The notes under the pieces: model-generated
The model's input: only the letters and a program-made list of their open reading frames with translations
Told to the model about the DNA's origin: nothing
Database searches by the model: none
Shown: positions 1-64,000 of the stretch, piece after piece
Position numbering within the stretch: the first letter of the stretch is position 1
How the letters are laid out: each line of letters starts with the position of its first letter
Origin: Escherichia phage ECBP2
Strand: one strand, 5' to 3'
Sequence record: NC_018859.1
DNA: 64,000 nt
Program-made: the position numbers and the translations under genes

Positions 1-1716
1 CTTCCCTTTGCAGCGATTGGTTCTTATGTCAAGGACTCTAAGGGTCGCACCATTGGTGTAAATCGTACTGGTATCAACTCTGATATCAAACAGCTCACTC
101 AGAAAGTAACCTTTACACAACCTGTAACTGTTCCTGATGCAGTTGGAGATTATGATGCAGTAACTTTGAGACAGCTTCGTAATAGTGGTGGTGGTTCTGG
201 TGGTCCTACCATGAGCGGTATCTCCAACTTTGGTATTGGTGATTTCCATCTTCGTGACAGTCGTGCTTTCATTCCTGCATTTGAAGTTGTGTCTGATGGG
301 CAGCTTTTAAACCGCGCTGACTATCCAGATCTGTGGGCTTATGCACAATTATTGTCACCAATCGAGGACTCTTTGTGGCTTTCTGACAAGTTCAAGCGTG
401 GGAGATATAGTAAAGGGGATGGTTCTACTACCTTCCGTGTTCCTGATAGGAATGGCGTTCAGGCTGGTTCTATTCGTGCTTTATATGCTCGCGGTGATGG
501 TGGTTCTTCTTCTGCTAACGGAGATATTTTTGAATCAGCAGCACCAAACATTACAGCTGATGTGACCTCGTATTCTTCAACCTCATACTCACAGGTATTT
601 GGGATAACTCATGGTGCTATGTATGTAGACAACAGCACTTTCCCAACTGGTGATGGTGATGCTATCCCTTCAACTGGAAACATTGCCATCAAAGGTCGAT
701 TCAATACCTTACACCTAGACGCATCGCGATCAAACTCAATTTATGGTGCATCATCTGATGAAATCATGGGTCGTAACTTTGTTGGTGTTTGGACTATTCG
801 TGCTCATGGTGGTTTTACTGCTGCTAATACTTCTTGGTCTGTTATTAACAGCGACTCGACAGAGCCTCCTAGCGGTACACCGATTACTGGTGGTTTAGTT
901 TCTTCTAAATACTTAGTTGGAGGTGTTGATAAGTATCGGTCTTCTTTCCAATTGCAAGGGTCTAATGAAGTTGATTTATCAACTAGAATTACCACCATAA
1001 ATGATAAATATTCCATCGGAGCTGCAACTTGGGATTTTAAATTAGATGGTAAACTTCTTTTCAACAAGAGTCTAACTCCTAATGGAACAGGAAACGCTCC
1101 TGGAAATACCTACTTAACTCTAGCTAATACTTGGATGAGTTCTTCATACTCTGGATATGTAGGGTTTGTTGGTGGTGGGGCTGGGGTTTCTAATGGGGGT
1201 TGGAGAAACTTTATTTCTTTAGGGGCTCTAATCTTCCCAGACTCTAACCATCCATCCGCTGTTATTTCTCAAGTTTATGACTATGACCTTCCTACAGGAA
1301 ATCAACCTAATGGAGACATTGTCAGAAATACCTATTTCAGTGCTGAGAGCTACGACATTACCTTCGGGAACAACAGTGGGACTACTAATTACATCTTCAG
1401 TAAATCTCCAGTCTCTGACGAACGACTCAAGCATAGCATTAAGGAAGAAGGGACAGCCACAGCTCTTTCTAACTTAAACAAGATGGAGTATAAAACCTTT
1501 ATCTATAATTATGATGAGAAAGCAACTGTAAGGCGTGGGTTTATTGCCCAGCAACTTGAAGCTATTGACCCTCAATATGTTAGGAAGTATAAAACTTTCA
1601 AAGGGACTGATACCCTAGCTTTAGATGAGAATGTGTTGCTTTTAGATGCAATTGCTGCAATCCAAGAACTTACCAAAAAGGTTGAAGTTCTAGAAGCGAA
1701 GTTAGCAGAGAAGTAA
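1..1716 (+). CDS. Tail fibre/tailspike protein (5' end outside window) with C-terminal intramolecular chaperone (peptidase S74-like) domain
   Basis: Frame 1 is open from nt 1 into ORF 166..1716. It has a collar-like motif ADYPDLWAYAQ. The C-terminus SDERLKHSIKE...GFIAQQLEAIDPQYV...LLLDAIAAIQELTKKVEVLEAKL matches the auto-cleaving chaperone module of endosialidase/T5 pb1-type fibres. A hairpin terminator follows. Confidence 0.85.
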   Translation, partial: LPFAAIGSYVKDSKGRTIGVNRTGINSDIKQLTQKVTFTQPVTVPDAVGDYDAVTLRQLRNSGGGSGGPTMSGISNFGIGDFHLRDSRAFIPAFEVVSDGQLLNRADYPDLWAYAQLLSPIEDSLWLSDKFKRGRYSKGDGSTTFRVPDRNGVQAGSIRALYARGDGGSSSANGDIFESAAPNITADVTSYSSTSYSQVFGITHGAMYVDNSTFPTGDGDAIPSTGNIAIKGRFNTLHLDASRSNSIYGASSDEIMGRNFVGVWTIRAHGGFTAANTSWSVINSDSTEPPSGTPITGGLVSSKYLVGGVDKYRSSFQLQGSNEVDLSTRITTINDKYSIGAATWDFKLDGKLLFNKSLTPNGTGNAPGNTYLTLANTWMSSSYSGYVGFVGGGAGVSNGGWRNFISLGALIFPDSNHPSAVISQVYDYDLPTGNQPNGDIVRNTYFSAESYDITFGNNSGTTNYIFSKSPVSDERLKHSIKEEGTATALSNLNKMEYKTFIYNYDEKATVRRGFIAQQLEAIDPQYVRKYKTFKGTDTLALDENVLLLDAIAAIQELTKKVEVLEAKLAEK

Positions 1717-1722
1717 TCTAAT

Positions 1723-1741
1723 AGCCCCTTCGGGGGCTTTA
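1723..1741 (+). terminator. Hairpin terminator after tail fibre gene
   Basis: AGCCCC-TTCG-GGGGCT followed by TTT, 7 nt after the stop codon. Confidence 0.6.
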
Positions 1742-1810
1742 GTAGTAAGTCTGTTCAAGAAGTAATGAAACTACTATATCACAAAAGGAATACACATAGG
1801 AGATACGAAG

Positions 1811-2029
1811 ATGAAAATGATGAAACAAATCAGTTATGGGTTAGCTTGTGTTGCTACCGGTTTTGCTGTGTCAGTGGCTGTTCCTGTTAACGCAGTGCAT
1901 CCTCTGGTAACACAACCTGCACCAGTTGAGAAATTGAGTGCATCATGTAAGCAGCGTACAATTCAGAATAATCTTGTGGTTATTTGTCCGGACTCTGATT
2001 CTAGTGCTCTGAGAAATATGCTTCAGTAA
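1811..2029 (+). CDS. Small protein with N-terminal signal/TM segment (possible lysis accessory or holin-like protein)
   Basis: SD AGGAGA lies 7 nt upstream of the ATG. The hydrophobic N-terminus is QISYGLACVATGFAVSVAVPVNA. The gene sits directly upstream of the lysozyme gene. Confidence 0.45.
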   Translation: MKMMKQISYGLACVATGFAVSVAVPVNAVHPLVTQPAPVEKLSASCKQRTIQNNLVVICPDSDSSALRNMLQ

Positions 2030-2059
2030 TTTAGGGCTGACTGGAAAAGGAGGTGAAAA

Positions 2060-2551
2060 ATGGATAATGTCGCATTGCCACCGATACAACTGAGCTTAAG
2101 CCCAGAAGGGATGGAATTCATCATGAAGCATGAAGGTATGAGAACTCGTGCTTACCAAGATTCCGCAGGTATCTGGACGATATGTGTTGGGGCTACGCGC
2201 GATATGAATGGGTATCCAGTTAGACAGGGATTAACGTATTCTATAGAGGATTGTCTAGCTCTGCTAGATAGAGACACACAAGACTCTGTTCGTGCCACTC
2301 AGAAAAATATTAGGGTTCCTTTGCTAACCCACGAGTTTGATGCTCTCACCTCTTTCAATTTTAATGTAGGAGGAACAGCTCTATCAACTTCTAAGCTAAG
2401 GAAAGTGATCAACGGAGATGCTAAGGGTGATGTTTACTCAGAGTTCTTACGTTGGGATAAGATAACAGTCAGAGGTGTAAAACAACAGAGTCCGGGACTT
2501 CACAACCGAAGAGTTGCAGAAGCAGACCTATACACCATAGGTAAATATTAA
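2060..2551 (+). CDS. Lysozyme, glycoside hydrolase family 24 (T4/lambda-type muramidase)
   Basis: Motifs MKHEGMRTRAYQDSAGIWTICVG and FDALTSFNFNVGG are typical of phage GH24 lysozymes. SD is AAGGAGGTG. Confidence 0.85.
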   Translation: MDNVALPPIQLSLSPEGMEFIMKHEGMRTRAYQDSAGIWTICVGATRDMNGYPVRQGLTYSIEDCLALLDRDTQDSVRATQKNIRVPLLTHEFDALTSFNFNVGGTALSTSKLRKVINGDAKGDVYSEFLRWDKITVRGVKQQSPGLHNRRVAEADLYTIGKY

Positions 2552-2563
2552 TGGAGGTGCCTT

Positions 2564-3367
2564 TTGGCTATTGAAACTACAGCGGTAGTAACTACCGATT
2601 TAAATCCCCTGTACCCTCGTGACAGGGACTACATCTACGAAGGGGCGGCTCAACTCCGCCTCATTAAACAAGTGTTGATTAATACATTCCCTAATATCAC
2701 TGAACCAGTGAACCTGTCCTCTGAATCCTTTAAGGCTTTGTCAGAGAAGATCACATTTACTGGCGATGCAATGGATGTTGGTAATCTGATGATTAAGAAC
2801 CTAACTCCGGGTACAGGTGATAAAGATGCTGTAACCAAAGGTCAGATGGAAGCTTTCATGTTGAATTGGATGCAGAATAAACTTTATCGTATTGGTGCTT
2901 ACTATATCACTGAAGAAGATATCAACCCCGGTGATTCTAGCTCTCTCGGCTTTGGCTCTTGGGCTAAAGTTACTGGTGTTGTTATGGGTACTGGTGTTGT
3001 CAACCCCGATGGATCTGTTCCTAACGCCCAGCGTGTTGAGTTCCAAGCAGGCGGTACAGGTGGTCGTGTGTTCAATACAGTTCGTGCTGATAACATGCCT
3101 CTGACGACAATCAACGGTTCTAGTTTCCAAGTAAGTTCTTACTCTCACGCACACGGTATTACGATGGGTCGTGGTGATGCTAGTGGTCACAATAGCAACC
3201 CTAACTGGTATAGTCCGGGTGGTGGTTATACTCAGACAACTGATACAAATACTCACTCACACTCAATCTCTGGTTCTGTTAGTTTTGGTTATGATGATAT
3301 CTCTCGTCAGCCTATTAACACTTTACCACCGTTCCGAGCAGCACACATTTGGAGACGTATTAGCTAA
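2564..3367 (+). CDS. Tail fibre-like structural protein
   Basis: TTG start 5 nt after GGAGGTG. The G/S/T-rich beta-type sequence ends in LPPFRAAHIWRRIS, a fibre-like C-terminus. Located in the structural block. Confidence 0.5.
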   Translation: MAIETTAVVTTDLNPLYPRDRDYIYEGAAQLRLIKQVLINTFPNITEPVNLSSESFKALSEKITFTGDAMDVGNLMIKNLTPGTGDKDAVTKGQMEAFMLNWMQNKLYRIGAYYITEEDINPGDSSSLGFGSWAKVTGVVMGTGVVNPDGSVPNAQRVEFQAGGTGGRVFNTVRADNMPLTTINGSSFQVSSYSHAHGITMGRGDASGHNSNPNWYSPGGGYTQTTDTNTHSHSISGSVSFGYDDISRQPINTLPPFRAAHIWRRIS

Positions 3368-3376
3368 GGAGGTAGC

Positions 3377-6300
3377 ATGGCTCTCTATCCGATTAAATCA
3401 TTAGGCGCAGTTGGGGTTATCGCTGACCAAGCACCTACTGACTTAGCACCAAATGCTTTCACTAACGCTATTAATGCTCGGTTTGTTGAGCAGAGAGTCT
3501 TTAAGACGGGGGGTAATGCCCCTCTTTCTTATGTAGACGAAGATAAAGATCTGACTCCTCTCTCGTTCCTTTCAATGCCTTTCGATTATTATAGCGCAGG
3601 TACTAGCTTCCTTGTGGTAGGTACAGATAAGAAACTGTATAAACTTACCGATGAAAGTTTAACTGATATCAGCCGTAAGGTTGCTACAGCTACGAAGAAA
3701 GCATCAGCGACAATTAAGATTTATCCAGTGGTCTCTAGTATTTCCCCTAAAGAGACTTCTGTATCCATGAACTTTAACCAGACCAAGATTCTTGAAGTTG
3801 AAGTTAAACCAGTAGATGCACAGAATGCTAACCTAGTTTGGGAAGTGAGTAACTCTTCTTATGGTAGTATCGAGGTTGACCCTACTGATTCTAAGAAAGC
3901 TACACTGACTTCTAAATCAGTTGAAGGTAATCTAGTTGTTACGGTCAGTACAGCTGACGATTCTATCTCAGCTCAGATTGCAGTTAACATCATCGATGGT
4001 GATTCTGGTATTTATCTGAGTCAAGATACACTGACTATGCGTAAAGGTGGTACTTCTACTCTTACAGCTATCACAGGTAAACCTTCTGTAACTTGGACTT
4101 CTTCTAACCCATCTTTGATTTCGGTTTCTCCTAATGCTAACACTAAGACGGTTGTTCTTACAGCTCTTGGAGAAGGACAGGCAACTATCACCGCTGACAA
4201 TGGGACAAAGACTGCATCTTGTGTAGTAACAGCGATTCCTCAGATTGATAGTATCTCATTAAGCCAGACAGATGTTCAAATGAGTCGTGGTACTCAGTAT
4301 ATCTTGACAGCAACTGTTAGCCCAGCTAATGCTCCTAACCAAGCAATCACTTGGACTTCTTCTAATACCAATATTGCTACAGTAAGTGGTACAGGTACAG
4401 AAGCTACCATCACTGGTTTGCTTGCAGGTTATACGGAGATTACAGCAGTGACAGCAGAGGGAAGTCGTTCAGCAGTTTGTACTGTTCGAGTTGACCTATC
4501 CTCTCGTTTGGCAAGTAGGGCTATGTCAGCAATGGCTATCACTACAGAAGCTCCTGTAGAAGAACCGGTTGTTGAGTCAGAAGAAGTTACTTATTTTGAC
4601 ACTGATACAATTGGTATTGATACGTCAGGGATGTCAGAAGGGAATAACTTCTACGACTACTCCAACGTTATGGACTTGGAAGGATTTGGTAGAGCAGCAA
4701 TGCTTGCTAATGATCCTCCTCTCACTGGAGTTACTCTTGATGTTATTGATGCTTCTCTTGATGTAGGTGAAGAAATTGTTATCACAGCTACAGCATCTCC
4801 TACTGGAAGTTACACTTACAAGTGGACGGTTGATAAGAGTGGTTATGTTTCTACTACCTCTACAACTAACCCTACTTTGAAACTTACTGCTATTCGTAAG
4901 GGTGAGATTAAGGTGACTTGTACTGTAAGCCAGATGGTCCAGAAAGACTATGATGCGTTTGAAGATTATCCTTGGTATCATGCGATCATCTCTAACTGTG
5001 CAGTAGCAACTACTCACTACGAAACTCCTCAGGTTAAGGAATTCGATTCTGAATACTTCACTGATCTTCCGGGATGGGGTGAACAGACAGTTGTTGATGC
5101 AGATGGCAACCCTTCTGTTAAGAAGTATAACTGGAAGTGTGAACGAGTAAGGGCTTTTAATAATAGGTTGTTTGCTCTGAATATGAGAGAGTCTAACGCT
5201 TCTGGTGTTACTACTCATTATCCTCTTCGTTTACGTTGGTCTAACTTTGCAGAGGAAAACAAGGCTCCTGAGCTTTGGGATGATTATGCATACGACCGAG
5301 CAGTAACTTCTGACCTAGCAGCTAACATCGTAGGACAGACAGAAGCTCTTGAGAATGGTTACGCAGGGTATATTGACTTGGCTGACTCTAACGGTAGTTT
5401 GTTAGATGTTCTTCCTCTGAAAGATTACCTGTTCGTGTATACTGAGTTTGAAACCTACATTGGTTCTCCTACTAACAACACCTATCAGCCTTTGATGTTT
5501 AAGAAGCTGTTTAACGATTCAGGTATCCTTGCTCCTGAATGTGTGGTGGAAGTTGAGGGTGGTCACTTTGTAGTAACTCAGAACGACGTCATTCTACATA
5601 ATGGTGCTTCTAAGAAATCTATTGCTTCTAACCGAGTGAAGAACATGCTCATTAATGAGATTTGTCTGGTGAACCCAATTGCTACACGAGTTCATCTTCA
5701 TCAGGATAAGAAAGAAGTGTGGGTTCTTTATGTAGGTCCGGGTGAACCTAAAGAAAGTTTTGCTTGTACTAAGGCAGCTGTATGGAACTACGAGTTTGAT
5801 ACTTGGTCTTTCCGTACGATTCCTTACTCTTACTGTATCGGTCTGGTTGATCCTCCTGTTCTGGAACGTGGTCCTATCTGGGCTGATTTCCAAGAGATCA
5901 CTTGGGATGACCCTTCGATTGACAAACTGGTGTGGAGAAAAGATGCAACTAACTTCCGTCAGCGAGTTACAATCATAGGTTCTTTCTTGAAAGGATTTTA
6001 CCAAGTTGATATAGGAGCTTTGGATTATATCTATGACAGAACAAATGATGTGGTTATAGAGAAGCCTCTGGAAATGAGACTAGAGAGAACGGGGATTGAT
6101 TTTGATAACGTCACTAATGAATGGAATCAGAAACACATTAACCGATTTAGACCTCAAGTAACAGGAACAGGGACTTATACTTTTGAAGCAGGTGGTAGTC
6201 AATTCTCTAATGAGTATGGACACAACCACTCTACTAAAGAGTTTAGGGTTGGTGTAGATCGTCACGTAGCAGTCAGACTGAACCATCCATACCTATTCTA

Positions 6301-6382
6301 TAATGTTATAGATAATGATGTTAACAGTAATGCGTCTATGAATGGTTTAACCATAGAGTTTGCTGTTGGCGGTCGAAGATAA
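3377..6382 (+). CDS. Large virion/tail protein with tandem bacterial Ig-like (Big_2) domains
   Basis: At least three repeats have the pattern I..I.LS...V.M..G....LTATV.P.NA.NQ..TW.SSN..IATVS..G...A...G...ITA. The protein is 1001 aa and a terminator follows. Confidence 0.7.
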   Translation: MALYPIKSLGAVGVIADQAPTDLAPNAFTNAINARFVEQRVFKTGGNAPLSYVDEDKDLTPLSFLSMPFDYYSAGTSFLVVGTDKKLYKLTDESLTDISRKVATATKKASATIKIYPVVSSISPKETSVSMNFNQTKILEVEVKPVDAQNANLVWEVSNSSYGSIEVDPTDSKKATLTSKSVEGNLVVTVSTADDSISAQIAVNIIDGDSGIYLSQDTLTMRKGGTSTLTAITGKPSVTWTSSNPSLISVSPNANTKTVVLTALGEGQATITADNGTKTASCVVTAIPQIDSISLSQTDVQMSRGTQYILTATVSPANAPNQAITWTSSNTNIATVSGTGTEATITGLLAGYTEITAVTAEGSRSAVCTVRVDLSSRLASRAMSAMAITTEAPVEEPVVESEEVTYFDTDTIGIDTSGMSEGNNFYDYSNVMDLEGFGRAAMLANDPPLTGVTLDVIDASLDVGEEIVITATASPTGSYTYKWTVDKSGYVSTTSTTNPTLKLTAIRKGEIKVTCTVSQMVQKDYDAFEDYPWYHAIISNCAVATTHYETPQVKEFDSEYFTDLPGWGEQTVVDADGNPSVKKYNWKCERVRAFNNRLFALNMRESNASGVTTHYPLRLRWSNFAEENKAPELWDDYAYDRAVTSDLAANIVGQTEALENGYAGYIDLADSNGSLLDVLPLKDYLFVYTEFETYIGSPTNNTYQPLMFKKLFNDSGILAPECVVEVEGGHFVVTQNDVILHNGASKKSIASNRVKNMLINEICLVNPIATRVHLHQDKKEVWVLYVGPGEPKESFACTKAAVWNYEFDTWSFRTIPYSYCIGLVDPPVLERGPIWADFQEITWDDPSIDKLVWRKDATNFRQRVTIIGSFLKGFYQVDIGALDYIYDRTNDVVIEKPLEMRLERTGIDFDNVTNEWNQKHINRFRPQVTGTGTYTFEAGGSQFSNEYGHNHSTKEFRVGVDRHVAVRLNHPYLFYNVIDNDVNSNASMNGLTIEFAVGGRR

Positions 6383-6388
6383 CAACTA

Positions 6389-6410
6389 GGGAGCTTCGGC
6401 TCCCTTTTAT
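6389..6410 (+). terminator. Rho-independent terminator
   Basis: GGGAGC-TTCG-GCTCCC followed by TTTTAT. Confidence 0.75.
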
Positions 6411-6431
6411 TGTTTATAATTGGAGGTATTT

Positions 6432-7442
6432 ATGGGTGCTGGAGGTTTTCGTAAGAATACTGGAAGAAACAACACCACACTTCCCTACAACGTTGGGTTT
6501 CTAAACAATGTAGAGGATACGGATAAATATAACGTTGCAGTTTATGATGAATTACAGAAAGTCAGTACAGCAACCAATCAAATGTTCCAAGCAATCGACG
6601 AGATTCATGATGAGATAGATGTTCGTATTAAAGCTCTTCATGCAATGAATCTACAGTTCGATGAACTTGAGAACCGAATTACTACAGAGATTGAAACAGC
6701 AATTGCTGATATCCAAACACAGATGGGTAATCTATCCACTGAAGATATTTGGGATAGAAGCACTAATCCTCCTACTAAATTGGATGGTACAGTTGCAGGT
6801 TTCAAAACTTCTATTGAAGGTAATGACTTAAAGATTCAGACAGTACAAGGGATTGTGAACGAACAGGGAGAGGAGATTGCTTTAGTTCAAACAGAACTTA
6901 CTGCTCAGGGTACTCAGATTGCTGAAGTGGATGGTAAGGTTACTACCGTACAGAACTCTCTTTCTCAATACATGAGATTAGACAGCTATGAAGCTACATG
7001 GGGTGTCAACTCTTCTGTTAACGGTCAGTATGCTGGAGTTAAACTTACTAACAACGGTACGAATAGTCAATTCCAAGTAACAGCTAACAAGTTTATTGTC
7101 GGTGATGGTAACTCAGGTAACACACCTTTCGTATTTGAAGGCGGTAGGGCTAGGATGGAGTTCGCTGATATTAAGAACGTCAACATTACCACAGCTCAGA
7201 TTGCTAATGCTCGTATTCAGTTTGCTCAGATTGATAACGTGTGGATTACTGACGGTCAGATTGCTAACCTTACTGCTAACAAGATTACTGCTGGTTCTAT
7301 GAGTGGTTCTAATTGGAGACTTACAGTTGGTGGAGATTTTGTTATGGGTGGTACAGGTGGGGCACAGCTGTGGATGAATGGTAACAGGATTGATTTCTAC
7401 GATGGTGGTGGTGCTTTGAGAATTAGAATAGGGAGTTGGTAA
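6432..7442 (+). CDS. Tail fibre / host-specificity-like protein
   Basis: ATG at 6432 lies 5 nt after GGAGGT; the TTG at 6420 in the ORF track is unlikely to be the start. N-terminal coiled coil. The C-terminal repeats KNVNITTAQIANARIQFAQIDNVWITDGQIANLTANKITAGS resemble lambda J/fibre repeat regions. Confidence 0.55.
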   Translation: MGAGGFRKNTGRNNTTLPYNVGFLNNVEDTDKYNVAVYDELQKVSTATNQMFQAIDEIHDEIDVRIKALHAMNLQFDELENRITTEIETAIADIQTQMGNLSTEDIWDRSTNPPTKLDGTVAGFKTSIEGNDLKIQTVQGIVNEQGEEIALVQTELTAQGTQIAEVDGKVTTVQNSLSQYMRLDSYEATWGVNSSVNGQYAGVKLTNNGTNSQFQVTANKFIVGDGNSGNTPFVFEGGRARMEFADIKNVNITTAQIANARIQFAQIDNVWITDGQIANLTANKITAGSMSGSNWRLTVGGDFVMGGTGGAQLWMNGNRIDFYDGGGALRIRIGSW

Positions 7443-7443
7443 T

Positions 7444-8463
7444 ATGGCGTATGGAATATGGTGTCAACCAGTGGGGCCGGGTCCAGCTACTCCGGCTGCT
7501 TTGTTTATAGATAGTAATTTAACATTTCCACAATATCTAGGGGCTTTTAGTATATCCCCTTCTTGGAGTGCAAGGAATGCCTCTTTTACTGTCGGTTCCT
7601 TTGACGGACAAGGTGAGTTGCTTATTGTTCCTACTAGTCGGTTGATTCAAGATTATTATGTTGGTACAGACCTGATGCCAAGCTTCAGCACTGTCACTGG
7701 CATAGGAACCTCTGGTCAGACTGTTAATATAAATATAGACCCAGCTGGTGCGAGTGGTAACAACAACCGTAACTTCCCCATGAGCTTTCAAGCCTATAAA
7801 CTCTGGCCTAGAGGTAATAGGAGTTATGGTATCACTTTCTCTAACTCAGCTGACTTCTTCTCTATCTCTGATAGTGGAGTTGTTGGTCAATGCACTTGGG
7901 CATACAGAGGTGGTGTTGGTGACGGCTTCACTGTTCCTAATGCTGGACCTAATGCTCTGGTTTTTGCCAATTGGAGTCAGGGAGGTGTGTGTGTTGGTTA
8001 TAATCCAAGTAATAGTCAAATGATTATTACTCACAATAGATCTAATCAATCTGGTAATAACAGAGGGGCTTCTGTTGGAGACATGCGAATAGCAGTATTT
8101 GCCAGTGGTGTAGGAGTTCCTGAGCACAATGGTGGCCTAAACATCTATTCACCGGGGACTACTTCTTGTGTCTTTTCTACCTACAGAACTCCTTTTGCCA
8201 TAAACAGATTCTTCCCTTCTAGTGGAGGAGGTACTGGATTAGGTATTCCTATGATGTGCCTTAATACTACTAATGGAGCTATAACTGGTCAAGGTGGGGG
8301 TTGGATGTGGGTTCATGAAAGAACACATACAATGGAGAATGGTACTGTTGGTACAGGTTTTGGACCTCTGGTTGCTAACTGGACAGATCAATATCCAATC
8401 AATGTAAATATAAATTTGAACTTCACATACCCAATGCTAGAAGGTTCTTTAATATACGCTTAA
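7444..8463 (+). CDS. Structural protein, unknown function
   Basis: The start overlaps the upstream stop (TAATATG). Beta-rich G/S/N/T composition. Located in the structural block. Confidence 0.5.
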   Translation: MAYGIWCQPVGPGPATPAALFIDSNLTFPQYLGAFSISPSWSARNASFTVGSFDGQGELLIVPTSRLIQDYYVGTDLMPSFSTVTGIGTSGQTVNINIDPAGASGNNNRNFPMSFQAYKLWPRGNRSYGITFSNSADFFSISDSGVVGQCTWAYRGGVGDGFTVPNAGPNALVFANWSQGGVCVGYNPSNSQMIITHNRSNQSGNNRGASVGDMRIAVFASGVGVPEHNGGLNIYSPGTTSCVFSTYRTPFAINRFFPSSGGGTGLGIPMMCLNTTNGAITGQGGGWMWVHERTHTMENGTVGTGFGPLVANWTDQYPINVNINLNFTYPMLEGSLIYA

Positions 8464-8472
8464 GGAGGATTT

Positions 8473-9267
8473 ATGACAATACGCATGGGAGTGTCCGAGC
8501 TAGACCCTATGGTCCAGCAAGCTTCTAAAAAGTACGGCATTCCTGCTGCTCTTATCCATGCAGTTATTCAGAGGGAGTCTAGTGGTAGACCTTCTGTTGC
8601 ATCAGGTACAGGGCCGGTAGGTTTAATGCAAATAAGTAAAGGGCTGGCTAAGGATTATGGCTACAAACTAGAAGATCGTCTAGACCCTGCTAAGAATATT
8701 GATATGGGTGCTAGGTATATCAGAGACAACTTAAAAGCTTTTGATGGTGATGTGAAGAAAGCTATGGTGGGATATTCTGAAGGGACTGGTGGAGCAAAAC
8801 AAATGTTCGCTGGTAAGAAAGGATTCACACCTCAGGCTTTGGATTCTATGAACAATAAGAACTTTCTTCCTTTCTATACAGCTAATGATGCTGCTGGTCA
8901 GGTTGCTAACCCGATGGGTGCTTTACAGTCAGTACAGCCAGTGAATCAGTTCTCTCCTGAATTGGTTACTAGAGAAGGTGCTGCTAATGCTCCTACTCAG
9001 GCTGAGATTGCTGCTGCTAAGACAGGTGCTCTTGGTGGCTCCCCTACTGAGTTCTATTCTGATGATGTAGAGGAAGCTGGAGAAGATCAGAAGCCACAAC
9101 AGAACTTTGGTAATGCTGCACTAGCTGCTGCTGCAATGTTAGCGGGTAAGGCTCCTAAGTCTCAAACAGTTCAGAGAGCACATGCACCAACTCAAGCAGG
9201 TTCTCAATACAGCCCACATACACAAGCCGTTCTTAGACGTTTGGCAAGTGTTGGTGTTATTAAATAA
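8473..9267 (+). CDS. Virion-associated lytic transglycosylase (SLT domain)
   Basis: ALIHAVIQRESSGRPSVASGTGPVGLMQIS contains the catalytic E-S and GLMQ motifs of soluble lytic transglycosylases. SD is TAAGGAGG. Confidence 0.8.
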   Translation: MTIRMGVSELDPMVQQASKKYGIPAALIHAVIQRESSGRPSVASGTGPVGLMQISKGLAKDYGYKLEDRLDPAKNIDMGARYIRDNLKAFDGDVKKAMVGYSEGTGGAKQMFAGKKGFTPQALDSMNNKNFLPFYTANDAAGQVANPMGALQSVQPVNQFSPELVTREGAANAPTQAEIAAAKTGALGGSPTEFYSDDVEEAGEDQKPQQNFGNAALAAAAMLAGKAPKSQTVQRAHAPTQAGSQYSPHTQAVLRRLASVGVIK

Positions 9268-9279
9268 TAAGGAGGACGT

Positions 9280-10329
9280 ATGTCTTTATTCGGGTCTGCT
9301 TCTAAGACTAAAACTACAGTGGCTCCATCTTCTCAGGTTGATGCTCTGTTAAAACAGATTGTAGCTAATGCTCAGAATATGAATAGCAATGATGCAGGTT
9401 TCATCTCTCAGCAATTGGCTGGTCTCAATCCTAATCAACAAGCTGCTCTTTCTAACCTAGCTAACTCCTCTACCCTGAACCAGTTGAGTGGTATGTATAC
9501 TCCTCGTACACAGCAGGGCTTAGATCAGATGAATACTCTGGCTCAGAAGTATTCTGCTCTAGGTAACAACTCTATTGGTGCTGGTGATGTTAATAACTTC
9601 AGTTCTGGACTTAATAACTCAGCTCTTGCTCAGTCAACTGGTAAAGCAGCTTCTAATGTATCTCTCGGTAATGGCTCTGACTCAGGTTCTCTCCGTCGTG
9701 CTTCTGCTCAAGGTGCTGCTTTGAACTCTGCTAATACTAATCTGTCTCGTAGCATCTCTGGCAAGAATTTGGGTGTTAATGCGCTCCAGTCTAATAACTC
9801 TTTCCAACAAGGATTGCTTAATGCTCAGACTGGATTAGCTGGACAGAATTTGAATCTTGGTGCTCAAGGTACACAAGCTGCTCAACAGGCTATTCAGAAC
9901 CAACTTACTGCTGGTAATCTACAGCAACAGCAAGATCAAGCACAAGCTGACCTTAATTGGCAGAACGCTATTGGTAGTCAACAATATGGGTGGAATCAAC
10001 TCAACAACCAACTGAATGTATTAAACTCAGTAAGTCCTATGGCTGGTTACACAATTACTAACAAAGGAGCCGCTCCTAATACAACTCAACAGCTTCTTGG
10101 AGCTGGTGTCACTGGTCTAGGTATTGCAGGTCGGTTAGGTGCATTCACTCCTAGTCAACAAACTACGAATGCTTGGAACTCCTACAATGCTTCTGGTGGT
10201 CAATCTGGTATGGCTGGTCCTATGATTGGTGGGTCTAACCTTTCCAACTCTTCTGGTCAGAGTAACTGGTTGTCTACAGCTGGGAGTAATATTTTAGGTG
10301 GTGTTCTCGGAGCCTTCGGGGCGAACTAA
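9280..10329 (+). CDS. Q/N/S/G-rich low-complexity virion protein
   Basis: SD TAAGGAGG. Starts MSLFG. Extreme Q/N/G/S/A bias. Paralogous in style to the next gene. Confidence 0.55.
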   Translation: MSLFGSASKTKTTVAPSSQVDALLKQIVANAQNMNSNDAGFISQQLAGLNPNQQAALSNLANSSTLNQLSGMYTPRTQQGLDQMNTLAQKYSALGNNSIGAGDVNNFSSGLNNSALAQSTGKAASNVSLGNGSDSGSLRRASAQGAALNSANTNLSRSISGKNLGVNALQSNNSFQQGLLNAQTGLAGQNLNLGAQGTQAAQQAIQNQLTAGNLQQQQDQAQADLNWQNAIGSQQYGWNQLNNQLNVLNSVSPMAGYTITNKGAAPNTTQQLLGAGVTGLGIAGRLGAFTPSQQTTNAWNSYNASGGQSGMAGPMIGGSNLSNSSGQSNWLSTAGSNILGGVLGAFGAN

Positions 10330-10338
10330 GGAGGAGTT

Positions 10339-11307
10339 ATGGGTTTATTTGGTGGAGGGGGTAGCACGTCTACTTCCAAAATGACAAGACCTGAATATAT
10401 TCAAAATTATATTGACCAACTAGTCAATCAGGTGAATAACACAAGTTCAGGCGATTATGTTTATAAAGACAATGTAGGTTTTAATCAGAACCAAACTGAG
10501 GCTCTGAATAACCTTTCTCAATCAGGGGCACTAGGTGCTCTCTCTTCTCAGTACATGGGTGCTGCTCAATCTGGTCTAGGTTATCTTGACCAAGCTAATA
10601 CTGGTTACAACAATCTGACTAATTCAGGTCAAATCACTGGAGAACAGATTGGTGCTTTGGCTGGTCAACTCTATGATGATGACGCTGTTCAGGCTGCTAT
10701 TACAGCTAATAACGAACAGACCCAGCAAGACTTGGCTCGTAATGCTCTTCCTCAATTGGCTCAACAGTATGCTGGTCAGCAAGGTTCAGGTGCACGTATG
10801 GCTAAATCTTTTGCTCAGGGTGATGCTCTGAATCAGATGCAGAATACAGCAACCAATATTACTAACAGTGCTTATGACTCTGCTGTCAATCAGGCTCAGA
10901 GTATCCTGTCTGGTAATAGACAATCTCAGGCTTCCGCTCTAAGTGGTCTCTCTGGTATCGGTAACACTATGTCTAACCTTGGTACTCAGGCAGGTCAACT
11001 TTCTCAACAGCAGATGCAGAATCAATGGGCAGCAGGTTTGCAACAGCAACAACAGCAACAGTCTGAATTGGACAATGCTTATACTAATGCTCAGAATGCA
11101 GCCAATTGGGGCTATCAAGACATTAATAACCAACTCGGTGCAGCAGGCGTACTCAATGGTGCTTTAGGGACAACGACTACTAATAAAGTTTCAGGTGGTG
11201 GAAGTGGTTTCTTAGGTGGTGCTATGAGTGGCGCAGCAGCAGGCTCTTCCTTTGGACCTTGGGGTGCGTTAGCAGGTGGGGTCATTGGTGGGTTGGCTAG
11301 TTCTTAA
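10339..11307 (+). CDS. Q/N/S/G-rich low-complexity virion protein (paralogue of 9280..10329)
   Basis: SD TAAGGAGG. Starts MGLFGGGG. Has the same composition, polyQ tracts and glycine-rich hydrophobic tail as the upstream gene. Confidence 0.55.
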   Translation: MGLFGGGGSTSTSKMTRPEYIQNYIDQLVNQVNNTSSGDYVYKDNVGFNQNQTEALNNLSQSGALGALSSQYMGAAQSGLGYLDQANTGYNNLTNSGQITGEQIGALAGQLYDDDAVQAAITANNEQTQQDLARNALPQLAQQYAGQQGSGARMAKSFAQGDALNQMQNTATNITNSAYDSAVNQAQSILSGNRQSQASALSGLSGIGNTMSNLGTQAGQLSQQQMQNQWAAGLQQQQQQQSELDNAYTNAQNAANWGYQDINNQLGAAGVLNGALGTTTTNKVSGGGSGFLGGAMSGAAAGSSFGPWGALAGGVIGGLASS

Positions 11308-11321
11308 TTAGGAGATTAATT

Positions 11322-12953
11322 ATGCAACAAACATCTTACGCGTATCTTCGTAGTCAAGACCCGCGCAATCAGATTTATGGTGATCGTCAGAGAGGGGTTA
11401 CGGCCTCTCCTTACATGTCTAGACCTGCTGGTCCAGCTGCTGACCTTTCTATGTATCAGCGTCCTGCTGTACCTGCTGGTTTGGATGAACAAGTACAACA
11501 AGCTCAGGCTGATCAACAGGCAATGGTCAATCCGGGATTCAAGCAACGTTTGTATGAACAGCAAGGCATTTCTGTCCCTACCAGTTTGGCTGGTATTGAC
11601 GCTGGTATTAATCCGGGTGAAGAAGGCTCTATGATACCTCCTGATGTAGCTCCTGCTTCTAGTCCTCTTCCGGTTACTGCTCCTGCTAAACCAATTGAAG
11701 AGTCAGATAAAGAATTTGCCCCTGAACAAGTACAACAGGCACAAGGTGTGATGAATACTATCGCTTCTGGAGTTCCTCAGGGTGAAGGTATGAGCGGTGC
11801 TACTCGTGCTGCTGACCAAGAACGTGTTAACCAAGATATCCTTAAAGTTGCACAATCTAAGAACCCAGCAGAAGCTTGGAAGACTATGCAGAAACAACCT
11901 TTCTATCAGAACTCTAGTTTCTATACTGGTTTGATGGGTGTAGGTCTTTCTATTATGTCTGGTAAGTCTCCGATTGAAGCATTCCAGATTGGTTCTGGTA
12001 TGGCATCTCAGGATGAAGCTAAACAACAGTTGGAGTTGAACCGTGATAACCTGATTGAACAAGGTTACTCTCAAGATTCTGTAGCTGCTGCTATAGCTTC
12101 TGGTGATCCTTCGATGTTGAAGATGCGTCAGATTAGTCCTCAGGAGAAGATGGCTCTTGCTGCTCAGGATGAAGCTCGTGCTAATCAAGAGTGGGATAGA
12201 CGTCAACAGATTCAAGACCAGTCGGTTCGTGAACGTGCTGCTGAAACTCGTCGTGCTGCTGAAGAACGTGCCGATGCACAGTTTGCTAAACAGAAAGAGC
12301 TTATTGGCTATCGTGATCAGGTTAAAGCAGACCGTGCAGAACAAGCTGCTCAGAGCTTCAACTTCAGTACGAAAGAGCTTCGTAACGTTCAGAATACTGC
12401 TGAAGGCTCTGTTGCTAAACAGTGGGCAGAAAAAGCAGCTCTGTTTAAACAGTCTCACAAAGACTTGGATTTGGCAGACAAAGCCATTAAAGATGGTGAT
12501 TATCAATCTGCTCGTACCGCTTACATGCAGGCTATCATGAACTCCGCAAGGGCTGAAATTGGTGCTAACCGCTCTCTGCAAGCAGATGACTTATCCCACT
12601 TTGCAGAAGACCCGTCAATCTTTGTTAAGACTGGTAACACTTGGTCTCTCAAAGCTGGTTATCGTCCTTCTGATGCAGCTCTGTCTTATGCTCGTAAGCA
12701 GGCAACAGTTGGTGCTTCTTCCGCTGATAAGGGTGTTCTGGAATCTAAGAAAGCTACAATTGATGCTTATATTGGTTCTGGCATGGATAAGAAGCGTGCA
12801 ACTGCTGTGGTTAACCGTGGTATCCCTTCTGGTGGTTTCTATGACCCATACAAGACTTTTGATGCAGAAGCTGATGAAGCTGTTGGTGGTGCAGCAACTA
12901 ATCCCAAACTTAATGGTGCTCTGTCTTCTAATGTTGATTGGATGATTCAGTAA
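11322..12953 (+). CDS. Virion/internal protein, coiled-coil rich
   Basis: 543 aa ORF in the structural block with a charged helical central region. No catalytic motif recognised. Confidence 0.5.
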   Translation: MQQTSYAYLRSQDPRNQIYGDRQRGVTASPYMSRPAGPAADLSMYQRPAVPAGLDEQVQQAQADQQAMVNPGFKQRLYEQQGISVPTSLAGIDAGINPGEEGSMIPPDVAPASSPLPVTAPAKPIEESDKEFAPEQVQQAQGVMNTIASGVPQGEGMSGATRAADQERVNQDILKVAQSKNPAEAWKTMQKQPFYQNSSFYTGLMGVGLSIMSGKSPIEAFQIGSGMASQDEAKQQLELNRDNLIEQGYSQDSVAAAIASGDPSMLKMRQISPQEKMALAAQDEARANQEWDRRQQIQDQSVRERAAETRRAAEERADAQFAKQKELIGYRDQVKADRAEQAAQSFNFSTKELRNVQNTAEGSVAKQWAEKAALFKQSHKDLDLADKAIKDGDYQSARTAYMQAIMNSARAEIGANRSLQADDLSHFAEDPSIFVKTGNTWSLKAGYRPSDAALSYARKQATVGASSADKGVLESKKATIDAYIGSGMDKKRATAVVNRGIPSGGFYDPYKTFDAEADEAVGGAATNPKLNGALSSNVDWMIQ

Positions 12954-12973
12954 GACCTAAGTCCTATCTCTTA

Positions 12974-12982
12974 TAATGTATA
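12974..12982 (+). promoter_or_regulatory. TAATGTATA motif (candidate phage-sigma-dependent middle/late promoter)
   Basis: Exact TAATGTATA lies 37 nt upstream of the ATG at 13019, in one of the few intergenic gaps of the plus block. The same 9-mer recurs at other gene-array boundaries. Confidence 0.5.
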
Positions 12983-13018
12983 TAGGAGGTAGGACATTTT
13001 TATTTATAAGGAGAAATT

Positions 13019-16000
13019 ATGGCTAACTTAAAACCGTGGGAAGAAGCTTCTAAAAGCCCTGCGTATTTGAACGCCTCCCCTGAGCAACAGTCTCAGATGC
13101 GAGAACAATATAAAGCAGCAGGTGGAACAATTCCTGAGGCGGCTCCAGCTCCGAAACAAGAAGAACAACCGGGATTAATTGGTGACTTTGCTCAAGGTGT
13201 GTCCAATGCTATTCAATCAGGTGGTGCTAATATTGCAGCTAGTGCTGCTAGAGGTATTGGTGGATTAGTTGAGATTGGAGAGAATCTAACTGGTTCACAG
13301 ACAAGCTATGGTAAGCGTATTCAAGAGAACTCTAAGAATTTATTAGAAGAACGTCTCTCTAAGATTGAAGATGGTATTGGGAAGTCAGCTGGTCAGTATG
13401 CTGGTGTCGCTGCTGATATCGGTTTGACAGTTGCTAACCCTGCTATAGCTGCTGCTGTTATTGCAGCTCGTGAGACAGGCCGTGCTTATGCAGACCAAAC
13501 TCCAGAAGAGGGTGAAGAGAAGTCTGTTCTTGATGCTGGTTTAGTTGGTGGTGCTAACTTTGCAGCTCAGAAGATTCTTCCGGGGATGACAGGCACTGCT
13601 TCTACTACTCTAGGTCGTGTTGGTCAGAGTGTAGCATCTAATGCAGTGGCTGGTGCTAAAGGTGGTGCTCTTGTAGGTGCTGCTGAAGCACAGAACAAAT
13701 ATGGTGATGACACTACTCTTGCTAATATTATTGAAGGTGCTGTAGAAGAAGGTGCGATGGGCGCTGCTTATGGTGGGGCTATTGGTGGGGTTCATGGATT
13801 GATCAGTCGTCCTAGTCCTCAAGTATTTGACCGTACTCCAGAGCATGTTAAAACTGATATTGCCGCTGAAGATGAAGCGATACGTAGTGCTACTAATGCT
13901 GATGAATTACGTGAAGCGTATTCTAAAGCTGACAATGCTAACACTGCTTCTGCCCTTAACCTTCTGGACGAGAATGGTTTCCGTGTTACTGATGCTGTGG
14001 CTATGGATTCTCCTGCTGCTCAGCGTATCCTGAACACTGACCAAAGTCGTGCTGAGAAGGCTGCTACCATTCTGGAAGATCGTTCTAACGTTCCGGGTTT
14101 GAACCCTCTTGCTGCTCCTAACAAGCGTCAAGGTAAAGCGAACGCTGATAACGAACACAACCAGAAACAAGCCGTAGCAATGAAAGATGCGATGGCTGAC
14201 TATACGAAAGACAACACTAAGTCTCTATCTGACGTACTGGACAATCTTGACCGTGAATTAACATCTGCTCGTGCTAGTGGTGACTTTACTGGTAGTGCTA
14301 TGGATATTAAGAATCGTACTCAAGCTGACCGTGACTTCATTGATGCTTACAAAACTTTCTATAACGAAGCTAACCGATTCAAAGCTCGTGATGGTGAAGA
14401 CTTCAACAACTTCATCGAGAAAGCAACTGAACTACAGAAGCTAGCTGATAATGTTTCTCCAGAGATGAAGACTGCTATTGGTGGTTTGAAGAAACTCAAA
14501 GGTATGCCTGAAGGTTTCAACCCAATCCAAGATGCTTTCACTCTGAATAACACAGCTAAGTTAATGAGTAACCAAGACCGTGGTTGGACCTCTCTAACTG
14601 CTGACGGTTTCAAAGAAGCTGCTCCTCCGGTTCTGATTAAGAATCCACTTGGTGCTGCTAAACATGTTCTCAACCGTTTCCGTTCTGACCGTGCTCGCTC
14701 TCAACGTGAAGGCCAACAGGCGGCTAACAGCGAAGCTATTCGTTCTCTTGCTCGTAGTGATATGGAAGTAACTCGTGCTCGTGCTCAGGCTGATGAAGCT
14801 CGTGCTGCGATGGAGAAAGAACCTGAAGTTGATGACATTAAATTTAGAACTCAAAATGACCCGGAAATCGAACCGGTTCGGGAGCCTTCTGCTACTACTG
14901 TGACGGAAGAAATTTCCTCTCCTCAAACCTCTCCTTTAACTGCTCGTGATTTGGTCGCACAAAGACGTGCTTTGAAGGAAGCTCAAGCTAGACGTCAGGA
15001 AGCCGAAGCTAGTAAGATTCAGGAAGAGCCAACTCCCGAGCCAGAGCCACAAGAACCAGTTACTACAGCGAGAGATTTAGTTGCTCAACGTCGTGCTGTT
15101 TCAGAAGCTCGTAAACGTCAAGAAGCAGAAGAGGCCAGCAAGGCTGCTGAGAGCGCCCCCGAGGAACCAACTGTTCAAGCAGAGCCATTGCCTACCCGTG
15201 CTCCTAAAGCTCCTGAGGTTGAGGCTGAGCCTGTTAAACCGGCTACTGGAATCGAACGTCTGGCTGCTATGTCAAGTGCTGCTCGTCAAGCTACTAAAGA
15301 CCGTGCAGATCGCTTTGCTCGTTCTCTGTATACGGCAGGTGCGAAGGCTAAAGCTACAGCTGAAAACTTCCTTTCTTATAAAGGTGACCCGAAAGAGTTG
15401 ATGCGTCGTATTCGTCAGGAAGACCAAGCGAACAACTCCGAACGTCATGCTGAGATGGCTCGTAACCAACTTGCTTCTCAACAGGGTATTGCTGCTGCTA
15501 AGTCACAACGTGTTCGTTCTTCGTTTGCTGATTGGGTTAAGGAACGTGGTCTGCCTTCTGATATTGCTACCAAGGCATTACGTGCTGAGGAGAAAGGTAT
15601 TGGTGGGAACGTGACTAGTTTGGATTCACTGAAGCGTAGGTCTGAACGTCTGTATCAGAAACAACGTGATGATGAATTTAACAAACTATATGAGGAAGCT
15701 CTTGCAGAGAATAAGAAGATTGACAAAGCTGATGCCCCTAAACTGGTTGACCAGAAGAAAGAGTTACACAGTGAAATCAATACACTTCTTGATGCAGAGC
15801 CATTACGTCCAGCTCAGAAAGATGCTATGCGTAAGATGATGGAAGATTTTGTAGATGGGAAGTTTAAAGCTTCAGAGAGGGCTGGAAGGGAAGATGCTTT
15901 GGAAGTGGGACAGATGAAGGATATATGGGATGGCTTTATCAACACCTATAACCGTGAAGTTAACATGTTCAACAAAGCTAATAAGAACTCTCAGTACGAA

Positions 16001-17437
16001 GCAGCAGCTAAACACCTGCAAGCACGTCAGGAACGTCTTGATACGCTCCGTAACAGGGCTAAGGCTCGTAGTGATGCCAAGGCAGCGGTAGAGACAGAAA
16101 GGCAGTCTCTCGAAGCTATAGCGGCTCAGAAATCGGAGATGGAGAAACTGATGAAAGATCTGCCAGAGTCAGTACGTGAAGCTCAGGAAGGTCGTACGCT
16201 GAAACAGTTAGCAGCTCACCATGAGAAGAACTCTCCTGTACCACCAGAGCGTTTCCGTAGTATCATTGAACGTATCCACAACGCAGAGAGTGATTACATC
16301 GACCGTAAACGTCGACTCACTGAAGCGGAAGAAGATGCTCGTGAAGCTAAGTGGAATAAGATGTATGAGCAAGCGGAAGAGATGAACCGTAAGTTCGATA
16401 TTGACTCTCGTGTACAGCGTGATAAGAAGCTCAAAGAAGCTCAGGAAGCAGAGAATGACCGTATGGCAGTACAACGTCAACGTGATGACATTCACAAGCG
16501 CCTGATGCGTTCTATGGAGGATAAGGGTATTCCTAAGGAAGATGCAGAAATCTTTGCAGGTTCTTATATGGATAACCGTTACTCTCTTCTGGAGAAACCT
16601 ATGACTCCTACTGAGCACCAGAATGCTCGCTCTCGTATTGAATCTGATATCTCTAAGTTTGCTAAGGATTTTGAGAAGATGACACCAATCGAGAAAGATA
16701 TTGCTAAGGCAACTGGTGATATGGATGGGAAGGTAGAGGTGGATGCAGACACTTCGAAAGCTATCGAAGATGCGAAGAAGGTAGATTCTGAGTTGAAGAA
16801 ACTTCAGGATGAAGAGTTGGAAATGGAGAAAGTTCGTTCGGCGTTGCCGGAAGATGAAAGATCTCAAGCCTCCTCTGATATACTGGAAAGTATTAAGAAG
16901 CAGGAAGATGACTTTGCTAACAAAGCAGAGAAAGCTTTTATCGAAGGGAAAGACTTGCAGGAGCTGGCTAGTGTAGCGGAGGTTCTAGATAGGGTTCATG
17001 GTGCTGACAAAGCTGGTAATAACCGTCGCTTTGTGCGTGCTTTACAAACGGCTGCGGAGAACAAGAAACAATATGGAGATAATCCAGTGGCTTGGTTTAG
17101 TGCTGATGATTACTCTGCTATTGCGAAACTTGGTGCTGCTTCAGCGGGTGGTAACAAATCTAGAGCACTGGAGAAAATCTTTGGTTCTACTGCTGAACAA
17201 GCTAAAGGGAAACTTTTAGGGCGGGATGATGTAGCGAAGATTAGACATGTGATTGAAGAGAATCCTGATGTTAAGATTCCTTCTTACAAGACAACTACTC
17301 GACAAGAGTATTTACAGTTCTTGGAGAAGTATAATGACGAGGGAGAGTTGAAAGTCAAACGTGGTTCTCTGTCTGACAAGTTGGAGAGAGGTAAGCGTCA
17401 AGCTAAACTCCGTGTTAGAGTTCGAGCTAAGGAGTAA
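13019..17437 (+). CDS. Giant internal virion/ejection-type protein (1472 aa)
   Basis: Gly/Ala-rich hydrophobic N-terminal region, then a very long charged coiled coil with an internal tandem repeat (ARDLVAQRRA..EA..RQEAE twice). Last gene of the structural block; a terminator follows. Confidence 0.6.
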   Translation: MANLKPWEEASKSPAYLNASPEQQSQMREQYKAAGGTIPEAAPAPKQEEQPGLIGDFAQGVSNAIQSGGANIAASAARGIGGLVEIGENLTGSQTSYGKRIQENSKNLLEERLSKIEDGIGKSAGQYAGVAADIGLTVANPAIAAAVIAARETGRAYADQTPEEGEEKSVLDAGLVGGANFAAQKILPGMTGTASTTLGRVGQSVASNAVAGAKGGALVGAAEAQNKYGDDTTLANIIEGAVEEGAMGAAYGGAIGGVHGLISRPSPQVFDRTPEHVKTDIAAEDEAIRSATNADELREAYSKADNANTASALNLLDENGFRVTDAVAMDSPAAQRILNTDQSRAEKAATILEDRSNVPGLNPLAAPNKRQGKANADNEHNQKQAVAMKDAMADYTKDNTKSLSDVLDNLDRELTSARASGDFTGSAMDIKNRTQADRDFIDAYKTFYNEANRFKARDGEDFNNFIEKATELQKLADNVSPEMKTAIGGLKKLKGMPEGFNPIQDAFTLNNTAKLMSNQDRGWTSLTADGFKEAAPPVLIKNPLGAAKHVLNRFRSDRARSQREGQQAANSEAIRSLARSDMEVTRARAQADEARAAMEKEPEVDDIKFRTQNDPEIEPVREPSATTVTEEISSPQTSPLTARDLVAQRRALKEAQARRQEAEASKIQEEPTPEPEPQEPVTTARDLVAQRRAVSEARKRQEAEEASKAAESAPEEPTVQAEPLPTRAPKAPEVEAEPVKPATGIERLAAMSSAARQATKDRADRFARSLYTAGAKAKATAENFLSYKGDPKELMRRIRQEDQANNSERHAEMARNQLASQQGIAAAKSQRVRSSFADWVKERGLPSDIATKALRAEEKGIGGNVTSLDSLKRRSERLYQKQRDDEFNKLYEEALAENKKIDKADAPKLVDQKKELHSEINTLLDAEPLRPAQKDAMRKMMEDFVDGKFKASERAGREDALEVGQMKDIWDGFINTYNREVNMFNKANKNSQYEAAAKHLQARQERLDTLRNRAKARSDAKAAVETERQSLEAIAAQKSEMEKLMKDLPESVREAQEGRTLKQLAAHHEKNSPVPPERFRSIIERIHNAESDYIDRKRRLTEAEEDAREAKWNKMYEQAEEMNRKFDIDSRVQRDKKLKEAQEAENDRMAVQRQRDDIHKRLMRSMEDKGIPKEDAEIFAGSYMDNRYSLLEKPMTPTEHQNARSRIESDISKFAKDFEKMTPIEKDIAKATGDMDGKVEVDADTSKAIEDAKKVDSELKKLQDEELEMEKVRSALPEDERSQASSDILESIKKQEDDFANKAEKAFIEGKDLQELASVAEVLDRVHGADKAGNNRRFVRALQTAAENKKQYGDNPVAWFSADDYSAIAKLGAASAGGNKSRALEKIFGSTAEQAKGKLLGRDDVAKIRHVIEENPDVKIPSYKTTTRQEYLQFLEKYNDEGELKVKRGSLSDKLERGKRQAKLRVRVRAKE

Positions 17438-17444
17438 ACAAGAA

Positions 17445-17484
17445 AAGCCCCCAACCTGTAAAAAGGAAGGGGGCTTCTTTATTT
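17445..17484 (+). terminator. Terminator at convergence of plus and minus gene arrays
   Basis: AAGCCCCC...(16 nt loop)...GGGGGCTT followed by CTTTATTT. Confidence 0.65.
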
Positions 17485-17672
17485 CTAGATATAGATTCGA
17501 CATTTTGATATCAAACCTTTATCACTTCTCTTGCCATATCTACTATACAGTAGGGGTGTGTCCTTGCTCTTAATAGAAACCATTAGAACAAAGAGAAAAC
17601 CCAAGGCTATTAGAATCCATCGAATTCATCATACATCCCAATTTTCTTCTTCGAAGTCAATCATAAGACCTC

Positions 17673-18032
17673 CTAGATTAGATCATAATACTTAATAATA
17701 TCAGAGAGCTTAAACTCTCGAATGTCATTCTTGTCATTGTCCCAAGCGGTCATTATCCAACAAGGTTTGCCCCCATTATGATAACGGGAAGAAGCAACTG
17801 AGGTTCGTATAGGAACAACGGAGCGGTCTGCAATTTCACCTCTCCAATTACGATAGCTAAAGCGAAGAGTTTGTGTCGTAGATACTTGATCATTTGTATT
17901 TTCCTTGTTCATAGATTCAAAGACTTCCTTCTCTTCAGGAGTCTCTAGATTTTTTAAATTCGCGTCTTGCATCATTCTCTTCCTTAGTTTTAATCTTATG
18001 GCAAGGTTCTTTACACAAGACTTGAAAGCCAT
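17673..18032 (-). CDS. Hypothetical protein, WYL-like C-terminal pattern; start uncertain
   Basis: R..VVPIRT....Y..GGKPCWIMTAWDNDKNDIREFKLSDI resembles the WYL-domain pattern. The 5' part overlaps the upstream HNH gene, so the true start is probably an internal Met. Confidence 0.4.
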   Translation of the reverse strand: MAFKSCVKNLAIRLKLRKRMMQDANLKNLETPEEKEVFESMNKENTNDQVSTTQTLRFSYRNWRGEIADRSVVPIRTSVASSRYHNGGKPCWIMTAWDNDKNDIREFKLSDIIKYYDLI

Positions 18033-18339
18033 CTACCTCAACCAAAGCTCTCTCAATGATTTCATCCCAAGATGCTTCATGGTCCACTGGAACAATAGGA
18101 TTAATGTGGTCAACAGCTACTTCCTTAAGAGGAGAGTCATTACCACACATGGCACACTTGTAGTGCATTGCCAGCTTGCCAGTCTTAGGGTTGATCTTAC
18201 GTTCTGTCTGAGCTTCTTTGAGAGCATCAAACATAGGCTTCCACTTTCTAGTCAGAGAACGAATCCCTGACTTGATGAAGGAATTATAACGTGCTTCAGT
18301 CCACTGGTTTGAACATCTTGTTTTCTCAGCCTTCGCCAT
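17935..18339 (-). CDS. HNH endonuclease
   Basis: CAMCGN...VDHINPIVPV...QVLCKEPCHKIKT is an HNH core with flanking Cys pairs. Confidence 0.75.
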   Translation of the reverse strand: MAKAEKTRCSNQWTEARYNSFIKSGIRSLTRKWKPMFDALKEAQTERKINPKTGKLAMHYKCAMCGNDSPLKEVAVDHINPIVPVDHEASWDEIIERALVEVDGFQVLCKEPCHKIKTKEENDARREFKKSRDS

Positions 18340-18517
18340 AACCTACATCCATATCAGCGTCTTCCCAAATACGTTTGTTAATACGATGTGATTCTTTTTC
18401 AGCACGAGGGATACGTCCAGTACGACGATCAAATGCTTGATGTTTAATCTTCTGGTCTTTACGAGACTCACGATTAGAGGAATTTTCATCATACGAACGA
18501 TAGTCAAATTTACCCAT
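18326..18517 (-). CDS. Small basic protein
   Basis: SD AAGGA. 63 aa, R/K/D/E-rich. Coupled to the downstream gene by overlap. Confidence 0.4.
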   Translation of the reverse strand: MGKFDYRSYDENSSNRESRKDQKIKHQAFDRRTGRIPRAEKESHRINKRIWEDADMDVGYGEG

Positions 18518-18530
18518 TATAATATCCTTA

Positions 18531-19349
18531 TTACCAAGTTTTATCTAACCATGACCATTCAAAGAGGTCACCTTCAGCTTGTCCGACGAAGAGCAATCGA
18601 GCATTTTCTAGCATCTTAGCTTCTGCTTCTTCCTCGAACCTCTTATAGTATTCCATTCGTATAATGTGATAAAGAGTACACTTATCGAATACCTTCTCAA
18701 TAAGTTTGATTGCAGCCTTGCTACCAATACCTTTACGACGCATAACTAGGTTGCCACCCCACATCATTTCAACTTTCTCACCACATCCGGGGATGTTGTC
18801 TGTACTGTCCCCAATCAACATCTGATAGAAGAAGTTCTGCCATGCTACTTCCTCTGATACATAATGAGGAGGTACTTCTTTCTGTCGTTCACCACAAGCC
18901 CAGCGATAATGCCATCCGGGAGTGATTAACAAATCCTTATCACGAGTACAGATGATAGTGTTCTTCTCAATACGTTGTCGTTCAGCGAGTGCATCATCTG
19001 CTTCTCTACCAAACACCTCAACGTACTGATAATGTTCTTTGATGTAATCACTAACGTTCTGCCAATGATGTGGCCTTTCTCCCGGAGGTCGGTTAGCTTT
19101 GTAACCTTGTTGCTGAGCAATATCAAATCGGAAGTTACCACCTTCACTAAAATAGAAGACAGTTCTTTCACAACCAGCTCTTGAGATGATTACATCAATC
19201 TTATGTTGGAGACGTTCAATCAAGAATCCATAATCAACTGGAACACGACCTGTGTCTAGAAAAGGATGCTCTTGTGTAAGAGCACCAACCTCATACCGTA
19301 GAACATCTCCGTCCACAATCGCTACTTCTGGATAAGATATATCACTCAT
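18531..19349 (-). CDS. 5'-3' exonuclease / flap endonuclease (T5 D15 / Pol I 5' nuclease family)
   Basis: Motifs EADDALAERQ, TRDKDLL and IGDSTDNIPGCG. The start is set at MSDISYPEV (ATG 19349), which has GGAGG 5 nt upstream. Confidence 0.85.
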   Translation of the reverse strand: MSDISYPEVAIVDGDVLRYEVGALTQEHPFLDTGRVPVDYGFLIERLQHKIDVIISRAGCERTVFYFSEGGNFRFDIAQQQGYKANRPPGERPHHWQNVSDYIKEHYQYVEVFGREADDALAERQRIEKNTIICTRDKDLLITPGWHYRWACGERQKEVPPHYVSEEVAWQNFFYQMLIGDSTDNIPGCGEKVEMMWGGNLVMRRKGIGSKAAIKLIEKVFDKCTLYHIIRMEYYKRFEEEAEAKMLENARLLFVGQAEGDLFEWSWLDKTW

Positions 19350-19785
19350 GATTTCCTCCATGGTGTCGGATAAGGTGACAATTAGCACAGAGCATGACAT
19401 ATTTATCTAACTCTGCCTTAAGTTTAGGCCAGTACCGATAGTATGAAGGGTTTTCGTCTTTTGTTTGTTCATCCAGATGATGGAACTGCATAACACAAGG
19501 TGGGTATTCTTTTTTACAATCTAAGCAAACACCTCCCATGTATTCTATTGCTTTTATCTTAAGATCTCTATTTGCCTTATTAGCAACCTCTTGCCGTCTT
19601 TTTCTATTGGCAGCATACCAAGCTCTTTTCTTTTCTGCGGTACAAATCTTACAAGTTCCAGTCACACCCTTAGTGCACACCTTATTGGGGTGATATTCTG
19701 TTAGGGCTTTTTCAACCCCACAAACGTTACACACCTTAGTATCTGCATCCACAATTGCTACTTCAGGATAGATTACATCAGGCAT
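19342..19785 (-). CDS. HNH-type homing endonuclease-like protein, free-standing insertion
   Basis: Cys-rich N-terminal half plus FHHLD...K...LCANCH..RHH. Its first 15 codons duplicate those of the flap endonuclease gene. Start MPDVIYPEV (ATG 19785) overlaps the upstream stop. Confidence 0.7.
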   Translation of the reverse strand: MPDVIYPEVAIVDADTKVCNVCGVEKALTEYHPNKVCTKGVTGTCKICTAEKKRAWYAANRKRRQEVANKANRDLKIKAIEYMGGVCLDCKKEYPPCVMQFHHLDEQTKDENPSYYRYWPKLKAELDKYVMLCANCHLIRHHGGNHE

Positions 19786-20377
19786 AGAGATCTCTCCGTG
19801 TCTGTGCAATACTGTACTCTAAATACTCCACTGCCTCTTCTACAGAACCATCATTAAAGAGAAGATAGGTTGAAAGGTTCGTGCCTTCAATATAGGAACG
19901 AGAGTCTCCTTCAAAAGTACATCCATCCCGATAAATCTGAATTACTCGAACATCGAAATGCTTTTCCAGTTCTTCAACTTCTGCTTTGAATCCACCATCA
20001 GAGAAAACGATAACATCGTTCTGTCCTAGCAGTTGTTGTTGTTGAATGCTGCTAACAGCAAGTTTACCCATGCAGGTATCCCCAAACATTGGCTTCAGAT
20101 AGTTCTCACTAGTTGAAATCATCAAATCTCGAACTGACTTACCGCCCCATTCAGGACGGTTATGTTCTTTCCACTCACGGTCGTTGTACAGCTCCATGAA
20201 CTCATGAAGAGGGAGACCTAATGCAGCAGCAGCCACTCGATACATAGGCTCCTTAAAAGCCTTTACATGAGGTCTAAACTCATCGTTACCGAGTGTCTTC
20301 TCTAACCAAGAATTAGCGATTGTATCTTTACCACAACCCGGTGGTCCATTCAGAATTACTACTAATGGTTTACTCAT
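19778..20377 (-). CDS. P-loop nucleotide kinase (dNMP kinase-like)
   Basis: Walker A ILNGPPGCGKDT at the N-terminus. Size and layout match small phage deoxynucleotide kinases. Confidence 0.55.
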   Translation of the reverse strand: MSKPLVVILNGPPGCGKDTIANSWLEKTLGNDEFRPHVKAFKEPMYRVAAAALGLPLHEFMELYNDREWKEHNRPEWGGKSVRDLMISTSENYLKPMFGDTCMGKLAVSSIQQQQLLGQNDVIVFSDGGFKAEVEELEKHFDVRVIQIYRDGCTFEGDSRSYIEGTNLSTYLLFNDGSVEEAVEYLEYSIAQTRRDLYA

Positions 20378-21027
20378 TATTGAATCATCCCTTGAAGATC
20401 TTCTTTATCAAAGTGCTTCTCTACTACCGCTTCATACAGATCACGATTCTCTGCATAACGGCGATAGAAAGTTCCGTGTGAAATTCCCAGCTCCTGCTGG
20501 ATGTGATCATGAGGTATTCCAAGGAAGAGCATAGAGAACATGCTTGCCATTTTCTTGGTATCCATAATATCACTTAAGTCTTGGAAGAAGAAAAAGATTC
20601 TAGATTCCAAGAATGGGTCTCCAGTAGAGTCATGCTTATCCATCGCAATCTCTAAAGGACTTTCCCACGAGTTCATCTCAGGAGGTCTAAACATATCAGC
20701 CTCTGGAATAGAGTAGATACGTCGGTCTCCAACTGTCTGACGGTTAGAACGAATTGACCAGATGATATTCTTAACACGATAAGTCATGTGCTCAATATCT
20801 TTTTCATCAGTGAGCAGAAGTTCTTCTTGCTTTGCAAACACAAAACGCCAAGCGTTCAGTAACACTTCCTGAGCAACATCCTCTGCTTCGTGATAATCTT
20901 TAATGTCATACATAAAATACTTATGCACAACTTTCCAGTTCTCCCGATAGAATTCATCGAAGGTTGGATAATACTTAATAGGAATGCCATGAATACGATA
21001 GCGTGTAGGTGTTGTCTTTTTCTTCAT
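20377..21027 (-). CDS. ECF-like sigma factor
   Basis: Region 2-like [17 protein letters not shown] and region 4 HTH-like [27 protein letters not shown]. Confidence 0.75.
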
Positions 21028-21051
21028 AAGTCGTCCTTAACTTACTTTACA

Positions 21052-21276
21052 TTAAACTACGCAGAATAAATACATAGCCGTTTCAGGGCAAGGGATGGCT
21101 GTCTGAATGCCACTCACTTTAATCCACATATCCTCTTCAGAGTCATAATAGGCCCAATAGGATTGATCTCCATCTACAAAGAACTTAAAGGTTCGTCCCC
21201 AAATCTGGTTGTTATACTCCCATACTGCATGAAATTGAGTAACACCTTCTGGTATTGTAAGTTCCGCTCTGATCAT
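21052..21276 (-). CDS. Hypothetical protein
   Basis: 74 aa ORF with an ATGA overlap onto the upstream gene. Confidence 0.5.
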   Translation of the reverse strand: MIRAELTIPEGVTQFHAVWEYNNQIWGRTFKFFVDGDQSYWAYYDSEEDMWIKVSGIQTAIPCPETAMYLFCVV

Positions 21277-21533
21277 TGTATCCCTCTCTTCTTGAGAGCT
21301 TTCAGTAAACCATTATGGTTAGCAGCACAGGTTGTGTAGTTGTCCTGATACCACTCTAATGTTGTTGCAAATGCCACTCCCTGTGCACTCTGAAGCAAAG
21401 GGAGATCAACATCACATTCAGCTTTTAGGTTTGTTGGTAAGGGCACTAGCTGCCTGCTGTTGTCGCTCGTTGAACAAGCTGACAAATTCATCGCTAGCAC
21501 ACACATTGTAAAAAACTGGCTTAGTCTTTTCAT
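21273..21533 (-). CDS. Outer-membrane spanin subunit (o-spanin, lipoprotein)
   Basis: Signal peptide with lipobox LSAC. The ORF starts inside the i-spanin gene in another frame, the classic overlapped Rz/Rz1 arrangement. Confidence 0.65.
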   Translation of the reverse strand: MKRLSQFFTMCVLAMNLSACSTSDNSRQLVPLPTNLKAECDVDLPLLQSAQGVAFATTLEWYQDNYTTCAANHNGLLKALKKRGIQ

Positions 21534-21765
21534 AATGCATCTCTTTGTAAATAGTTTCTGTGTTCTTCTTCCAGTTTGATAAACCAGTTAGAACTTTCTG
21601 AGCTACTTCATCAGCAGCCTTAGCTCTCTCTATCTCTATCTCTTGCTGTTTCTTCTCTTGGTCAAGAGCATTACTATCATTTCGATATTGCTCAAACTTC
21701 ATACCACCAAAGAAAACCAGAGCTGTAAAGATTAAGAAGCCGATATTATTTTGAAGCTTTTCCAT
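21418..21765 (-). CDS. Inner-membrane spanin subunit (i-spanin)
   Basis: N-terminal TM IGFLIFTALVFFGG followed by a charged coiled coil. The start is set at MEKLQ because the upstream alternative start lies inside the terminator hairpin. Confidence 0.6.
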   Translation of the reverse strand: MEKLQNNIGFLIFTALVFFGGMKFEQYRNDSNALDQEKKQQEIEIERAKAADEVAQKVLTGLSNWKKNTETIYKEMHYEKTKPVFYNVCASDEFVSLFNERQQQAASALTNKPKS

Positions 21766-21776
21766 TTTAACTCCAA

Positions 21777-21801
21777 CGAAAAAAGCCACCCGAAGGTGGC
21801 T
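21777..21801 (-). terminator. Rho-independent terminator after SSB-like gene
   Basis: Minus strand reads AGCCACC-TTCG-GGTGGCT followed by TTTTTT. Confidence 0.75.
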
Positions 21802-21824
21802 AAGCTATTACAAGGAGAGATTCA

Positions 21825-22565
21825 TTAGAAAGGGCTGTCATCTTCTTCAAAGGTAGATTGCGGCTCTTCATTAATAGTAGGGATACTTGGAGTCGCGTCT
21901 TTCTGTTCAGTGTCAGAAGCGCGAGTAACTTCACGACCGGCCAGAGGAATGTTTTTAGCATCGTTAGCTTGAGTCAGAAGGTTACGTTGGAATGGAAACA
22001 TAGCTTGATAAGCAGCCAAGTTGGCGTCAGTTTCAGCGTACGGTTCGAAGAAGATAAGGTCGCTACGAGGAGCACCTACTGCATCACGATACTTGGTCGG
22101 GATTGGAGTGATGCTCTTGATGGAGTTTTTCTTCTCACCAGCTTTGTTGGTGTAAGAGTTAACTAGAATGTTGACAGGCTGACCAAGCAGCATATCTTTG
22201 AACCAACCCAAATCACCTTTCAGTGCTTGAACACTTGGGTCGATCATTTTAATTAGGTTCAGAATACCAGAGTTCTTAGCTCGTGGGTTTACATCGAAGG
22301 ATTTAAACTGACAAGCAGGACGTGGGTCCAATGCCTTACCATCACTATCTGTACCAGTTGCGTCAACACCAATCAGTTCAAATGCCAAGTCCATACGGAA
22401 AGCTGGGTTCTTAGGAGTAACTGCTTTGGTCTTAGGGTCAATCCAAGGGTCACGATTGTGAACACCTAAACCTACTACACGAACAATTCGTGCTTCGTAC
22501 TCGCCATCAGGGATTACATCGTAGTTGGATTTACGGGATACAGACAGTTCAGGGATCATAGACAT
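21825..22565 (-). CDS. ssDNA-binding protein, T7 gp2.5-like
   Basis: Size and the acidic C-terminal tail ending in aromatic F (STFEEDDSPF) match gp2.5-type SSBs. First gene behind a TAATGTATA motif. Confidence 0.5.
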   Translation of the reverse strand: MSMIPELSVSRKSNYDVIPDGEYEARIVRVVGLGVHNRDPWIDPKTKAVTPKNPAFRMDLAFELIGVDATGTDSDGKALDPRPACQFKSFDVNPRAKNSGILNLIKMIDPSVQALKGDLGWFKDMLLGQPVNILVNSYTNKAGEKKNSIKSITPIPTKYRDAVGAPRSDLIFFEPYAETDANLAAYQAMFPFQRNLLTQANDAKNIPLAGREVTRASDTEQKDATPSIPTINEEPQSTFEEDDSPF

Positions 22566-22624
22566 ATTAATATTTCCTTATATAAATTTAAGATTGTTGC
22601 TCTCTTTGAGCGGTTGGTATACTA

Positions 22625-22633
22625 TATACATTA
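22625..22633 (-). promoter_or_regulatory. TAATGTATA motif (candidate phage-sigma promoter) driving the SSB-like gene leftward
   Basis: Minus strand reads GGTGTAATGTATATAGT, 60 nt upstream of the ATG at 22565. Confidence 0.5.
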
Positions 22634-22695
22634 CACCTATACAGATAAGGTTCTATTATACTATAACCTTTTTGGTAGTAGATAACAGTAAGTAG

Positions 22696-22704
22696 TAATG
22701 TATA
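22696..22704 (+). promoter_or_regulatory. Inverted second copy of TAATGTATA motif facing rightward
   Basis: GTAATGTATATA at 22695-22706 is a perfect 12-nt inverted copy of 22623-22634. It faces a structured ORF-free 200 nt segment. Confidence 0.35.
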
Positions 22705-22913
22705 TATGGTATAGTTAGTAAAACTATTGCACGGGACCGACGACTATAAGGCGCGGACAACCACCTCTCATAAGTTTGTTAGAAATTGAGAGACTACCGG
22801 AAGGGCAGGAGACACCTGCGAGATAAAAATAGAGAATTAAGGAAATCCTTGATTTAGGTTGAGGACTCCTAGGACTTTGATTCTCTATTAAAATCAAAAG
22901 AAAACTAATTAAC

Positions 22914-23492
22914 TTACCATTCAATAAACTGATTTAGATTAGTATACTTAACTTCTCTCTGAAACTGAAGATTAGATTCTCTCTGTTTAGTAAGAAGATT
23001 AAGTTCATCTTCCTTTCTTTTATCAAACTCTTTTCTAATCTCTTGCAGAGACACAGCTCTGTAATCAATTTGTTCCATAGAAGTACAAAAGTATCTCCAA
23101 TCTTTGATAGTAGAGTTATGAGTATGAGCATAGATATTATACTTTCCTCTCATTTCATCAGAGTGAATAGGAATATGAGTTACCCAAAACTCTTTGTACT
23201 TATAATCACCACTGATGTGTCTAAAGACTTTCATCATATCAGGGAGAAGTTCTAATCTGTCATGATTTCCTAAGACAAGATGTTTCTCTCCTTTTACTTC
23301 AGCGATGATATCAAGGGCATACTTTTCAAACACCCAATCACCGGTAAAGAAAGTTTTATCACGTTTAGTAACATGGTCAAACGCTGCTAAGATAGCTTTG
23401 TCGTGTTCTTCAATACTACTAAACCTCTTCCTAAAGCTACAGATGTTACGATGGCCTAGGTGACCATCACCTGCAAAATAAACTTCAGCCAT
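22914..23492 (-). CDS. Metallophosphoesterase (calcineurin-like phosphatase)
   Basis: Motifs YFAGDGHLGH, FTGDW and VLGNHD. Start MAEVYF overlaps the upstream stop (ATGGCTGA). Confidence 0.75.
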   Translation of the reverse strand: MAEVYFAGDGHLGHRNICSFRKRFSSIEEHDKAILAAFDHVTKRDKTFFTGDWVFEKYALDIIAEVKGEKHLVLGNHDRLELLPDMMKVFRHISGDYKYKEFWVTHIPIHSDEMRGKYNIYAHTHNSTIKDWRYFCTSMEQIDYRAVSLQEIRKEFDKRKEDELNLLTKQRESNLQFQREVKYTNLNQFIEW

Positions 23493-23652
23493 TCTCGTAT
23501 GTGTCCTCATAATATGAGTAGTTGAAGGATTCAGCTTTCGTTTCAGCCTCCTCCATATCGTCTGTTTCCAGAATCACTCTCCAGCCAGAACCGTTAGGAT
23601 ATTCAGCTCCCTCATCTAGCCAGACTTTGTATCGTTTAGATTGTGCAACCAT
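23485..23652 (-). CDS. Small acidic protein (paralogue of 24220..24399)
   Basis: Shared pattern with its paralogue: KY.VW..E......GW...L.TDD.EEAE......NY..YYE. Confidence 0.45.
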   Translation of the reverse strand: MVAQSKRYKVWLDEGAEYPNGSGWRVILETDDMEEAETKAESFNYSYYEDTYENG

Positions 23653-23839
23653 CGCAGATGTAATCTCCACTAAGAGACTCTTGTAGGAGTCGAGATTGCT
23701 CATCGGCATACAGAGCATCAATTTCTTCCTTGAGCTTTGCAAGTTCTACGAAGTTTATCAATTGACCATAATCCGTCGCATCAGTGACGAATTGAAACAA
23801 ACCTTTACCTTCAGCTTTAACAATATACTCTTTAGACAT
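23636..23839 (-). CDS. Hypothetical protein
   Basis: 67 aa ORF in the coupled array. Confidence 0.45.
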   Translation of the reverse strand: MSKEYIVKAEGKGLFQFVTDATDYGQLINFVELAKLKEEIDALYADEQSRLLQESLSGDYICDGCTI

Positions 23840-24063
23840 TATAAGATCTCCCTTTGTTTGCTGTTAATGACCGTCATCGCTGTGACTGGATTGTTTGTTC
23901 CAAGATATTCCAGAACAGGGACACCCTTAGTCGGTTTATCAGCCTCTGTGTAATTCTTAACCTTGCCACCAAGAACCGCTAGAGAAGCCTGAGCTTCCGC
24001 TTCATCATAGTGAATTCGGTCAACTGTTTTCTTTCCAATCCTATAAGTGTGAACGTAAATCAT
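23839..24063 (-). CDS. Hypothetical protein
   Basis: 74 aa ORF with start/stop overlaps on both sides. Confidence 0.45.
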   Translation of the reverse strand: MIYVHTYRIGKKTVDRIHYDEAEAQASLAVLGGKVKNYTEADKPTKGVPVLEYLGTNNPVTAMTVINSKQREIL

Positions 24064-24266
24064 TTAACTTCCTCAATATCAACTAATTCAAAACTTCCTA
24101 TTTCTTCAAGCTTAATAATCTCTTTAACCTTCTCAACAGCTTTAATAGGGTTTTCTTCTTCTACAACTTTACACCCTGATACTTCAAGACTGCCTGTTCC
24201 ACGAAGGTATAAATTCAACTTATAAACTACTTTGTAGTATTTCATCGTGCTCCCAATTTCTTTCAT
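24060..24266 (-). CDS. Hypothetical protein
   Basis: 68 aa ORF with an ATGA overlap. Confidence 0.45.
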   Translation of the reverse strand: MKEIGSTMKYYKVVYKLNLYLRGTGSLEVSGCKVVEEENPIKAVEKVKEIIKLEEIGSFELVDIEEVK

Positions 24267-24399
24267 AATATCCAGAGTTGTAGTTTAGGGCGCATTTCTC
24301 GGCCTCTTCTATGTCATCTGTGTTTAGGATATTAACCCAACCACCAACTTCATCAAAACCCTCTTCTTCTTCATTAAACCATACGCTGTATTTCTTCAT
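24220..24399 (-). CDS. Small acidic protein (paralogue of 23485..23652)
   Basis: Start MKKYSVWF. Paralogue pattern as for 23485..23652. Confidence 0.45.
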   Translation of the reverse strand: MKKYSVWFNEEEEGFDEVGGWVNILNTDDIEEAEKCALNYNSGYYERNWEHDEILQSSL

Positions 24400-24575
24400 C
24401 TTGATAAGACTCTCCCCCAATCCTTGATGTAACAGCGACCGTCAACCCACTTTGTATCTGACTTAAATTCTTGAGACAGTCTCACTTCACAATCTTCTCT
24501 ACTGGCATCCCCTCCGATATCAATCAGATACAGGAATAGGGCTATACCTAAAGCCCAAAGAATTAACTTCTTCAT
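24396..24575 (-). CDS. Small membrane protein (59 aa, below ORF-track cutoff)
   Basis: MKKLILWALGIALFLYLIDIGG... ATGA overlaps at both ends fill an otherwise empty 150 nt gap. Confidence 0.4.
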   Translation of the reverse strand: MKKLILWALGIALFLYLIDIGGDASREDCEVRLSQEFKSDTKWVDGRCYIKDWGRVLSR

Positions 24576-24964
24576 CGTATCACCAGAGGCTCTTCAGAGT
24601 ATACAGGAGAGGCTATTTCTACCGGAGGTGCTGCTCTAAGGTCATTAAGCCTTACGCCCTTCAGCATACCATCTAGGTGGTCCATTTTAGGGATACCTAC
24701 AGGGAAGTCATCAATCCAAACATCCACAAAGAAACCCAAGCTCTGGGTGACGGAATCCTTCTGAACACCGTTGCAAAAGATAACAGGAATATCTAGACTT
24801 GCTGCATCTGCTAGAAGCTCCTCATTTGAATACCCATTGGGTTGAGCAAAACGATAGGTGACAATACGTACATCATGTCCACGAGATTTCATAAGACCTA
24901 CAATGTGGGTCCACATCTCTTTGTCCACTGTAAAAGTATCATCATAATCTAAACCAATATTCAT
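24572..24964 (-). CDS. HAD-superfamily phosphatase-like protein (possible 5' nucleotidase)
   Basis: N-terminal DxDxT motif (GLDYDDTFT) and a late acidic motif (VWIDDFP). SD AAGAGG. Confidence 0.55.
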   Translation of the reverse strand: MNIGLDYDDTFTVDKEMWTHIVGLMKSRGHDVRIVTYRFAQPNGYSNEELLADAASLDIPVIFCNGVQKDSVTQSLGFFVDVWIDDFPVGIPKMDHLDGMLKGVRLNDLRAAPPVEIASPVYSEEPLVIR

Positions 24965-24981
24965 ATTAGCCTCTTAGACAA

Positions 24982-25003
24982 GAAAAGCCACCCGAAGGTA
25001 GCT
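24982..25003 (-). terminator. Rho-independent terminator
   Basis: Minus strand reads AGCTACC-TTCG-GGTGGCT followed by TTTTCTT. Confidence 0.65.
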
Positions 25004-25245
25004 TATTTATTTTGTGTTTCCAGCTCGATAATACGAACCTTCAATCCATTGATTTCTGCATCAGCAGCTTCTAACTTAATCAAACTTTCTTCAGCGTTAG
25101 CTTCAATCTGGATAACAGCAGTAGTCAGTTCATACAAAGCTTGACGTAAGGTATCCTTACCCATAGAGTGAATCTGTGCAAGGAGGTGTTGTTTACCTTC
25201 AGATGTTTCCAGAGTTTCTTTTAATTCTTTAGAGGTTAGAGTCAC
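25003..25245 (-). CDS. Coiled-coil protein
   Basis: GTG start after AAAGGAA. 80 aa helical heptad sequence. Confidence 0.45.
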   Translation of the reverse strand: MTLTSKELKETLETSEGKQHLLAQIHSMGKDTLRQALYELTTAVIQIEANAEESLIKLEAADAEINGLKVRIIELETQNK

Positions 25246-25247
25246 TA

Positions 25248-25415
25248 TTAATTCCTTTCGTAGATTTTGAGAACTGTACCACCATCTTCTTCAATCTGAG
25301 CAACGACTTCATCGCGTTCTTCATCAGAATAAACTAGTTGGTTATGAAATTTACCAGTGGAGTCTTGATAATAGATATTCCACTTTGGAGCAGGTTTACG
25401 AATCAGGTCCATCAT
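25248..25415 (-). CDS. Hypothetical small protein
   Basis: The start is moved to MMDLIRK because AGGAGA lies 8 nt upstream. Confidence 0.4.
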   Translation of the reverse strand: MMDLIRKPAPKWNIYYQDSTGKFHNQLVYSDEERDEVVAQIEEDGGTVLKIYERN

Positions 25416-25546
25416 TTGGCTTTCTCCTCTCGTTCTACCCATGTTTGAAATAATTCACCGTAATCTTTGGCGTCTTCAAAACGCCCTTCATCCTGTGCGA
25501 GCTTCTGTTGATTCAAGCACCATTCAGAACTTTTTACTTCTTCCAC
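25412..25546 (-). CDS. Hypothetical small protein (44 aa, below ORF-track cutoff)
   Basis: GTG start 8 nt after AAGGAG. The stop overlaps the next start (ATGA). Confidence 0.3.
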   Translation of the reverse strand: MEEVKSSEWCLNQQKLAQDEGRFEDAKDYGELFQTWVEREEKAK

Positions 25547-25627
25547 TTCCTTGTCTCCTTAAAAAGAACTAATCAATAAGACTAGTTCATTTCGTAATAC
25601 CATTCAACTCTTCCACTGAACTAATCA

Positions 25628-25939
25628 CTACTTCTCCACCACAAAGAGGTTAACTTCAATGAAAGTTTCGTATTGTGTTGACTCCTGCTTACGGGTGTAG
25701 TAGAAATGACGACCTTCTAATGCACCTCCGTACTGAGTGGCACATCTTTTAACCATCTCTTTTATCACATCTATAACTGATACGCCTTTCCACGGACGTA
25801 ACCCATGAGTAGGAATTTCTGCTGTGCAGGTTACTTGTGTATAACCTACATCTTGTAGAGGTGTCTCAAGAATCAGCTTTGCCCAAGCATCAAAATTAAG
25901 CTTGGGGTTATATTTAACTTCAGTTTTGATATCAATCAT
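25628..25939 (-). CDS. Hypothetical protein
   Basis: 103 aa. The start overlaps the stop of the polymerase 3' exon (TAATG). Confidence 0.5.
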   Translation of the reverse strand: MIDIKTEVKYNPKLNFDAWAKLILETPLQDVGYTQVTCTAEIPTHGLRPWKGVSVIDVIKEMVKRCATQYGGALEGRHFYYTRKQESTQYETFIEVNLFVVEK

Positions 25940-26091
25940 TAGTGAGTATGATTCCAGTTTAATCCAATCTTACAATCAGATGCAAGAGGACATTCCATCT
26001 TGAGATATTCCCCTGCTTTACGGACACACTCTTCAGTGAGAGTGCGCAGAATATTAACATCATCACGATGTACAGTGAACTGGCCTTCATC
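25939..26091 (-). CDS. DNA polymerase (family A) exon 2 / C-terminal fragment
   Basis: Reads DEGQFTVHRDDVNILRTLTEECVRKAGEYLKMECPLASDCKIGLNWNHTH*, which is the remainder of motif C (HDE) plus the conserved PolA C-terminus ending in H. Confidence 0.75.
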   Translation of the reverse strand, partial: DEGQFTVHRDDVNILRTLTEECVRKAGEYLKMECPLASDCKIGLNWNHTH

Positions 26092-26698
26092 CATTCAGTT
26101 ATTCCCAAATTACTTCGGGTGTCGGACTATATCATAACAGCATAGCTAATTTGCTGTTGTTGGCGCTTCGAGGGTTTCCCTGTTAACCCCCTACTCCCTT
26201 AGGATAGTCTCTACACTTTCCACTTCCGAATCCATCTACAACCGATTCCGAAGCTCACACCAAACTTCTCTGCAAGATGTACACCAGAGCATTCTGTTTC
26301 TAGCCAATAGAGCCTTGCAGCCTCTTGCCTATCTCCATTTCTTCCAGTGTTTGATTCTATTGCATGTTCTGAACCTTCAAGCATTTCTAAGTGCTCAAGA
26401 TTGGAACAAGCTCTATTCTTGCATTTGTGATTTATTTCATAACCGTCAGGAATAGAACCAAAAGATTCTTCCCAAACATGCCTGTGATACATGACCCATT
26501 TGCCATCTATTACTTTTCTGAAATAACCATTTTTATTAAGTTTGTGTGAGATAGGGATGATACACCCTGTTTCGGTTGTTTCCAAAACAAGAGTTTTCTT
26601 AGCCATATCATCTCCTAATAGCTTAGCTCGGTATTGCCCTCAACTTAATGGTAGGGTTTCACCGAGTTCACCAACTTTTACATGCACAATGAAAGTTT
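26092..26698 (-). mobile_element. Group I intron (607 nt) in DNA polymerase motif C, carrying an HNH homing endonuclease gene
   Basis: Exon 1 ends in U. Intron nt 12-19 (GUGCAUGU) pair with the last 8 exon nt (ACAUGCAU), giving a terminal U.G wobble (P1). Intron nt 6-11 (UUCAUU) pair with the exon 2 start GAUGAA (P10). The intron ends in G. Splicing restores VIDMH-DEGQF. Confidence 0.7.
26211..26606 (-). CDS. Intron-encoded HNH homing endonuclease
   Basis: HRHVWE...EINHKCKNRACSNLEHLE (HNH_3/I-HmuI-like) with a C-terminal HTH-like segment. Own SD is AGGAGA. Confidence 0.8.
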   Translation of the reverse strand: MAKKTLVLETTETGCIIPISHKLNKNGYFRKVIDGKWVMYHRHVWEESFGSIPDGYEINHKCKNRACSNLEHLEMLEGSEHAIESNTGRNGDRQEAARLYWLETECSGVHLAEKFGVSFGIGCRWIRKWKV

Positions 26699-28393
26699 AT
26701 GCATGTCGATAACCTTCGCACAACGAACACCATCACGCTCAATCCATTTATTGAGGAATAGCATTGCATACTTCATAACAATCGCCCCAGCGCTCTGTAA
26801 GAGCGTATTTAAGGCTTTATGGACCATAACCTTTCCAGTTGCATCTCTTCTCATTGTAATACGACGTCCATCCACACCGTAGATGTATCCACTTTGTGCT
26901 TTCTCGGTCATACGTTCAATAAGGATTGCAATACAAGGATTCTCTGCTAAGAATCTTGCTCTCATAATAGCCCCTTCGTCAGAGCCACCACCTACGATAC
27001 TTCCTAGTTTAGCGTCACCTGCCCCATAGTTAAAGGCATATATAAACGTCTTAGCGTTATCGCGAGTAGGAAGACCAGCAAGTTTTTGGTTATGTGAGTG
27101 AATATCTCCTTCTAAAAGAATATCTCTGTACATAACAGCAGAAGCTAGACCACGTTCAGCTTCTCGTTTCTTAGCTGGGTTGTTTTCTCGCTCTGCTTCA
27201 GCGAGCATCTCACGACATTCTTTAATAAGGTAGTGAGCTAGCATCCTCAGCTCAAGACCAGAGCCATCGTAACCTAAGAAGATTTCACGACCAGCAGGTA
27301 CATAGAACTTATAGGCACCTACAGGTTTGTCTTTCTTGCCCGGTTTTCCCACTTCGTAGATAATGTTAGTACCTTTTCGTACGTAACACCCATCAGGGAT
27401 ATGGTTGGTAATGATGAAAGGATAGTTATGACTATCGTCTGAGGAATAGTCAGATTGAAAAAGACTGCGGCACTCGTGACCAAACAAACCGCGAGAAGGA
27501 ATATTAACAACAATACGGTGTTTAAAACGAAATGTCGGAGTAGCGCAGCTATTAGCTTCGGCGGACAACTTACCATCTTCTCGTTCCTTGTCTATAAGAC
27601 CATTAATCAAGCCAAGCCTGTGAGCCGCTACAACACGTCTCTTAAGCAAACCTCCCACACCCCCTAGCTCACCCCCAAGACCTTCTTCAAGCGTCTCCTC
27701 GAGGTTTGTAGGAGCTGTAGGCCACTTGTTTGACATGGCTAAAGCTTTCTTAATTTCATCAAAGGTTACAGGCTTCTTCCTGTTCGGATTCAAGCCTAAA
27801 CCACTGACGTAGGCTTTCATGTAGTTGACAGTGTGATAACGGAAGTGTTTATCCAAGAACCGACGAATGTCAGCATCAATCATCTCAGCTGTCTGTTTTT
27901 CTTTAGCGTTTCCTCGCATCCAAGCAGAATACCAAGCAGCATATGTGCCATACTTCTTCATCGCTTTACGGATTTCGTAAGTATTCCAAGGTTTCTTGGA
28001 TGTGTTCCACTCTGGAGGAATGAAGCCTTCATCCATCAAGGCTTCTTTGATACGTGCATCTTTCGATGGGTCGAAGTCTACATACTCAACGCAAGTAAAC
28101 GCCCCACCGATATCTTCTCTTTTAAGACCAACTCTGTCACAATAAAGCTGAGGCCACTTCTGTAAAGCACCTGACTTCTTAAAAGGTTTCGAATAAGTTG
28201 AACCATCCACCCGCATTTTGGGGAGGAGAGGAATCAGTTCTTTATCAATATTGACAATAATCTCTTTGAGAAGGTGAACAAACCACCGAGCGTTTCTTCT
28301 GTGGAAGTTGACGCCATGCTTCGCCTGCTTTGAGATTATATCAGCGACTGTCATCTCCGTTATGAAAGGTAACTTATCAGGGTTATCCATCAC
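26699..28393 (-). CDS. DNA polymerase (family A, T7-like) exon 1: polymerase domain without 3'-5' exonuclease
   Basis: Motif A YDGSGLELRMLAH and motif B DNAKTFIYAFNYGAG. The ORF reads through only 6 codons past ...VIDMH. SD AAGGAG. Confidence 0.85.
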
Positions 28394-28406
28394 CCACTCC
28401 TTATAG

Positions 28407-28760
28407 TTATTGATATATTAAATCAGTGAACGCTTGGTTATCCTCAACGATATCTAACTGTTCGTAGGATTCCGTTAGTTCATCCACATAAAAGACTGCT
28501 GGAATATCTTCTGCTCGCTGTCTACGAGCTTCTCTTCGTTCGTTACTGTTCCTCTGAACCTGTGCAAGTTTCATACCCCACACCTGCTCATACAACTCAG
28601 GATACTTATCACTAACCACTACAAAGTTTCGAGCTGGTTGGTTTCGGTTAATCTTCGCTGTTAATTCAATAAACTGACGAAACTCTTGAATGGAGAGGTT
28701 GTCATGAATATTGTCCCATTTGAGAACGCAGTGACGTTCTAGGCGTTGAGGTACTGGCAT
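28407..28760 (-). CDS. Hypothetical protein
   Basis: 117 aa ORF in the coupled array. Confidence 0.5.
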   Translation of the reverse strand: MPVPQRLERHCVLKWDNIHDNLSIQEFRQFIELTAKINRNQPARNFVVVSDKYPELYEQVWGMKLAQVQRNSNERREARRQRAEDIPAVFYVDELTESYEQLDIVEDNQAFTDLIYQ

Positions 28761-28763
28761 AAC

Positions 28764-29021
28764 TTACTCCACTGTCGGGAAAGGTTTCAGATTGTTCATA
28801 GCTGTACGAACATCATCACAGATTTCAGGGTCACGATAAGAGAGGAATTTACCATCCTTACCACGAATCATTACATTCGTCCGTGCTGTTTTATTAGGCA
28901 ATAAAGAAATCCCTCCAATAAGATGGTTGGTAGGGTGTTGTCCTTGATTAACCTTGTAGTCATGAGTCTGAGCGTCACCATTAAAGAGATGATCACGAAT
29001 TTGGATTAAGCTAATCTTCAT
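28764..29021 (-). CDS. Small protein, tandem paralogue A
   Basis: Shares TARTNV.IRG.DGKF.S.RD......NLKPFP with 29023..29274. Start MKISLI follows directly after the upstream stop. Confidence 0.5.
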   Translation of the reverse strand: MKISLIQIRDHLFNGDAQTHDYKVNQGQHPTNHLIGGISLLPNKTARTNVMIRGKDGKFLSYRDPEICDDVRTAMNNLKPFPTVE

Positions 29022-29022
29022 A

Positions 29023-29274
29023 TTATGCACCAAAGTTAGGGAAAGGTTTCAGATTTTCAATAGACTCAGCAATACGCTTAGGAACAGCCTTATCACGGAA
29101 GGAGATGAACTTGCCATCAGGACCACGAAGGGCTACATTAGTACGAGCTGTTGTTTTGTTAAACTGAATCATCTCAACAGAGCTTGTAACATTTTCTACA
29201 GGAAAAGTATAGCTCTCAGTTGTGTTCAGAGAAGGGAGGAAATCAGTTACAGTGATGTAAGTTACTTTAGACAT
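29023..29274 (-). CDS. Small protein, tandem paralogue B
   Basis: See 28764..29021. Confidence 0.5.
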   Translation of the reverse strand: MSKVTYITVTDFLPSLNTTESYTFPVENVTSSVEMIQFNKTTARTNVALRGPDGKFISFRDKAVPKRIAESIENLKPFPNFGA

Positions 29275-29295
29275 ATTTATTACCTTAGGTTACAT

Positions 29296-29325
29296 AAAAG
29301 AAAAGGCCACCCGAAATGGGTAGCC
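29296..29325 (-). terminator. Rho-independent terminator
   Basis: Minus strand reads GGCTACCC-ATTTC-GGGTGGCC followed by TTTTCTTTT. Confidence 0.7.
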
Positions 29326-29330
29326 TTATA

Positions 29331-29657
29331 TTAACTTGAGCTTAAAGCTCCTTTTCTAGACTTGACTCCGCCTGCTGATTTTCCAGCACGATCTCCACTT
29401 TTGCCGCCGTTCGAGCGATTTCCAGAGATTGATTCAACACGTAAGTTACTTGACGCATTAGAACCTCCCGACTTGATTGATCGTTTATGTCCAACGTCTT
29501 TACCTCGGACAGCAGCTTTTCCATCGCGCTTTTCAACGATGCGACGTGCACGGTGGCGCTGAGCATCTCCGCTCTTGCTACCAACACCTGTCTCCCCACG
29601 TTTGATTGCAGTTCTTCGTTCTTGTGCATAATCACGTTTCGCCTTATCGGTCATCAT
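29331..29657 (-). CDS. Highly basic G/S/K/R-rich protein
   Basis: SD AAGGAG. Codon third positions match the rest of the phage better than the overlapping alternative frame (29342..29635). Confidence 0.45.
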   Translation of the reverse strand: MMTDKAKRDYAQERRTAIKRGETGVGSKSGDAQRHRARRIVEKRDGKAAVRGKDVGHKRSIKSGGSNASSNLRVESISGNRSNGGKSGDRAGKSAGGVKSRKGALSSS

Positions 29658-29689
29658 AACTCCTTAATATATCAGTGTACACTAAGGAG

Positions 29690-29698
29690 TATACATTA
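29690..29698 (-). promoter_or_regulatory. TAATGTATA motif (candidate phage-sigma promoter)
   Basis: Minus strand reads CATAATGTATACTCC, 33 nt upstream of the ATG at 29657, in the 44 nt gap after phoH. Confidence 0.5.
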
Positions 29699-29701
29699 TG
29701 T

Positions 29702-30439
29702 TTATGATTTTTCAGATTCCATTGCTTTAACAATAGCTTTACAGAAACCTGAACGAACAATATCATCCGATTCGCCATCTACTAGAGCGGCAAATTCAAA
29801 TAACTGGTGACGGTAGATGAAATCAGTAGCCCAATCAAGACCACTCTCACCACGCATGTCGTGCTGGTTAGTGTCCCCCATGCAGAACATCTGAGAGGTT
29901 TCACCAAGACGTGTCATGATTGAATATGCTTCATCAGGAGTAGTGTTCTGGAACTCATCAACAATCACGATAGCATCGTTGAACGAGCGACCACGTAGAT
30001 ATTCCAGAGGTACGAACTCAATATTACCATTACCTACTTGACATTCGTAGAAACCTTTACCGTAGCGCTGAGTAATAACATCAACGATTGGCATTAGGTA
30101 TGGTTCAAACTTCTCACGAAGCCCACCGGGAAGTAATCCAAGACTATTACCCATACCAACAGCAGGTCGGCTTAGGATAATCTTCTCAATCTTCCCACTC
30201 TTCAGAGCATCAATCACTGTAGAAGTGATTACGAAGGTCTTACCACAACCAGCAGGAGCATCTGTGAATACAACCTGTTTGGTTTTAATTGCATCAAGCA
30301 GCTCACTCTGGAATTGGTTCTGAGGTACTACCGGCTTAGCAAGAACTACTTCTTCAAATTCCCGCTTTCCTTTCTTGGTGACGAGAGCTTCACGACGTAA
30401 TTCTCTCCGTGACGCTTTCCGAGATTCTCTACGACTCAT
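29702..30439 (-). CDS. phoH: PhoH-like ATPase
   Basis: Walker A DAPAGCGKTF, IVDEFQN and the RG.S motif region are typical of PhoH. Confidence 0.85.
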   Translation of the reverse strand: MSRRESRKASRRELRREALVTKKGKREFEEVVLAKPVVPQNQFQSELLDAIKTKQVVFTDAPAGCGKTFVITSTVIDALKSGKIEKIILSRPAVGMGNSLGLLPGGLREKFEPYLMPIVDVITQRYGKGFYECQVGNGNIEFVPLEYLRGRSFNDAIVIVDEFQNTTPDEAYSIMTRLGETSQMFCMGDTNQHDMRGESGLDWATDFIYRHQLFEFAALVDGESDDIVRSGFCKAIVKAMESEKS

Positions 30440-30617
30440 TTCCTACCTCCGTGTTCTTCATATAAGAAGCTACAGGATTTACACTCTGAGCAATGGATAC
30501 CTATAACCTTAATTTCGACAAACTTCTTATTCTTCCCTTTAGTCGGGGAGCCTTTGGCAAGCTCCCGTATTACTTTCGAGTTCAAATGGAGAAGAGTTGA
30601 TTCACATTTAAAACATT

Positions 30618-30938
30618 TCAGATTGATTTGTCCTTATGTAAACGGTATACTTCAGTAGCCATACAAGCAATACGCTCGTCATGTGGGAGATGCATACCAG
30701 TAGAGCCGTTCCATCCTTCGAACTCTGAATCAAAGAATCCAACAGGCTCGGGATACATCTCTTGCAAAGTGGTTAAGTCATCAGCCACTTGTTGCCATTT
30801 GTCATCAGACCAGATTGGGTCATCCAACCAATAATACAGATAGGAATGGATAAGCATCTGCGTTCTGTGTCGTTTAATCACTTCAGCAGGACTAATCTCG
30901 TTTCCGTTAACAGTCCTAAATGTATTATCATTAATCAT
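30618..30938 (-). CDS. Stand-alone protein resembling domain Ia of NAD-dependent DNA ligase
   Basis: HSYLYYWLDDPIWSDDKWQQVADDLTTLQEMYPEP aligns with E. coli LigA [35 protein letters not shown]. No adenylation domain follows. Confidence 0.45.
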   Translation of the reverse strand: MINDNTFRTVNGNEISPAEVIKRHRTQMLIHSYLYYWLDDPIWSDDKWQQVADDLTTLQEMYPEPVGFFDSEFEGWNGSTGMHLPHDERIACMATEVYRLHKDKSI

Positions 30939-31414
30939 TCCAAAACCCTTTCTTCTAAATCGTAAAAGATTTGATTTGTCCCATTATTCTCAACAAGCAC
31001 TGTTCCATTATCTAACAGGGTAGCAACTTGGGAATAAGGAATGTTCTTTAACATCAGAGCATTAATGGTCGGCTTATTTTTGAAGTAAGCGACAGGCTCA
31101 ACATAGAAGGAAATCCCACGACTTCCTTTAATTGGAGTGCTAGAAGATAGAACCCAAATTGTTTCTGGCTTGTCTATTTCCTTTTCAACACCAACCTCAA
31201 CAAGTGAGTCAGCAGCGAAACCTACAGGACGACTAGAAGAGCCAAGTGCCCGAATAAATCCTGGCAATTTTGACATGTTAGACCAACTACCAGTGTTTTC
31301 ATTAAACACAGGTCTTACGTCTCCATATGCCCAAACCAGATTATCATAGTCACGGGCTATGTATTTAACCCAATCAGGAACATCATACTCCCTTCCTTCA
31401 AAAATAACTTTCAT
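30935..31414 (-). CDS. Hypothetical protein
   Basis: 159 aa with an ATGA overlap. Confidence 0.5.
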   Translation of the reverse strand: MKVIFEGREYDVPDWVKYIARDYDNLVWAYGDVRPVFNENTGSWSNMSKLPGFIRALGSSSRPVGFAADSLVEVGVEKEIDKPETIWVLSSSTPIKGSRGISFYVEPVAYFKNKPTINALMLKNIPYSQVATLLDNGTVLVENNGTNQIFYDLEERVLE

Positions 31415-31684
31415 TTAGATAACCTTGTGCTTATAGATGTTAGGGTTGAAGTAGTGCAACCAGTTTATATATTGTTTCTGTTCGAGGTAGTGCCTGCAAT
31501 CATGACAAAAAGCATGACCCAAACCTGTTTCCTCATTCAGTTTGAAATTGATAAGAAGCTTCTGCTTTCGACAGAAGCTACATGCTTTAGTGGGCTTCAC
31601 GTAATGCATCCCAAGAGATTGGATATATTTTACGAAGCTCTTCATCAATTGTTGATGCGAACACTCGTACTTCGTACTGAGCAT
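31415..31684 (-). CDS. Small zinc-ribbon protein; start uncertain (overlaps thyX 3' end)
   Basis: CSFCRK...CHDCRH Cys pairs. The true start is probably an internal Met. Confidence 0.4.
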   Translation of the reverse strand: MLSTKYECSHQQLMKSFVKYIQSLGMHYVKPTKACSFCRKQKLLINFKLNEETGLGHAFCHDCRHYLEQKQYINWLHYFNPNIYKHKVI

Positions 31685-32237
31685 GGTCTGACAGTCGCTG
31701 ACGACACAACTCTGACCAACCGTATAGAGAACCAGTCCATACCCACTCAGTGATCATACCCTGAGGTAATACGAATCGAGCTTGTTCTGGAGCAATGAAC
31801 TTAATCAATTCATCGTACGACTCAAGAGCTGTTTCATATGCTCGGTTAATCAGAACTAGTGCAGAGTTTTGTGCTCCTGTGGTGAGGAGATTCCCTGCAC
31901 CTGCATGGAGGTCCGAAGGTCTTTCAAAAATCTCTTTAGGGATGAAGAGTTCAACTGCTCCATCTTTATACCGCCGGGACATTTCGTTCCACGAGAATCC
32001 AACTTGGTGTTTATTGAGTTGTCTAGCAATTGCAATGGGAGCCTTACACCGAAAGGTGATTTGAGGGTGTCGAAAAGGAGTCACATGACGTTCCCGAGCT
32101 AAGAATTTAATCAACCGCTCGTCACGTTCGTTCAGATCACCATCTCGTGTCACACCAAAGGAAACCCTTGCTGCATTGACCACAGATTTGTCGGAACCCA
32201 TGTGCTCTACCAGTGTTGCTTTTAAAAAATCAGACAT
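31587..32237 (-). CDS. thyX: Flavin-dependent thymidylate synthase (ThyX-like, divergent signature)
   Basis: RHVTPFRH and KHQVGFSWNEMSRRY sit at the positions of ThyX H.SP.EH and RHR..S....S.R. The first and third Arg of the signature are replaced. Confidence 0.7.
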   Translation of the reverse strand: MSDFLKATLVEHMGSDKSVVNAARVSFGVTRDGDLNERDERLIKFLARERHVTPFRHPQITFRCKAPIAIARQLNKHQVGFSWNEMSRRYKDGAVELFIPKEIFERPSDLHAGAGNLLTTGAQNSALVLINRAYETALESYDELIKFIAPEQARFVLPQGMITEWVWTGSLYGWSELCRQRLSDHAQYEVRVFASTIDEELRKIYPISWDALREAH

Positions 32238-32697
32238 ACTTCAACTTCTCCTTGTTGTAAATTTCTTCTGCCTCTTCGCAAGAAGCAAAAGTTCCTAAAT
32301 GTATATTCTTACCTTTGACGCCGATAATGGCTCGATATTTATCACCAGAAGCTGTCTTACGAAGATACACACCTCTAGGAAGATTTCCTATCTTGTTATC
32401 AACATCGTACTGCCTTCTGTTATGACAGTTAGTAGATGGATTCACATCTCTTAGGTTATCAATTGAGTCATTAAGTTTGTTCTGGTCAATGTGGTCAATT
32501 TCAAACTCAGGGAATTTTCCATGAACAAAGAACCAAGCAAGACGGCAAGCTCTGTAGCTTTTCCCTTCATGCTCAATGTAACGATAACCTAGAGAAGATA
32601 CATACCCAGCTTGATTTCCTTTAACCCTTCGACCTTTTGTGTTCTTCCAGAAGAAGTCTCCAGTCTTAGGGTTGTATTCCAAGTCGTCTTGTATCAT
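32230..32697 (-). CDS. HNH homing endonuclease with AP2 DNA-binding domain (free-standing)
   Basis: IDHIDQNKLNDSIDNLRDVNPSTNCHN (HNH) and GVYLRKTASGDKYRAIIGVKGKNIHLGTFASCEEAEEIY (AP2). Confidence 0.8.
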   Translation of the reverse strand: MIQDDLEYNPKTGDFFWKNTKGRRVKGNQAGYVSSLGYRYIEHEGKSYRACRLAWFFVHGKFPEFEIDHIDQNKLNDSIDNLRDVNPSTNCHNRRQYDVDNKIGNLPRGVYLRKTASGDKYRAIIGVKGKNIHLGTFASCEEAEEIYNKEKLKYV

Positions 32698-32704
32698 TTC
32701 TTAC

Positions 32705-32920
32705 TTAATAGTGAATCTTTTTATAAATCAGGTTGCTTCCACTTTCTGTTTCAATCCCTTTCTGGATTGTAACTTTAGAAGCACCGGTATTAGCAATTTT
32801 TAAAGCTCGCTTAAACCGGCGAGCCTCTTTCCGTGTGGAGTATGTTGAGAAGCTAGGGATTGTGCTATCAAAATTAAACCACTTAACTACCCAAAAAGTA
32901 ATCCAAGGTTTCTTTTCCAT
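32705..32920 (-). CDS. Small basic protein, family member 1 of 3
   Basis: Shares W-rich N-terminus, TR.EAR..K and the C-terminal K(V/I)(H/Y)Y with 34785..35000 and 35000..35212. Confidence 0.5.
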   Translation of the reverse strand: MEKKPWITFWVVKWFNFDSTIPSFSTYSTRKEARRFKRALKIANTGASKVTIQKGIETESGSNLIYKKIHY

Positions 32921-32921
32921 A

Positions 32922-33197
32922 TTAAATACCTTTCAGAGCCGTGTCTAAAAATGCACGGAGATTAGATTCAGTTTGCATACCTGATAAACTATAATGAGCA
33001 CCACTATTCTTATCAGGGACGACAAAGGCTGGGATACTGCGAACACCGTATTCAATGGCTCGCTCTCGACCATTACCTTCAGAGATATTTACTTCTTCAA
33101 CTTCTACACTGTAGTCAGCCACAACCTTCTTAAACACAGGAGCCATAGCTGCACATGGAGCACATGAATTACTATAAAACTTAATTACTTTACTCAT
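32922..33197 (-). CDS. Thioredoxin
   Basis: FYSNSCAPCAAMAP CxxC active site. Start MSKVIKF has AAGGAA upstream. Confidence 0.8.
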   Translation of the reverse strand: MSKVIKFYSNSCAPCAAMAPVFKKVVADYSVEVEEVNISEGNGRERAIEYGVRSIPAFVVPDKNSGAHYSLSGMQTESNLRAFLDTALKGI

Positions 33198-33198
33198 T

Positions 33199-33375
33199 CT
33201 ATTCCTTGTTAATAAACAGGTTGATATGACGCTGGGTAGCAGGAACAACAATAAAAGATTTATACTGACCTTTTGCTAAGTCATGAGCAATCTTCTTTGT
33301 CTGACCAAGACCCATCACACAGCCACTAACGATAATGGCATGTGCTTGTAATTCTTCAGGTAGGTTTAGTTTCAC
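33199..33375 (-). CDS. Hypothetical small protein (58 aa, below ORF-track cutoff)
   Basis: GTG start 9 nt after AAGGAA. Fills an otherwise empty 190 nt gap. Confidence 0.3.
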   Translation of the reverse strand: MKLNLPEELQAHAIIVSGCVMGLGQTKKIAHDLAKGQYKSFIVVPATQRHINLFINKE

Positions 33376-33387
33376 TCTTTAGATTCC

Positions 33388-33573
33388 TTATAGCATACAA
33401 AGAATAATAACAAGAGGTAGTGTTATAGCAAAATGTACCAGAACAACACTACCTAGCTTGATAGCTTTAACATCCTCTTCTGCTGGGTTTTCTTTAATTG
33501 CTAAATTTCGAGCTTTATATATAACAGTACCAACTATTAACGACCACACGGCCCACACAATCAGTGAAATCAT
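33388..33573 (-). CDS. Two-TM small membrane protein, tandem paralogue A
   Basis: ISLIVWAVWSLIVGTVIY...KENP....K.IK.GS..LV.F aligns with the adjacent gene. Confidence 0.5.
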   Translation of the reverse strand: MISLIVWAVWSLIVGTVIYKARNLAIKENPAEEDVKAIKLGSVVLVHFAITLPLVIILCML

Positions 33574-33582
33574 ATCAAACCC

Positions 33583-33762
33583 TTATGCAGTCAACAGGTG
33601 GAGAAGGAAAGGAATGACAACAGAGAAAATTACCAGAGCAATGCTGCCATGTTTAATGGGTTTAGCATCATTCGGATTTTCTTTAAGCATCTGTTTCTGA
33701 GCCAGATAAACGATACCACCAACAAGAATTGCCCACACAGACCATACGATTGCTGAAAACAT
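33583..33762 (-). CDS. Two-TM small membrane protein, tandem paralogue B
   Basis: The start is moved to MFSAIVWSVW (SD AAGGATG) to match its paralogue. Confidence 0.5.
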   Translation of the reverse strand: MFSAIVWSVWAILVGGIVYLAQKQMLKENPNDAKPIKHGSIALVIFSVVIPFLLHLLTA

Positions 33763-33825
33763 ATTCACATCCTTATAAAGAAGTTCGCCCCACCTCTTAA
33801 ACAAAGAGACAGGGCGGAGGTTTGA

Positions 33826-34392
33826 TTAGTAAGACACGTCACCACTAGAGTGGGACATGTTGCTCTTGACGAAGTAACAGAACTTGCCAAGACCTTCATT
33901 AATTTCTTGAAGCATACTCTGGTCTACTGGATAGGTGCACAAGTCTGAATCAAACTCGTCCATCTTTTCAATGATACACATCAGAGTCATGCACATGTCG
34001 GAAAGCATACCGTCCATGTCGAGATCAGCACTACCTTCTCTGAACCAAGCACAACTAAGATAGCTACTAGCTGTTGCATCCACTTTGATACAGTGATAAC
34101 GCATTCGCTCAGCTACTCGGTCTCCTGTTTCACGAGCATAGTCTTCTAATTCATCGAACATACCATGAACACCTTGGAAACCAGCTCCAGAGACGTTCCA
34201 GTGGTAATTCTTTGCTTTGATGTGTAGAAGCTCAAGGTTAGCCTGCACACCGCATAGGATGTGCTCTAGACTGTTACCGCTGATCAGTTTATTCATTCCC
34301 TCAAGACGAGAGATAGAGGAGTCAGTTGTAGAGAATGGGTTACTAGAACCCACTCGTGTTAGTTCAGGTAAGTCGAAGACATTATTATGCAT
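33826..34392 (-). CDS. Dps/ferritin-like protein
   Basis: KAKNYHWNVSGAGFQGVHGMFDELEDYARETGDRVAERM matches the Dps ferroxidase-site helix pattern (HWN..G..F...H..F.E). Confidence 0.7.
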   Translation of the reverse strand: MHNNVFDLPELTRVGSSNPFSTTDSSISRLEGMNKLISGNSLEHILCGVQANLELLHIKAKNYHWNVSGAGFQGVHGMFDELEDYARETGDRVAERMRYHCIKVDATASSYLSCAWFREGSADLDMDGMLSDMCMTLMCIIEKMDEFDSDLCTYPVDQSMLQEINEGLGKFCYFVKSNMSHSSGDVSY

Positions 34393-34714
34393 TAGGAGTC
34401 TCTCCTTCTAAGTTGGTTGAATTGGCTACGTTACGAGCAATGTTGTCCATGACCTGCTGGGTAATAACAATGCAATTCTGTGGGTCTACAGACTTAGAAC
34501 GCCCCATTTCAGGGTCATAAACCTTAACACGTTTGGCTGTTGAGCCAGTAACTTGCAACACTTTGAGAAGATAACCTTGATTTCCAATAGACCATGCAAC
34601 AACATCACGATTCTTGATATAACGACCAAGCATATCACGATGATAGAACTGCTGCATAACTTTAGCTTTGCTAATCTCTTCAGATGGCGGGGCCACTTTA
34701 CTCAAATCTAACAT
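34385..34714 (-). CDS. Hypothetical protein
   Basis: Start set at MLDLSK because AGGAGAG lies 5 nt upstream. Lies behind an AAATGTATA motif. Confidence 0.5.
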   Translation of the reverse strand: MLDLSKVAPPSEEISKAKVMQQFYHRDMLGRYIKNRDVVAWSIGNQGYLLKVLQVTGSTAKRVKVYDPEMGRSKSVDPQNCIVITQQVMDNIARNVANSTNLEGETPNA

Positions 34715-34751
34715 AACTCTCTCCTGTTTCATACAATATTCTTATACTGTA

Positions 34752-34760
34752 TATACATTT
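34752..34760 (-). promoter_or_regulatory. AAATGTATA (one mismatch to TAATGTATA), candidate phage-sigma promoter
   Basis: Minus strand reads CAAATGTATATACAG in the 52 nt gap upstream of 34385..34714. Confidence 0.4.
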
Positions 34761-34784
34761 GAGAGTTATCATATCTACTACCAA

Positions 34785-35000
34785 CTAGTAATAAACCTTG
34801 CTGGATATGAATCCAGCACTGTTCTGGATATTTTCAATCCAACGATGAATCTCCACCTTTTCAGCGATTCCTAAAGCTTTTGTAGCTTTTATAGTTTTCT
34901 TAGCAAGACGAGCCTCTTGTCTTGTGTTGAATAATTGAATACAATCACCACCAAGAGCTTTGTTAGCCCATTTAGTACGAACTGCCCATAATTTATCCAT
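34785..35000 (-). CDS. Small basic protein, family member 2 of 3
   Basis: See 32705..32920. Confidence 0.5.
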   Translation of the reverse strand: MDKLWAVRTKWANKALGGDCIQLFNTRQEARLAKKTIKATKALGIAEKVEIHRWIENIQNSAGFISSKVYY

Positions 35001-35212
35001 TAGTAATGTACCTTTCCGCTGATATAGAAACGACCTGATTTAAAGTCTTGAGCTTTGTGGATAGTGATCTTATTAATTGTGCTTTCACAACTTAACAAGA
35101 ACTTCTTATGAGCGCGAGCTTCTTGACGGGTATTCCTAATACCCATTGACTCTGTACCACTGCTCCAGTGAATACGAACTACCCAACGTCTTTTCATTGT
35201 TCCAAACTCCAT
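35000..35212 (-). CDS. Small basic protein, family member 3 of 3
   Basis: See 32705..32920. Confidence 0.5.
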   Translation of the reverse strand: MEFGTMKRRWVVRIHWSSGTESMGIRNTRQEARAHKKFLLSCESTINKITIHKAQDFKSGRFYISGKVHY

Positions 35213-35403
35213 TATCTGTCAACCGATTTAGGGACAAACTGCATTACACAGACCTGATTACGAGGGAGATTTATTTCACAAGCGGCTCTTCTCGTCTCAA
35301 TCTTAACGCTAGAATCTGGACCAACGTTAGATATAAATACTCCCATAGCAAATGCCCCAACTACAAAACCAATAGCTAAGTAAGTAGCTTTTTCTTCTTT
35401 CAT
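35212..35403 (-). CDS. Small membrane-anchored protein
   Basis: N-terminal TM YLAIGFVVGAFAMGVFI. Confidence 0.45.
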   Translation of the reverse strand: MKEEKATYLAIGFVVGAFAMGVFISNVGPDSSVKIETRRAACEINLPRNQVCVMQFVPKSVDR

Positions 35404-35408
35404 CTTGG

Positions 35409-35942
35409 TTATACACCTTTAGATGCAACTACACCTTCAGAGTTATTATAACGACCCTTCACTGCATAGGAGTGTTCCCCTGCATGAGAGTGCTCAAACA
35501 TCACCATCTGACCAACACGCATACCAGCACGAACTCGTAAGCTGTGGTTGTGAGTAACGTTATGGAATTCAAAGGTTAGCTTACTGCTATTAAACCCTGC
35601 ATCAGCCCAACCAGCATGAAGGTGGTTCAAACCACAACGAGCCATTGAGGAGCGGAGTACAAACAGGCTTGAGATATTATCTGGAAGGTTAAACTCTTCC
35701 ATCGAGTGAGCTAAGAAGAACTGTCCCGGAGTGATAACGATACCATCTTCAGGGATTTTTACTTCTTTCCACTTGAGGTTTTCTTTAGCATCAATGTCAA
35801 CAATGCCGTCAGCCTGTTCTTCAACAAGGATAGTATCACCAATACGGATATCCACGCTAGCAGCGTTAACATATTTATGCTCCGCATCTAAAAAGCCATT
35901 ATCAATAACGCTGTGTAATTCTTGAGAACCTAAAAGACTCAT
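35409..35942 (-). CDS. dcd: dCTP deaminase (dUTPase-fold)
   Basis: ASVDIRIGD, LRSSMARCGL and AGWADAGF...L.FEF.N align along the whole length with E. coli Dcd. Confidence 0.85.
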   Translation of the reverse strand: MSLLGSQELHSVIDNGFLDAEHKYVNAASVDIRIGDTILVEEQADGIVDIDAKENLKWKEVKIPEDGIVITPGQFFLAHSMEEFNLPDNISSLFVLRSSMARCGLNHLHAGWADAGFNSSKLTFEFHNVTHNHSLRVRAGMRVGQMVMFEHSHAGEHSYAVKGRYNNSEGVVASKGV

Positions 35943-37387
35943 GAGTTTCTATTTCCTTGTACAGATGATGCCAAATTGTTAATCATGTTGCGAGCTGTTT
36001 CACGAGATAGTGTAACACCTGCTAAGTTGTTATGAAGCTCACCAGATAGTTCACGAGCAGCAGCTCGAAGTTCTGCACCAAGTGCAGTGTCAGAGTGAGC
36101 CAGACCGTTACGACGACCGACAGGTCGAGGAGTATTGTTAGCATCATTAGCTAAAGATGGAAAATCAATACGAGCAGCTTCACGAGCCGCTATCGCTGCT
36201 ACTCGATCTTCCGTAGGGGTTGGCAAATCACCAACTTCTACACGTTCTATATCACCAGCACATAGACCCTGAACAACTGAGCTTACTGTTTCCCATGAAC
36301 GATGAGAACGCTGTAAATCACCCATTGACGGAGAAGGAATAGGACGAGCAGTTCCCCCTTGAACATGCCATGTACGGTTGTGGGTGTCCGTCCCAGAAGA
36401 ACGTGCACTACCAAAACTACCATTAAAAGTATTACGAGGGTCCATTGTAGAAGGGGCTGCGAATCTTGGGACTTCCTGTTGCCAAGAGTCACGTCTGTTG
36501 GTTCCCGGAGTCCAAGGTTGTGTGATTGCTTCAGCACCGATAGTGGTTAATCCACTAGACCATTCTGTCTGTAGGTTAACTTCCTCGTCCAGATAACTAC
36601 GACCCCTTTCCTGAGGAATGTTTAATATAGTTTCCATCATCTTCAGGGTATAATGACGACGCTGATTCTGATATAAATTTACACCAGCCATAGGTCCAAC
36701 TAAATCACTAATCAGGTGAACTTCTGGCTCACCGAAAGCTCCCATTGCAAGGTGCATATATTCGGTAGAACTGCTATAAACTGCAACAGTTGCTTCAGGC
36801 CACTTCTTGTGAACGTACTTCATTTCACGACTAGATACCACAGGAATGTCACGAGTGTATGACATTGCAAACAAACCTTCGTTTGACACATACAGATTAC
36901 CAAGAGTCATAAACCCTTGACAGATCATAGGGAAGCGACGGCTTAAAGTATCCATATCCAAAGGTAGATTAATCATCATCTGGATTTTAACTTGATCAAT
37001 CTCAATTTCCAGAATCTCTTGGAAAGTGAAAAGCGCTTCAGCATAGGTTGTCCCGTTAACAGGCTGAATTAGTCGAGATGTAACTTGAAGCCCCTTACTC
37101 TCTGTCCAAGACAAGAAGTTGTCAAGGAACAGTGCAGCATTACTTACGTTAGCAGGGCTGTTTTCCTGACGAGTGTTCCAACGGAATCCCCCTTGAACTA
37201 GGAAGATATCAACATCATTCGGAGTTCGATTTTGGAAGAACGTATCACGGATAGCACCACCTGCAATGACAGGATAGATACCATCAGGGACTACGTTATC
37301 TCTGATCAAATTACGAATTAGGTCAAGCCCTACACTGAGGGCTTCTCCTTCTTGAAGGTTCAATTCAGACAATGGAATCTTAATCAT
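35939..37387 (-). CDS. Pol-beta-superfamily nucleotidyltransferase (CCA-adding/poly(A) polymerase-like head) with long low-complexity C-terminus
   Basis: VIAGGAIRDTFFQNRTPNDVDIFLV fits the GG.(V/I)RD...(n)D.D signature of tRNA nucleotidyltransferases. The rest is not recognisable. Confidence 0.45.
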   Translation of the reverse strand: MIKIPLSELNLQEGEALSVGLDLIRNLIRDNVVPDGIYPVIAGGAIRDTFFQNRTPNDVDIFLVQGGFRWNTRQENSPANVSNAALFLDNFLSWTESKGLQVTSRLIQPVNGTTYAEALFTFQEILEIEIDQVKIQMMINLPLDMDTLSRRFPMICQGFMTLGNLYVSNEGLFAMSYTRDIPVVSSREMKYVHKKWPEATVAVYSSSTEYMHLAMGAFGEPEVHLISDLVGPMAGVNLYQNQRRHYTLKMMETILNIPQERGRSYLDEEVNLQTEWSSGLTTIGAEAITQPWTPGTNRRDSWQQEVPRFAAPSTMDPRNTFNGSFGSARSSGTDTHNRTWHVQGGTARPIPSPSMGDLQRSHRSWETVSSVVQGLCAGDIERVEVGDLPTPTEDRVAAIAAREAARIDFPSLANDANNTPRPVGRRNGLAHSDTALGAELRAAARELSGELHNNLAGVTLSRETARNMINNLASSVQGNRNS

Positions 37388-37389
37388 TT

Positions 37390-37938
37390 CTACATTTTCC
37401 AGTTGAGAGATGGGGGATTCTTATAATCAAATCCTGCCATTTGGCAAAGACACATATAAACCTTAACTGTTAAGTTAACGTCTTGCTCACAATATGTGAA
37501 CATGTCTTCAGTGAATGCATCCCATGCTTCTTCCTGCTCACCATAATCACCCTTCAGCTCACCCAGAAATTCGCCCCATTGCTTGAGGCCGTGACCACGA
37601 GGGCCATGTCTTGGGTCGCCTTTGGGATATTCTGGATTGTCTCCAATACGGTCAGGCTTGAGATAACGACTCAGGCAAAGTGTATCGAAAACATTGAAGT
37701 GGAAAGGTATTACATGAGAGTAGAATTTAAAGAGAGCTGGAAGGTCGAAGTCGATAATGTTATGACCTACAACTACATCAGCTTCTTTCAGTTTGTGAAG
37801 AGCTTCTTCAATTTGGTGAGGGCGATACCCCCACCGTTCACCTGTAAGAGCATCAAATATCCAGATACACCAGACATTTTGGATGCCCTCATAGAGATTA
37901 TCACCCTCGATATCGAAGGCGAATATTTTCTTTACCAA
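37390..37938 (-). CDS. 3'-5' exonuclease domain of T7-like DNA polymerase, encoded as a separate gene
   Basis: [10 protein letters not shown] (ExoI), [13 protein letters not shown] (ExoII) and YCEQDV (ExoIII) align with T7 gp5 residues 1-190. TTG start after GGGGAGG. Confidence 0.8.
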
Positions 37939-39722
37939 GGTCGTGCCTCCCCGTCTTGTGTGAGCAGAGAAGCTGCATCCTCACCATTGGTCAAGACAAA
38001 CGGATTAGCTTCATCAACTTCATGATCTTCTCGTTCTACAAGTCGACCTGTTTCATTGATGTACTTGGTGTAGCAAACACCTGTCTGACCATAGTTACGC
38101 TCTTTGAGGAGTCGTATGATTGACAAGTTCTTGCCTAACCCATCAGCTTGCTTATCTCGTTCAAAACCAATGATGCACTGACACCAACGCATTAGTGAAC
38201 GTGAACCAGTGAACTGAACCTCTTTCACCTGTCCACCTTCTTCGTGAGGAGCACCACCTGCCGGAGCATTCAAGTGAGATAATACAAAAGCAGTGAAGTC
38301 TAATTCCTTACACATACCAGCAAGCTCTGAGGCAATCTTACTGATTTCTGTATTCACTTCAGATGGGGTTAGGTGAGAGACTAGCGCAGTGATGTTATCA
38401 AGAATGATAAACTTACACTGATTCTCGACTACCCAGAAGCGAATACACTGCTTAATATCATCCCACTCATTCTGACCGAAGTTATCATACAAGAAGAATT
38501 TATCAGCATAACGAAGTGCTTCATCACGTAGCTGAGATTCCTCATATTCAACATCAGGTCGGTGGAAAGGTACAGATGCTGACTTACCTGCAATGTTTTT
38601 AACAGACATGCCTACCTTCTCTTCCAAGAAGAAGCCACCACCATTAAACCCATGTTCAAGGCAAAGCCATGCTACCAGTTCGTGTGCGATCAGGGTTTTA
38701 CCTGAACCAACACCACCACCGATTGCAACCATCTCTCCCCAACGAATACCGAAGGTCATTTCATTCAGAGTTTTCCACGGATAAGGAATACCCCACTCCG
38801 CTTTCTTCAGAGCATCTTCTAAACAATCAAAGACAGTAACAGCACCAGCAGGTGATTCCCGCTTCGCTGAATATTTCAGATTGTTGAATAACTCTTGACC
38901 TCGACCAGCGAGTAACATGTCATTTGCATCTTTGATTTCCTTCTCTTGACCATTGTAAGTGAAGGTTCCTTTCGGAATACGAGCAAATTTAACATGGGGG
39001 TATAATGCACGACCTTTAGTTAATGCAATCTCACCTGCATCATCATTGTCCATGCAGAGCACAATCTCCTCAAAACCATTCAAGAAGTCACGGTTACGTG
39101 AGAGAACGGAAGAGATTGAACCTGCACCAAACGGTAGAGATACACACGCAGGTTTGATGTTTGTAGCGTTCGTAAACGCAGTGAGCACATGGAAGCCAGA
39201 CATACAAGAGAGTGGGTCTTCAAAGATGAAGAGCTTCTTGTTGTACACGTCACCACGTTGTGCTTGAGCCATACCGAATAGGTCAGCTTCTTTAACACTG
39301 CCGATGTAATAGAATTTCTTGCTGTCCAGAAGCTTAACTTCATAACCAACAATGTTTCCATCACGTTCACGAGGGAAGAAATAACTATCAGGAGTTTGCC
39401 CATCCGTCTGACTTAAACCGATACGACATTCATATCGTTCAGAGACAGCTTTAGGAATCAAACGACGAGTAAGCTCGCCCTGAGGTAGCTCTAAGCAATC
39501 GTCTAAGATCTCTCGGAGTTCTTCAGGGGATAGTTCTTTCTTCTCATTCGGTGTAGGAGTTGTTCCCTTTTCGAAAACTTCATAACTGCCACAACGATTA
39601 CAACTGCCCCACTCTTCACCGGACTCTTCGTTTCGGAAGAGAATCATGTGATTGTGGGTCTTATCACGACCATGAGAGATACATTCCTTACAACCTGTAT
39701 CTCCTAGGATGATCTTTGACAT
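37932..39722 (-). CDS. Bifunctional primase-helicase (T7 gp4-like)
   Basis: N-terminal Zn ribbon (CKEC...CNRC), a TOPRIM region, then a DnaB-type helicase with Walker [10 protein letters not shown] and Walker B FIILDN. Confidence 0.85.
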
Positions 39723-39758
39723 GCTCTATCCTCCTTGGAATTCCTTGAGCAGACTTCT

Positions 39759-39965
39759 TCAATAAAACGAACGTATTTCTTCCCACACATCATCTTGAAG
39801 ACTTTTAAAACCCTGTAAAGCTGATTGGGTTCTCATGATAAAATCTTCAGAATGTTTATTGCGGTCAAGCATACTGACAAACTTATCATAACGGTTAATC
39901 TTCCACCGTAACTTTAAGTAATCAGACTCAAGCTTTCTCAGCTTCTGTCGCTCAATTACTGTCAT
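39759..39965 (-). CDS. Hypothetical small protein
   Basis: Start set at MTVIERQ, which overlaps the upstream stop. Confidence 0.4.
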   Translation of the reverse strand: MTVIERQKLRKLESDYLKLRWKINRYDKFVSMLDRNKHSEDFIMRTQSALQGFKSLQDDVWEEIRSFY

Positions 39966-40383
39966 CCTGTTCACCTGCCAGATACGCTGTCCAATCACCA
40001 GATTCAACCAGAACATCTTGTTCTTCGTCGATATGATAAATCCACGCTTCCACAGTTTCACCACTATCCAGCACTACTGGAATTAGTGTACGATTATAGA
40101 AGGTATATGGGTTGTCTTTACCACGATAACCTTCCAGACCGTCATATGGACCTTCCAGACCAGCTTGAGTTGTTTCAAACACTTCCACACGAACAGGCTT
40201 ACCATTACTGTCATGTTCCAGAGATACACTTGGGAAGTATGCTGTGCAATACTGATACAGGTTACAGTTGTTTACTGTCCACCCTTCACCAATAGACACA
40301 CCACCTGCACGAGCGTTGATAGCGTGGTTGTGTTGACCTTTACGAAGAGAACCATACGTTGCAACTAATACTTTATCAGACAT
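39952..40383 (-). CDS. Gamma-glutamyl cyclotransferase-like (AIG2/GGACT fold) protein
   Basis: ATYGSLRKGQHNH at the N-terminus (YG(T/S)L..G signature), later YFPS, GLEGY and AWIY. Confidence 0.7.
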   Translation of the reverse strand: MSDKVLVATYGSLRKGQHNHAINARAGGVSIGEGWTVNNCNLYQYCTAYFPSVSLEHDSNGKPVRVEVFETTQAGLEGPYDGLEGYRGKDNPYTFYNRTLIPVVLDSGETVEAWIYHIDEEQDVLVESGDWTAYLAGEQDDSN

Positions 40384-40387
40384 TACA

Positions 40388-40585
40388 TTACCTTTTGTTT
40401 AGAATTTCTTTTGTACAAGAAGTCCCGTTACACACGAGAATTGTTTGAGTTACAGAATCGACAACCGTTACATGGCTGCCACATTGAGTTATAATTTGAC
40501 CTCTCCCTGAATCTTTAGAGATGCATTCATCAGCGGCGATTGCTGATACGCTGAATAAGGAGAGGAGGAGTAAAATCTTTTTCAT
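40388..40585 (-). CDS. Small secreted Cys-rich protein
   Basis: Signal peptide MKKILLLLSLFSVSAIA and four Cys residues. Confidence 0.5.
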   Translation of the reverse strand: MKKILLLLSLFSVSAIAADECISKDSGRGQIITQCGSHVTVVDSVTQTILVCNGTSCTKEILNKR

Positions 40586-40591
40586 GACTGT

Positions 40592-41008
40592 TTACCAATC
40601 GTATAGGAAACCAGAATATCCGGAGAAAATGATTGATCGAACATCTTTTTCAGAGATTAGTTCAAAACTCTTCTTAACAGCTTCCACAAGATCACTGTTC
40701 GACAATTCTTTTTCCTTGAACCAATACTCTTCAAAAATATCAGAGAAGGTGTAGGTTCGATATCTCTCCAAGTCATAATAATGGTCTACTGCATAGTTAA
40801 TAACTCTGCTGATAGAGCTAGAAGCCACAGGGAAAAGGGAGCTGTGCTCCATAAACAGGCACCAGCGATTAAAGAGTGGTATGTCTTCATCTTTCAGAAG
40901 ACTCTCTAGCTCTTCCTTTGCCTCTTTCTTATGCTTCTCAAAGAGGTTTTTGGAATACTCTACGTCTAAGATACGACTTTTAAACATATCCAGTTTATTA
41001 TCAACCAT
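40592..41008 (-). CDS. Hypothetical protein
   Basis: 138 aa ORF. Confidence 0.5.
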   Translation of the reverse strand: MVDNKLDMFKSRILDVEYSKNLFEKHKKEAKEELESLLKDEDIPLFNRWCLFMEHSSLFPVASSSISRVINYAVDHYYDLERYRTYTFSDIFEEYWFKEKELSNSDLVEAVKKSFELISEKDVRSIIFSGYSGFLYDW

Positions 41009-41064
41009 TTACAACCTCCAGTTAAATTCGAACTAGCCTCCTCTTTCGAAGAGGCTAAAGCAAA

Positions 41065-41250
41065 TTATTCTACTTCGAAGTGTTTGATCACACCAGTCAA
41101 CACATCAGATTGGAATGTACCTACCAACTCCACTCCTCGGAAGAAGTTAACACTTGTTCCAAGCGATTCAAAACGCTCTGCTTGAATATCTAGAGATTGA
41201 ATATTACCTTCTGAGTTTACTGTACGAAACATGATTGTGTATTTATTCAC
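41065..41250 (-). CDS. Hypothetical small protein
   Basis: 61 aa with an ATGA-type overlap onto the upstream gene. Confidence 0.45.
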   Translation of the reverse strand: MNKYTIMFRTVNSEGNIQSLDIQAERFESLGTSVNFFRGVELVGTFQSDVLTGVIKHFEVE

Positions 41251-41489
41251 AGAGTTGTTACTCCCTTATCTTCTTGTGCAATTGCGATGATACGCTCAAC
41301 ACATTCCATTGAATATTTATCACCTCGTTTAAGGAAGGTGACAATTGCAGAGAACTGATTACCAATCATTCTCTTGTTTGTGATTCCAAACTCTTCACAG
41401 AGTTGGTTAATAGCTTTACGAGAACCAACAATCAGAGGTTCTTTTTGTTCGGTCATTCCACGACTGATCAAATCTTCGATAGACAACAT
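41247..41489 (-). CDS. Hypothetical small protein
   Basis: 80 aa. SD AAGGAA. Confidence 0.45.
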   Translation of the reverse strand: MLSIEDLISRGMTEQKEPLIVGSRKAINQLCEEFGITNKRMIGNQFSAIVTFLKRGDKYSMECVERIIAIAQEDKGVTTL

Positions 41490-41514
41490 TACAAATTCCT
41501 TTTGTTTTTTTTAA

Positions 41515-42762
41515 TTACAGAGTTACTGCTACTTCACTACCTTCAACAGTTACAGACTCTAACTTACGAGGGTTATTAATCTGTGCTGGATGGACTGGAA
41601 CGTTCCAACCACTGCGGTAGAAGTTACGACCATCGCAGAACAGAATGACATTGGCAGACATTGCATTAGGTTGCAGGTTGTTGTAAACATGACGAATATT
41701 TGCAATCCAGTAACCACGAGACAAAGTATAACCAGTAGGTGCATTACGAATAGTTTGAGTATTCATCTGACCTTCCAGTTGCATTTCTTCAGGAACCACA
41801 TCAACTGAATCAACCGGTTGTGCTACTTGGCCTTCCAGTGCAAAGTTTTCATCGTCAGCACTTTCACTGTCAGCAACCAACTCACCGTCTCCGTCTTCGA
41901 TTGGAGCTTCAACAGGAGTCTGGTAAACTACTTTATACTGAGGAGTATAGAGAGGGTTTTGAGCTTTAACAAACTCAAGGATGTTGTGACGGTAGATATC
42001 CAGAGTTGTGCCAGTTAGGCCCGGTGCTGTATTAACTTCCAGTACCCATGCTTCTTGACCTTTGGTGATGATATCAACTGCACCGAAATCTAGACCCATT
42101 GATTCAACAGCTTTCACTGCGTTGATCAGAGAGGCATCGTTCGGAACGTCTGTGAAGGAACTTGAGTAAACCCAACCAGTGTGATGGTTACGAACATCTT
42201 CACGATAGTTAGGGTCTTCACGATAACCGTTACGACGAATCTTTTTCTGAACATAGGTGATAGCACCTTTGAACACATGGACACGCCATTCACGACGTGG
42301 GCCTTGAATGCCTTTAGTGTACAGTTCAGCTCGACCAAGACCATCACCCGGTTCTACAACAACAATGCCCGAACCAGAGTGACCAGTCAGCTCATGGCGC
42401 TCATACACAATATTACCAGTGTTTGACCACTCTTGAGCAGTCTCTTGAACATCTGTGTATTCCACAGTTTTAACACCTGCTTGGCCCATCACGCTGAAAG
42501 CACGACGTTTGTTCGCTGCCATATGTAAGGCTGCGGTACGGTTAAGGACGGTTGCAGAACCAAAGAATGATTCAGGATAGCGACGGTTCCCGTAGTTAAC
42601 AACCACATCACCTTCACGAGAACGCCAGCGGCTATTCTCTGAAAGAAGACCCATCACGTTAGCATTGATGCGTTCATCACGGATAGTATCACTGATAGCA
42701 GATACCAGAGCGTTAACAGAATCAGACGGGCCATACGGAAGAACACGGATACGAGTAGTCAT
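41515..42762 (-). CDS. ATP-grasp ligase (RimK-like) with C-terminal extension
   Basis: Has the ANKRRAF, SGSGIVVV and EWRVHVF blocks and the C-terminal block DFGAVDII....AWVLEVNTAPGL typical of ATP-grasp enzymes. Confidence 0.75.
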   Translation of the reverse strand: MTTRIRVLPYGPSDSVNALVSAISDTIRDERINANVMGLLSENSRWRSREGDVVVNYGNRRYPESFFGSATVLNRTAALHMAANKRRAFSVMGQAGVKTVEYTDVQETAQEWSNTGNIVYERHELTGHSGSGIVVVEPGDGLGRAELYTKGIQGPRREWRVHVFKGAITYVQKKIRRNGYREDPNYREDVRNHHTGWVYSSSFTDVPNDASLINAVKAVESMGLDFGAVDIITKGQEAWVLEVNTAPGLTGTTLDIYRHNILEFVKAQNPLYTPQYKVVYQTPVEAPIEDGDGELVADSESADDENFALEGQVAQPVDSVDVVPEEMQLEGQMNTQTIRNAPTGYTLSRGYWIANIRHVYNNLQPNAMSANVILFCDGRNFYRSGWNVPVHPAQINNPRKLESVTVEGSEVAVTL

Positions 42763-42763
42763 T

Positions 42764-42994
42764 TTAGATACCTTTTAGTTTAAGAATTTCGTTACGACAG
42801 GATTGAATTTTAACTTCGATTGCCCAATACTCGGCGAACATTTCGTCTTCTTGGTCATCGTTTGGTGAATCAATTAGGTTGAAAGCAAACGGATACAGCT
42901 TTCGCTGCTCCGTCACCATTTGTTGAAGTCGGAGCTGTTGATACTCCAGCATTGTCAGGTGAGGCTTAGCTCCCTTGCTTGACATGAGGCTCAA
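42764..42994 (-). CDS. Hypothetical small protein
   Basis: 76 aa, coupled to the ATP-grasp gene. Confidence 0.45.
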   Translation of the reverse strand: MSLMSSKGAKPHLTMLEYQQLRLQQMVTEQRKLYPFAFNLIDSPNDDQEDEMFAEYWAIEVKIQSCRNEILKLKGI

Positions 42995-43199
42995 CTTTAA
43001 TCCCCTTCATTTTCACGTAGTCAGCCAACACGTTGTTAATAACGGTTGGAAAAGGGATTTCAACTGGAGAGTCAACCAGCTTCCCAATACCTTCTTGCAT
43101 CCACTTCTGAATGGCTCGAAGGTTATCACATCCTGTGCTTGTCATTGGGATACGTCGAGTAGTTACAACGTTATCCAACATCAATTTACGAACTTCCAT
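42966..43199 (-). CDS. Hypothetical small protein
   Basis: 77 aa. Confidence 0.45.
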   Translation of the reverse strand: MEVRKLMLDNVVTTRRIPMTSTGCDNLRAIQKWMQEGIGKLVDSPVEIPFPTVINNVLADYVKMKGIKVEPHVKQGS

Positions 43200-43210
43200 A
43201 ACTTCACCTC

Positions 43211-45244
43211 TTAATGTTTACCTTTACAGTAATCTGAATTACAGATCACCCTGTTTTCTTTGTTTAGTGAGCAAATTTCTGCATCACGCCACGGAATTTG
43301 TTTATAACAGACTGCACAAAACCCAATTGAAGTCCAGAGGGCTTTTGTGAACTCAGCTGTTCGTTGTCCGTCGTAACTGACAACTGTTTTTCGGAGAGTT
43401 GTTTGCTTTTCTGGAAATGTCTCCGCTTTCTCAGCGGGCACCTCCTTTGGGGCATTCTTTGGACCATAAACAGAGATGGCATAGGTATCGCCACCACGTT
43501 TTTCCAAATAAGAGTTTGGAACATCAGACAATTCAATGTCACCAGAACGTTTAGCTGAGCTGACCATTACAATCATCCGGCTAAGCATACGCTGATCAAC
43601 ACGAACTGCTACTTCAGGGCGGCGTGGGTTAGTTGTGTCAACTGCTTTAGTCCAAATGTAACCTTCAGACAATGTAGTGTTAGTCACTTTGTCTTTGATT
43701 TCTTTGGCACAGACATAACAAATGTCTTCACCACGCAGTTTACTCATTTCATTATCAAACTCGAAATCAGTTTTAACATTACCACACACAGCACAGACAC
43801 CCAAAGGAATGTCTTCATCTTCTTCAGATGGTTTGGAGAGTGCTTCGAAACAGGCCGGATGCCAATATGCTTGGTAAGCGAACACAGCTTTCTTAGCATC
43901 TTTCCAATCAATGTGCTTATCACAACCACCACAATCACCGTGAGAATGTGATTCCCAGAACTTACGAGTGACTTCTACACCATTCTTAGTGATGAAGGAG
44001 TCTTCTAAGTCAAAAGGGATATCATCATCAAAATCAGCGGTGGTGCTTTGAGGCTCCTTATCGGTAGCGTCAACAAACAGCCCTGAAGTTAGTACGAGGC
44101 GAATCATACTGTCCACTTCGGAGATACAAGCAACTGTCCCGCGATACACTACCTTTGGGTTTTCGAGAGCCTTCAAGTACTCACTCTTGGCTACATTATG
44201 AACATCACCCTCAACATATTCTTGAGCAGCATCATCATAAATATAACCAACCATCTTACCACGGTCAGTGTTGTTGTAAGCATGGAACTCGTGAGGGATG
44301 ATATCCACACGACCATCACGACGATATGGAAGACCACGATCGGCAGCCAGTTTATTCTGATCTTCAATCGCTTTACGACGGCGAATGTCTCCGCTTGTCA
44401 CGCCGGGCTTGTCGTCTTTGTTTCCGTAAATGTCGCTTGTGCTGCTGCTTGATTTGTTTGTCTGTTGGCTCTGATATAGTGAGGAGTTCGAGTAATAGCC
44501 GCCCCAGCGACTCGTTACCGTAAAAACCGGAAGCTTGTGCTCCACCTCTTGAGTCAGAGTCATACGGTTGCCAGACAAATCAAAGATGTATTCAGTTCCC
44601 ACTTTACACTCAAAGTGATCATTGATACGGTTCTTGTGTGACTTGGAACGATTAAGAATCCACATCAACATATCTTCTTCAGAAGCACCAAACCAATCCA
44701 GACCACAACGGGCCAGATGGAAAGGACGTTCATCGTTACGAATGATATGCAGAGTATTGTCTTTGGCGTCATGCCAGATTAAAGTGAACGCACCATCCAA
44801 CTTCTGGATAGTCTCTGCTGCACCAATGGTGTTGATTGAATGACAGATGTTTTCGCTATCAACTTCGAAGTTCTTATGGTCAGGTAACAGCTCTTGGTCC
44901 ATCAATGTACCATTGTGAACCAGAGTAATGTCACCATGAGAGAACGGGTGAGCATTTCGAGCATTGACAGCGCCACGAGTGGCATGTCGGCTATGACCAA
45001 CAATCCACGCTGGAGGAACTACATAGTTCGTAAGCCCCTTAGTAATATTCGTGTACTCTGTCTGAAGCATGAAAGCATAAGAAGGAAGTGCTTCTTTATA
45101 AGAAAACACTCTTGCATCACTTTTACGCTGACCGAACACACCAGTTGAGTGCTGACCACGGAAGACTCCGGCATACAGAAGCTGGTTGAATACGTCTAAG
45201 TCTGTGGAGGTCATGTTGCCCCCAGCTAATACGATACCACAAAT
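43211..45244 (-). CDS. Class II (Ntn) glutamine amidotransferase fused to a multi-zinc-ribbon C-terminal region; AUU start
   Basis: In-frame upstream of the track ATG the sequence reads TAG AAA ATT TGT GGT ATC GTA, that is (M)CGIVLAGG, the canonical Cys1 N-terminus of PurF/GlmS-type enzymes. AGGTGG lies 8 nt before the ATT. Later motifs are HSRHATRG and LVHNGTL. The C-terminal half has several CxxC pairs. Confidence 0.8.
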   Translation of the reverse strand: MCGIVLAGGNMTSTDLDVFNQLLYAGVFRGQHSTGVFGQRKSDARVFSYKEALPSYAFMLQTEYTNITKGLTNYVVPPAWIVGHSRHATRGAVNARNAHPFSHGDITLVHNGTLMDQELLPDHKNFEVDSENICHSINTIGAAETIQKLDGAFTLIWHDAKDNTLHIIRNDERPFHLARCGLDWFGASEEDMLMWILNRSKSHKNRINDHFECKVGTEYIFDLSGNRMTLTQEVEHKLPVFTVTSRWGGYYSNSSLYQSQQTNKSSSSTSDIYGNKDDKPGVTSGDIRRRKAIEDQNKLAADRGLPYRRDGRVDIIPHEFHAYNNTDRGKMVGYIYDDAAQEYVEGDVHNVAKSEYLKALENPKVVYRGTVACISEVDSMIRLVLTSGLFVDATDKEPQSTTADFDDDIPFDLEDSFITKNGVEVTRKFWESHSHGDCGGCDKHIDWKDAKKAVFAYQAYWHPACFEALSKPSEEDEDIPLGVCAVCGNVKTDFEFDNEMSKLRGEDICYVCAKEIKDKVTNTTLSEGYIWTKAVDTTNPRRPEVAVRVDQRMLSRMIVMVSSAKRSGDIELSDVPNSYLEKRGGDTYAISVYGPKNAPKEVPAEKAETFPEKQTTLRKTVVSYDGQRTAEFTKALWTSIGFCAVCYKQIPWRDAEICSLNKENRVICNSDYCKGKH

Positions 45245-45321
45245 TTTCTAATCCACCTGAAGGGTAAACCCTTTCATCTAATTAACCTTTAAATGCGCCC
45301 TTTATCAGAGCGCCCATTGTA

Positions 45322-46422
45322 TTACAGCAGTCGTTCTAATTGCATTTCCAGATGGTCTGGAATATAACCAGTGACGTTATCATCACTGCTACCCGATTCA
45401 CGCATCAATGCAAACATGTGACGAATTTCACGAACCGTTGCGATTCGAGTGCTTTCAATCTGAGGGGTGTAATAGGTCATGATCTCTTCATAGACAGCGT
45501 TGGCATTACCACGAACATATCCCAAGAAACCATAGAAGTCACCCATATCACGCAAGTTGATAAGGACTTCACCATCAGGGCCAGTCTGTTGTACACGAAC
45601 ACGACCAACCAGAGTAACAGAATGTTCACGACAGAACAGAATATCACGAGCCAAACGATAACCACCAGTCAGGTCATCATCATTAGGTGTGTAGTCCAGA
45701 GGCAGATACTGAATCATAGGAGCGAAGCGTAGCTCATTCAGTTTCTCAACATATGCTTCATTGTCCAAATCTGCATACTCAACAGCCAGTTTCTTAAGAA
45801 CCAAGAAGCGGTTGACCAGATTAAGGAGTTGGCTTTTCTTCCACTTTGGCTCTGAGATACGAAATTCAACAGAACCAAACTGAGCCAGAGGTAATAGGTT
45901 AAGGGAGGTGTACTTGTCCCAGCTATTAACAAGAGTATTGAAGAAGGCTTCACCATCTCGGTTGAACGCTGAGGAAGCATTCATTACCTGTGCTTGAACA
46001 ACAGCAAAGGCAGGACAGAAGTTGCTACGATAACGATGATATCCAGAACATTTGAACATCATCTTTTCATAGAACGTCCATCCAAGAATTACTTTCTTCA
46101 GGATATTACTATCAGCGTCACGCATATCCATATGAACGTGAGTAGAGCAGCGCCAAGTCCCTTCAGCTTCAGAGTCTTGTACTGCTTCACTCAGATTGTT
46201 AATAGCACTAAGCAATTCTACACCGTTGTAAGGCCGTGCACAAACCATCTCACAGCCATCACGAAGTGAACCATCTTCAGTACAGACCCAAAGATCTGCA
46301 TCAATTTCAGAGGTTCCTTCAACTTCCAGCTCGATGCCAATACCACACTGAAAAGCGATGCTTGGGTGCGGCTCAGCCAGACGAGCATTACGGTATCCAA
46401 AAACTTGTGCTACGGTTGTCAT
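45322..46422 (-). CDS. Glutamine-synthetase-like amidoligase
   Basis: GIGIELEVEG, CTEDGSLRDGCEMVC and RCSTHVHMD fit the amidoligase (GS-like carboxylate-amine ligase) pattern. Confidence 0.65.
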   Translation of the reverse strand: MTTVAQVFGYRNARLAEPHPSIAFQCGIGIELEVEGTSEIDADLWVCTEDGSLRDGCEMVCARPYNGVELLSAINNLSEAVQDSEAEGTWRCSTHVHMDMRDADSNILKKVILGWTFYEKMMFKCSGYHRYRSNFCPAFAVVQAQVMNASSAFNRDGEAFFNTLVNSWDKYTSLNLLPLAQFGSVEFRISEPKWKKSQLLNLVNRFLVLKKLAVEYADLDNEAYVEKLNELRFAPMIQYLPLDYTPNDDDLTGGYRLARDILFCREHSVTLVGRVRVQQTGPDGEVLINLRDMGDFYGFLGYVRGNANAVYEEIMTYYTPQIESTRIATVREIRHMFALMRESGSSDDNVTGYIPDHLEMQLERLL

Positions 46423-47045
46423 AACGTTTCCACCAACTCTACATTATATGATGACAGATCTGAAGAAATATGCTTGAACTTCTCCAGAAGGTTTAAAGAT
46501 TGACGACCATTGTCGCCGTTACCAGCAGAAAGATCAACTTGACCTACAAAAGCCCCTTTGTAGTAAACTTTACCATCAACAGGGTTAATATAGATGAAGC
46601 GAGTAACCAGACCTTCAAAGTCAGGGTTGAACAGGTTATACACCAGCTCTCCTGGAATCGAACGTCCCATTGAAGGAGGTGCACCACGCAGCTTGTTCCC
46701 CATCAGACCCTTAGCTCGCTGACGAACAGGGTTGATATGAGTCCAGCTTACCATGTTGTTACCATGTTGCAGATAGCCCACATCTGGAGATTCCAGAATC
46801 AGGCTCTGATCAAACACAGGAATACCCTGAACAACCTGTCGCTCAAACTGCCCTTCGGAGTTCTTAGACCAGCGTTCAACTTCAAAGGTTAAGGCCATTT
46901 CGGCTTCGTGAGAGAAGTCGTCTTCCCCAAAGCGGTTTGGTTGGGTTACGTTAAGCACATACAGAGGGAGATTAATCCCTCGTTCTGCGCGTTGGGCAAT
47001 CCATGTTCCGCAATAATAATGCTGAAAATCTCTTAACAGGCTCAC
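46419..47045 (-). CDS. Hypothetical protein of the amidoligase block
   Basis: GTG start after AAGGTG. ATGA overlap onto the amidoligase gene. Confidence 0.5.
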   Translation of the reverse strand: MSLLRDFQHYYCGTWIAQRAERGINLPLYVLNVTQPNRFGEDDFSHEAEMALTFEVERWSKNSEGQFERQVVQGIPVFDQSLILESPDVGYLQHGNNMVSWTHINPVRQRAKGLMGNKLRGAPPSMGRSIPGELVYNLFNPDFEGLVTRFIYINPVDGKVYYKGAFVGQVDLSAGNGDNGRQSLNLLEKFKHISSDLSSYNVELVETL

Positions 47046-47054
47046 GATAACACC

Positions 47055-47861
47055 TTAGATAATCTGAAGTTGAGAGGAGAACTTATCCGCTTCTTTAACA
47101 TCATTGCTGTTAATGATGTTGTGAAGCTTTTCGATAGGCAAACGGGAGTGCAGAGACATGAGGATTTCCATGTCACAGCCCTGAATAACCTTATCAACTT
47201 GATCGTAAACAAACTTACGAGTGGACTGTTCACCAATCCAGAAGTTCGACAGAGAACGATATTCAATACCGTAATCTTTATAACGAATCGCCGATGCCTT
47301 ACCGTAAAGTTCTTTACGACGAGTGTCCTTGTCCATCACAACCGCTGGAAGTGACAGGAAGTAATCGCACAGCACACCCAGCATCATCTGAGTCTGACGA
47401 CTAATTTCCAGTGTACCAGTAACACCGAGGTGAACGTGACCTCCAGCGGTACGCAGACCTTTGTCTGTCGCTACCGGAGATGGGTTTTTCTGACCAGTGA
47501 AGGCGTTGAAATCAGGAGTACAGCCAAATACGAAGGCTGACGGGTGGAATGATTCCAGCTCTTCAGCAGTATACACATGAGAGCTAATCCCAAGCGCAGC
47601 TTCCATACCACGTTCATGGAGAACTTTGTTGGTCAGATCAATACCACGCTGGATGTTATCATCAAACGCTTCAAACCCTTTCTGTGGGTTAATATCAAAT
47701 TCAGCCAGAACGTTGTCTTCTTGAAGACGAACATCAGGGGCCAGATCGATTTTGTTATCTTTAGAACAGCCCAGCTTACCAGCCACAGAGGTGATAACAC
47801 CAGAAGCAGTACGAACAAACATTTCAGGGTCAGAACCAATAAGGAAAGCACGCTTAGTCAT
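47055..47861 (-). CDS. Second carboxylate-amine ligase (phage COOH-NH2 ligase type)
   Basis: IGSDPEMFV, LQEDNVLAEFDINP, GCTPDFNAF, AGGHVHLG and EYRSLSNFW. Start MTKRAF overlaps the upstream stop. Confidence 0.55.
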   Translation of the reverse strand: MTKRAFLIGSDPEMFVRTASGVITSVAGKLGCSKDNKIDLAPDVRLQEDNVLAEFDINPQKGFEAFDDNIQRGIDLTNKVLHERGMEAALGISSHVYTAEELESFHPSAFVFGCTPDFNAFTGQKNPSPVATDKGLRTAGGHVHLGVTGTLEISRQTQMMLGVLCDYFLSLPAVVMDKDTRRKELYGKASAIRYKDYGIEYRSLSNFWIGEQSTRKFVYDQVDKVIQGCDMEILMSLHSRLPIEKLHNIINSNDVKEADKFSSQLQII

Positions 47862-48804
47862 TGTAATACTCCACAAGTTCATCAAAAAGGGAAACAACAC
47901 GGGCACCAGCTTCTTCTGGTGTCATTGAGGAAGGTACTGCTTGCATCAAGCGTTCAATAAAACTGCGAACAGTAATTCTGTCCATACGCTGATCTAATAC
48001 TTCACGTTTATGGCCTGCACACATTGACCAGAGACGTAACCACTCACTCATACTTTCATAATAGTCAGGGTCTTGGTCACGACGACGGGCCATACTACGA
48101 AGAACTCCGTCATTATGGTTTCGTACATAACCATCTCTGTTAGCGTCAATACCAAATATATTCTGAACCCATACGTTTTCAGAAAATTCATCAGTTGAAC
48201 AGACCAGTGGCAAAAATGCGATTGCACTCATTTCACCGGTAAAATAGGTCGCTGCTGATTCATCATCAGTATCCACATCATGTGAATAATCCCAACGACC
48301 AAAGAAGTTACGACTTAAACCAGCTAAGCGTAAAGCTAAGCCGATTCGTTGTCGCTTGAGTAACTCTTCCTTGTCTTGAACGCCTTCCTGAAGGAACTCC
48401 ATTCCCATAAAATCCCCATCCAGATAACTCCGGAGGGTCATTAATCCAGTAAACACCTTGTCTGCTGGATGGTCTCGAAGGTTCACGGCAACTGAGTTCA
48501 CCGAAGTGACAGAGAACATGTTTTTATAACAAGACATTGAGTTAAAAATGTCTGTTGCTTCAACTAAAGCTCTTTCGATATCTTTAGCTGGTGTGCTATA
48601 AAAGTTGTGAGGCCAGAAGTTAATAACTCCAATTTCTGAAGTTCTATCACGAAGGCTTGAGAGATTGATACTGTCGCCATTAATGTCTGTAACAGAATAC
48701 ATATGCTGACAGTTGAAAGTACCAAAACAAGCTCGCCCTCTGAACACTGACTCACCAAAGTCCTCTGATGGTGTTACCGGAGCAGTCGATGCGGAGATTG
48801 ACAT
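47854..48804 (-). CDS. Hypothetical protein of the amidoligase block
   Basis: 316 aa, coupled on both sides. Confidence 0.5.
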   Translation of the reverse strand: MSISASTAPVTPSEDFGESVFRGRACFGTFNCQHMYSVTDINGDSINLSSLRDRTSEIGVINFWPHNFYSTPAKDIERALVEATDIFNSMSCYKNMFSVTSVNSVAVNLRDHPADKVFTGLMTLRSYLDGDFMGMEFLQEGVQDKEELLKRQRIGLALRLAGLSRNFFGRWDYSHDVDTDDESAATYFTGEMSAIAFLPLVCSTDEFSENVWVQNIFGIDANRDGYVRNHNDGVLRSMARRRDQDPDYYESMSEWLRLWSMCAGHKREVLDQRMDRITVRSFIERLMQAVPSSMTPEEAGARVVSLFDELVEYYND

Positions 48805-48812
48805 ATTCGCCT

Positions 48813-50033
48813 CTATTTATTGAAGAATAATTTTTCCAAAATGTTTTCCCACTCTTCTGAGGGACGTACTGTATAATTACTACCTGTCAGTCCATTGGAC
48901 ATACTACTGATAATGTTATACATGTTGTAGCTTCGAGCTGAAGCTGTTTCATTGTTCCAGTTATAACCGAACACAATTTTAGCAAAAGATGTTTCAGATT
49001 CAGCCACCTCTCGGATAAATTCAACCAAGAGTGACTTTTCTGTGATGATTGGGCGGGTATCTTCCGACAGATGGCAATATTGAGGCAAAAGGATTGGCAA
49101 GAACATCGAGTTGTTCACTCGACAATCACGAACACCTTCACTGCGATAGATCAGACTGGAGAAGTCTTCATCACGCAGGTGGCCTTCACCTTCAGTGTAT
49201 TCACACTGTCGCCATTTGGTCTGGCGAGGCTCAATCATCGTACTACCAACACCCACTGTATACAGAGATGCTTGGAAGATACAGGAATCGTAATCATTCC
49301 CTGTTAAAGCAACACGTTCGTTACCGAATACATTCACTGAAGAGTTGATCAGTCGGCTGAATGCAAGAGAGGCTAAAGGAGACCAGCCCTTCTTATACAT
49401 CTTGTTCAACATTTCATACACAGCAGATTTTTCATCATCTGTATAGAATGTGCGATTCAACATCAGATAGAACAGAGCACGATCAGCGGGACAGCCATCA
49501 GTGCAAACACCCATGAACCCCACTTCATGCCACACCAGACATGAGTCAGAGTCTTTGTCCATAAATGCTGCAAAGGTTTCCATAACAACACGATCAGTGA
49601 TGTCAGGACGGTTGTTTTCTTCTGCCCATGTTTCCACATGAGAAGGAGGACGAGGGTCTTCATTTTCTAACCCTTCACGGAAATACTGAGTAGCGATATA
49701 TTCAGTATCACCATAACGTCTTACACCGTGAGCTGGAAGATGTGTTCCGGAGTTCCAGATATACTTGATTTCAGACATAGGCAACATATTCTCAAGAACG
49801 TTCTCTTCAGCAGTGCCTTGACGAACCATCATATTTTTACTCCACACCTTGATGCGGATATTCCAGCCGTAGTTGCTGTCATACGTGTTGTAGTAGTCAG
49901 GATCATCGTCTTCATCATCTTCATCATAATCACCACCCTGATAGTAACCTGCTTTAAGGAAACCATAACAAGGAGGCCAGACGGTTACAACATCTTCTGA
50001 TTCTTTCCAGCTTTGAAGTGTTACAGGGAACAT
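48813..50033 (-). CDS. Hypothetical protein of the amidoligase block
   Basis: 406 aa with an acidic DEDDEDDDPD tract. SD AAGAGGT. Confidence 0.5.
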   Translation of the reverse strand: MFPVTLQSWKESEDVVTVWPPCYGFLKAGYYQGGDYDEDDEDDDPDYYNTYDSNYGWNIRIKVWSKNMMVRQGTAEENVLENMLPMSEIKYIWNSGTHLPAHGVRRYGDTEYIATQYFREGLENEDPRPPSHVETWAEENNRPDITDRVVMETFAAFMDKDSDSCLVWHEVGFMGVCTDGCPADRALFYLMLNRTFYTDDEKSAVYEMLNKMYKKGWSPLASLAFSRLINSSVNVFGNERVALTGNDYDSCIFQASLYTVGVGSTMIEPRQTKWRQCEYTEGEGHLRDEDFSSLIYRSEGVRDCRVNNSMFLPILLPQYCHLSEDTRPIITEKSLLVEFIREVAESETSFAKIVFGYNWNNETASARSYNMYNIISSMSNGLTGSNYTVRPSEEWENILEKLFFNK

Positions 50034-50044
50034 CTTTTACCTCT

Positions 50045-50407
50045 TTACTCTGCTACCAGAAGGCCCAGAGATTTGCGAATGTAGGCAATGCTACGGAAGT
50101 TTCGGTAGTTTTCTTGGAAGCGCATTTTTTCGAATTCTGCTTCCTGAAGTTCTACCTCTGCTGCATTGTATCCTGCCACAGCCAAACTCACCACATCCTG
50201 AGGTAAGGTATTACGACGACGAATAAGATATTTATTCGCCTTTAACTTGCTTTGTGCACGAGCCATTTTGGCCTTTGCCGCCTTGATGCCATGAGCAATC
50301 CAGAGCAATTGCTGCTCCAAATCATTCTCGTCCATGCCACCCAAATCATTTGCTACTTTATGCAGCGTAGACAGGTTCACATGGCCTTTGATGGGGCGTA
50401 GGTTCAT
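50045..50407 (-). CDS. Hypothetical helical protein
   Basis: 120 aa. Confidence 0.5.
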   Translation of the reverse strand: MNLRPIKGHVNLSTLHKVANDLGGMDENDLEQQLLWIAHGIKAAKAKMARAQSKLKANKYLIRRRNTLPQDVVSLAVAGYNAAEVELQEAEFEKMRFQENYRNFRSIAYIRKSLGLLVAE

Positions 50408-50571
50408 AACTTCTCCTGTTTATCACATTGATTGGTAAGCCAGTTATAAGACCCTCTGTTGTTCTTGCTTAATTCACAAGATACAAAGGAAGTCACACGG
50501 GCAAACCCCACGGTGGCTAAGCAAATAAAGATTGCTGCCAATAAGAACTTAACTTTCAACTTATTATCCAT
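50404..50571 (-). CDS. Small membrane/secreted protein (55 aa, below ORF-track cutoff)
   Basis: SD AAGAGG. Hydrophobic segment FLLAAIFICLATVGF. The stop overlaps the next start (ATGA). Confidence 0.4.
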   Translation of the reverse strand: MDNKLKVKFLLAAIFICLATVGFARVTSFVSCELSKNNRGSYNWLTNQCDKQEKL

Positions 50572-50591
50572 ACAACCTCTTCTTTGAACTT

Positions 50592-50616
50592 AAAAAAGGA
50601 CTCTCCTAAGAGAGCC
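50592..50616 (-). terminator. Rho-independent terminator inside spacer A
   Basis: Minus strand reads GGCTCTC-TTAG-GAGAGTCC followed by TTTTTT. Confidence 0.7.
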
Positions 50617-50812
50617 AAGCTTTAAGGCCAATTAAATAGATATCACCCAATATCTGTGGATAACCTGCTCTTAAAATATTCTATCCGACGGATGTTCGAG
50701 GACTGTTCCTCTCCCTAGCATCGGCCCCATACGGGTAAGATTAAATTAAGTTTAGGTTAGTTGAGCCAGAATAGCTCACATAGCCCTCTGATACTCACAA
50801 GGGCTATAGATG
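50617..50812 (-). ncRNA. Candidate structured RNA element, copy A (homologous to 56233..56462)
   Basis: ORF-free. Begins with hairpin ATAGCCCT-12 nt-AGGGCTAT straight after a stop codon, then a TTTAAT box, then a nested stem whose base pairs covary with copy B. Ends at a terminator. Confidence 0.35.
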
Positions 50813-51064
50813 TTACTCTGTGGCTCCGTCGAAGCGTAGGATTGCTGTTGGAACAGGAATCACAACCATGTCAATCTCTAAACGGAAGAGATGGCCTGTG
50901 CTTAGCTGAACTGCTGTTACCGGTTTAGCGATACCACCAACAGATGCTGAGGGGATTCGAATAAAGAAATCCCCCGGATATTCCGTTGCACGAAATACAT
51001 CTCCCGGTGACATATCCTTTACTTGGGTAATTGATTCAGGAGGGGTTTTATTAGCAATTTGCAT
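50813..51064 (-). CDS. Small protein of the GD(V/I/F)F family (1 of 7)
   Basis: Has the shared N-terminal pattern ...(L/V)..(L/M).(P/L/A)GD(V/I/C/F)F... and a beta-rich 75-87 aa body. Confidence 0.55.
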   Translation of the reverse strand: MQIANKTPPESITQVKDMSPGDVFRATEYPGDFFIRIPSASVGGIAKPVTAVQLSTGHLFRLEIDMVVIPVPTAILRFDGATE

Positions 51065-51297
51065 TACAGACCTTTCTTAGCACGATCTTTGGCAGTTTTG
51101 CCAGTGCGGATACGGTGGGAAACATTAACCAGCTCGCCGCCTTCGACGATGGTCACGCTTTTGTTTTTCGCAATATCAAACACAGACTTCTCTGTACCAC
51201 CCAGACGAATCTGACGCGGTTCACTTTGGGTCTGAGTTGACTTGGATTCAAACTGGAACGGCTGACGGATGGCATCAATTGCGCTAACTTTAGACAT
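51064..51297 (-). CDS. Hypothetical small protein
   Basis: SD AAGGTAA. 77 aa. Confidence 0.5.
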   Translation of the reverse strand: MSKVSAIDAIRQPFQFESKSTQTQSEPRQIRLGGTEKSVFDIAKNKSVTIVEGGELVNVSHRIRTGKTAKDRAKKGL

Positions 51298-51325
51298 GTT
51301 TTTATTACCTTAAATTAAAGAGAGA

Positions 51326-51739
51326 TTAAACAACGAATTGGAACGCTTCGTATCCAAACTTGTACGAGAAACCGTGCTTGAACTTCACTACACGACCACG
51401 ATCACGGAAAGCTTTCAGACGACTGCTGAACCCAGCCATCGGCTCAGGGTCAATAGGGCTGCGAATCTTCATAGCTACAGAGTGCAGCTTGAAGCGCTTA
51501 CCAGTGCTACAGGCCATCATCACGTACTCCATACGAGTAGTCCAGATGTTAAGCACCATGCTTGTTTTCTCCGCTGACCAACCAGTCTTGCGGGCGATTT
51601 CCTTATGGATGTTAAGTTCCAAAGGAAGTGGGAATTGCTTGTTGAATGAAGCCGGATAAAGCTTGACCAGAAGATCAATGTTTTCTTTATACGTTAAGTA
51701 AGCCAATTTCTTGCTTACGTTGGGGAATTTCCCAGCCAT
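51326..51739 (-). CDS. ProQ/FinO-domain RNA chaperone-like protein
   Basis: KENIDLLVKLYPASFNKQFPLPLELNIHKEI....WSAEKTSMVLNIWTTRMEYV......GKRFKL aligns with E. coli ProQ KEVIAFLAERFPHCF...RPLKIGIFQDL...[20 protein letters not shown]...GATRVDL. Confidence 0.6.
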   Translation of the reverse strand: MAGKFPNVSKKLAYLTYKENIDLLVKLYPASFNKQFPLPLELNIHKEIARKTGWSAEKTSMVLNIWTTRMEYVMMACSTGKRFKLHSVAMKIRSPIDPEPMAGFSSRLKAFRDRGRVVKFKHGFSYKFGYEAFQFVV

Positions 51740-51807
51740 TTTTGAAGCTCCAAAACAGCGCCGAAAAGAGAGGCGTCATAGTAGCTAAAGGGAGGAGAGA
51801 AGAGGGC

Positions 51808-51924
51808 TTATTTACTTGCCTTTTTCTGTCCGTTAATGTACCAGATAACTGAACCATCAGGCTGTCGTTGACCGAAGCCTTTCAAGTTAACCATTTCTTC
51901 TTCAGAGTAGGCACGTTTTCTCAC
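51808..51924 (-). CDS. Hypothetical micro-protein (38 aa)
   Basis: GTG start 7 nt after CAGGAGA. Basic. Confidence 0.3.
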   Translation of the reverse strand: MRKRAYSEEEMVNLKGFGQRQPDGSVIWYINGQKKASK

Positions 51925-51937
51925 TGATTTTCTCCTG

Positions 51938-52195
51938 TCAGTAGAAGGTGTGTGTAGAGTCGTCGTTCATAGATAACCAAACGAAGAAGACAATCACACA
52001 GAAAGCAATAATACCGAGAGTTGCAAGGATTATAGTGTTAGCTAATGTGATATCTAACACTCTTTGCAGGTACATAAAGAATTGTATGATACCACATAAC
52101 CCTAGCACGACCCCAATAACAATAAGGAGCCAGTACGTGCAGAGAAGGACTGCATCCAATAGTGATACATACTTTGGATCATCTTTATGTTTCAC
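51938..52195 (-). CDS. Small membrane protein
   Basis: Two to three hydrophobic helices (LLIVIGVVLGLCGIIQFF, IILATLGIIAFCVIVFFVWL). Confidence 0.5.
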   Translation of the reverse strand: MKHKDDPKYVSLLDAVLLCTYWLLIVIGVVLGLCGIIQFFMYLQRVLDITLANTIILATLGIIAFCVIVFFVWLSMNDDSTHTFY

Positions 52196-52448
52196 TAATC
52201 TTCTCCACTAAATCCAGAGTTGCCGATTCAAATACAACACCAACTGGCATATTGGATGCCATATTACGAACATATCCACTCTGCATCGACACAGCTCGGT
52301 GGTATTCACAACCATTAGAGCTTTTGTTTACTTTCATGTAAATGGTTTGTTCTTTATCTTCTTTCAAAGTAAAGAAAGAGCCGATAGAAACACCTGCCAC
52401 CATTAGAGGAATATCCGCAATACGAGTTTTGTTAATGGTCAGAGCCAT
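52185..52448 (-). CDS. Small protein, distant GD.F family member (2 of 7)
   Basis: SD AAGGAG. IGSFFTLKED sits at the family motif position. Confidence 0.45.
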   Translation of the reverse strand: MALTINKTRIADIPLMVAGVSIGSFFTLKEDKEQTIYMKVNKSSNGCEYHRAVSMQSGYVRNMASNMPVGVVFESATLDLVEKISET

Positions 52449-52451
52449 TGC

Positions 52452-52706
52452 TTACTCCTTAATAGTTGCTTCAGCTTTGATAGGAATAACAGCAACATCT
52501 TTACGAGGCGCTGTCGCTCGGCCTGTGTTAAGACAGGCTACGAGTCTGTGCTCATCCGCACCTTTAATGCAGAGTCGAGTTGAGAACTCGGTAGACAGCA
52601 AGATGTATAAATCACCATCTTCACTGTTAGGATACATAAAGCAATCCCCAAGTCGCAAAGCACTGAGGGGTATTGAATTTTTACCTGCTGGCATGTTAAC
52701 TTTCAT
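52452..52706 (-). CDS. Small protein of the GD.F family (3 of 7)
   Basis: LSALRLGDCFMYPN motif. Confidence 0.5.
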   Translation of the reverse strand: MKVNMPAGKNSIPLSALRLGDCFMYPNSEDGDLYILLSTEFSTRLCIKGADEHRLVACLNTGRATAPRKDVAVIPIKAEATIKE

Positions 52707-52716
52707 TTCATCACCT

Positions 52717-53013
52717 TTATTTGTGAGAGTTTACGAACTCTTCAAGAACATTAACTGCATCTCGATATGCATTGGTAACTTTATACCAGTGATCAGTACC
52801 GAATGCACTCGGTTTGACGATTCTAACCAGACGACGGTGATAACGCACTGAGTAGACTAGATTCTCATAAGTCACCCTCAGTTCGTTTTTGCGTTCCATC
52901 TGAATAGATTTAAGGTGTCGCTTTGTTTTCCAGACTGTTACCGGCATAACCCTCTTACCTTGTTGTAAAGTATGGACCAATTTATGAAAGAACTCTCGGA
53001 AGAATGCTTTCAT
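52717..53013 (-). CDS. Hypothetical basic protein
   Basis: 98 aa. Its ATG directly follows the hairpin GGGAGG-8 nt-CCTCCC. Confidence 0.5.
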   Translation of the reverse strand: MKAFFREFFHKLVHTLQQGKRVMPVTVWKTKRHLKSIQMERKNELRVTYENLVYSVRYHRRLVRIVKPSAFGTDHWYKVTNAYRDAVNVLEEFVNSHK

Positions 53014-53231
53014 AAATAGGGGGAGGGGACGAATCCTCCCATATCCTATTAATTAATGTTGCATGTAAGACCTAACAATCCGATGCTGTAGTGGATAGCG
53101 TAAAACGCTTACCGGCATTAAACCCAGCCCATGAGGGGCTTATGTGATTAAAATGCTCAACATTGAGCGGTTAGTTGATAGGAGATCTGAAGTCCTATCT
53201 CAAAGGACTCTCGTAAGAATCCTTCACGATA

Positions 53232-53486
53232 TTACTTAGTAATAAAGACTGTCACCTTATCCATTACCCAGCCTATCAACATAAGGAAAGGTAAGAAGAG
53301 GATAAAGATCAGCATAAAAGGCCAGAAGAATATTACCGTCCAAATAGAATATTCATCAGGCTTACCACTCCATGAGGAATGGAAGAAGTTGTAGAGTGTA
53401 TTGGTTTTGAAGCACCATTTAACTACAATGGCTGCTAACCACCAACCAATAACATAAATCAGGAGGACATACGCTGCTGTAATCAT
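53232..53486 (-). CDS. Small membrane protein
   Basis: Three hydrophobic helices, W/F-rich. Confidence 0.5.
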   Translation of the reverse strand: MITAAYVLLIYVIGWWLAAIVVKWCFKTNTLYNFFHSSWSGKPDEYSIWTVIFFWPFMLIFILFLPFLMLIGWVMDKVTVFITK

Positions 53487-53713
53487 TCACCGTTCCATTG
53501 ATAGTTGCGAGTTACCACGTTTCCGTGGATAAGGAAGTGCTGGCGGCGAAGGATATCTTTAACGTTGTAGTAGGCAGCGTTACCGAGATGGCCTTCTTTA
53601 ATAAGCCAACGAAGATTACGGATATCAACCAACAGCATTTTTACTTGCTGTTGGCATGAAGTTTGAGCTGCTGTTTCAAGTAGAGCTTTCGTATCAGAAT
53701 AATGACCGGACAT
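53483..53713 (-). CDS. Hypothetical small protein
   Basis: 76 aa with an ATGA overlap. Confidence 0.5.
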   Translation of the reverse strand: MSGHYSDTKALLETAAQTSCQQQVKMLLVDIRNLRWLIKEGHLGNAAYYNVKDILRRQHFLIHGNVVTRNYQWNGE

Positions 53714-53714
53714 A

Positions 53715-54041
53715 TCACCACTCCTTACCTGTTGTTGTCACAGAGCCACCACACAGCTCACCACGGGAGATGAAGTCATAACGTGACCAATCACCTTGGG
53801 TAGCCATATCACGCTTTGCATAAGCCTTCTCGTCAACAGCACCGCCATTGGAACAAGAAGCACCAGCATAACGCATATCAATTTCACCACTAGGAATCTT
53901 CTCCCCGCTGTGCCAACGGGAAACACAGACACCTTCTACCGATAATGCACACCATCCATCAGGACGATGCTGTACGCAGCCTGTAAGAGCTACACAGGCG
54001 ATAAAGATACAGGTTAAGGTAATTACACCACCCCAGCTCAT
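53715..54041 (-). CDS. Lipoprotein, Cys-rich
   Basis: Signal peptide with lipobox LTGC. Confidence 0.55.
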   Translation of the reverse strand: MSWGGVITLTCIFIACVALTGCVQHRPDGWCALSVEGVCVSRWHSGEKIPSGEIDMRYAGASCSNGGAVDEKAYAKRDMATQGDWSRYDFISRGELCGGSVTTTGKEW

Positions 54042-54178
54042 GATCCCTCCTGAAGCGCCTTACGGCGGCTATCTCGCCAAGCCATCCAAGTGTAGATTTT
54101 GAGTTCTTCTCTTTCTTCTTCACTGAACAAACGAGGAGTGAAGATATCATCAAACCATTTATTAAACTCAGGGGTCAT
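54038..54178 (-). CDS. Hypothetical small protein (46 aa, below ORF-track cutoff)
   Basis: SD GGAGGG lies 4 nt before the ATG. The stop overlaps the next start (ATGA). Confidence 0.4.
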   Translation of the reverse strand: MTPEFNKWFDDIFTPRLFSEEEREELKIYTWMAWRDSRRKALQEGS

Positions 54179-54294
54179 ATACCCTCCTACGTTGATTGGT
54201 AGCCCCAAGATGCCGTATCTTATCCAACGACCCCATACAGACCTATAGGCTATTGTATGGCGCCGAAGGAGTACGCAAGCATCTTAGGGACATA
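54179..54294 (-). ncRNA. Candidate structured RNA immediately 3' of tRNA-Arg
   Basis: An 11-bp long-range stem CCCUAAGAUGC/GCAUCUUGGGG encloses a 7-bp hairpin CCAUACA...UGUAUGG. It shares GUAUGGGG(U/C)CG with spacer A. Confidence 0.3.
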
Positions 54295-54370
54295 TGGTGC
54301 ACCCTACAGGATTCGAACCTGTAACCAACGACTTAGAAGGTCGCTGCTCTATCCATTGAGCTAAGGGTGC
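54295..54370 (-). tRNA. tRNA-Arg(UCU): tRNA-Arg, anticodon UCU, CCA encoded
   Basis: Minus strand folds as a 76 nt cloverleaf: GCACCCT TA GCTC AATGGATA GAGC A GCGAC CTTCTAA GTCGT TGGTT ACAGG TTCGAAT CCTGT AGGGTGC ACCA. Confidence 0.9.
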
Positions 54371-54379
54371 TTGAATTGT

Positions 54380-54688
54380 TTATAAGGAGAAAGACTTCTT
54401 ACAATCCTTATCTTCAAAAGTGTAGTAGCCTGTTGTATCAGGGAAGTAGGCATACTTTGTTTCTTTGCCATCAGTAGCCATGACACGATTACCAGAAGTT
54501 GTTTCTACAAACAGAAGCCCATCTCTTACCATACCATTAGATTCTTTGATACCAGTTAAGCTATGCTCTTTAAGAGTGCATTGCTGAACACTCTGATACT
54601 TAACTCCAATCTCTGCACTATTAACAGAGATGATACCAATGGTTGTCATTAGTAGTAAGGTTGAGATGATAAAATGCTTTTGTTTCAC
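54380..54688 (-). CDS. Secreted protein
   Basis: GTG start after AGAGGT. Signal-like N-terminus HFIISTLLLMTTIGIISVNSA. Confidence 0.5.
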   Translation of the reverse strand: MKQKHFIISTLLLMTTIGIISVNSAEIGVKYQSVQQCTLKEHSLTGIKESNGMVRDGLLFVETTSGNRVMATDGKETKYAYFPDTTGYYTFEDKDCKKSFSL

Positions 54689-54706
54689 ATTAACCTCTGG
54701 ATTTAT

Positions 54707-54916
54707 TTAACTGAAGATACGCAAGGCCACATCGTGATAGATATGACCGGGGACTTTGTGCTGTTCTATTTTCAAACAGCGTTTACAGACACGAGATACA
54801 CGAGACTCTTTCGCTTCAACTGGAGTGTCTTTAGCGTGAGTGATATGTAAGTTTTCAGTGATCACCCACTCGTGTTTACATCCAGAATCTTCGGGCTTTT
54901 TCTTACGAAAGAACAT
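54707..54916 (-). CDS. Small zinc-ribbon protein, tandem paralogue 3
   Basis: CKHEW...VCKRCLK. SD AAGAGGTG. Confidence 0.45.
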   Translation of the reverse strand: MFFRKKKPEDSGCKHEWVITENLHITHAKDTPVEAKESRVSRVCKRCLKIEQHKVPGHIYHDVALRIFS

Positions 54917-54924
54917 AACACCTC

Positions 54925-55089
54925 TTAGATCAAATCTGTTTTCTTGTGCTTACCACACACTTTACAGCGGGAGTAGATACGCAACCCTTGCTGCTCTCCT
55001 CCAGCAATACGATGTGTAACCTTTAGTTCATAAGTAGAAAGATCTTCCCACTCATGGAAATGAAAGAAACGTTTGAACCATTTAATCAT
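54925..55089 (-). CDS. Small zinc-ribbon protein, tandem paralogue 2 (54 aa, below ORF-track cutoff)
   Basis: MIKWFKRFFHFHEW...RCKVCGK. Confidence 0.4.
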   Translation of the reverse strand: MIKWFKRFFHFHEWEDLSTYELKVTHRIAGGEQQGLRIYSRCKVCGKHKKTDLI

Positions 55090-55098
55090 AACGATTCC

Positions 55099-55245
55099 TT
55101 AGATTATGTCACGATGACTAACTTCACCACACACTTTACACTGGATATCGTAACGTACGCCCCTTGAATCTCCACAGATCAGCGGACGGGTGGCAATAAT
55201 CTTCCAATCATGACAATGAAAGACACGCTTTATCCACGTAATCAT
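55099..55245 (-). CDS. Small zinc-ribbon protein, tandem paralogue 1 (48 aa, below ORF-track cutoff)
   Basis: MITWIKRVFHCHDW...QCKVCGE. Confidence 0.4.
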   Translation of the reverse strand: MITWIKRVFHCHDWKIIATRPLICGDSRGVRYDIQCKVCGEVSHRDII

Positions 55246-55246
55246 A

Positions 55247-55504
55247 TTAAACACACGCCGGTAGTTCAATTAACTGAGGAGCACGACAAGGACCATCTTC
55301 ATACACACCAACCAACGTTGGCATGTAAGGCCCAGCGCACTGGTATTCGTCGAACAGTTCGTTATAGTTAGGCTTCCACTTCCAAGCCCACACATAACCC
55401 ATTCGATCAATGGCAATGTAACGAGTGTTCAGAGGAACCTGCATCATCACATCACCAACTGCTATTACTTTCGTAATAACTGCTGCTCGGAAATTTGTCT
55501 TCAT
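55247..55504 (-). CDS. Hypothetical small protein
   Basis: 85 aa. Confidence 0.5.
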   Translation of the reverse strand: MKTNFRAAVITKVIAVGDVMMQVPLNTRYIAIDRMGYVWAWKWKPNYNELFDEYQCAGPYMPTLVGVYEDGPCRAPQLIELPACV

Positions 55505-55752
55505 GGCGCTTTAATCTCAATCTGAACATTGACAACAAATACAGTATGGTTTGCACTGTACACCGAAGTGCCTATGATTGGCTTGTCATCACTGAGGATT
55601 TCAACAGCGTGTTCAAGGTTGATCTTCAGATGAAGACGCCCTGATTCCATGAAGAAATCACCAGCACGTATCTCACCGAACTTGGCTGGCACACCGATAG
55701 AGGGTATCAGTATGTCAGTGCGACCTTTACGGTCAAATAAACGATTAAACAT
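55501..55752 (-). CDS. Small protein of the GD.F family (4 of 7)
   Basis: FGEIRAGDFFMESG motif. SD AGAGAGG. Confidence 0.5.
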   Translation of the reverse strand: MFNRLFDRKGRTDILIPSIGVPAKFGEIRAGDFFMESGRLHLKINLEHAVEILSDDKPIIGTSVYSANHTVFVVNVQIEIKAP

Positions 55753-55795
55753 ATCAACCTCTCTTGTTAGTTTAAGTAAGAGTTATCCCTTAATT

Positions 55796-55826
55796 AAAAC
55801 AACAAAGGCCACCCCGAAGGGCAGCC
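55796..55826 (-). terminator. Rho-independent terminator
   Basis: Minus strand reads GGCTGCCC-TTCG-GGGTGGCC followed by TTTGTTGTTTT. Confidence 0.7.
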
Positions 55827-55831
55827 TCTTA

Positions 55832-56029
55832 TTAAGCACTACGCAGTTTGTTATTCAAGAAGCGATCTTCTGCATTATATAGGAATGCATAGAATAATTC
55901 TTTTGCTACATCCCGATCGCAATTGAGACATTTAGAAACCTGTAACAACAGGCCATCGCGACTGTTAGGATGGTCAATTATCGCAAGACGAATAATCTCA
56001 CGGATACCAACATCATGCTCAGCCGCCAT
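55832..56029 (-). CDS. Hypothetical small protein
   Basis: Start MAAEHD overlaps the stop of the upstream micro-ORF. Confidence 0.45.
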   Translation of the reverse strand: MAAEHDVGIREIIRLAIIDHPNSRDGLLLQVSKCLNCDRDVAKELFYAFLYNAEDRFLNNKLRSA

Positions 56030-56159
56030 AGAACCAATCACCTTGACGCTTACGGATGTTAGTGGTCAGACGAAGCATGGCAGACTCAATCTTCAGAGCA
56101 CCATTTGCTACTGCATCCATACGTTCAGGACGGTTCATACGTTTGGTTGTCTTTTTCAT
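56019..56159 (-). CDS. Hypothetical basic micro-protein (46 aa)
   Basis: Reads MKKTTKRMNRPERMD... Below the ORF-track cutoff. Weak SD. Confidence 0.3.
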   Translation of the reverse strand: MKKTTKRMNRPERMDAVANGALKIESAMLRLTTNIRKRQGDWFYGG

Positions 56160-56197
56160 AACGTTCTCTCTTTGTTAATGGAGGCAGGATTGCCAGT

Positions 56198-56232
56198 TAA
56201 TATAAAGGGAAGCCCTACACGTTAAGGCTTCC
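56198..56232 (-). terminator. Terminator-like hairpin inside spacer B
   Basis: Minus strand reads GGAAGCC-11 nt-GGCTTCC followed by CTTTATATT. Confidence 0.5.
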
Positions 56233-56462
56233 GCTTGTACAAACTGTCGAGAACTCTCTACCCCTAGATTGTTCTCTATCCCAAACCGATACATACCCCT
56301 ACATATCGGAATGCCATTCGAAAATTAAACAGGTTTTAGTCTATCACCGGATGTTTGAGACAAGTCTCGCCCTAGCGGTGAGCCATATGGCATTGAGATT
56401 ATAGTTAATTGAGGAACATCCTCACATAGCCCTCTGATAAACACAAGGGCTATAAGTCGATG
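56233..56462 (-). ncRNA. Candidate structured RNA element, copy B (homologous to 50617..50812)
   Basis: Same order of parts as copy A: post-stop hairpin ATAGCCCT/AGGGCTAT, TATAAT box, covarying nested stem. It has two further hairpins with UAGGGGUA loops, then a terminator-like hairpin. Confidence 0.35.
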
Positions 56463-56687
56463 TTACTTATTAGTTAGTCGAACGTTAGGCACAAGTTTAA
56501 CTGCTGCTGTTTTCATCTCTCCAATGACCTTACCGGTAGAGAGATTAACAAAATAAGCAGTGACTTCACCACCACAAGCTGTACGCATATAATAACTGCT
56601 TCCAGTTCTGTCAAACTGAAAAACGTCTCCCGGCTTTACATCACCAAGAGTTGTGACGCTTTGCTTTTTATCAATATCAATCTTCAT
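56463..56687 (-). CDS. Small protein of the GD.F family (5 of 7)
   Basis: LGDVKPGDVFQFD motif. Confidence 0.55.
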   Translation of the reverse strand: MKIDIDKKQSVTTLGDVKPGDVFQFDRTGSSYYMRTACGGEVTAYFVNLSTGKVIGEMKTAAVKLVPNVRLTNK

Positions 56688-56918
56688 TTAACCACCAATA
56701 TTCGTTACTTGTACATTAGGTACAGAGATAACTTCATGATCTTCAGGTATCTGGAACAAAGTCCCCTGACCAAGACCAACGACACGGCGCATACCCTGCA
56801 CATAGGTGTCTGTCTTTAGGTAGAGGTGTTCAGTGTTATTTTGTAATCGGAATACGTCACCCGGACGTAGATCGCTGAGCTTTTTAGTAACAACTAAAGA
56901 TGGGAGATTAATTTTCAT
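56688..56918 (-). CDS. Small protein of the GD.F family (6 of 7)
   Basis: LSDLRPGDVFRLQ motif. Confidence 0.55.
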   Translation of the reverse strand: MKINLPSLVVTKKLSDLRPGDVFRLQNNTEHLYLKTDTYVQGMRRVVGLGQGTLFQIPEDHEVISVPNVQVTNIGG

Positions 56919-57157
56919 TACTTACTCTCGATAGCAATTTTGTATTCATACTTAGAGACTTCAGCGTCCGCAGAAACCTTAAGTATATCAGAGGTGTTGT
57001 TTAATTGCATTGCCGATGAATATTGAGATGATACCTTCATCCAGAAAAAGGTGTCACCATCGGGGTTTTGAAACTTGAAGATGTCCCCATTAGAGAGGTC
57101 ACCGAAAGTTAACTTATTTTGTTTAGGCTTGGGGATGATTTCGAAATTCATTTTCAT
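56918..57157 (-). CDS. Small protein of the GD.F family (7 of 7)
   Basis: FGDLSNGDIFKFQ motif. Confidence 0.55.
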   Translation of the reverse strand: MKMNFEIIPKPKQNKLTFGDLSNGDIFKFQNPDGDTFFWMKVSSQYSSAMQLNNTSDILKVSADAEVSKYEYKIAIESK

Positions 57158-57330
57158 TTGATTAACACCAAATCAGTACGACGTTCGAAGGAAGGGGAAG
57201 ACTCACCATTCCACTGAACAAGATAACAGAGAACACCATCAATTATTGTTCTCTGACGAATAACACCTGTAATAGTTCCACCAACAAGGCGAACGGTGTC
57301 GCCAATGGTAATTTTAACCTTTGAGCGCAT
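57154..57330 (-). CDS. Small SH3/KOW-like protein
   Basis: Start set at MRSKVKITIGDTVRL, after the upstream gene. Confidence 0.4.
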   Translation of the reverse strand: MRSKVKITIGDTVRLVGGTITGVIRQRTIIDGVLCYLVQWNGESSPSFERRTDLVLIK

Positions 57331-57619
57331 CTCCTGTTTCCTCATTCTGGCGTTTAATTTCTTCAGTGAGTTGCTTATTGAGATCTTGAATACGCTTAAT
57401 CTCCCAACCCAAAGAAGCCAAACGATCATTACGTGCTTCGATTTGCTCCTGCATCTTTGCCAGCTTAAGTCGAGTAGCATCATTAAAGTCTTCCTCTAGC
57501 TTAAGAAGGAACTCGTAACAACGCTTCCAGCTTGCTGATTTATTTCTTAAAATAATAAATCCTAGAGTAGAAATCGTTACAGTGAGTACGAAAAGAAATT
57601 TATAAACCTCTAAAGTCAT
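57314..57619 (-). CDS. Membrane-anchored coiled-coil protein
   Basis: N-terminal TM FLFVLTVTISTLGFIIL followed by a charged helix. SD AAGAGGA. Confidence 0.5.
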   Translation of the reverse strand: MTLEVYKFLFVLTVTISTLGFIILRNKSASWKRCYEFLLKLEEDFNDATRLKLAKMQEQIEARNDRLASLGWEIKRIQDLNKQLTEEIKRQNEETGDALKG

Positions 57620-57820
57620 ATCTTTATCCTCTTAAAGTAAGATATTATAAGAAATATTATTTAGAATTTATTATTTCTAAACTTAATTTCTATCAATAAT
57701 TTTCAGAGGTCTATATACAGTCATTACCTCTGGTTCCGAATCACTACCACTTTTTGCAGAGAAAATCATAAGTAGGTGATTTATAAAGGAATTTAGTTTG
57801 CCAATCTTGGCACCTATGAA

Positions 57821-58207
57821 TCAGTCACGGGCACTATTATTGAACACTAAATCACCACAATACATAGGATTGGTATACCACTTTGGCACCCCTTCACTCT
57901 TACTTTGAAAGTGTGTACCGCTGTACAAAGGCACATAATCTTTCTTCAGTGCACGTCTTGCAAGCCGCTCGCTCTCTCTGATTGACTTCTTAGTCAGAGG
58001 GTTATCATCACGAATCAGCTTTACATAACGCTTAAAAGGTTTCTCCTTCTTTAATAAGACGGGTATCCACTCGAACTGGTTTCGTTGGTTTATAACCTGC
58101 TCGGCAGTCAGTTTTCGTTGTGACATTCTGTTTATTACGGTATCCGCTACTAATGCTTTGCAAGCGGTTGGCTGATTCCCTGCCTCATAATAAATAGTCA
58201 ATGTCAA
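57821..58207 (-). CDS. Cell-wall hydrolase, SleB-like; start uncertain
   Basis: YYEAGNQPTACKALVADTVINRMS...NQFEW resembles the SleB/CwlJ hydrolase core (EA..Q....AVA.V..NR). Confidence 0.5.
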   Translation of the reverse strand: MTLTIYYEAGNQPTACKALVADTVINRMSQRKLTAEQVINQRNQFEWIPVLLKKEKPFKRYVKLIRDDNPLTKKSIRESERLARRALKKDYVPLYSGTHFQSKSEGVPKWYTNPMYCGDLVFNNSARD

Positions 58208-58258
58208 AAGTAGCTGGGCTGTCGTTATCAGAACTTACTACCCCCTTGTTTTACGGGC

Positions 58259-58286
58259 ATAAAAAAGCCCCATCCGAAGACGGGGC
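58259..58286 (-). terminator. Strong rho-independent terminator
   Basis: Minus strand reads GCCCCGTC-TTCG-GATGGGGC followed by TTTTTTAT. Confidence 0.8.
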
Positions 58287-58339
58287 GACCTGAAAGAGTG
58301 AACATGACCTCACTCATTTAAGAATCCTCGCAAAGACTC

Positions 58340-58495
58340 TTAAAAAAGCGGCCTCGTTAAAGGCCCGGTCAAATGACCATCCAATAGGGATTGAACCATG
58401 CCAATGATTCACAAAGGGAGTTCCCTTTAGGCATCACTAGCTACGCAAAAAGCCGCACAAAGGCGGCAGACACAAAGACGCTCAAGAAGAGCGTC
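58340..58495 (-). terminator. Cluster of three further terminator-like hairpins
   Basis: Minus strand has three hairpins: GACGCTC-TTCTT-GAGCGTC + TTTGTGT; GCCGC-CTTTGT-GCGGC + TTTTTG; GGCCT-TTAACG-AGGCC + GCTTTTTT. Confidence 0.5.
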
Positions 58496-58527
58496 ATAGT
58501 AGTTGACTACTGGTACAGAGAAGAGGC

Positions 58528-58971
58528 TTACTTCACTCTCGCTTCCTTGATGGGGTCAATGTATTTTTCAACTCCCCATTTATGCTGACTATCAGCGTAG
58601 AAAACATCCGGTGCACACTGGCTTGTCTTAGGGAAAGCCTGCGGGTCTTTCGTGCTACCCTTAAACTTCTGTTTACCACGGGTGCGACCATTACAGAAGA
58701 TTTCTAACTTCTTCTCTTCTTCGGTTTTAGCTCCCCCGCTCTGTAACAAAGAACGTTTATGATCAGCTAACAACAACGCATCAGCACGATGGACACGATG
58801 GCCTACACGTTTTGCCACACTGGAAGGAACATGGGATTCAGCCTCAGCCTTTGCAGCACGACGTTTTAAACTGCGCTTACTGACGTGATTGGTTGCCTTC
58901 GACTTCTCTTTCTCCAGTTCAGAGATAGAAAAACAACGCCCGCCCTTCATGCTGATTTTAGATTTAGCCAC
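58528..58971 (-). CDS. Basic protein
   Basis: GTG start after AAAGGAA. K/R-rich, 147 aa. Confidence 0.5.
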   Translation of the reverse strand: MAKSKISMKGGRCFSISELEKEKSKATNHVSKRSLKRRAAKAEAESHVPSSVAKRVGHRVHRADALLLADHKRSLLQSGGAKTEEEKKLEIFCNGRTRGKQKFKGSTKDPQAFPKTSQCAPDVFYADSQHKWGVEKYIDPIKEARVK

Positions 58972-59040
58972 AATCTTATTCCTTTTAGTGATAAGTTATA
59001 TCGGGCAAGCCCATCAAGGCGATAGGCTTGAACAAATAAC

Positions 59041-59250
59041 TTAATCAAGTAAACCGAATGACTTCCAACTGCGTAGCAGGATTGTACCGTCATCCATAGT
59101 TACACATAATTTTAGTAGTTTCTTATTGGCACTACTCACCGTTGTAATTCTTCCGGTTGTGCATTTACCTTTATTGCTGTAAAGATATACAACACGACGG
59201 CCTAACAGTCGGGAAGGAGCTTTCTTAAATTCTGAGATGTTAGTGATCAT
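59041..59250 (-). CDS. Hypothetical small protein
   Basis: 69 aa. Confidence 0.45.
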   Translation of the reverse strand: MITNISEFKKAPSRLLGRRVVYLYSNKGKCTTGRITTVSSANKKLLKLCVTMDDGTILLRSWKSFGLLD

Positions 59251-59471
59251 AATGCTTGATACCTTTGAATGTGTTCAATACGGGTAGATTGAGCAAAGGA
59301 CGCTTTAACAGCCATTTTCCTAACTTCTTCTTTACGCTGATTGGTGTGTACAGTATCCCAATGGTTGTTATCACGTTGGCGCTGTAATATCTTACTGCAT
59401 TTGCGATGGTTTCCCGTGCTGCGATGTTTCTCACAAATAGGACACTTGCCAAAATTGCTACTGAATATCAT
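59247..59471 (-). CDS. Small zinc-finger protein
   Basis: CPICEKH...H..C. Confidence 0.45.
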   Translation of the reverse strand: MIFSSNFGKCPICEKHRSTGNHRKCSKILQRQRDNNHWDTVHTNQRKEEVRKMAVKASFAQSTRIEHIQRYQAL

Positions 59472-59692
59472 TTTCTCAATCCCAACTTTCTTAAGATACG
59501 GCCTAACGTTGTTTCTTGCGTGATAATATAGCTGATCGCTTCACGTTCCAACGTTTCGATCTTCATTGGCGACGGATACCATTCACCGGTAATCACACAT
59601 TTACACTCAACGCCATACTTTTTAGATAGGCGGTAATGTTGACCGTTGACAAGGTTTCTATAAATCGTGGTATGCGTAATTAACATGATCAT
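59468..59692 (-). CDS. Hypothetical small protein
   Basis: ATG at 59692 follows AAAGGTG. Confidence 0.45.
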   Translation of the reverse strand: MIMLITHTTIYRNLVNGQHYRLSKKYGVECKCVITGEWYPSPMKIETLEREAISYIITQETTLGRILRKLGLRK

Positions 59693-59713
59693 CACCTTTG
59701 ATTAAATTCTTTG

Positions 59714-59739
59714 ATTAATGCACTGAATCAATGCACTGA
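59714..59739. repeat. Tandem 13-bp direct repeat AT(T/C)AATGCACTGA x2
   Basis: Lies between the terminator at 59741..59773 and the start of 59468..59692. Confidence 0.6.
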
Positions 59740-59740
59740 T

Positions 59741-59773
59741 AAAAGAAAAGGCGCTACCCGTTAAGATAGCGCC
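59741..59773 (-). terminator. Rho-independent terminator
   Basis: Minus strand reads GGCGCTA-10 nt-TAGCGCC followed by TTTTCTTTT. Confidence 0.7.
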
Positions 59774-59797
59774 TTATGTTTATTCAAATTGTCTTAC

Positions 59798-60697
59798 TTA
59801 TGCTGCCTGACGTGCTGCCATAATCTCAGCCGCTTTACGCAATACTTCTTCCTCTTCTTCTTTCGCAGCTTGTTCGGTACGGGTAGCAACCGTTGAAGAG
59901 ATACGACCGCGCAGGCTTTCTAACTTCTCCTGCATTTTGGCAATGGTGGATTCCATTTCATCGGCATACGAATCCAGTGATTCCAGTTCCTTGCTTGATG
60001 CGTTCATCAGATAATCATCAGAGATCGCTACCGTTGAAGCCGTGACTTTCTTGATGAGTGAGTCAAAAGACTTCTTAACCTTGCCTACTTCTTCACTCAG
60101 GGCAATAGTATTATCACTGGTAGCGCCGTTACGTTCATCAGCCAATAATTTTGCTTCAATACGGATTGCATTTAAGCGTTCAACCAAAGCGTAAATATCT
60201 TGGTTAAAATCTTCCTTGTTTTTCGCCGGGATTTGCAGGTGTGCCGCCACGTTGTCATTGCAACCCTTGTAAAAGTTAGGGTTATCTACTTCAATTTCAC
60301 GACCTAACGCAAAGTTTTCGAAAGCGTTCGACCAGCGAGCGCGATTCTGTTCCATTTTGGCCTTAATTTGCGCTTCTTTCGCATCTTCTTTCGCTTTCGC
60401 TTCACCTTCCAGATTAATCCACTTTTTACGACCGTTTGCCGCATCGGTGTTAAACTTGACAGGAGTCAGGAAAGTGATTGCAGTGGCGATCACATCCATA
60501 TCACGAAAACGCTCGGTTAACAGAAAATCGACCGCCGCCTGCAATACGTCTAACTTTTTACCGTTGCTGCGGAAGTGCTGCAAATGACCTAACAGAAAAT
60601 TAGAAACATCTTGCTTAATCGCCGCGTTATTGCTACGAATGTTGTTAGCCAGTGCGTTAAAACCAGACTCTTTTACCAGATTAAAAATTTTAGCCAT
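59798..60697 (-). CDS. First gene downstream of the promoter region: acidic coiled-coil protein
   Basis: ATG at 60697 follows AAAGGTGA. 299 aa; the C-terminal half is helical and E/K/A-rich. Confidence 0.55.
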   Translation of the reverse strand: MAKIFNLVKESGFNALANNIRSNNAAIKQDVSNFLLGHLQHFRSNGKKLDVLQAAVDFLLTERFRDMDVIATAITFLTPVKFNTDAANGRKKWINLEGEAKAKEDAKEAQIKAKMEQNRARWSNAFENFALGREIEVDNPNFYKGCNDNVAAHLQIPAKNKEDFNQDIYALVERLNAIRIEAKLLADERNGATSDNTIALSEEVGKVKKSFDSLIKKVTASTVAISDDYLMNASSKELESLDSYADEMESTIAKMQEKLESLRGRISSTVATRTEQAAKEEEEEVLRKAAEIMAARQAA

Positions 60698-60763
60698 GAT
60701 ATTCACCTTTCAATTGTAAGGGCACTATGCCCCGCTCTCTATGAGCTTTTTAAGTCGCCATTG

Positions 60764-60840
60764 ACTTATCAATATCCACTCATTGTTAAGTAATTATTGA
60801 TAAGTGGGGCGGTCTTATCAGAAGTTAACCTTGCCGCCCC
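60764..60840. promoter_or_regulatory. Perfect 11-bp inverted repeat (ACTTATCAATA / TATTGATAAGT, 20-bp spacer) abutting a 7-bp GC stem (GGGGCGG / CCGCCCC)
   Basis: Read directly: arms at 60764-60774 and 60795-60805, GC stem at 60806-60812 and 60834-60840. Lies 70-140 nt upstream of the ATG at 60697. Confidence 0.4.
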
Positions 60841-61618
60841 TTTATCTGTGATGTTTCATCTGGTATCTTTAATTAGTCGCTATAAACGAAGCCGACCTGA
60901 TAGCGATGATCAATCATCACAATAAGGCAGTGCGTCCGACTCTAATTAGTTACTTTATTGTAACCGTCGGCAATATCGTCTACTTTGCTTTCGCTCTCGC
61001 CTATCCTTTTATACTAACTCTCAATCGCTAACCATCGCCCACTACGGGAGGTTATTGCGAAAGAGTCATTAGCCGTCTAATATTCCGACGTTTTATATCT
61101 TTCGGCAAGTTTACTACATAACCCGACTATGTACTTTCATCTTATGATGAATCTCAAGCCGTTCACATCGTAAACGTTCACACTAAACCTTATTGTTAAA
61201 TAGCAATTTGCCACTTTTTAACCACTCCCCGCCGCTCTCAATTGAGCGTTAATTCGTCGGACTTGCCTACCCTGATTAACTTCTTTCACTGTAGCACCAT
61301 GTTAGCGATGGCCGCCGCTACCCTTAACCGTGGGCGATTAGCTTAAGCCTTTGCGTGTACTCAATGAATCCGTTTATCAGTGGTGACTTTTCCAGTAAGG
61401 GAATGTAAAACTGTTTACCCTGATATTTTAGGGAGTTTTACGCCGTTTTATCTGGTATGCTGTCCGATGGTTATTATCTTCCAGCATATTTAACCGATAT
61501 AGGAGAATGTTTAAATTGTTAAAGAGCGGTAAATCTATCAACGTGCTTTCTCACGTTATGCAACTGTTAGCCGTTGTTACGCTTTTCACTGAAGCGGTGA
61601 TTTGCTCAAGTGATGCTC

Positions 61619-61647
61619 ATTATGGACCATGTTGTTTTTGCCGTCAA
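61619..61647 (-). promoter_or_regulatory. Sigma70-type promoter P2 with A-tract UP element
   Basis: Minus strand reads GAAAAAGATTAAAAAAGTGA TTGACG -17 nt- CATAAT GAGCAT. Confidence 0.65.
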
Positions 61648-61921
61648 TCACTTTTTTAATCTTTTTCGTCGTTCCCGCTATTGGGAGGATATATCAACCC
61701 GCTTTATTGGGTTGAAGATTAAGCGATGAGGCTTAACCCATGATTCATATTGTTAAAGAGCGTTTAGCCTTTTATAGTGTCTGCTAATCACTACATCATT
61801 AAAGGCTTACTTGTTCATTAACGGGGCGCCTAAGCCCGAACTACCCGCTGCACTATGTGCCACCTTTCCCGCGATACGTTGATTTGGGAACTAGTTAACG
61901 TTGTTTTGTTAACTTGTGGTT

Positions 61922-61950
61922 AGTATGGACTACCTTAACCACGTTTGCAA
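61922..61950 (-). promoter_or_regulatory. Sigma70-type promoter P3 with A-tract UP element
   Basis: Minus strand reads GATGATAAAAAAGAGG TTGCAA -17 nt- CATACT. Confidence 0.55.
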
Positions 61951-62250
61951 CCTCTTTTTTATCATCTTCTTTTATTCTTTTCCCTTATCTCGCGTGAATC
62001 TATGCGAAAGGGCAAGATGATAAGTCTGATTTGTCTTTTAGGAATCTAGTGCGCTTTCAAGCATTGACCATTTGAAAGTATCGAACAAATGAGGCTTATT
62101 TTGTTGCTCATCGTCCGCATGTTCACGTATGAATCAGGAATCAATTCTAGTGGTCAACTAAGCGCCTTATAGTAATGACGTTCCCGCCACCTGTAAGACA
62201 AATCATATTTTTAAAGAGCGGGATTTTTCAAGTCATCGCTGACTATGCTC

Positions 62251-62279
62251 ACTATATATCAGGCTTTTTCCGGTGTCAA
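62251..62279 (-). promoter_or_regulatory. Sigma70-type promoter P1 with A-tract UP element
   Basis: Minus strand reads GAAAATACTTGAAAAAGAGTA TTGACA -17 nt- TATAGT GAGCAT. Confidence 0.7.
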
Positions 62280-62376
62280 TACTCTTTTTCAAGTATTTTC
62301 ACTTTCTAGCCTGATTTTTAAAGAGCGGGGCAATTTCTTGCCTTGTATGTTTTACATCGTACCCGATGAAATGAAG

Positions 62377-62385
62377 TATACATTA
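62377..62385 (-). promoter_or_regulatory. TAATGTATA motif inside the ORF-free region
   Basis: Minus strand reads GATTAATGTATACTTC. Confidence 0.4.
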
Positions 62386-62557
62386 ATCAGATGAGGTTGC
62401 AATAGGGTAAAGCAAATTATTTTAAACTTTTTCACTATAGGGAGGTAAAAGAGCGGGCGCACGTGATACATCATAGGAAACGGCTTGTAAAGCGATAAAA
62501 AGCGGCCTGAAACGCACTGTAGCGAGCTAAAAGGGAGTAAGGTATACAATCACCTTA

Positions 62558-62585
62558 GAAAAGAAAAAAGCCTCATAGCGAGGCT
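62558..62585 (-). terminator. Rho-independent terminator
   Basis: Minus strand reads AGCCTC-GCTAT-GAGGCT followed by TTTTTTCTTTT. Confidence 0.75.
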
Positions 62586-62597
62586 TATAAGAAGGGT

Positions 62598-62678
62598 TTA
62601 AAACATCAGATAGATTATGACCATAGGCATGACCACGGCACAATAAAGAAGGAAGATCAGTCCTATGGATTTAAGCAT
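62598..62678 (-). CDS. Hydrophobic micro-peptide (26 aa)
   Basis: Reads MLKSIGLIFLLYCAVVMPMVIIYLMF. The start overlaps the stop of the upstream micro-ORF. A terminator follows. Confidence 0.3.
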   Translation of the reverse strand: MLKSIGLIFLLYCAVVMPMVIIYLMF

Positions 62679-62772
62679 TACCCATAGCCGATAGTAAAAC
62701 ACCCAGCAGGAGAACGACCAGAAAAAACCCTACAACCGTTTTAATGATGAATTTAATAAACCACATAGCCAT
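62671..62772 (-). CDS. Hydrophobic micro-peptide (33 aa)
   Basis: SD AAGAGG lies 4 nt before the ATG. Reads MAMWFIKFIIKTVVGFFLVVLLLGVLLSAMGNA. Confidence 0.35.
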   Translation of the reverse strand: MAMWFIKFIIKTVVGFFLVVLLLGVLLSAMGNA

Positions 62773-62860
62773 AAACCTCTTTAATTAAAGGATGTAAGAA
62801 TAAAGCATATCAGCGACGAATAACGCCACTGTAACGACGAATAAGCACCGCCAAAAATAA

Positions 62861-63127
62861 TCATTCCCCATTTATATCACCCTCAATCAGCCCATGATTT
62901 AGCAGGTTAGCAAGTGATAATCCACCGTCAAAATATATAGAACGAAAATCATCGCGGGTAATTTCAAAATCAGCAAAGGCTAGCCAATCTTTAAGAGGCT
63001 GATATTCCATCCTGCAAAAAGTGATAACAGGTAACGTTATCTGACCATCAAGTGTGTTAAACATGATAGATTGCTCGCCAACAAAACAAGAAAAGCCGTT
63101 TGATAATTTAACTTCTTTAATAGCCAT
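62861..63127 (-). CDS. Hypothetical protein
   Basis: SD TGGAG. 88 aa. Confidence 0.5.
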   Translation of the reverse strand: MAIKEVKLSNGFSCFVGEQSIMFNTLDGQITLPVITFCRMEYQPLKDWLAFADFEITRDDFRSIYFDGGLSLANLLNHGLIEGDINGE

Positions 63128-63153
63128 TATTTATACTCCAAAAAATAGATTAT

Positions 63154-63645
63154 TTACTTACTAGCCTTAATGCAGTTGGCTAAATTAACGTGAACGGTAT
63201 AAACAGCGTTATCAGCGTTATTATAAACGGTAGTCGCAAGCATTGATTCGTTCATCGGGCCATAACTGACCAGATTCGTGACAGCTTTCGCATGGCTGTA
63301 ACGTTGTACAGTGCCAAATGTAACTAGTTCAGGATCGTTATCAGTACGCTTGAGAACTAGATCACTGTTAGGCTGATTGTCTAGTGTTTTGGTACTAACG
63401 ACCAGACCATCACGGGAAACGTTACTGAATTTAACTTTTAACACGATTTGATTGGTGTCACTATCCGCACCGTTACAAATCAGCCAACCTTTATTGATGG
63501 AACTAGCGAAAACGTCAGCGGCATTAGTTGCAGGAGCAGGACTAGCGATAGCCTTATCAGAAAGAGAAGTTACCAGTGTACTAACACCGATCGCGGCGAC
63601 TAGCGCATAACTTGCCAGATTAATAGCCTGCATTACTTTCGCCAT
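63154..63645 (-). CDS. Secreted/periplasmic protein
   Basis: SD AAGGAG. Signal-like N-terminus INLASYALVAAIGVSTLVTSLSDKAIA. Confidence 0.55.
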   Translation of the reverse strand: MAKVMQAINLASYALVAAIGVSTLVTSLSDKAIASPAPATNAADVFASSINKGWLICNGADSDTNQIVLKVKFSNVSRDGLVVSTKTLDNQPNSDLVLKRTDNDPELVTFGTVQRYSHAKAVTNLVSYGPMNESMLATTVYNNADNAVYTVHVNLANCIKASK

Positions 63646-63684
63646 TTTTGTTACTCCTTAGGTAGAATCAATTAACTATTGCCA

Positions 63685-63712
63685 ACTATATAATAAAAGG
63701 AAAGAGCGACAA
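63685..63712 (-). promoter_or_regulatory. Sigma70-type promoter P4
   Basis: Minus strand reads GCTAAAAATAAATAG TTGTCG -16 nt- TATAGT, 40 nt upstream of the SD of 63154..63645. Confidence 0.5.
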
Positions 63713-63917
63713 CTATTTATTTTTAGCTTTCTTATAACTCACTGAATCTTAAAGAAATTTAATTTACTAACTTCTCTCATTCAGGGCATAGCTTACTACT
63801 TCTATTGTTACTTTATAACATAACGCCAGACCGACGGGGAGAACGTGCCGCATAAACAGACCTACGGGGCAACGGTACAACGTAACCAGCACGGGGGAAG
63901 GATAAACGGGTAACCTA

Positions 63918-63926
63918 TAATGTATG
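63918..63926 (+). promoter_or_regulatory. TAATGTATG (one mismatch), candidate rightward late promoter at window edge
   Basis: CCTATAATGTATGTTG on the plus strand resembles the site at 12974 (CTTATAATGTATATAGG). It points toward genes beyond the window. Confidence 0.35.
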
Positions 63927-64000
63927 TTGTTACATGATGCTATTGTTAGCGGCTTGCGGGGATAATATACCAATCAAATAATTAACCCATCAAACTATCA

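Follow-up and report, generated by a model that had tools for sequence, protein, structure and literature searches.

Organization of the HNH/FEN locus

The window analyzed here is a stretch of 64,000 nt from the Kuravirus Escherichia phage ECBP2 (NC_018859.1), and every gene at the locus of interest lies on its minus strand. The locus begins with a gene for a deoxynucleoside monophosphate (dNMP) kinase (19778..20377; from the ORF list, PHROG 139 deoxynucleoside monophosphate kinase, E-value 5e-41), whose homologs in Bas88 and 4E8 are annotated under the same name. It is followed by an ORF for an HNH endonuclease of 147 aa (19342..19785; PHROG 2255) and by the gene for a flap endonuclease/5'-3' exonuclease (FEN) of 272 aa (18531..19349; PHROG 107 exonuclease, E-value 3e-61). 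FEN scored 27.3 bits against the Pfam model 5_3_exonuc_N, which is below the cut-off of 34.3. It carries an N-terminal acidic D-x-D motif, in a stretch (VDGD-VLRYE) that relatives have in conserved form.

The first 15 codons of the HNH ORF (19785–19741, from ATG CCT GAT to GAT GCA GAT) and of FEN (19349–19305, from ATG AGT GAT to GAC GGA GAT) read as given in a preliminary description of this DNA, and a recount likewise returned 35 of 45 identical nucleotides, with 11 of 15 amino acids shared. We refer to these segments as the upstream copy U (19741..19785) and the downstream copy D (19305..19349). The similarity survived a statistical check across the whole window: only two of 59.7 million same-strand 45-mer pairs at offsets of 60–1000 reached 35/45, U/D being one of them, which rules out chance similarity of U and D. 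Other details had to be corrected, as the spacing is 436 nt instead of 440 nt, and the divergence is not mainly one of wobble positions. The 10 mismatches are distributed 3/3/4 over codon positions 1, 2, and 3, and cause four amino acid changes. Both starts overlap the preceding stop in the ATGnnTGA arrangement that had been described, i.e., ATGCCTGA at the dNMP kinase/HNH junction and ATGAGTGA at the HNH/FEN junction. Only the latter belongs to the cassette defined below; the upstream overlap is the resident junction, and Bas93 and L125 have TAATATG in its place.

U comprises the resident FEN start codon and codons 2–15 (MPDVIYPEVAIVDAD), which now serve as codons 1–15 of the HNH protein; the TGA stop of the dNMP kinase gene (19780–19778) overlaps its ATG (19785–19783). 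Comparison with HNH-less and HNH-bearing genomes delimited a mobile cassette of 436 nt (19305..19740), with boundaries that are ambiguous inside the shared tetranucleotide AGAT. The cassette contains HNH codons 16–147, the stop codon, a GGAGG ribosome-binding site for FEN (19355..19359), and D, a recoded version of FEN codons 1–15 (MSDISYPEVAIVDGD) that replaces the resident one. Located 5 nt before the FEN ATG, the GGAGG is part of the codons for the C-terminal Gly-Gly of HNH. Read from the sequence, the cassette holds neither a start codon nor a ribosome-binding site of its own for HNH, and U is the sole start codon and translational coupling available to it. At the D/FEN junction (19293..19316; GTG GAC GGA GAT/GTT CTA CGG TAT), D is in frame with resident codon 16, so that FEN is still produced in full length. 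In the window, FEN forms one uninterrupted ORF of 272 codons, of which codons 1–15 derive from the cassette and codons 16–272 are resident.

The HNH protein is a chimera of 15 FEN-derived residues and a zinc-knuckle/HNH body, although the presence of the FEN-derived residues on the protein is inferred, as there is no protein-level evidence for their translation. It matched YP_006908880.1 ("HNH endonuclease [Escherichia phage ECBP2]") exactly. Besides PHROG 2255 (HNH endonuclease, E-value 7e-40), four more HNH or endonuclease VII PHROGs were matched. The catalytic His-Me finger motif is present (F101-H102-H103, N112, N135, H137, and H141), and its residues, as well as the zinc-binding cysteine pairs C87/C90 and C133/C136, are invariant or near-invariant in 39–41 homologs. 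The HNH assignment is based on the PHROG 2255 match and these invariant motifs. Neither Pfam PF01844 and PF13392 (HNH_3) nor NCBIfam gave a match, and a PDB profile search with HNH returned only McrA (E-value 0.49), over the CxNCH segment. The AlphaFold model reached a pLDDT of 89.7, with low confidence for residues 1–15. Foldseek comparison to the PDB yielded only weak matches (all E-values ≥ 0.08, TM ≤ 0.48), the top ones being Cas9 HNH domains, the Gme HNH nicking endonuclease, Hpy99I, T4 endonuclease VII, and Cap5.

Four HNH genes had been counted in the window. Apart from the one described, these are the ORFs 26211–26606 and 32230–32697, both of which match Pfam HNH_3, and ORF 17935–18339, which lacks a Pfam match and has a homolog annotated as HNH endonuclease in Bas88 but as terminase small subunit in 4E8 and PAS59. 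None of these other three genes shows a start duplication, their N-termini being unlike the downstream genes. In the DNA polymerase gene of the window, an HNH_3 ORF probably lies within a group I intron. This probable intron-borne HNH gene and the FEN cassette are alike in that both are inserted in sequence coding for a catalytic motif, and in both cases the host gene keeps working. However, intron- and intein-borne endonucleases remove the insert from RNA or protein, whereas the FEN cassette involves no splicing, the start being duplicated and replaced instead.

Empty sites and cassette-bearing relatives

In the HNH-less phages TH42, Bas88, 4E8, and PAS59, an empty site lies exactly at this position, with the dNMP kinase gene overlapping FEN by the same 8 nt. 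Paul also lacks the cassette, and has the corresponding junction of another FEN lineage. U agrees with the FEN 5' end of TH42 at 45/45 and of Bas88 at 44/45 positions, the ribosome-binding context upstream of U is identical in ECBP2 and TH42, and FEN codons 16–272 of these two phages share 743/774 nt. Relatives without a dNMP kinase/FEN junction at this position would have refuted the earlier proposal of a mobile HNH insertion after codon 15 of the nuclease gene, but the junction is there, and comparative data support the proposal.

Among four genomes representing three FEN lineages, the cassette is 97–99.8% identical, whereas adjacent FEN sequence is only 75–80% identical between lineages. 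The ECBP2 cassette shares 430, 423, and 435 of 436 nt with those of Bas93, L125, and L126, compared to 582, 588, and 743 of 774 nt in the adjoining FEN body. Over all comparisons among these genomes, values range from 423 to 435/436 for the cassette, from 32 to 44/45 for U, and from 579 to 743/774 for the FEN body. U and FEN body follow their own lineage, as seen for Bas93 and Paul (42/45 and 717/774), while D matches that of ECBP2 at 45/45 positions in Bas93 and L126 and at 44/45 in L125. Of the two possibilities left by the preliminary description, that the duplicated 5' end was carried along or regenerated, only the former is supported: D travels with HNH, and U is always the local FEN start. 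The insertion follows codon 15 in all four cassette-bearing genomes, and four different N-terminal leaders (MPDVIYPEVAIVDAD, MSDVIYPEVAIVDAD, MEDVKLPEVAIVDAD, and MEDVKYPEVALVDAD) occur within one 90% HNH protein cluster. These sequence comparisons show that at least three diverged FEN lineages of kuraviruses have received the cassette, each at precisely this codon.

The presence of the cassette is sporadic: the region is matched by 92 phage records, and of these Bas93 alone contains the insert. In a set of 50,697 phage records, the D-type 5' end (ATGAGTGATATATCT...GACGGAGAT) was found only in the HNH-bearing Bas93, and no HNH-less record matched its first 15 nt. No co-conversion tract was seen beside the cassette: within the first 60 nt of the FEN body, ECBP2 has one difference to Bas88 and 10 to Bas93, the true donor being unknown.

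At the junction, HNH-less phages have GTG GAT GCA GAT/GTT CTN CGN TAT, which encodes the conserved D-x-D of the nuclease; the stretch across the codon 15/16 boundary, VDAD/VLRYE, encodes the catalytic-aspartate motif. We infer that this sequence is the recognition or cleavage region, with cleavage itself being an inference. The motif is D-A-D in all five FENs from HNH-less kuraviruses, and D-G-D (ECBP2 type and L011) or D-S-D (L007) in cassette copies; the copy in L010 has kept D-A-D and shows synonymous changes only. The distinctive change of the cassette within D-x-D is from GCA/GCT (Ala14) to GGA (Gly). That the recoded D copy represents an immunity footprint, as had been suggested, is plausible, but cleavage data are lacking.

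Proposed mechanism and alternative explanations

We consider it very likely that the 436-nt element is a homing-type HNH cassette that was inserted in frame after FEN codon 15, with both cleavage and homing being inferred. Insertion would turn the resident FEN start region, which is coupled to the dNMP kinase gene, into the first 15 codons of HNH. During mixed infection, the HNH protein would nick or cut FEN alleles without the HNH gene, at the boundary of codons 15 and 16 or in its immediate vicinity, and the HNH-bearing genome would serve as template for repair of the break. The resident 5' end would pair with the U copy of the donor, and the FEN body would pair on the other side. Finally, the substitutions in D, above all Ala14 to Gly (GCA to GGA), would prevent the repaired junction from being cut again. 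These steps are inferred by analogy with characterized free-standing homing endonucleases, and data on cleavage, cut site, or inheritance do not exist.

In all genomes, co-conversion has zero length on both sides of the cassette, which would not normally be expected of double-strand-break repair and speaks against homing; recombination at a later time or another mode of transfer may be the reason instead. Also counted against the homing reading is that the Pfam HNH models miss the protein, and that its matches to HNH folds are weak (E-values ≥ 0.08).

Other histories could be considered for the locus. HNH and both FEN starts might be ancestral in kuraviruses, with HNH-less genomes resulting from repeated deletion between the 45-nt repeats. 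Direct repeats of 78% identity could support such deletions, and the gene is absent from most genomes; however, chimeric or D-type starts would then be expected, whereas the D-specific bases (GCG, GAC GGA) occur in none of the five HNH-less genomes and the first 15 nt of the D-type start in no HNH-less record. As vertical descent cannot produce a cassette of 97–99.8% identity beside FEN sequence of 75–80% identity either, we regard this history as very unlikely. Even less credible is a tandem duplication of the FEN start that was later joined by an unrelated free-standing HNH gene between the copies, which would place the duplicate outside the mobile unit. Nothing specific favors this option, which had remained conceivable as long as the 5' end could have been regenerated. 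Contrary to it, D is 44–45/45 identical in three FEN lineages while U differs (32–34/45) and matches the local lineage, no genome has a duplicated start without HNH, and the HNH body lacks its own start codon.

A further explanation accepts horizontal exchange but not homing: HNH would be an accessory nuclease working with FEN, e.g., in DNA processing or phage competition, and the cassette would move by ordinary recombination when phages co-infect a cell. The tight and ancient HNH-FEN linkage across unrelated phage groups is compatible with such a role, phage recombination boundaries are often marked by nuclease genes (PMC10448857), and there are no cleavage data to contradict it. On the other hand, ordinary recombination would not yield identical single-codon boundaries in three lineages, and the element is rare in close relatives. 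Moreover, the element sits where the target is most conserved and encodes a catalytic motif, and the carried copy is altered at just this place, both of which are hallmarks of homing. We therefore judge an accessory role to be unlikely.

Comparable systems and the wider HNH-FEN family

The T4 MobA/gene 60 cassette represents an HNH homing endonuclease in a topoisomerase gene (Bonocora et al. 2011, via bioRxiv 10.1101/2022.08.31.505936), and its element-borne sequence guards against re-nicking (bioRxiv 10.1101/2022.08.31.505936). Both systems have an HNH gene inserted in an essential gene of replication, with a constant insertion site that codes for a metal-binding motif, and both show independent insertions in several clades, with near-identical uninserted relatives for each. 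Like the MobA "homR", the ECBP2 element bears a divergent homologous replacement of the target (D, 35/45 identical to the resident segment), and short untranslatable junction insertions occur in relatives of the ECBP2 cassette. In contrast, the MobA target is split into two polypeptides with extensions of ~44 aa and 55–75 nt deleted, whereas ECBP2 has one intact target ORF and its resident segment is kept and reused as the start of the nuclease itself. MobA is of the HNH_3 type and has 269–279 aa, while the ECBP2 nuclease has 147 aa, matches neither HNH_3 nor PF01844, and falls into a different PHROG.

The ECBP2 cassette can also be compared to free-standing endonucleases of T-even phages. These are encoded by small, sporadically occurring genes beside a conserved gene of replication or nucleotide metabolism, and the resistant donor allele differs near the target by few substitutions. 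The type of neighboring gene, the sporadic presence, and the few substitutions near the target are common to both. However, the T-even genes, e.g., those for SegF, SegG, and MobE, for which the process is known as "intronless homing" (reviewed in PMC2988022), lie between genes, have their own start signals, and co-convert flanking markers over variable distances. The ECBP2 HNH gene is instead a start-less ORF with fixed boundaries that forms an in-frame fusion with the first 15 codons of its target. In-frame fusion to a host gene is known from mitochondria, as for the homing endonuclease ORF fused to atp6 in Allomyces. Fungal mitochondrial rps3-LAGLIDADG fusions are a related case (Gibb and Hausner 2005, cited in PMC7902536). 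There, the endonuclease ORF is likewise in frame with the host gene, whose function is preserved by a piece of it that is duplicated or replaced, and an intron segment partly duplicating the downstream exon provides a further parallel. In the fungal cases, the 3' end of an organellar gene and LAGLIDADG or GIY-YIG enzymes are involved, whereas ECBP2 concerns the 5' end of a phage gene and an HNH enzyme, and only here does the cassette capture the initiation region of the host gene.

Protein look-up of 11 HNH homologs placed every one of them immediately upstream of a FEN gene, and a FEN-like leader is present in 52 of 94 homologs; judged from these sequences, the cassette design is family-wide. 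A second cassette type, P0006 (58% identical), occupies the same codon and brings its own replacement start (MSNETPAPPEIAIIDSD), and the same layout was found in L010, L011, and Salmonella phage PKM.Hi.22.6. A GGAGG within the HNH tail is also present in L005, L007, L010, L011, and type A loci. While ECBP2 itself has no bypass element, the junction in other phage groups, including that of a cultured Vibrio natriegens phage, usually has an insertion of 1–7 nt, often holding a stop codon. Such insertions comprise 5 nt (GAT TAG, then GAT, GGT, or GTC), 6 nt (CTT TAG CTT; CTG TGA CTA), 7 nt (CTT TGA C CTA, which includes an RF2-type shifty stop), 1 nt (CTT C TAT GA), or 4 nt (GAT TCAC GTC), and were absent from all 25 HNH-less relatives checked. 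In Vibrio phage Phriendly, FEN is annotated only from an internal Met. In the consensus RNA fold predicted around type A junctions, the FEN start region forms a hairpin with the I-D-(G/A) codons, with little covariation. A DNA pattern search for the type A junction in IMG/VR yielded two contigs only, and single-protein searches there returned no close relatives, so that an alignment had to be used as query.

Several explanations for the interrupted FENs were rejected, which applies to reassignment of TAG or TGA (the frame is not fixed in types A and B), re-initiation (a conserved in-frame start codon is absent), and an HNH-FEN read-through fusion (the D-x-D strand would be missing, and only type A fits). 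The pattern of insertions in other groups suggests that they are passed by translational hops or frameshifts, as in T4 mobA/gene 60. We see an even chance that ECBP2 is the simple in-frame member of a large, apparently undescribed FEN-specific HNH family, in which junction insertions would act as target-site immunity indels and short ribosomal hops or frameshifts would restore D-x-D-[IV]L-x-YE. Its members are compact nucleases, which probably recognize a defined conserved sequence encoding D-x-D/VLRYE, although cleavage data are lacking. If recoding proves true, this would be the second natural nuclease-linked bypass system after T4 mobA/gene 60, and would include natural stop-hops, which have so far been demonstrated only in synthetic constructs. 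The interrupted junctions offer a tractable test of natural short hops and RF2-like shifts, and also of the idea that recoding sites have evolved repeatedly under the influence of homing endonucleases.

In a literature search of incomplete coverage, neither kuraviruses nor other phages were found to have been described with this arrangement. The arrangement also poses an annotation problem, as it is the cassette that gives rise to chimeric N-termini and to the "truncated" exonucleases of relatives. Selfish nuclease genes in essential genes are known to reside between genes, within an intron or intein, or in a position that splits the gene; in-frame insertion just after the start adds a further lifestyle. 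The cassette takes over the initiation signals of its host gene and brings a rewritten spare start for that gene, and this combination of captured and spare start would account both for the expression of a start-less 436-nt element in any recipient and for the sharpness of its boundaries.

Duplicated FEN start and the empty site

All genes of the dNMP kinase–HNH–FEN region lie on the minus strand, i.e., the dNMP kinase gene (20377–19778), the HNH ORF (19785–19342), and the gene of a 5'-3' exonuclease/flap endonuclease (FEN; 19349–18531). The HNH protein is identical to YP_006908880.1, "HNH endonuclease [Escherichia phage ECBP2]". The preliminary description had claimed a duplication of the first 15 FEN codons with 35 of 45 identical nucleotides, which was confirmed; 11 of the 15 amino acids are identical, and among 59.7 million comparable 45-mer pairs in the window just 2 are at least as similar in nucleotide identity. 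Both ATG codons overlap the preceding TGA, as noted before (ATGCCTGA and ATGAGTGA). The upstream copy (U) and the downstream copy (D) are spaced by 436 nt rather than the 440 nt initially given, and their mismatches fall on codon positions 1/2/3 in a 3/3/4 distribution, so that the description as divergent wobble positions was only partly correct.

ECBP2 belongs to the kuraviruses (phiEco32-like podophages), and the nearest phage-collection record to the window is TH42 (94.7% identity). An alignment with HNH-less relatives, suggested earlier as a check, revealed the empty site: in TH42, Bas88, 4E8, and PAS59, the dNMP kinase and FEN genes are joined directly with the same 8-nt overlap. The FEN gene of TH42 begins with the same 45 nt as the ECBP2 HNH ORF (45/45), which identifies U as the resident FEN start. 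The upstream coupling signal, previously regarded as part of a duplication, is thus simply resident. The inserted cassette (19740–19305, minus strand; 436 nt) comprises HNH codons 16–147 with the stop codon, a GGAGG ribosome-binding site within the HNH tail, 5 nt ahead of the next ATG, and the second FEN start D, MSDISYPEVAIVDGD, in frame with resident codon 16. Of the two proposed origins of the 5' copy, carried or regenerated, the former applies.

Distribution of the cassette and related elements

The same segment was found in Bas93 and two metagenomic kuraviruses (L125 and L126), supporting the proposed mobile HNH cassette after codon 15 of the nuclease gene. The backbone of Bas93 is Paul/phiEco32-like, and its dNMP kinase is a different one. 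Across the four genomes, identity was 423–435/436 for the cassette, 32–44/45 for the U copies, and 579–743/774 for the FEN bodies, and U copies and FEN bodies alike match their own lineages (Bas93 versus HNH-less Paul: U 42/45, FEN body 717/774). Four distinct leaders (MPDVIYPEVAIVDAD, MSDVIYPEVAIVDAD, MEDVKLPEVAIVDAD, and MEDVKYPEVALVDAD) occur on one 90% cluster of the ECBP2 HNH. No D-type start without HNH was detected in 50,697 phage records, and among 92 related phage records only Bas93 carries the insert. Empty sites, cassette and flank identities, the four leaders, the constant association of D-type starts with HNH, and sporadic presence together mark this segment as a discrete mobile cassette with repeated entry at one codon of one gene, and the comparison shows its horizontal transfer with fixed boundaries.

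Kuraviruses also harbour a second type of cassette, P0006 (58% identical; 24 members in its cluster), which occupies the same FEN codon and carries its own replacement start, MSNETPAPPEIAIIDSD. Loci L010 and L011 and Salmonella phage PKM.Hi.22.6 (Grimontviridae) share the layout of the ECBP2 cassette. A FEN gene lies directly downstream of HNH in each of 11 homologues that were looked up through their protein, and likewise in 14 of the 15 nearest IMG/VR loci, the other (L029) being unreadable past an in-frame stop. A FEN-like leader, M.PLID(G/A)D, begins 52 of 94 homologues. Homologues P0011–P0076 have C-termini such as ...KEGVDATTH, a tail conserved in many family members. This tail is simply the HNH-frame translation of the ribosome-binding site and FEN start (AAGGAGG...ATG CAA CCA CTC ATT GA), where the I-D codons of the carried start contain the TGA that terminates HNH.

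The HNH protein matched PHROG 2255 (HNH endonuclease; E 7e-40) and no Pfam or NCBIfam HNH model. An FHH...N...CxNCH..H motif and cysteine pairs are invariant or nearly so among 39–41 homologues. Its AlphaFold model is confident (pLDDT 89.7), with weak PDB matches to HNH domains, and a PDB sequence search found no characterised close homologue.

Regarding other nuclease genes, the 134-aa ORF at 17935–18339 (minus), previously listed as an HNH gene, lacks a Pfam match. Its homologues are annotated "HNH endonuclease" in Bas88 and Bas93, but those of 4E8 and PAS59 are called "terminase small subunit". Within motif C, the gene for DNA polymerase A (25939–28393, minus) is interrupted; an HNH_3 ORF (26211–26606, minus) is located between a 571-aa ORF (26678–28393, minus; ending ...VIDMH/KLSLCM) and a 51-aa ORF (25939–26094, minus; starting M/DEGQFTV...). 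A full-length, sub-threshold Rfam group I intron match spans 26103–26708 (27.2 bits, E 1e-4), and the interruption probably represents a group I intron that encodes a homing endonuclease. A further HNH_3 gene (32230–32697, minus) shares 8 nt with the start of the ThyX (Thy1) gene (31587–32237, minus); its N-terminus contains no ThyX start duplication. The kuravirus position just 3' of FEN is variable (L003 3025–3555, L004 3034–3519, L007 3767–4252, L010 3785–4243) and looks like a second insertion hotspot: 4E8 has a Dam methyltransferase there, PAS59 a hypothetical gene, and L007 and L010 have HNH_3/AP2 genes. A single tRNA gene lies at 54298–54370 (minus; Rfam RF00005, 73.8 bits).

Interrupted FEN junctions in relatives

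In 12 of 14 distinct HNH-bearing loci from metagenomic phages of ~50 kb (gene order PolA...FEN...ThyX), a short insertion is located exactly at the D/FEN junction. These are GAT TAG plus GAT/GGT/GTC (5 nt) in the seven type A loci L013, L014, L016, L018, L019, L025, and L026; GAT TCAC GTC (4 nt, +1) in L021–24; CTT C TAT GA (1 nt, +1) in L030 and L031; and CTT TAG CTT and CTG TGA CTA (6 nt, in-frame stop) in L020 and L028. Every type except the 4-nt one stops the leader frame at or within two codons. The MQPLIDADVLRYE... gene is uninterrupted in 24/24 HNH-less relatives of this group, one of them 92% identical to an interrupted locus. The cultured Vibrio phage Phriendly (L127, MN062185, locus 1860–2010) also encodes an HNH homologue upstream of its FEN gene; the junction, GAC ATT CTT TGA C CTA CGT TAT GAG, contains a 7-nt insertion (CTT TGA C) after D-C-D-I-L that places the FEN body in the +1 frame, compared to GAC ATC CTA CGT TAT GAG in the uninterrupted gene of HNH-less Vibrio phage vB_VpP_BA6 (L129). 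The GenBank annotation of Phriendly starts FEN at an internal Met and shows just a 43-aa fragment of the HNH. Phage T2S1-k141_477764 has CTG TGA CTA at the junction, and L128 an in-frame stop.

Known low-level recoding sites include stop-hops (+5 and +6 hops, with matched or near-matched codons on either side of a stop) and the RF2 shifty stop CUU UGA C. All insertions but the 4-nt type (L021–24) take such a form, and skipping them would restore the canonical D-x-D-[IV]L-x-YE spacing. We hypothesize ribosomal hopping or recoding over the insertions. Alternatively, the interrupted FEN could be inactivated but dispensable, or made by unconventional re-initiation; the FEN bodies are open (248–286 codons) in all interrupted loci, and type A HNHs are only 58–71% identical to each other, which implies that the arrangement is old. 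For type A, a conserved hairpin is predicted from alignment A3, in the stretch that begins ~20 nt ahead of the FEN ATG and ends with GAT TAG. It pairs the spacer and carried ATG with the I-D-(G/A) codons immediately before GAT TAG, and its 3' arm includes the HNH stop. Covariation is slight (3 pairs); the hairpin could serve translational coupling or recoding.

Proposed mechanism and known systems

The cassette lacks an HNH start codon. From the sequence alone, HNH translation would be driven by the captured FEN initiation region, coupled in ECBP2 to dNMP kinase, and HNH would therefore begin with 15 residues of FEN origin, for which disorder is predicted (AlphaFold model). FEN, in turn, obtains from the cassette a new start and a new, stronger ribosome-binding site.

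We infer that the enzyme makes a nick or cut in HNH-less alleles, at the codon 15/16 boundary or beside it (GTG GAT GCA GAT/GTT CTN CGN TAT, encoding the conserved acidic D-x-D motif). Repair would then copy the cassette, the donor U copy pairing with the resident 5' end, and changes in D may block re-cleavage. The cassette-specific change is the middle D-x-D codon: Ala in 5/5 HNH-less kuravirus FENs, Gly (ECBP2 type, L011) or Ser (P0006 type) in carried copies; the L010 copy keeps Ala with synonymous changes only. Co-converted flanks are absent beside the cassette, suggesting a cut essentially at the insertion point, although the donor is unknown and later recombination is not excluded.

The cassette differs from Seg/Mob free-standing genes, which are intergenic with own start signals, and from splicing-dependent intron- or intein-borne endonuclease genes. 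The T4 MobA element combines a homologous replacement segment with the gene 60 bypass, which protects from MobA nicking (bioRxiv 10.1101/2022.08.31.505936), and is the closest precedent for the interrupted junctions; however, the nuclease is a different one, and the target of MobA is split. In formal terms, the ECBP2 cassette comes closest to the MobA "homR" segment and to the in-frame fusions of endonuclease ORFs with host genes in fungal mitochondria (PMC7902536). A description of the ECBP2-type arrangement was not found in the literature searched. In its behaviour the locus resembles a homing endonuclease gene, and we consider it highly probable that it represents a mobile HNH cassette carrying a replacement 5' end, its enzymatic steps being inferred.

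Follow-up and report, generated by a model that had tools for sequence, protein, structure and literature searches.

A predicted gp36-dependent orphan promoter and a putative conserved non-coding RNA gene in phiEco32-like coliphages

Phage phiEco32 serves as a model for transcription by a phage-encoded sigma factor, and six promoters have been regarded as its full set. These six promoters of the sigma factor gp36 (P6, P13, P26, P40, P58 and P68) share the sequence tAATGTAtA, and transcription starts 6-8 bp downstream of it (PMC8948821). P68, a middle promoter dependent on gp36 and gp79, is transcribed in vitro by RNAP-gp36. The cryo-EM analysis of RNAP-gp36-gp79 on P68 revealed contacts to AATG at positions -14 to -11, as well as contacts of -37G and -34A with the C-terminal domain of gp36, and mutation of the contacted positions abolishes transcription (PMC12276001). 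When phage promoters of phiEco32 were later sought by computation, the search covered the gene-sense strand of intergenic regions only.

The 64-kb stretch of DNA analysed here (hereafter the window) is assigned to the phiEco32-like coliphages (Gordonclarkvirinae). The 701 nt around the locus matched 97 phage records (about 100 relatives), all of them Escherichia or Shigella podoviruses of this subfamily, belonging to the genera Kuravirus, Suseptimavirus and Nieuwekanaalvirus, with TH42 as the best match (92%). The Gordonclarkvirinae were called abundant and highly resistant to the tested defence systems by the BASEL authors. RNA-seq of E. coli NC101 sampled 10 min after infection with Kuravirus RSB02/RSB04 is deposited as BioProject PRJNA1225266, the reads of which were mapped to the host only (PMC12803456). 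All genes neighbouring the locus lie on the minus strand (Table 1), and a 5'-3' exonuclease, a kinase and a family A DNA polymerase are also encoded nearby on this strand. The gene to the right of the locus varies among the relatives: it is a phosphoesterase gene here, encodes a 35-aa gp41 in phiEco32, and is gp40.1 in LAMP.

An earlier note on this DNA had pointed to an ORF-free region with two inverted copies of a supposed promoter motif. The 12-mer GTAATGTATATA is found at 22695-22706 on the plus strand; 60 nt to its left, at 22623-22634, stands its exact reverse complement. These coordinates and the separation were exact on recheck. Comparison with the published promoters identifies the motif as the -10 element (tAATGTAtA) of gp36 promoters, in agreement with its reading as a promoter motif. 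The left copy, which had been said to face the gene on its left, does serve that gene. As the latter is the orthologue of gene 40, this copy is the known P40, which stands together with P55 in the published promoter table; it is devoid of the GGTAG -35 box. Within the gene-40 leader, the sequence GCTCTCTTTGAGC was identical in 19 of the 20 sequences checked, the exception being EP335 with one change. The label 'SSB-like' given earlier to the product of this gene found no backing in Pfam, PHROG-function or PDB matches. The sole pointer toward an SSB is the C-terminal tail of gp40, which is invariant and acidic and contains DDxPF; a single-sequence AlphaFold model of the protein had a pLDDT of 39 and was set aside.

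When up to one mismatch was allowed, the 12-mer occurred three times in the window against 0.27 expected, while the 9-mer occurred 22 times against 18.9 expected, i.e. without enrichment on its own. The informative signal is the two-part arrangement of -35 and -10 boxes, not the 9-mer alone. All AATGTA[T/G]A sites in the window were aligned on -11G; in this alignment the plus copy reads tttGGTAGTAGATAacagtaagtagTAATGTATAtatggtA and the orthologue of P68 reads gttGGTAGTAGATAtgataactctcAAATGTATAtacagtA. The two have in common an 11-mer box, an 11-nt spacer between the -35 and -10 elements, and an A at the start position. The exact 11-mer, GGTAGTAGATA, has only two occurrences in the 64 kb, and both stand 11 nt upstream of an [A/T]AATGTATA box: one belongs to the plus copy, the other (34772-34782, minus strand) lies upstream of the P68 orthologue. 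An identical match of box and spacing was also found within phiEco32, between its P68 and its own counterpart of the plus copy.

The plus copy carries the -10 consensus with AATG at -14 to -11, and it has G at -37 and A at -34, but the gene usually found downstream of a gp36 promoter is missing. We predict that it is a seventh gp36 promoter, outside the published six (hereafter the orphan promoter). Judged by sequence, it is at least the equal of the best-studied gp36 promoter. Its start was placed at 22711 from the numbering of P68 (-14A, -13A, -12T, -11G) and the 6-8 bp rule. Since the orphan promoter appears to be of the P68 type, it would probably be helped by gp79. It seems to have been overlooked because it is absent from the published six and lies on the strand that the later search did not cover. 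A perfect TATAAT is present on the minus strand between the two copies, as the earlier note had stated, but at 22655-22660 instead of 22654-22659, and the phiEco32 counterpart of this hexamer is on the opposite strand.

Table 1. Genes at the locus and predicted elements of the two promoters and the putative RNA (positions in the window)
Feature	Position	Strand	Remarks
gp36-type sigma factor gene	20377-21027	-	
Gene-40 orthologue, left of the region	21825-22565	-	orthologue of phi32_40 and 1721_55
Hairpin GCUC-AAAGA-GAGC	22600-22612	-	conserved, near 5' end of gene-40 leader
-10 element of P40	22625-22633	-	predicted start 22618; serves gene 40
-35 box of orphan promoter, GGTAGTAGATA	22674-22684	+	G22674 = -37, A22677 = -34
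-10 element of orphan promoter, TAATGTATA	22696-22704	+	G22700 = -11; within 12-mer 22695-22706
Predicted start (A)	22711	+	11 nt after -11G, 7 nt after motif
P1, 5' hairpin AUAGUU-AGUAA-AACUAU	22711-22727	+	6 bp, begins at predicted +1
Exchangeable central module, version B	22728-22795	+	two hairpins
Central hairpin CCGACGAC...GGCGCGG	22737-22756	+	within version B
Hairpin CUCUCA-16 nt-UGAGAG	22765-22792	+	CTCTCA 22765 / TGAGAG 22787
Near-invariant 3' domain, ~95 nt	22796-22889	+	includes ACCGGAAGG
Hairpin GCAGG-AGACA-CCUGC	22805-22819	+	GCAGG 22805 / CCTGC 22815
A-rich linker	22820-22828	+	in 3' domain
9-10-bp stem ATAGAGAAT / ATTCTCTAT	22828-22837 with 22880-22889	+	arms from 22829, 22880
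Enclosed hairpin AAGG-AAAU-CCUU	22839-22850	+	inside 9-10-bp stem
Enclosed hairpin UAGG/CCUA	22855-22871	+	inside 9-10-bp stem
Same 3' hairpin read on minus strand	22820-22889	-	then UUUU(A)UCU
Metallophosphoesterase gene	22914-23510	-	

The stretch that runs from the -10 box to the end of the 3' domain is covered by all 97 matching records. In nearly all of them it has no annotated feature, and a promoter or an RNA is annotated in none. The -10 core AATGTA was present in each of the 20 GenBank relatives fetched, and the -35 box was exact in 19 of the 20 sequences examined; in ES17 this box reads GGTAGTATATC, with -37G, -34A and the spacing kept. A metagenome scan with the RNA core returned six phage contigs and eight chance GC-rich matches, and one of the six contigs (L034) has TAATATATA, i.e. 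a change of -11 G to A in the -10 box. A scan of genome contigs gave a single chance match, and only four such genomes were found in IMG/VR.

ES17-type phages carry a 47-aa ORF between P40 and the orphan promoter, with the right-hand unit left intact. Because the unit survives this insertion, the inverted copies appear to be independent units rather than one palindromic site, and the earlier proposal of a single bidirectional control region is weakened. Five loci of more distant phages with a gp40 homologue were also compared (Salmonella 7-11, Cronobacter GAP52, and Proteus, Aeromonas and Vibrio phages). The regions upstream of the gp40 homologue are short at these loci and contain no orphan element; the 7-11-type promoter motif has one sense-strand match in four of the five and none in the Aeromonas phage. 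As the distant relatives have short regions with the motif in the sense direction only, the element is specific to Gordonclarkvirinae.

Sixteen distinct sequences were aligned from the predicted start to the 3' stem. The predicted transcript measures about 180 nt in the window and about 155 nt in phiEco32 (36719-36872), and about 155-186 nt overall. The three hairpins that the earlier note had listed, i.e. CUCUCA/UGAGAG, GCAGG/CCUGC and the 9-bp stem, were all recovered within a base or two of where it had placed them.

In P1, two of the six pairs are changed on both sides: UA is replaced by GC in two sequences, and CG by UA or AU in four. Double-change cells numbered six, compared with 0.8 in shuffles, and none of 500 shuffles reached six, while slid registers of the hairpin all dropped to 33-51% pairing. 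Seven of the 16 sequences have G-U or U-G pairs in P1, at which the minus strand would read A-C mismatches. The covariation and the G-U pairs point to selection on an RNA fold, the covariation being that of one 6-bp hairpin with few events in closely related, recombining genomes.

The central module exists in two unrelated versions: version B (~65 nt) is carried by the window, MN05 and ES17 (3/16 distinct sequences) and version A (~40 nt) by the other 13. Version B has a compensatory pair, in which CCG/CGG of the window becomes CUG/CAG in MN05, and version A has AUUC-NNN-GAAU with a hypervariable triloop in four forms. The central versions and the P1 variants are shuffled relative to each other among the phages, as would be expected of recombining modules. 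The segment had been described as GC-rich, which is correct for the window (GC 0.48-0.52 at 22720-22809) but belongs to version B only.

The 3' domain has a mean pairwise identity of 0.954 among 14 relatives, compared with 0.76-0.82 in flanking coding sequence, 0.72 in the spacer between the promoters and 0.45 in the next 24 nt. The conservation of the folded segment in relatives, which the earlier note had set as part of its test, is thus found, with the 3' domain about 95% identical. Changes in this domain are few and almost all in hairpin loops (AGACA/AGCCA; AAAU/AAU/AAAC/AUU), and some loops vary in length (3 vs 4 nt; 9 vs 11 nt). Since loop lengths vary and stems are constant, the domain is better explained by hairpins than by duplex protein sites. 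The alignment contains no stem variation in the 3' domain, hence its fold has no covariation support, and its conservation could reflect a DNA-level or minus-strand constraint.

For 22711-22900 the folding energy is -48.6 kcal/mol on the plus strand (z -3.3) and -42.3 kcal/mol on the minus strand (z -2.2); for the phiEco32 version the minimum free energies are -43.3 and -33.1 kcal/mol, respectively. The plus-strand z-score agrees with the earlier statement that the right copy faces a structured segment. Owing to G-U pairs, helix pairing reaches 99-100% on the plus strand, whereas helices 1 and 4 read on the minus strand are paired to 86-92%; the comparison is biased toward the plus strand because the structure was predicted on it. 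The skew at 22660-22870 (G over C and A over T) opposes the surrounding minus-strand genes.

No conserved ORF was found on the plus strand across the relatives. Open stretches lie in different frames in each relative or haplotype, have no start codons and are interrupted by indels of 1 and 2 nt. A small protein was rejected on these grounds, and the frame comparison confirms the earlier statement that the segment contains no credible ORF. An Rfam search, which the earlier note had suggested, gave no family match to the folded segment: at gathering score only a tRNA-Arg located elsewhere was found in the whole window, the best matches of the local segment were unrelated snoRNA models (E-value 0.1), and the phiEco32 version gave nothing at an E-value of 1 or better. 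The only hit of a tRNA/tmRNA scan of the window was the tRNA-Arg at 54295-54370. The segment has no similarity to host or plasmid DNA in 5,426 E. coli genomes and PLSDB, where neither a homologue nor a long antisense target was found. As to targets in the phage, none of the sense transcripts in the window shares an exactly complementary stretch of at least 11 nt with the predicted RNA, and matching is not above random expectation; an RNAduplex target scan produced only unrealistic long-range duplexes, which were discarded. In the literature searched, which did not extend to the original phiEco32 papers, neither a gp36 promoter in reverse orientation nor a non-coding RNA is described for these phages; the reverse promoter may have been sighted in those papers and left unlisted.

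The terminator scan found no plus-strand intrinsic terminator after the 3' stem. The only one called on this strand is at 23043-23064, inside the phosphoesterase gene, and the tail that follows the stem (UAAAAUC here, UUAAAAG in phiEco32) has no U run. A discrete small RNA is for this reason an assumption. Directly after the stem, about 180 nt from the predicted start, GC falls to a local minimum of 0.23-0.25 and the skew to -0.43 to -0.47 (C over G), both at 22870-22959. When the same hairpin is read on the minus strand, the U run that the earlier note had described after the 9-bp stem is present, but its length has to be corrected to four U, or five with the last base of the stem. The distance of the hairpin from the preceding stop codon is 25 nt here (phosphoesterase gene) and 15 nt in phiEco32 (gp41). 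Because of the U run and this position, the hairpin may be a non-canonical terminator or 3' stabiliser of the minus-strand mRNA. Its stem is A/U-rich, with two G-C pairs among 9-10, the loop of about 42 nt is branched, and the terminator scan did not list it.

Based on these observations, we suggest, at what we regard as an even chance, that the orphan gp36 promoter drives an independent non-coding RNA gene, which would act via its near-invariant 3' domain. The evidence drawn on is that of promoter architecture, conservation, lack of coding, P1 covariation and strand preference, all read from sequence. From these we infer that a transcript exists, which would arise as follows. From the middle phase on, host RNAP with gp36, probably stimulated by gp79, would start at about 22711 and run rightward, against the surrounding middle genes. 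The RNA would comprise the +1 hairpin, the central domain in one of its two versions, the GCAGG/CCUGC hairpin with the A-rich linker, and the 60-nt stem enclosing two hairpins. As a plus-strand intrinsic terminator is missing, the polymerase would stop, probably via Rho, in the untranslated C-over-G stretch downstream, and subsequent trimming would leave the 3' stem at the end of the RNA. Its function would be exerted through the 3' domain, for which a protein or a short target sequence is the most likely binding partner; the sequence-level conservation of this domain suggests such recognition over plain antisense pairing, as a cis-antisense pair is complementary whatever its sequence.

The earlier note had offered three options, i.e. 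a small rightward RNA antisense to the end of the phosphoesterase operon, a bidirectional control region, and a replication origin. The small rightward RNA fits best, in view of the bipartite promoter, the P1 covariation and the plus-strand G-U pairs, but its antisense part is not supported: the right-hand gene differs among the relatives, so that what is conserved is not complementarity to a phosphoesterase gene. Two more daring versions can be considered, namely that the unit is an RNA-primed or R-loop replication origin timed by gp36, or that the RNA is a decoy for a host RNA-binding protein through its GGA-rich 3' domain. That one or the other is correct is a tentative suggestion, somewhat improbable in our opinion; either, if true, would be the first for Gordonclarkvirinae.

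Taken as a rival explanation in its own right, a replication origin would mean that the transcript from the orphan promoter serves as a primer or forms an R-loop, and that DNA synthesis begins in the AT-rich stretch that follows the stem. We find this unlikely, although several features speak for it. A gene-less, phage-specific promoter lies within a cluster for replication and nucleotide metabolism, which holds the 5'-3' exonuclease, gp40 with its gp2.5-like acidic tail, and DNA polymerase A; the lowest local GC directly follows the stem; inverted and direct repeats are conserved at the sequence level; and gp36-dependent timing would coincide with the expression of replication genes. However, GC skew changes only with gene orientation and bears no signature of an origin, and origins of the T7 or T4 type need no conserved structured leader of 150-180 nt. 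The AT-rich stretch is coding sequence (gp41) in many relatives and shows the lowest identity given above, and the changes in P1 suggest that an RNA fold is under selection. In a second rival, the rightward RNA would, like OOP of phage lambda, pair in cis with the 3' end of the converging operon mRNA; cleavage by RNase III would remove the protective 3' hairpin, so that, with gp36 active, the upstream middle genes are expressed less. The geometry fits, as the hairpin follows the stop codon of whichever gene is upstream at the short distance of 15-25 nt, from which it follows that leftward mRNAs must carry the complement of the 3' domain. The last ~60-180 nt of the operon mRNA would be the exact complement of the rightward RNA, the promoter is by its sequence gp36-dependent, and OOP against cII provides a precedent. 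Yet any sequence would pair in cis, which leaves both the 95% identity of the 3' domain and the conserved P1 and central hairpins unexplained, and the upstream genes vary among the relatives, so we hold this to be quite unlikely. The predicted RNA itself overlaps no ORF. It would lie opposite the presumed 3' UTR of the upstream operon, and its transcription may continue into the gene because no terminator was seen.

The plainest rival makes no use of the RNA at all. The locus would be an ordinary control region, in which the hairpin, as a minus-strand terminator or mRNA stabiliser, closes the upstream operon before P40, and the plus promoter is a convergent-transcription insulator or a tolerated by-product whose RNA has no role of its own. 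The minus-strand stem is followed by UUUU(A)UCU just past a stop codon, a barrier to early or middle read-through before P40 is plausible, and, the stems of the 3' domain being invariant, fixed G-U pairs are the only plus-strand-specific support for this domain. On the other hand, the hairpin was missed by the terminator scan and has an A/U-rich stem with a long, branched loop, and terminators rarely exceed the neighbouring coding sequence in conservation. Such a region would also leave unexplained why the bipartite promoter and P1, with its plus-strand-only G-U pairs, are fully conserved across three genera and through an ORF insertion. We therefore regard this explanation as very unlikely, and prefer the independent RNA gene outlined above.

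If that preferred reading is correct, a seventh promoter and a conserved non-coding RNA would form a transcription unit missed by every annotation in the subfamily. The unit would be a candidate for two questions in this group of phages, i.e. where replication starts and how middle genes are tuned. The ~95-nt near-invariant domain is in any case a handy marker of the subfamily.

Several known systems resemble the locus in part. OOP of phage lambda is a 77-nt RNA that ends at an intrinsic terminator and overlaps a coding region. Like OOP, and like sar of P22, the predicted RNA would be a short phage transcript with its own promoter, converging on and complementary to the 3' end of an operon; it also lies near replication functions, and OOP was once debated as a primer. 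Unlike OOP, the conserved ~155-186 nt overlap no gene and have no plus-strand terminator, and their sequence conservation exceeds what antisense pairing needs.

Transcription-activated origins are known from T7 (the primary origin phi1.1A/B, and the gene-less phiOL and phiOR), from T4 (oriF and oriG) and from ColE1 (RNA II). The locus shares with them a gene-less phage promoter, as in T7, and an AT-rich stretch some way downstream, and ColE1 RNA II is a precedent for a structured primer RNA. T7 promoters, however, run with the genes and have no long structured leader, in which the orphan promoter, as far as its sequence tells, differs.

Stable, structured non-coding RNAs of a lytic coliphage, of about 120-190 nt, are represented by species 1 and 2 (band C and D RNAs) of T4. 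These are processed from a tRNA cluster transcript, whereas the RNA predicted here would have its own phage-sigma promoter. A further likeness is to CsrB and RsmZ. The window RNA contains seven GGA motifs, which places it in the top ~1% (1.2%) of windows of the same length, and the phiEco32 version contains four, the conserved ones; the motifs stand at or near hairpin loops (CAGGAG, UAAGGAA and two copies of UAGG(G)ACU). Unlike CsrB, the predicted RNA has no repeat architecture and no Rfam match, and a CsrA-type sponge is a lead only.

The closest counterpart of the orphan promoter is P68 of phiEco32, which has the -35 box (T)TGGTAGTAGATAT, the same spacing and [A/T]AATGTATATA as its -10 box, and starts at an A 11 nt downstream of -11G; the same holoenzyme would be expected to act on both. 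P68 precedes gene 68 and runs with its gene cluster, whereas the predicted orphan promoter opposes the cluster and is followed by no ORF. The predicted unit would alter the transcription map of this model system.

The orphan promoter, a predicted plus-strand promoter of the type recognized by the phage sigma factor gp36, lies upstream of a predicted structured non-coding RNA and diverges from P40, the middle promoter that serves gene 40. In ES17-type phages a 47-aa ORF is located between the two promoters; its start codon directly adjoins the -35 box of the orphan promoter, whose spacing is kept despite this ORF. A similar arrangement was found in five metagenome contigs that carry the RNA core (L034, L036, L038, L042 and L043). 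The -10 box of the orphan promoter is altered in L034 alone (ERZ1034915 NODE_75; about 100 nt upstream of position 9043), where a G to A substitution at -11 gives TAATATATA; the remainder of the RNA region is intact there.

Coordinates of the features (window positions unless a relative is named)
Feature	Position	Strand	Remark
tRNA-Arg (anticodon TCT)	54295-54370	-	
Direct repeat AGGACU..AGGACU	22862-22878		
Direct repeat AGGGACU..AGGGACU	L014 (relative) 1733-1752		other haplotype
47-aa ORF	L015 (ES17) 435-578		between P40 and orphan promoter
Hairpin GCUC-AAAGA-GAGC	22600-22612	-	conserved; gene 40 mRNA, few nt past predicted P40 start
UAAGGAAAU	22838-22846		in the RNA
Shine-Dalgarno region of gene 40	22576-22584	-	
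Gene 40 orthologue	21825-22565	-	
TAATGTATA	62377-62385	-	

The RNA contains a direct repeat, both copies of which bear an extra G in the AGGGACU haplotype, mostly accompanied by small ORFs (gp41/gp42) on the right side. The extra G in both copies could go back to a single event passed on by descent, or the two copies could be recognized as a pair. The RNA also shares UAAGGAAAU with the Shine-Dalgarno region of gene 40, an identity that may merely represent the common Shine-Dalgarno consensus. As a conserved hairpin is also present near the start of the P40 transcript, a 5' hairpin opens both divergent transcripts, judging by their predicted starts.

Elsewhere, another exact gp36-like -10 motif, TAATGTATA, was noted within a gene-poor stretch that also contains a sigma-70-like early promoter sequence (ATTGACA ... 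TATAGT). When aligned to gp36 promoter positions, this site lacks -37G and -34A, and it is absent from the list of six published gp36 promoters. The tRNA-Arg gene is the only tRNA gene within the 64,000 nt.

Searches of Pfam, PHROG-function and PDB sequences gave no match for the gene 40 orthologue, and a single-sequence structure model of its product was of unusable quality and was left aside. The acidic C-terminal tail of this protein, with its DDxPF end, is invariant in 7 homologues across five phage groups and is reminiscent of the T7 single-strand-binding protein gp2.5.

Follow-up and report, generated by a model that had tools for sequence, protein, structure and literature searches.

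What interrupts the DNA polymerase gene (polA) of Escherichia phage ECBP2 within a catalytic motif, and how could a complete enzyme still be made from it? The first-pass annotation of the window (the whole 64,000-nt stretch of NC_018859.1 analyzed here) placed a group I intron, with an HNH endonuclease gene inside it, at motif C, a proposal now supported by covariation in the ribozyme core, homology to introns of T7-like phages, and restoration of PolA upon joining of the exons. From these comparisons, we consider it highly probable (about 0.9) that the insert is a mobile, self-splicing IA2-type group I intron of the PhiI/W31 polymerase-intron lineage, and we infer that both splicing and endonuclease activity occur in ECBP2. 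The lineage is known, and its presence in kuraviruses was apparently previously undescribed; our searches of the literature on Kuravirus, Gordonclarkvirinae, phiEco32, SU7, and ECBP2 found no description of an intron.

The polymerase gene is interrupted within motif C

The two coding parts lie on the same strand, separated by 607 nt.

26699..28390, minus strand: PolA exon 1, 564 codons, ending ...AKVIDMH (ORF; Pfam DNA_pol_A, 1e-13)
25939..26091, minus strand: PolA exon 2, DEGQF...NWNHTH, 50 codons plus stop

As first noticed, the PolA frame continues for only 6 codons beyond ...AKVIDMH (KLSLCM, then a UAA stop), and the missing end of the protein, DEGQFTVHRDD...NWNHTH, is encoded downstream. 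The last residue of exon 1 is the His of the motif C "HDE," and the break thus falls between the His and the Asp-Glu of one catalytic motif. Exon 1 is collinear with the uninterrupted PolA of Bas88, and the joined exons specify a 614-aa PolA that aligns with it collinearly and without gaps at 96% identity over 614 aa. The gene start had been placed at GTG 28393 (minus strand); ATG 28390 is the likelier start since the annotated starts of relatives agree with it and the Shine-Dalgarno (SD) spacing is better.

Insert boundaries and exon pairings

The intron-less Bas88 allele, which reads ATCGACATGCAT joined directly to GATGAAGG, fixes the insert boundaries independently and without ambiguity. 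In intron-less relatives, the insertion point reads ...ATGCAT/GATGAA..., i.e., VIDMH/DEGQF (slash, insertion point), and this comparison, called for by the first-pass annotation, defines a unique site. The intron-less target of the Bas88/UKE3 type is ...ATGCATGATGAA..., also written ...GTTATTGACATGCATGATGAAGGA..., and the predicted ligated exon junction is ...GACAUGCAU/GAUGAAGG....

26092..26698, minus strand: predicted group I intron, IA2-type, 607 nt, starting AAAC, with terminal G at 26092
26680..26693, minus strand: internal guide sequence (P10 strand plus P1 strand)

The pairings initially drawn at these boundaries held upon inspection. Exon 1 ends in U (26699) and the intron in G (26092). 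P1 forms between intron nt 12-19 (GUGCAUGU, 26687-26680) and the 8 nt at the end of exon 1 (ACAUGCAU, 26706-26699), with U 26699 and G 26687 as the splice-site U.G wobble, and intron nt 6-11 (UUCAUU, 26693-26688) form a 6-bp P10 with the exon 2 start, GAUGAA. A P1 of 8 bp flanked immediately by a P10 of 6 bp is expected by chance at 1.5e-5 (200,000 shuffles, first 60 intron nt). The splice-site pair is U.G in 29/29 homologues, and the guide follows its exons: the P1 pair at -6 changes from G-C (22 copies) to A-U (6 copies), and P10 position 1 tracks the synonymous GAA/GAG of exon 2, changing from U-A (14 copies) to C-G (7 copies).

A predicted ribozyme core of the IA2 type

The core helices are arranged in two halves on either side of the HNH gene.

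26620..26675, minus strand: 5' half of the core
26675-26669, minus strand: P3 5' strand, GUUGGUG
26666-26661 and 26632-26627, minus strand: P4, CUCGGU, and P4', ACCGAG
26656-26637, minus strand: P5, with a kuravirus-specific extension
26626-26624 and 26622-26620, minus strand: P6 5' strand, CUA, and P6a 5' strand, GCU
26104..26209, minus strand: 3' half of the core
26209-26205 and 26129-26125, minus strand: P7 5' strand, GACUA, and P7', UAGUC
26204-26195, minus strand: P7.1, UCC-UAAG-GGA, followed by the GUA linker (26194-26192)
26191-26170, minus strand: P7.2, GGGGGUU/AACCCUC, then GAAG
26165-26159 and 26158-26136, minus strand: P3', CGCCAAC, and P8
26119-26104, minus strand: P9, CCCGAA-GUAA-UUUGGG, with a GNRA loop

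These strands form the P3/P7 pseudoknot. The P2 helix that IA2 introns normally have is missing, and J1/3 consists of AAAA alone. Between P7 and P3', P7.1 and P7.2 are joined by G-U-A (26204-26170), the arrangement given for IA2 introns of this lineage in PMC3428280.

Comparison of 29 non-redundant homologous copies supports this structure. The proposed pairs are formed in 94.2% of cells versus 36-45% in slid controls, 26 pairs are altered on both sides, and the covariation score of 0.294 (versus 0.03-0.09) was reached by 0/500 shuffles. Compensatory changes affect 6/7 pairs in P3, 5/7 in P8, and 4/6 in P9, as well as P7.2, which covaries among the T7-like copies. P7 and P7.1 are invariant across homologues and thus uninformative for covariation, and the remodeling of P7.2 and P5 is untestable in this way because the kuravirus copies are invariant there. 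Minimum free energy folding of the ORF-deleted intron recovered P1, P3, P4, P5, P7.2, P8, and P9 (z about -3.6). About 210 nt had been allotted to the ribozyme. Indeed, 211 nt lie outside the HNH ORF, but the last codons of this ORF and its UAG stop (26217-26211, ~7 nt) double as the 3' strands of P6a and P6, and therefore the ribozyme is not strictly confined to the non-ORF nucleotides.

A covariance model also detects the core, though below threshold. RF00028 gave the ECBP2 intron a full-length match of 27.2 bits (E = 1.1e-4), short of the gathering score of 50, and its helices are those derived independently here. The annotated introns of 13a (37.9 bits) and K1F (35.7 bits) score below the gathering score as well, while the ORF-less homologues reach 61.2 bits (L042, above it) and 47.9 bits (L029); the shortfall therefore tracks the insertion of the 397-nt ORF. 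The ECBP2 score is the lowest among the family members tested, which, together with the missing P2 and with P7.2 and P5 regions unlike those of the T7-like copies, would suit a decayed intron of the PhiI/W31 lineage that has lost autocatalysis and now depends on a protein cofactor or else renders the polymerase gene defective. We regard such decay as improbable. P1, P3, P4, P6, P7, P8, P9, the U.G pair, and the terminal G are intact, as is the J8/7-P7 element "AUGAUAUAGUC," and the same ribozyme sequence is kept in two intron variants whose ORFs share only 80% protein identity. Moreover, ECBP2 is an isolated lytic phage that must replicate with this polymerase, and the related IA2 intron of Pf-WMP3 lacks P2 yet self-splices (PMC3428280).

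The internal HNH gene

26211..26606, minus strand: HNH homing-endonuclease gene, 131 aa, within the P6a loop
26616-26612, minus strand: SD of the HNH gene, AGGAG

The ORF with its own SD first seen in the middle of the insert is confirmed as an HNH gene. Its product matches Pfam HNH_3 (50.1 bits versus a cut-off of 24.8; E 2.1e-13), carries the HNH catalytic motif, and matches PHROG 6254 (8.5e-43). Across 7 diverse homologues, the catalytic H/N/H and the Cys positions (H60, N64/N69, H72, H81, C62, and C67) do not vary. The protein shares 63% identity with I-TslI from phage PhiI, and the 13a HNH protein belongs to the same 90% cluster as I-TslI. The ORF-less homologues L029 and L042 keep GAAGGUGUAG. 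A PDB sequence search with the HNH protein found no relative, and its single-sequence AlphaFold model (pLDDT 36) was unusable. In several lineages, the sequence permits a hairpin (AGCUAU/AUGGCU) that would hide the SD and start codon of the HNH gene; we rejected it, its folding z values being unremarkable (-0.5 to -1.7).

The AUG before exon 2

An ATG directly precedes exon 2, which had suggested independent translation of a split polymerase. All 7 kuravirus copies have this codon, but it is poorly kept across the intron family as a whole, where the nucleotides before exon 2 read AAAG, UAAG, AUAG, or AUUG; AUG is absent from most T7-like copies. Under an arrangement of this kind, a 570-aa N-terminal fragment and a 51-aa C-terminal fragment (AUG 26094) would assemble without splicing, and the insert would be a free-standing endonuclease cassette. 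The in-frame AUG in all kuravirus copies invites that interpretation, the pieces are separate CDSs in the SU7 record, which also annotates a ribosome binding site, and split polymerases are known in other phage families, e.g., T4-related gp43 variants (PMC3073962). Nonetheless, we rate it as marginally less probable still than a decayed ribozyme: besides the poor conservation of the AUG, the C-terminal fragment has only a weak putative SD (GGGAA), located within the 3' strand of P9, the break separates residues of a single catalytic motif, and a core maintained by compensatory changes would be purposeless in an unspliced cassette. The ORF-less 225-nt copies of L029 and L042 at the same site only make sense for a splicing element. 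An intein or other protein-level element, or chance complementarity without function, would account for the interrupted reading frame only and is scarcely credible, since the insert, with an in-frame stop 6 codons in and an ORF that is separate and differently arranged, cannot be an intein, and chance is contradicted by the rarity of P1 with adjacent P10, by homology, and by covariation.

Within the self-splicing intron reading, the kuravirus AUG (the last 3 intron nt) could conceivably serve as a fail-safe, with the 51-aa Asp-Glu fragment complementing the truncated polymerase in trans, an idea that we hold to be a long shot. If true, unspliced or misspliced RNA would still be useful and carriage of the intron would be nearly cost-free.

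A predicted splicing and homing cycle

According to the self-splicing reading, the polymerase pre-mRNA would be transcribed through the insert, and the guide sequence would engage both exons, forming P1 with the 8 terminal nt of exon 1 (U.G marking the cleavage site) and P10 with the 6 initial nt of exon 2. The P3-P9 core would then bind free guanosine for attack on the 5' splice site, after which the 3'-OH of exon 1 would attack after the terminal G, joining ...GAC AUG CAU to GAU GAA.... The expected product is a single mRNA encoding a PolA of 614 aa in which the His-Asp-Glu of motif C is intact. On unspliced RNA, translation would end at the intron stop, 6 codons past exon 1, and give a truncated protein. 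The HNH gene would use its own SD for translation, and its product would nick or cut intron-less polymerase alleles of coinfecting relatives, and repair would copy the intron in (homing), an activity modeled by analogy on I-TslI, I-HmuI, and I-PfoP3I.

This reading reveals no new mechanism. It does provide an annotation fix for a set of phiEco32-like genomes, in which the polymerase should probably be a two-exon join: in the records of ECBP2, SU7, PAS59, PE006, FH3, and others, the region appears as two "DNA polymerase" fragments alongside an endonuclease or hypothetical proteins.

Distribution and transfer of the intron lineage

The ECBP2 intron is ~66% identical in nucleotides to that of 13a over 98% of its length (blastn), and such full-length matches sit at the same His/Asp-Glu site in T7-like phages, where the polymerase CDSs of 13a, K1F, Bas102, and Bas104 are annotated as joins. 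The insertion flanks are CAT/GAY GAR, after the motif C His codon, in 35/35 copies examined. Distribution is sporadic: of 97 matching records, 9 (from 7 phages) bear the intron, and SU7, which has it, differs from UKE3, which lacks it, at only 13/1845 exon positions (99.3% identical).

Host polymerases and intron proteins give opposite orders of relatedness. The ECBP2 polymerase is 49% identical to that of Vibrio phage Vp_R1 versus 29% to the T7-like polymerase, whereas its HNH protein is closer to I-TslI of the T7-like PhiI than to that of Vp_R1 (54%). Since the host polymerases are only 29% identical, the intron has moved between phage families. Sequence comparison thus argues, far more strongly than for the AUG fail-safe, that the lineage crossed at least three phage families via the invariant His/Asp-Glu codons. 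Establishment in such distant polymerases would be explained by a target consisting of near-invariant catalytic codons. The PhiI/W31 lineage occupies an identical catalytic-motif site in Autographiviridae, Gordonclarkvirinae, and Vibrio Grimontviridae, in polymerases 29-49% identical, with the P1/P10 guide retuned in each phage group. This is a tidy natural case of homing elements using invariant active-site codons to cross phage families.

A coconversion tract around the intron was considered, given that the window resembles Bas88 upstream of ~27515 and SU7 between ~27461 and ~25865. It was ruled out because the intron-less IME267, MLP3, and UKE3 share the "SU7-type" flank with ~2% mismatch. 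Judging from these alignments, the flank patch reflects ordinary mosaicism, and Bas88 is the outlier.

Comparison with known polymerase introns

Introns in the polymerases of SPO1-like and some T7-like phages had been invoked as precedents, and we identified the PhiI/W31, SPO1/SP82/phiE, and Bastille cases. The closest are those of PhiI and W31, in which the lineage was first described; the link was drawn via papers that cite this work and via the protein cluster containing I-TslI, with the intron nucleotide comparison made against 13a and its relatives. As summarized in PMC3428280, the PhiI/W31 introns are of the IA2 type, carry an HNH ORF in P6a, and occupy E. coli Pol I site 881; the same source cites a report that they self-splice (Bonocora and Shub 2004, J Bacteriol 186:8153). 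Like the ECBP2 intron, those of PhiI/W31, 13a, K1F, and Bas102-104 are inserted behind the His codon of motif C (position 881 in E. coli Pol I), and the group shares the IA2-type P7.1-GUA-P7.2 arrangement and a 131-aa HNH ORF in P6a. The hosts differ, ECBP2 being a phiEco32-like podovirus (Gordonclarkvirinae) and the PhiI/W31 group autographiviruses. So does the P1 guide, GUGCAUGU in ECBP2 versus GUGCAC in the T7-like copies, relative to which ECBP2 also has a 9-nt P5 extension, a remodeled P7.2, and the in-frame AUG before exon 2.

The T4 td and nrdB introns also belong to the IA2 type and loop a homing-endonuclease ORF out of P6a; unlike the ECBP2 intron, they reside in other host genes, encode GIY-YIG endonucleases, have P2, and share no sequence homology with it. 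The introns of SPO1/SP82/phiE (I-HmuI, I-HmuII), Bastille (I-BasI), and Pf-WMP3 (I-PfoP3I) are IA2 introns of phage family A polymerases and, like that of ECBP2, encode HNH homing endonucleases (nicking enzymes). In contrast, they are inserted at E. coli positions 674-676, in the fingers subdomain, and blastn with the ECBP2 intron found no nucleotide homology to them. The Pf-WMP3 ORF starts in P6a (PMC3428280); that of SPO1 has been placed in P8 (PMC3073962).

A second polymerase intron exists within the kuraviruses. The KBNP1711/Bas89 intron shares gene, phage group, and group I class with that of ECBP2 (RF00028, 48.1 bits), encodes an endonuclease, and lies in a CDS annotated as a join in Bas89. 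It differs in having another endonuclease and a motif B site (...FIYAFN/YGAG..., codon 454/455), where the ECBP2 polymerase is uninterrupted.

Boundaries of the insert in the polymerase gene

In the motif C "HDE" triad of the ECBP2 polymerase gene, the polymerase sequence is interrupted after His and resumes with Asp-Glu (position 881 of E. coli Pol I); all genes in this region lie on the minus strand.

Features of the window
28390 to ...AKVIDMH, (-), PolA exon 1, family A DNA polymerase ORF from ATG (ORF call; Pfam DNA_pol_A)
26698..26092, (-), 607-nt insert
26616-26612, (-), AGGAG, good Shine-Dalgarno sequence of the HNH ORF
26606..26211, (-), HNH ORF, 131 codons (Pfam HNH_3, 2.1e-13; PHROGs HNH endonuclease family, 8.5e-43)
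from 26091, (-), PolA exon 2, DEGQFTVHRDD...NWNHTH* (reading frame)
54295-54370, (-), single tRNA-Arg gene, anticodon TCT (Rfam tRNA, 73.8 bits)

The mechanical ORF call starts at GTG 28393, ATG 28390 being taken for PolA; past ...AKVIDMH, the ORF reads six codons (KLSLCM) to a stop at 26678. Escherichia phage vB_EcoP_SU7 (SU7) is 95% identical to the window across the region, and a series of phiEco32-like phages (Gordonclarkvirinae) is 94% identical but lacks about 607 nt. The uninterrupted polymerase gene of one intron-less relative, Bas88, reads ATCGACATGCAT|GATGAAGG (VIDMH|DEGQF) at the junction. This junction results from only one placement of a 607-nt deletion, so the comparison proposed in the first-pass annotation defines a unique insertion site. 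The last nucleotide is U in exon 1 and G in the insert. Once joined, the exons encode 614 aa that can be aligned gap-free with Bas88 PolA at 96% identity. On rereading, all coordinates and base pairings of that annotation were correct.

The alignment of kuravirus PolA (614 aa; window 28390-25939) with T7 gp5 is confined to the polymerase domain and starts near residue 283; in this phage group, separate genes encode the exonuclease domains (PMC9965538). Exon 2 carries a window-specific substitution cluster 38 to 50 nt downstream of the splice site (26053-26041; AATATTCTGCGC in the window, AACAAACTTCGY in all relatives), which changes N-K-L to N-I-L.

Structure and covariation of the predicted ribozyme

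Thirty-five copies of the element were gathered from GenBank phages (blastn with the insert alone) and IMG/VR contigs (pattern TAGAGACTATCCNNNNGGAGTAGG). After removal of the ORF, they were reduced to 29 nonredundant sequences and aligned, and a conventional group I structure was written onto the alignment: P1, P10, P3, P4, P5, P6/P6a, P7, P7.1, a GUA linker, P7.2, P8, and P9, with P3 and P7 forming a pseudoknot and a GNRA loop in P9. Standard pairs occupy 94.2% of cells (n = 29 sequences); sliding the 3' partners by 1-3 columns lowers this to 36-45%. Two-sided changes occur at 26 pairs, the covariation score is 0.294 (0.03-0.09 in slid controls), and 0/500 shuffles reach the observed values. 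P3 covaries at six of its seven pairs (GUUGG/CCAAC in the window; UCUGG/CCAGA, CUAGG/CCUAG, CCCCG/CGGGG, or CUCAU/GUGAG elsewhere), P8 at 5/7, P9 at 4/6, and P7.2 in T7-like copies; P7 and P7.1 are invariant and hence uninformative.

P1 and P10, which the first-pass annotation had paired by eye, both vary in step with the exons among homologues. At exon position -6, T7-like phages (exon GUGCAU) have G-C in P1, and kuraviruses and the Vibrio phage Vp_R1 (exon AUGCAU) have A-U. P10 opens with U-A where exon 2 starts GAUGAA and with C-G where it starts GAUGAG, thus tracking a synonymous codon position.

Unconstrained folding of the ORF-deleted window intron (minimum free energy, -67.8 kcal/mol; z about -3.6) recovers P1, P3, P4, P5, P7.2, P8, and P9. 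There is no P2, since only AAAA separates P1 from P3. P5 is longer by 9 nt, and another 7-bp stem (GGGGGUU/AACCCUC) serves as P7.2; both regions are invariant among kuravirus copies and hence uninformative for covariation.

The Rfam scan gave a mixed result: the RF00028 match at 26708..26103 covers the whole model (1-253; E = 1.1e-4), yet its 27.2 bits fall below the gathering score of 50. Scored in the same way, the annotated introns of 13a and K1F reached 37.9 and 35.7 bits, the Vp_R1 copy 34.9 bits, and the ORF-less 225-nt copies at the same site in the retrieved loci L029 and L042 47.9 and 61.2 bits. The window shortfall is thus probably attributable to the ~400-nt ORF insertion rather than to an absent core. 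Core covariation, homology, and boundaries together support the earlier interpretation of the 607-nt insert as a group I intron with an HNH gene at motif C, and splicing is predicted from these comparisons.

The HNH gene and alternative readings of the insert

The HNH gene lies in the P6a loop. Its last codons and stop (UGG AAA GUG UAG) provide the 3' sides of both P6 and P6a, and P7 (GACUA) starts one base after the stop codon. L029 and L042 keep GAAGGUGUAG at this position, so these bases belong to the ribozyme. H60, N64/N69, H72, H81, and the C62/C67 pair are invariant in seven diverse HNH homologues. Together with L037 (419 nt, ORF truncated or absent), L029 and L042 occupy the same His|Asp-Glu site, which suggests loss of the endonuclease gene with persistence of the ribozyme.

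In every kuravirus copy, the last three intron nucleotides are an in-frame AUG, which formally allows a split polymerase translated without splicing. However, this AUG is missing in most of the family, and its putative Shine-Dalgarno sequence is weak and buried in P9; the upkeep of the ribozyme by compensatory substitutions and the 225-nt ORF-less copies at the same site would be equally hard to explain if there were no splicing. A decayed intron is unlikely: every core element is intact, and ECBP2, an isolated lytic phage with an identical HNH protein, depends on this polymerase for its replication. The in-frame stop rules out an intein.

Distribution and spread of the intron

With the insert alone, blastn retrieved full-length homologues in DNA polymerase genes (98% coverage, ~66% identity, E down to 1e-40). 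Carriers include T7-like phages (13a, K1F, Bas102-104, Klebsiella VSG32, and Yersinia and Salmonella phages) as well as Aeromonas phage PT2 and the 110-kb Vibrio phages Vp_R1 and SJSY21. CAT|GAY-GAR flanks every copy, and the annotations of 13a, K1F, Bas102, and Bas104 give the polymerase CDS as a join of two pieces. PolA of the window is 29% identical to that of 13a and 49% to that of Vp_R1, while the HNH proteins share 61% and 54% identity, respectively, and 63% with I-TslI of the T7-like PhiI (direct comparison); element and host relationships are therefore discordant. IMG/VR contigs L028, L031, L033, and L046, L038, and L044 carry the P7-P7.1-GUA signature TAGAGACTATCC-N4-GGAGTAGG and GATATAGTCCG between other flanks, and probably hold related introns of the IA2 type in other genes.

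Among phiEco32-like phages, the intron is sporadic (9/97 matching records, representing seven phages). Its two kuravirus variants have nearly identical ribozyme parts and HNH proteins only 80% identical. Intron-bearing SU7 and intron-less UKE3 differ at 13/1845 exon positions and at none of the 600 nt upstream of the insertion site. Judged from these sequences, such a distribution points to recent acquisition or exact loss; it would fit a homing element but is no proof of homing.

The window polymerase gene is itself mosaic: it resembles Bas88 upstream of ~27515, and SU7 between ~27461 and ~25865. One breakpoint (27515-27461) falls inside the gene and the other (~25865-25826) shortly past its end. 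Between the breakpoints the window matches SU7, IME267, MLP3, and UKE3, and on either side Bas88. A coconversion tract was considered and rejected: intron-less IME267, MLP3, and UKE3 share the flank, so the patch reflects general mosaicism unrelated to the intron.

A different group I intron (48.1 bits with RF00028) with a different endonuclease occupies polymerase motif B (...AKTFIYAFN|YGAG...) in the phiEco32-like phages KBNP1711 (2211-2994) and Bas89 (2410-3192). The window PolA is uninterrupted at this site (codon 454/455, about 27030). In L042, a T7-like IMG/VR contig, one polymerase gene holds two ORF-less group I introns (8689-8917 and 9330-9587; 69.1 and 61.2 bits), one at motif B and one at motif C, which are also the insertion sites in kuraviruses.

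Relation to known introns

Our literature search found no published description of this intron in kuraviruses; the database records of carriers list separate polymerase fragments plus an endonuclease or hypothetical proteins. Our findings amount to an annotation correction for intron-bearing kuravirus polymerase records and provide a clean example of cross-family spread via an invariant catalytic motif. The element belongs to a known lineage rather than representing a new type: AAV53690.1, "I-TslI [Phage PhiI]", and the 13a HNH protein fall into one 90%-identity cluster. Bonocora and Shub (2004) reportedly described IA2 introns in phages PhiI and W31 that self-splice and hold an HNH ORF in P6a. 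These introns have been placed at Pol I site 881 (PMC3428280), and the K1F insert has been called a putative group I intron (PMC4925675). A G-U-A link between P7.1 and P7.2 serves to assign such introns to subgroup IA2, whose polymerase intron in cyanophage Pf-WMP3 likewise has no P2 yet self-splices (PMC3428280).
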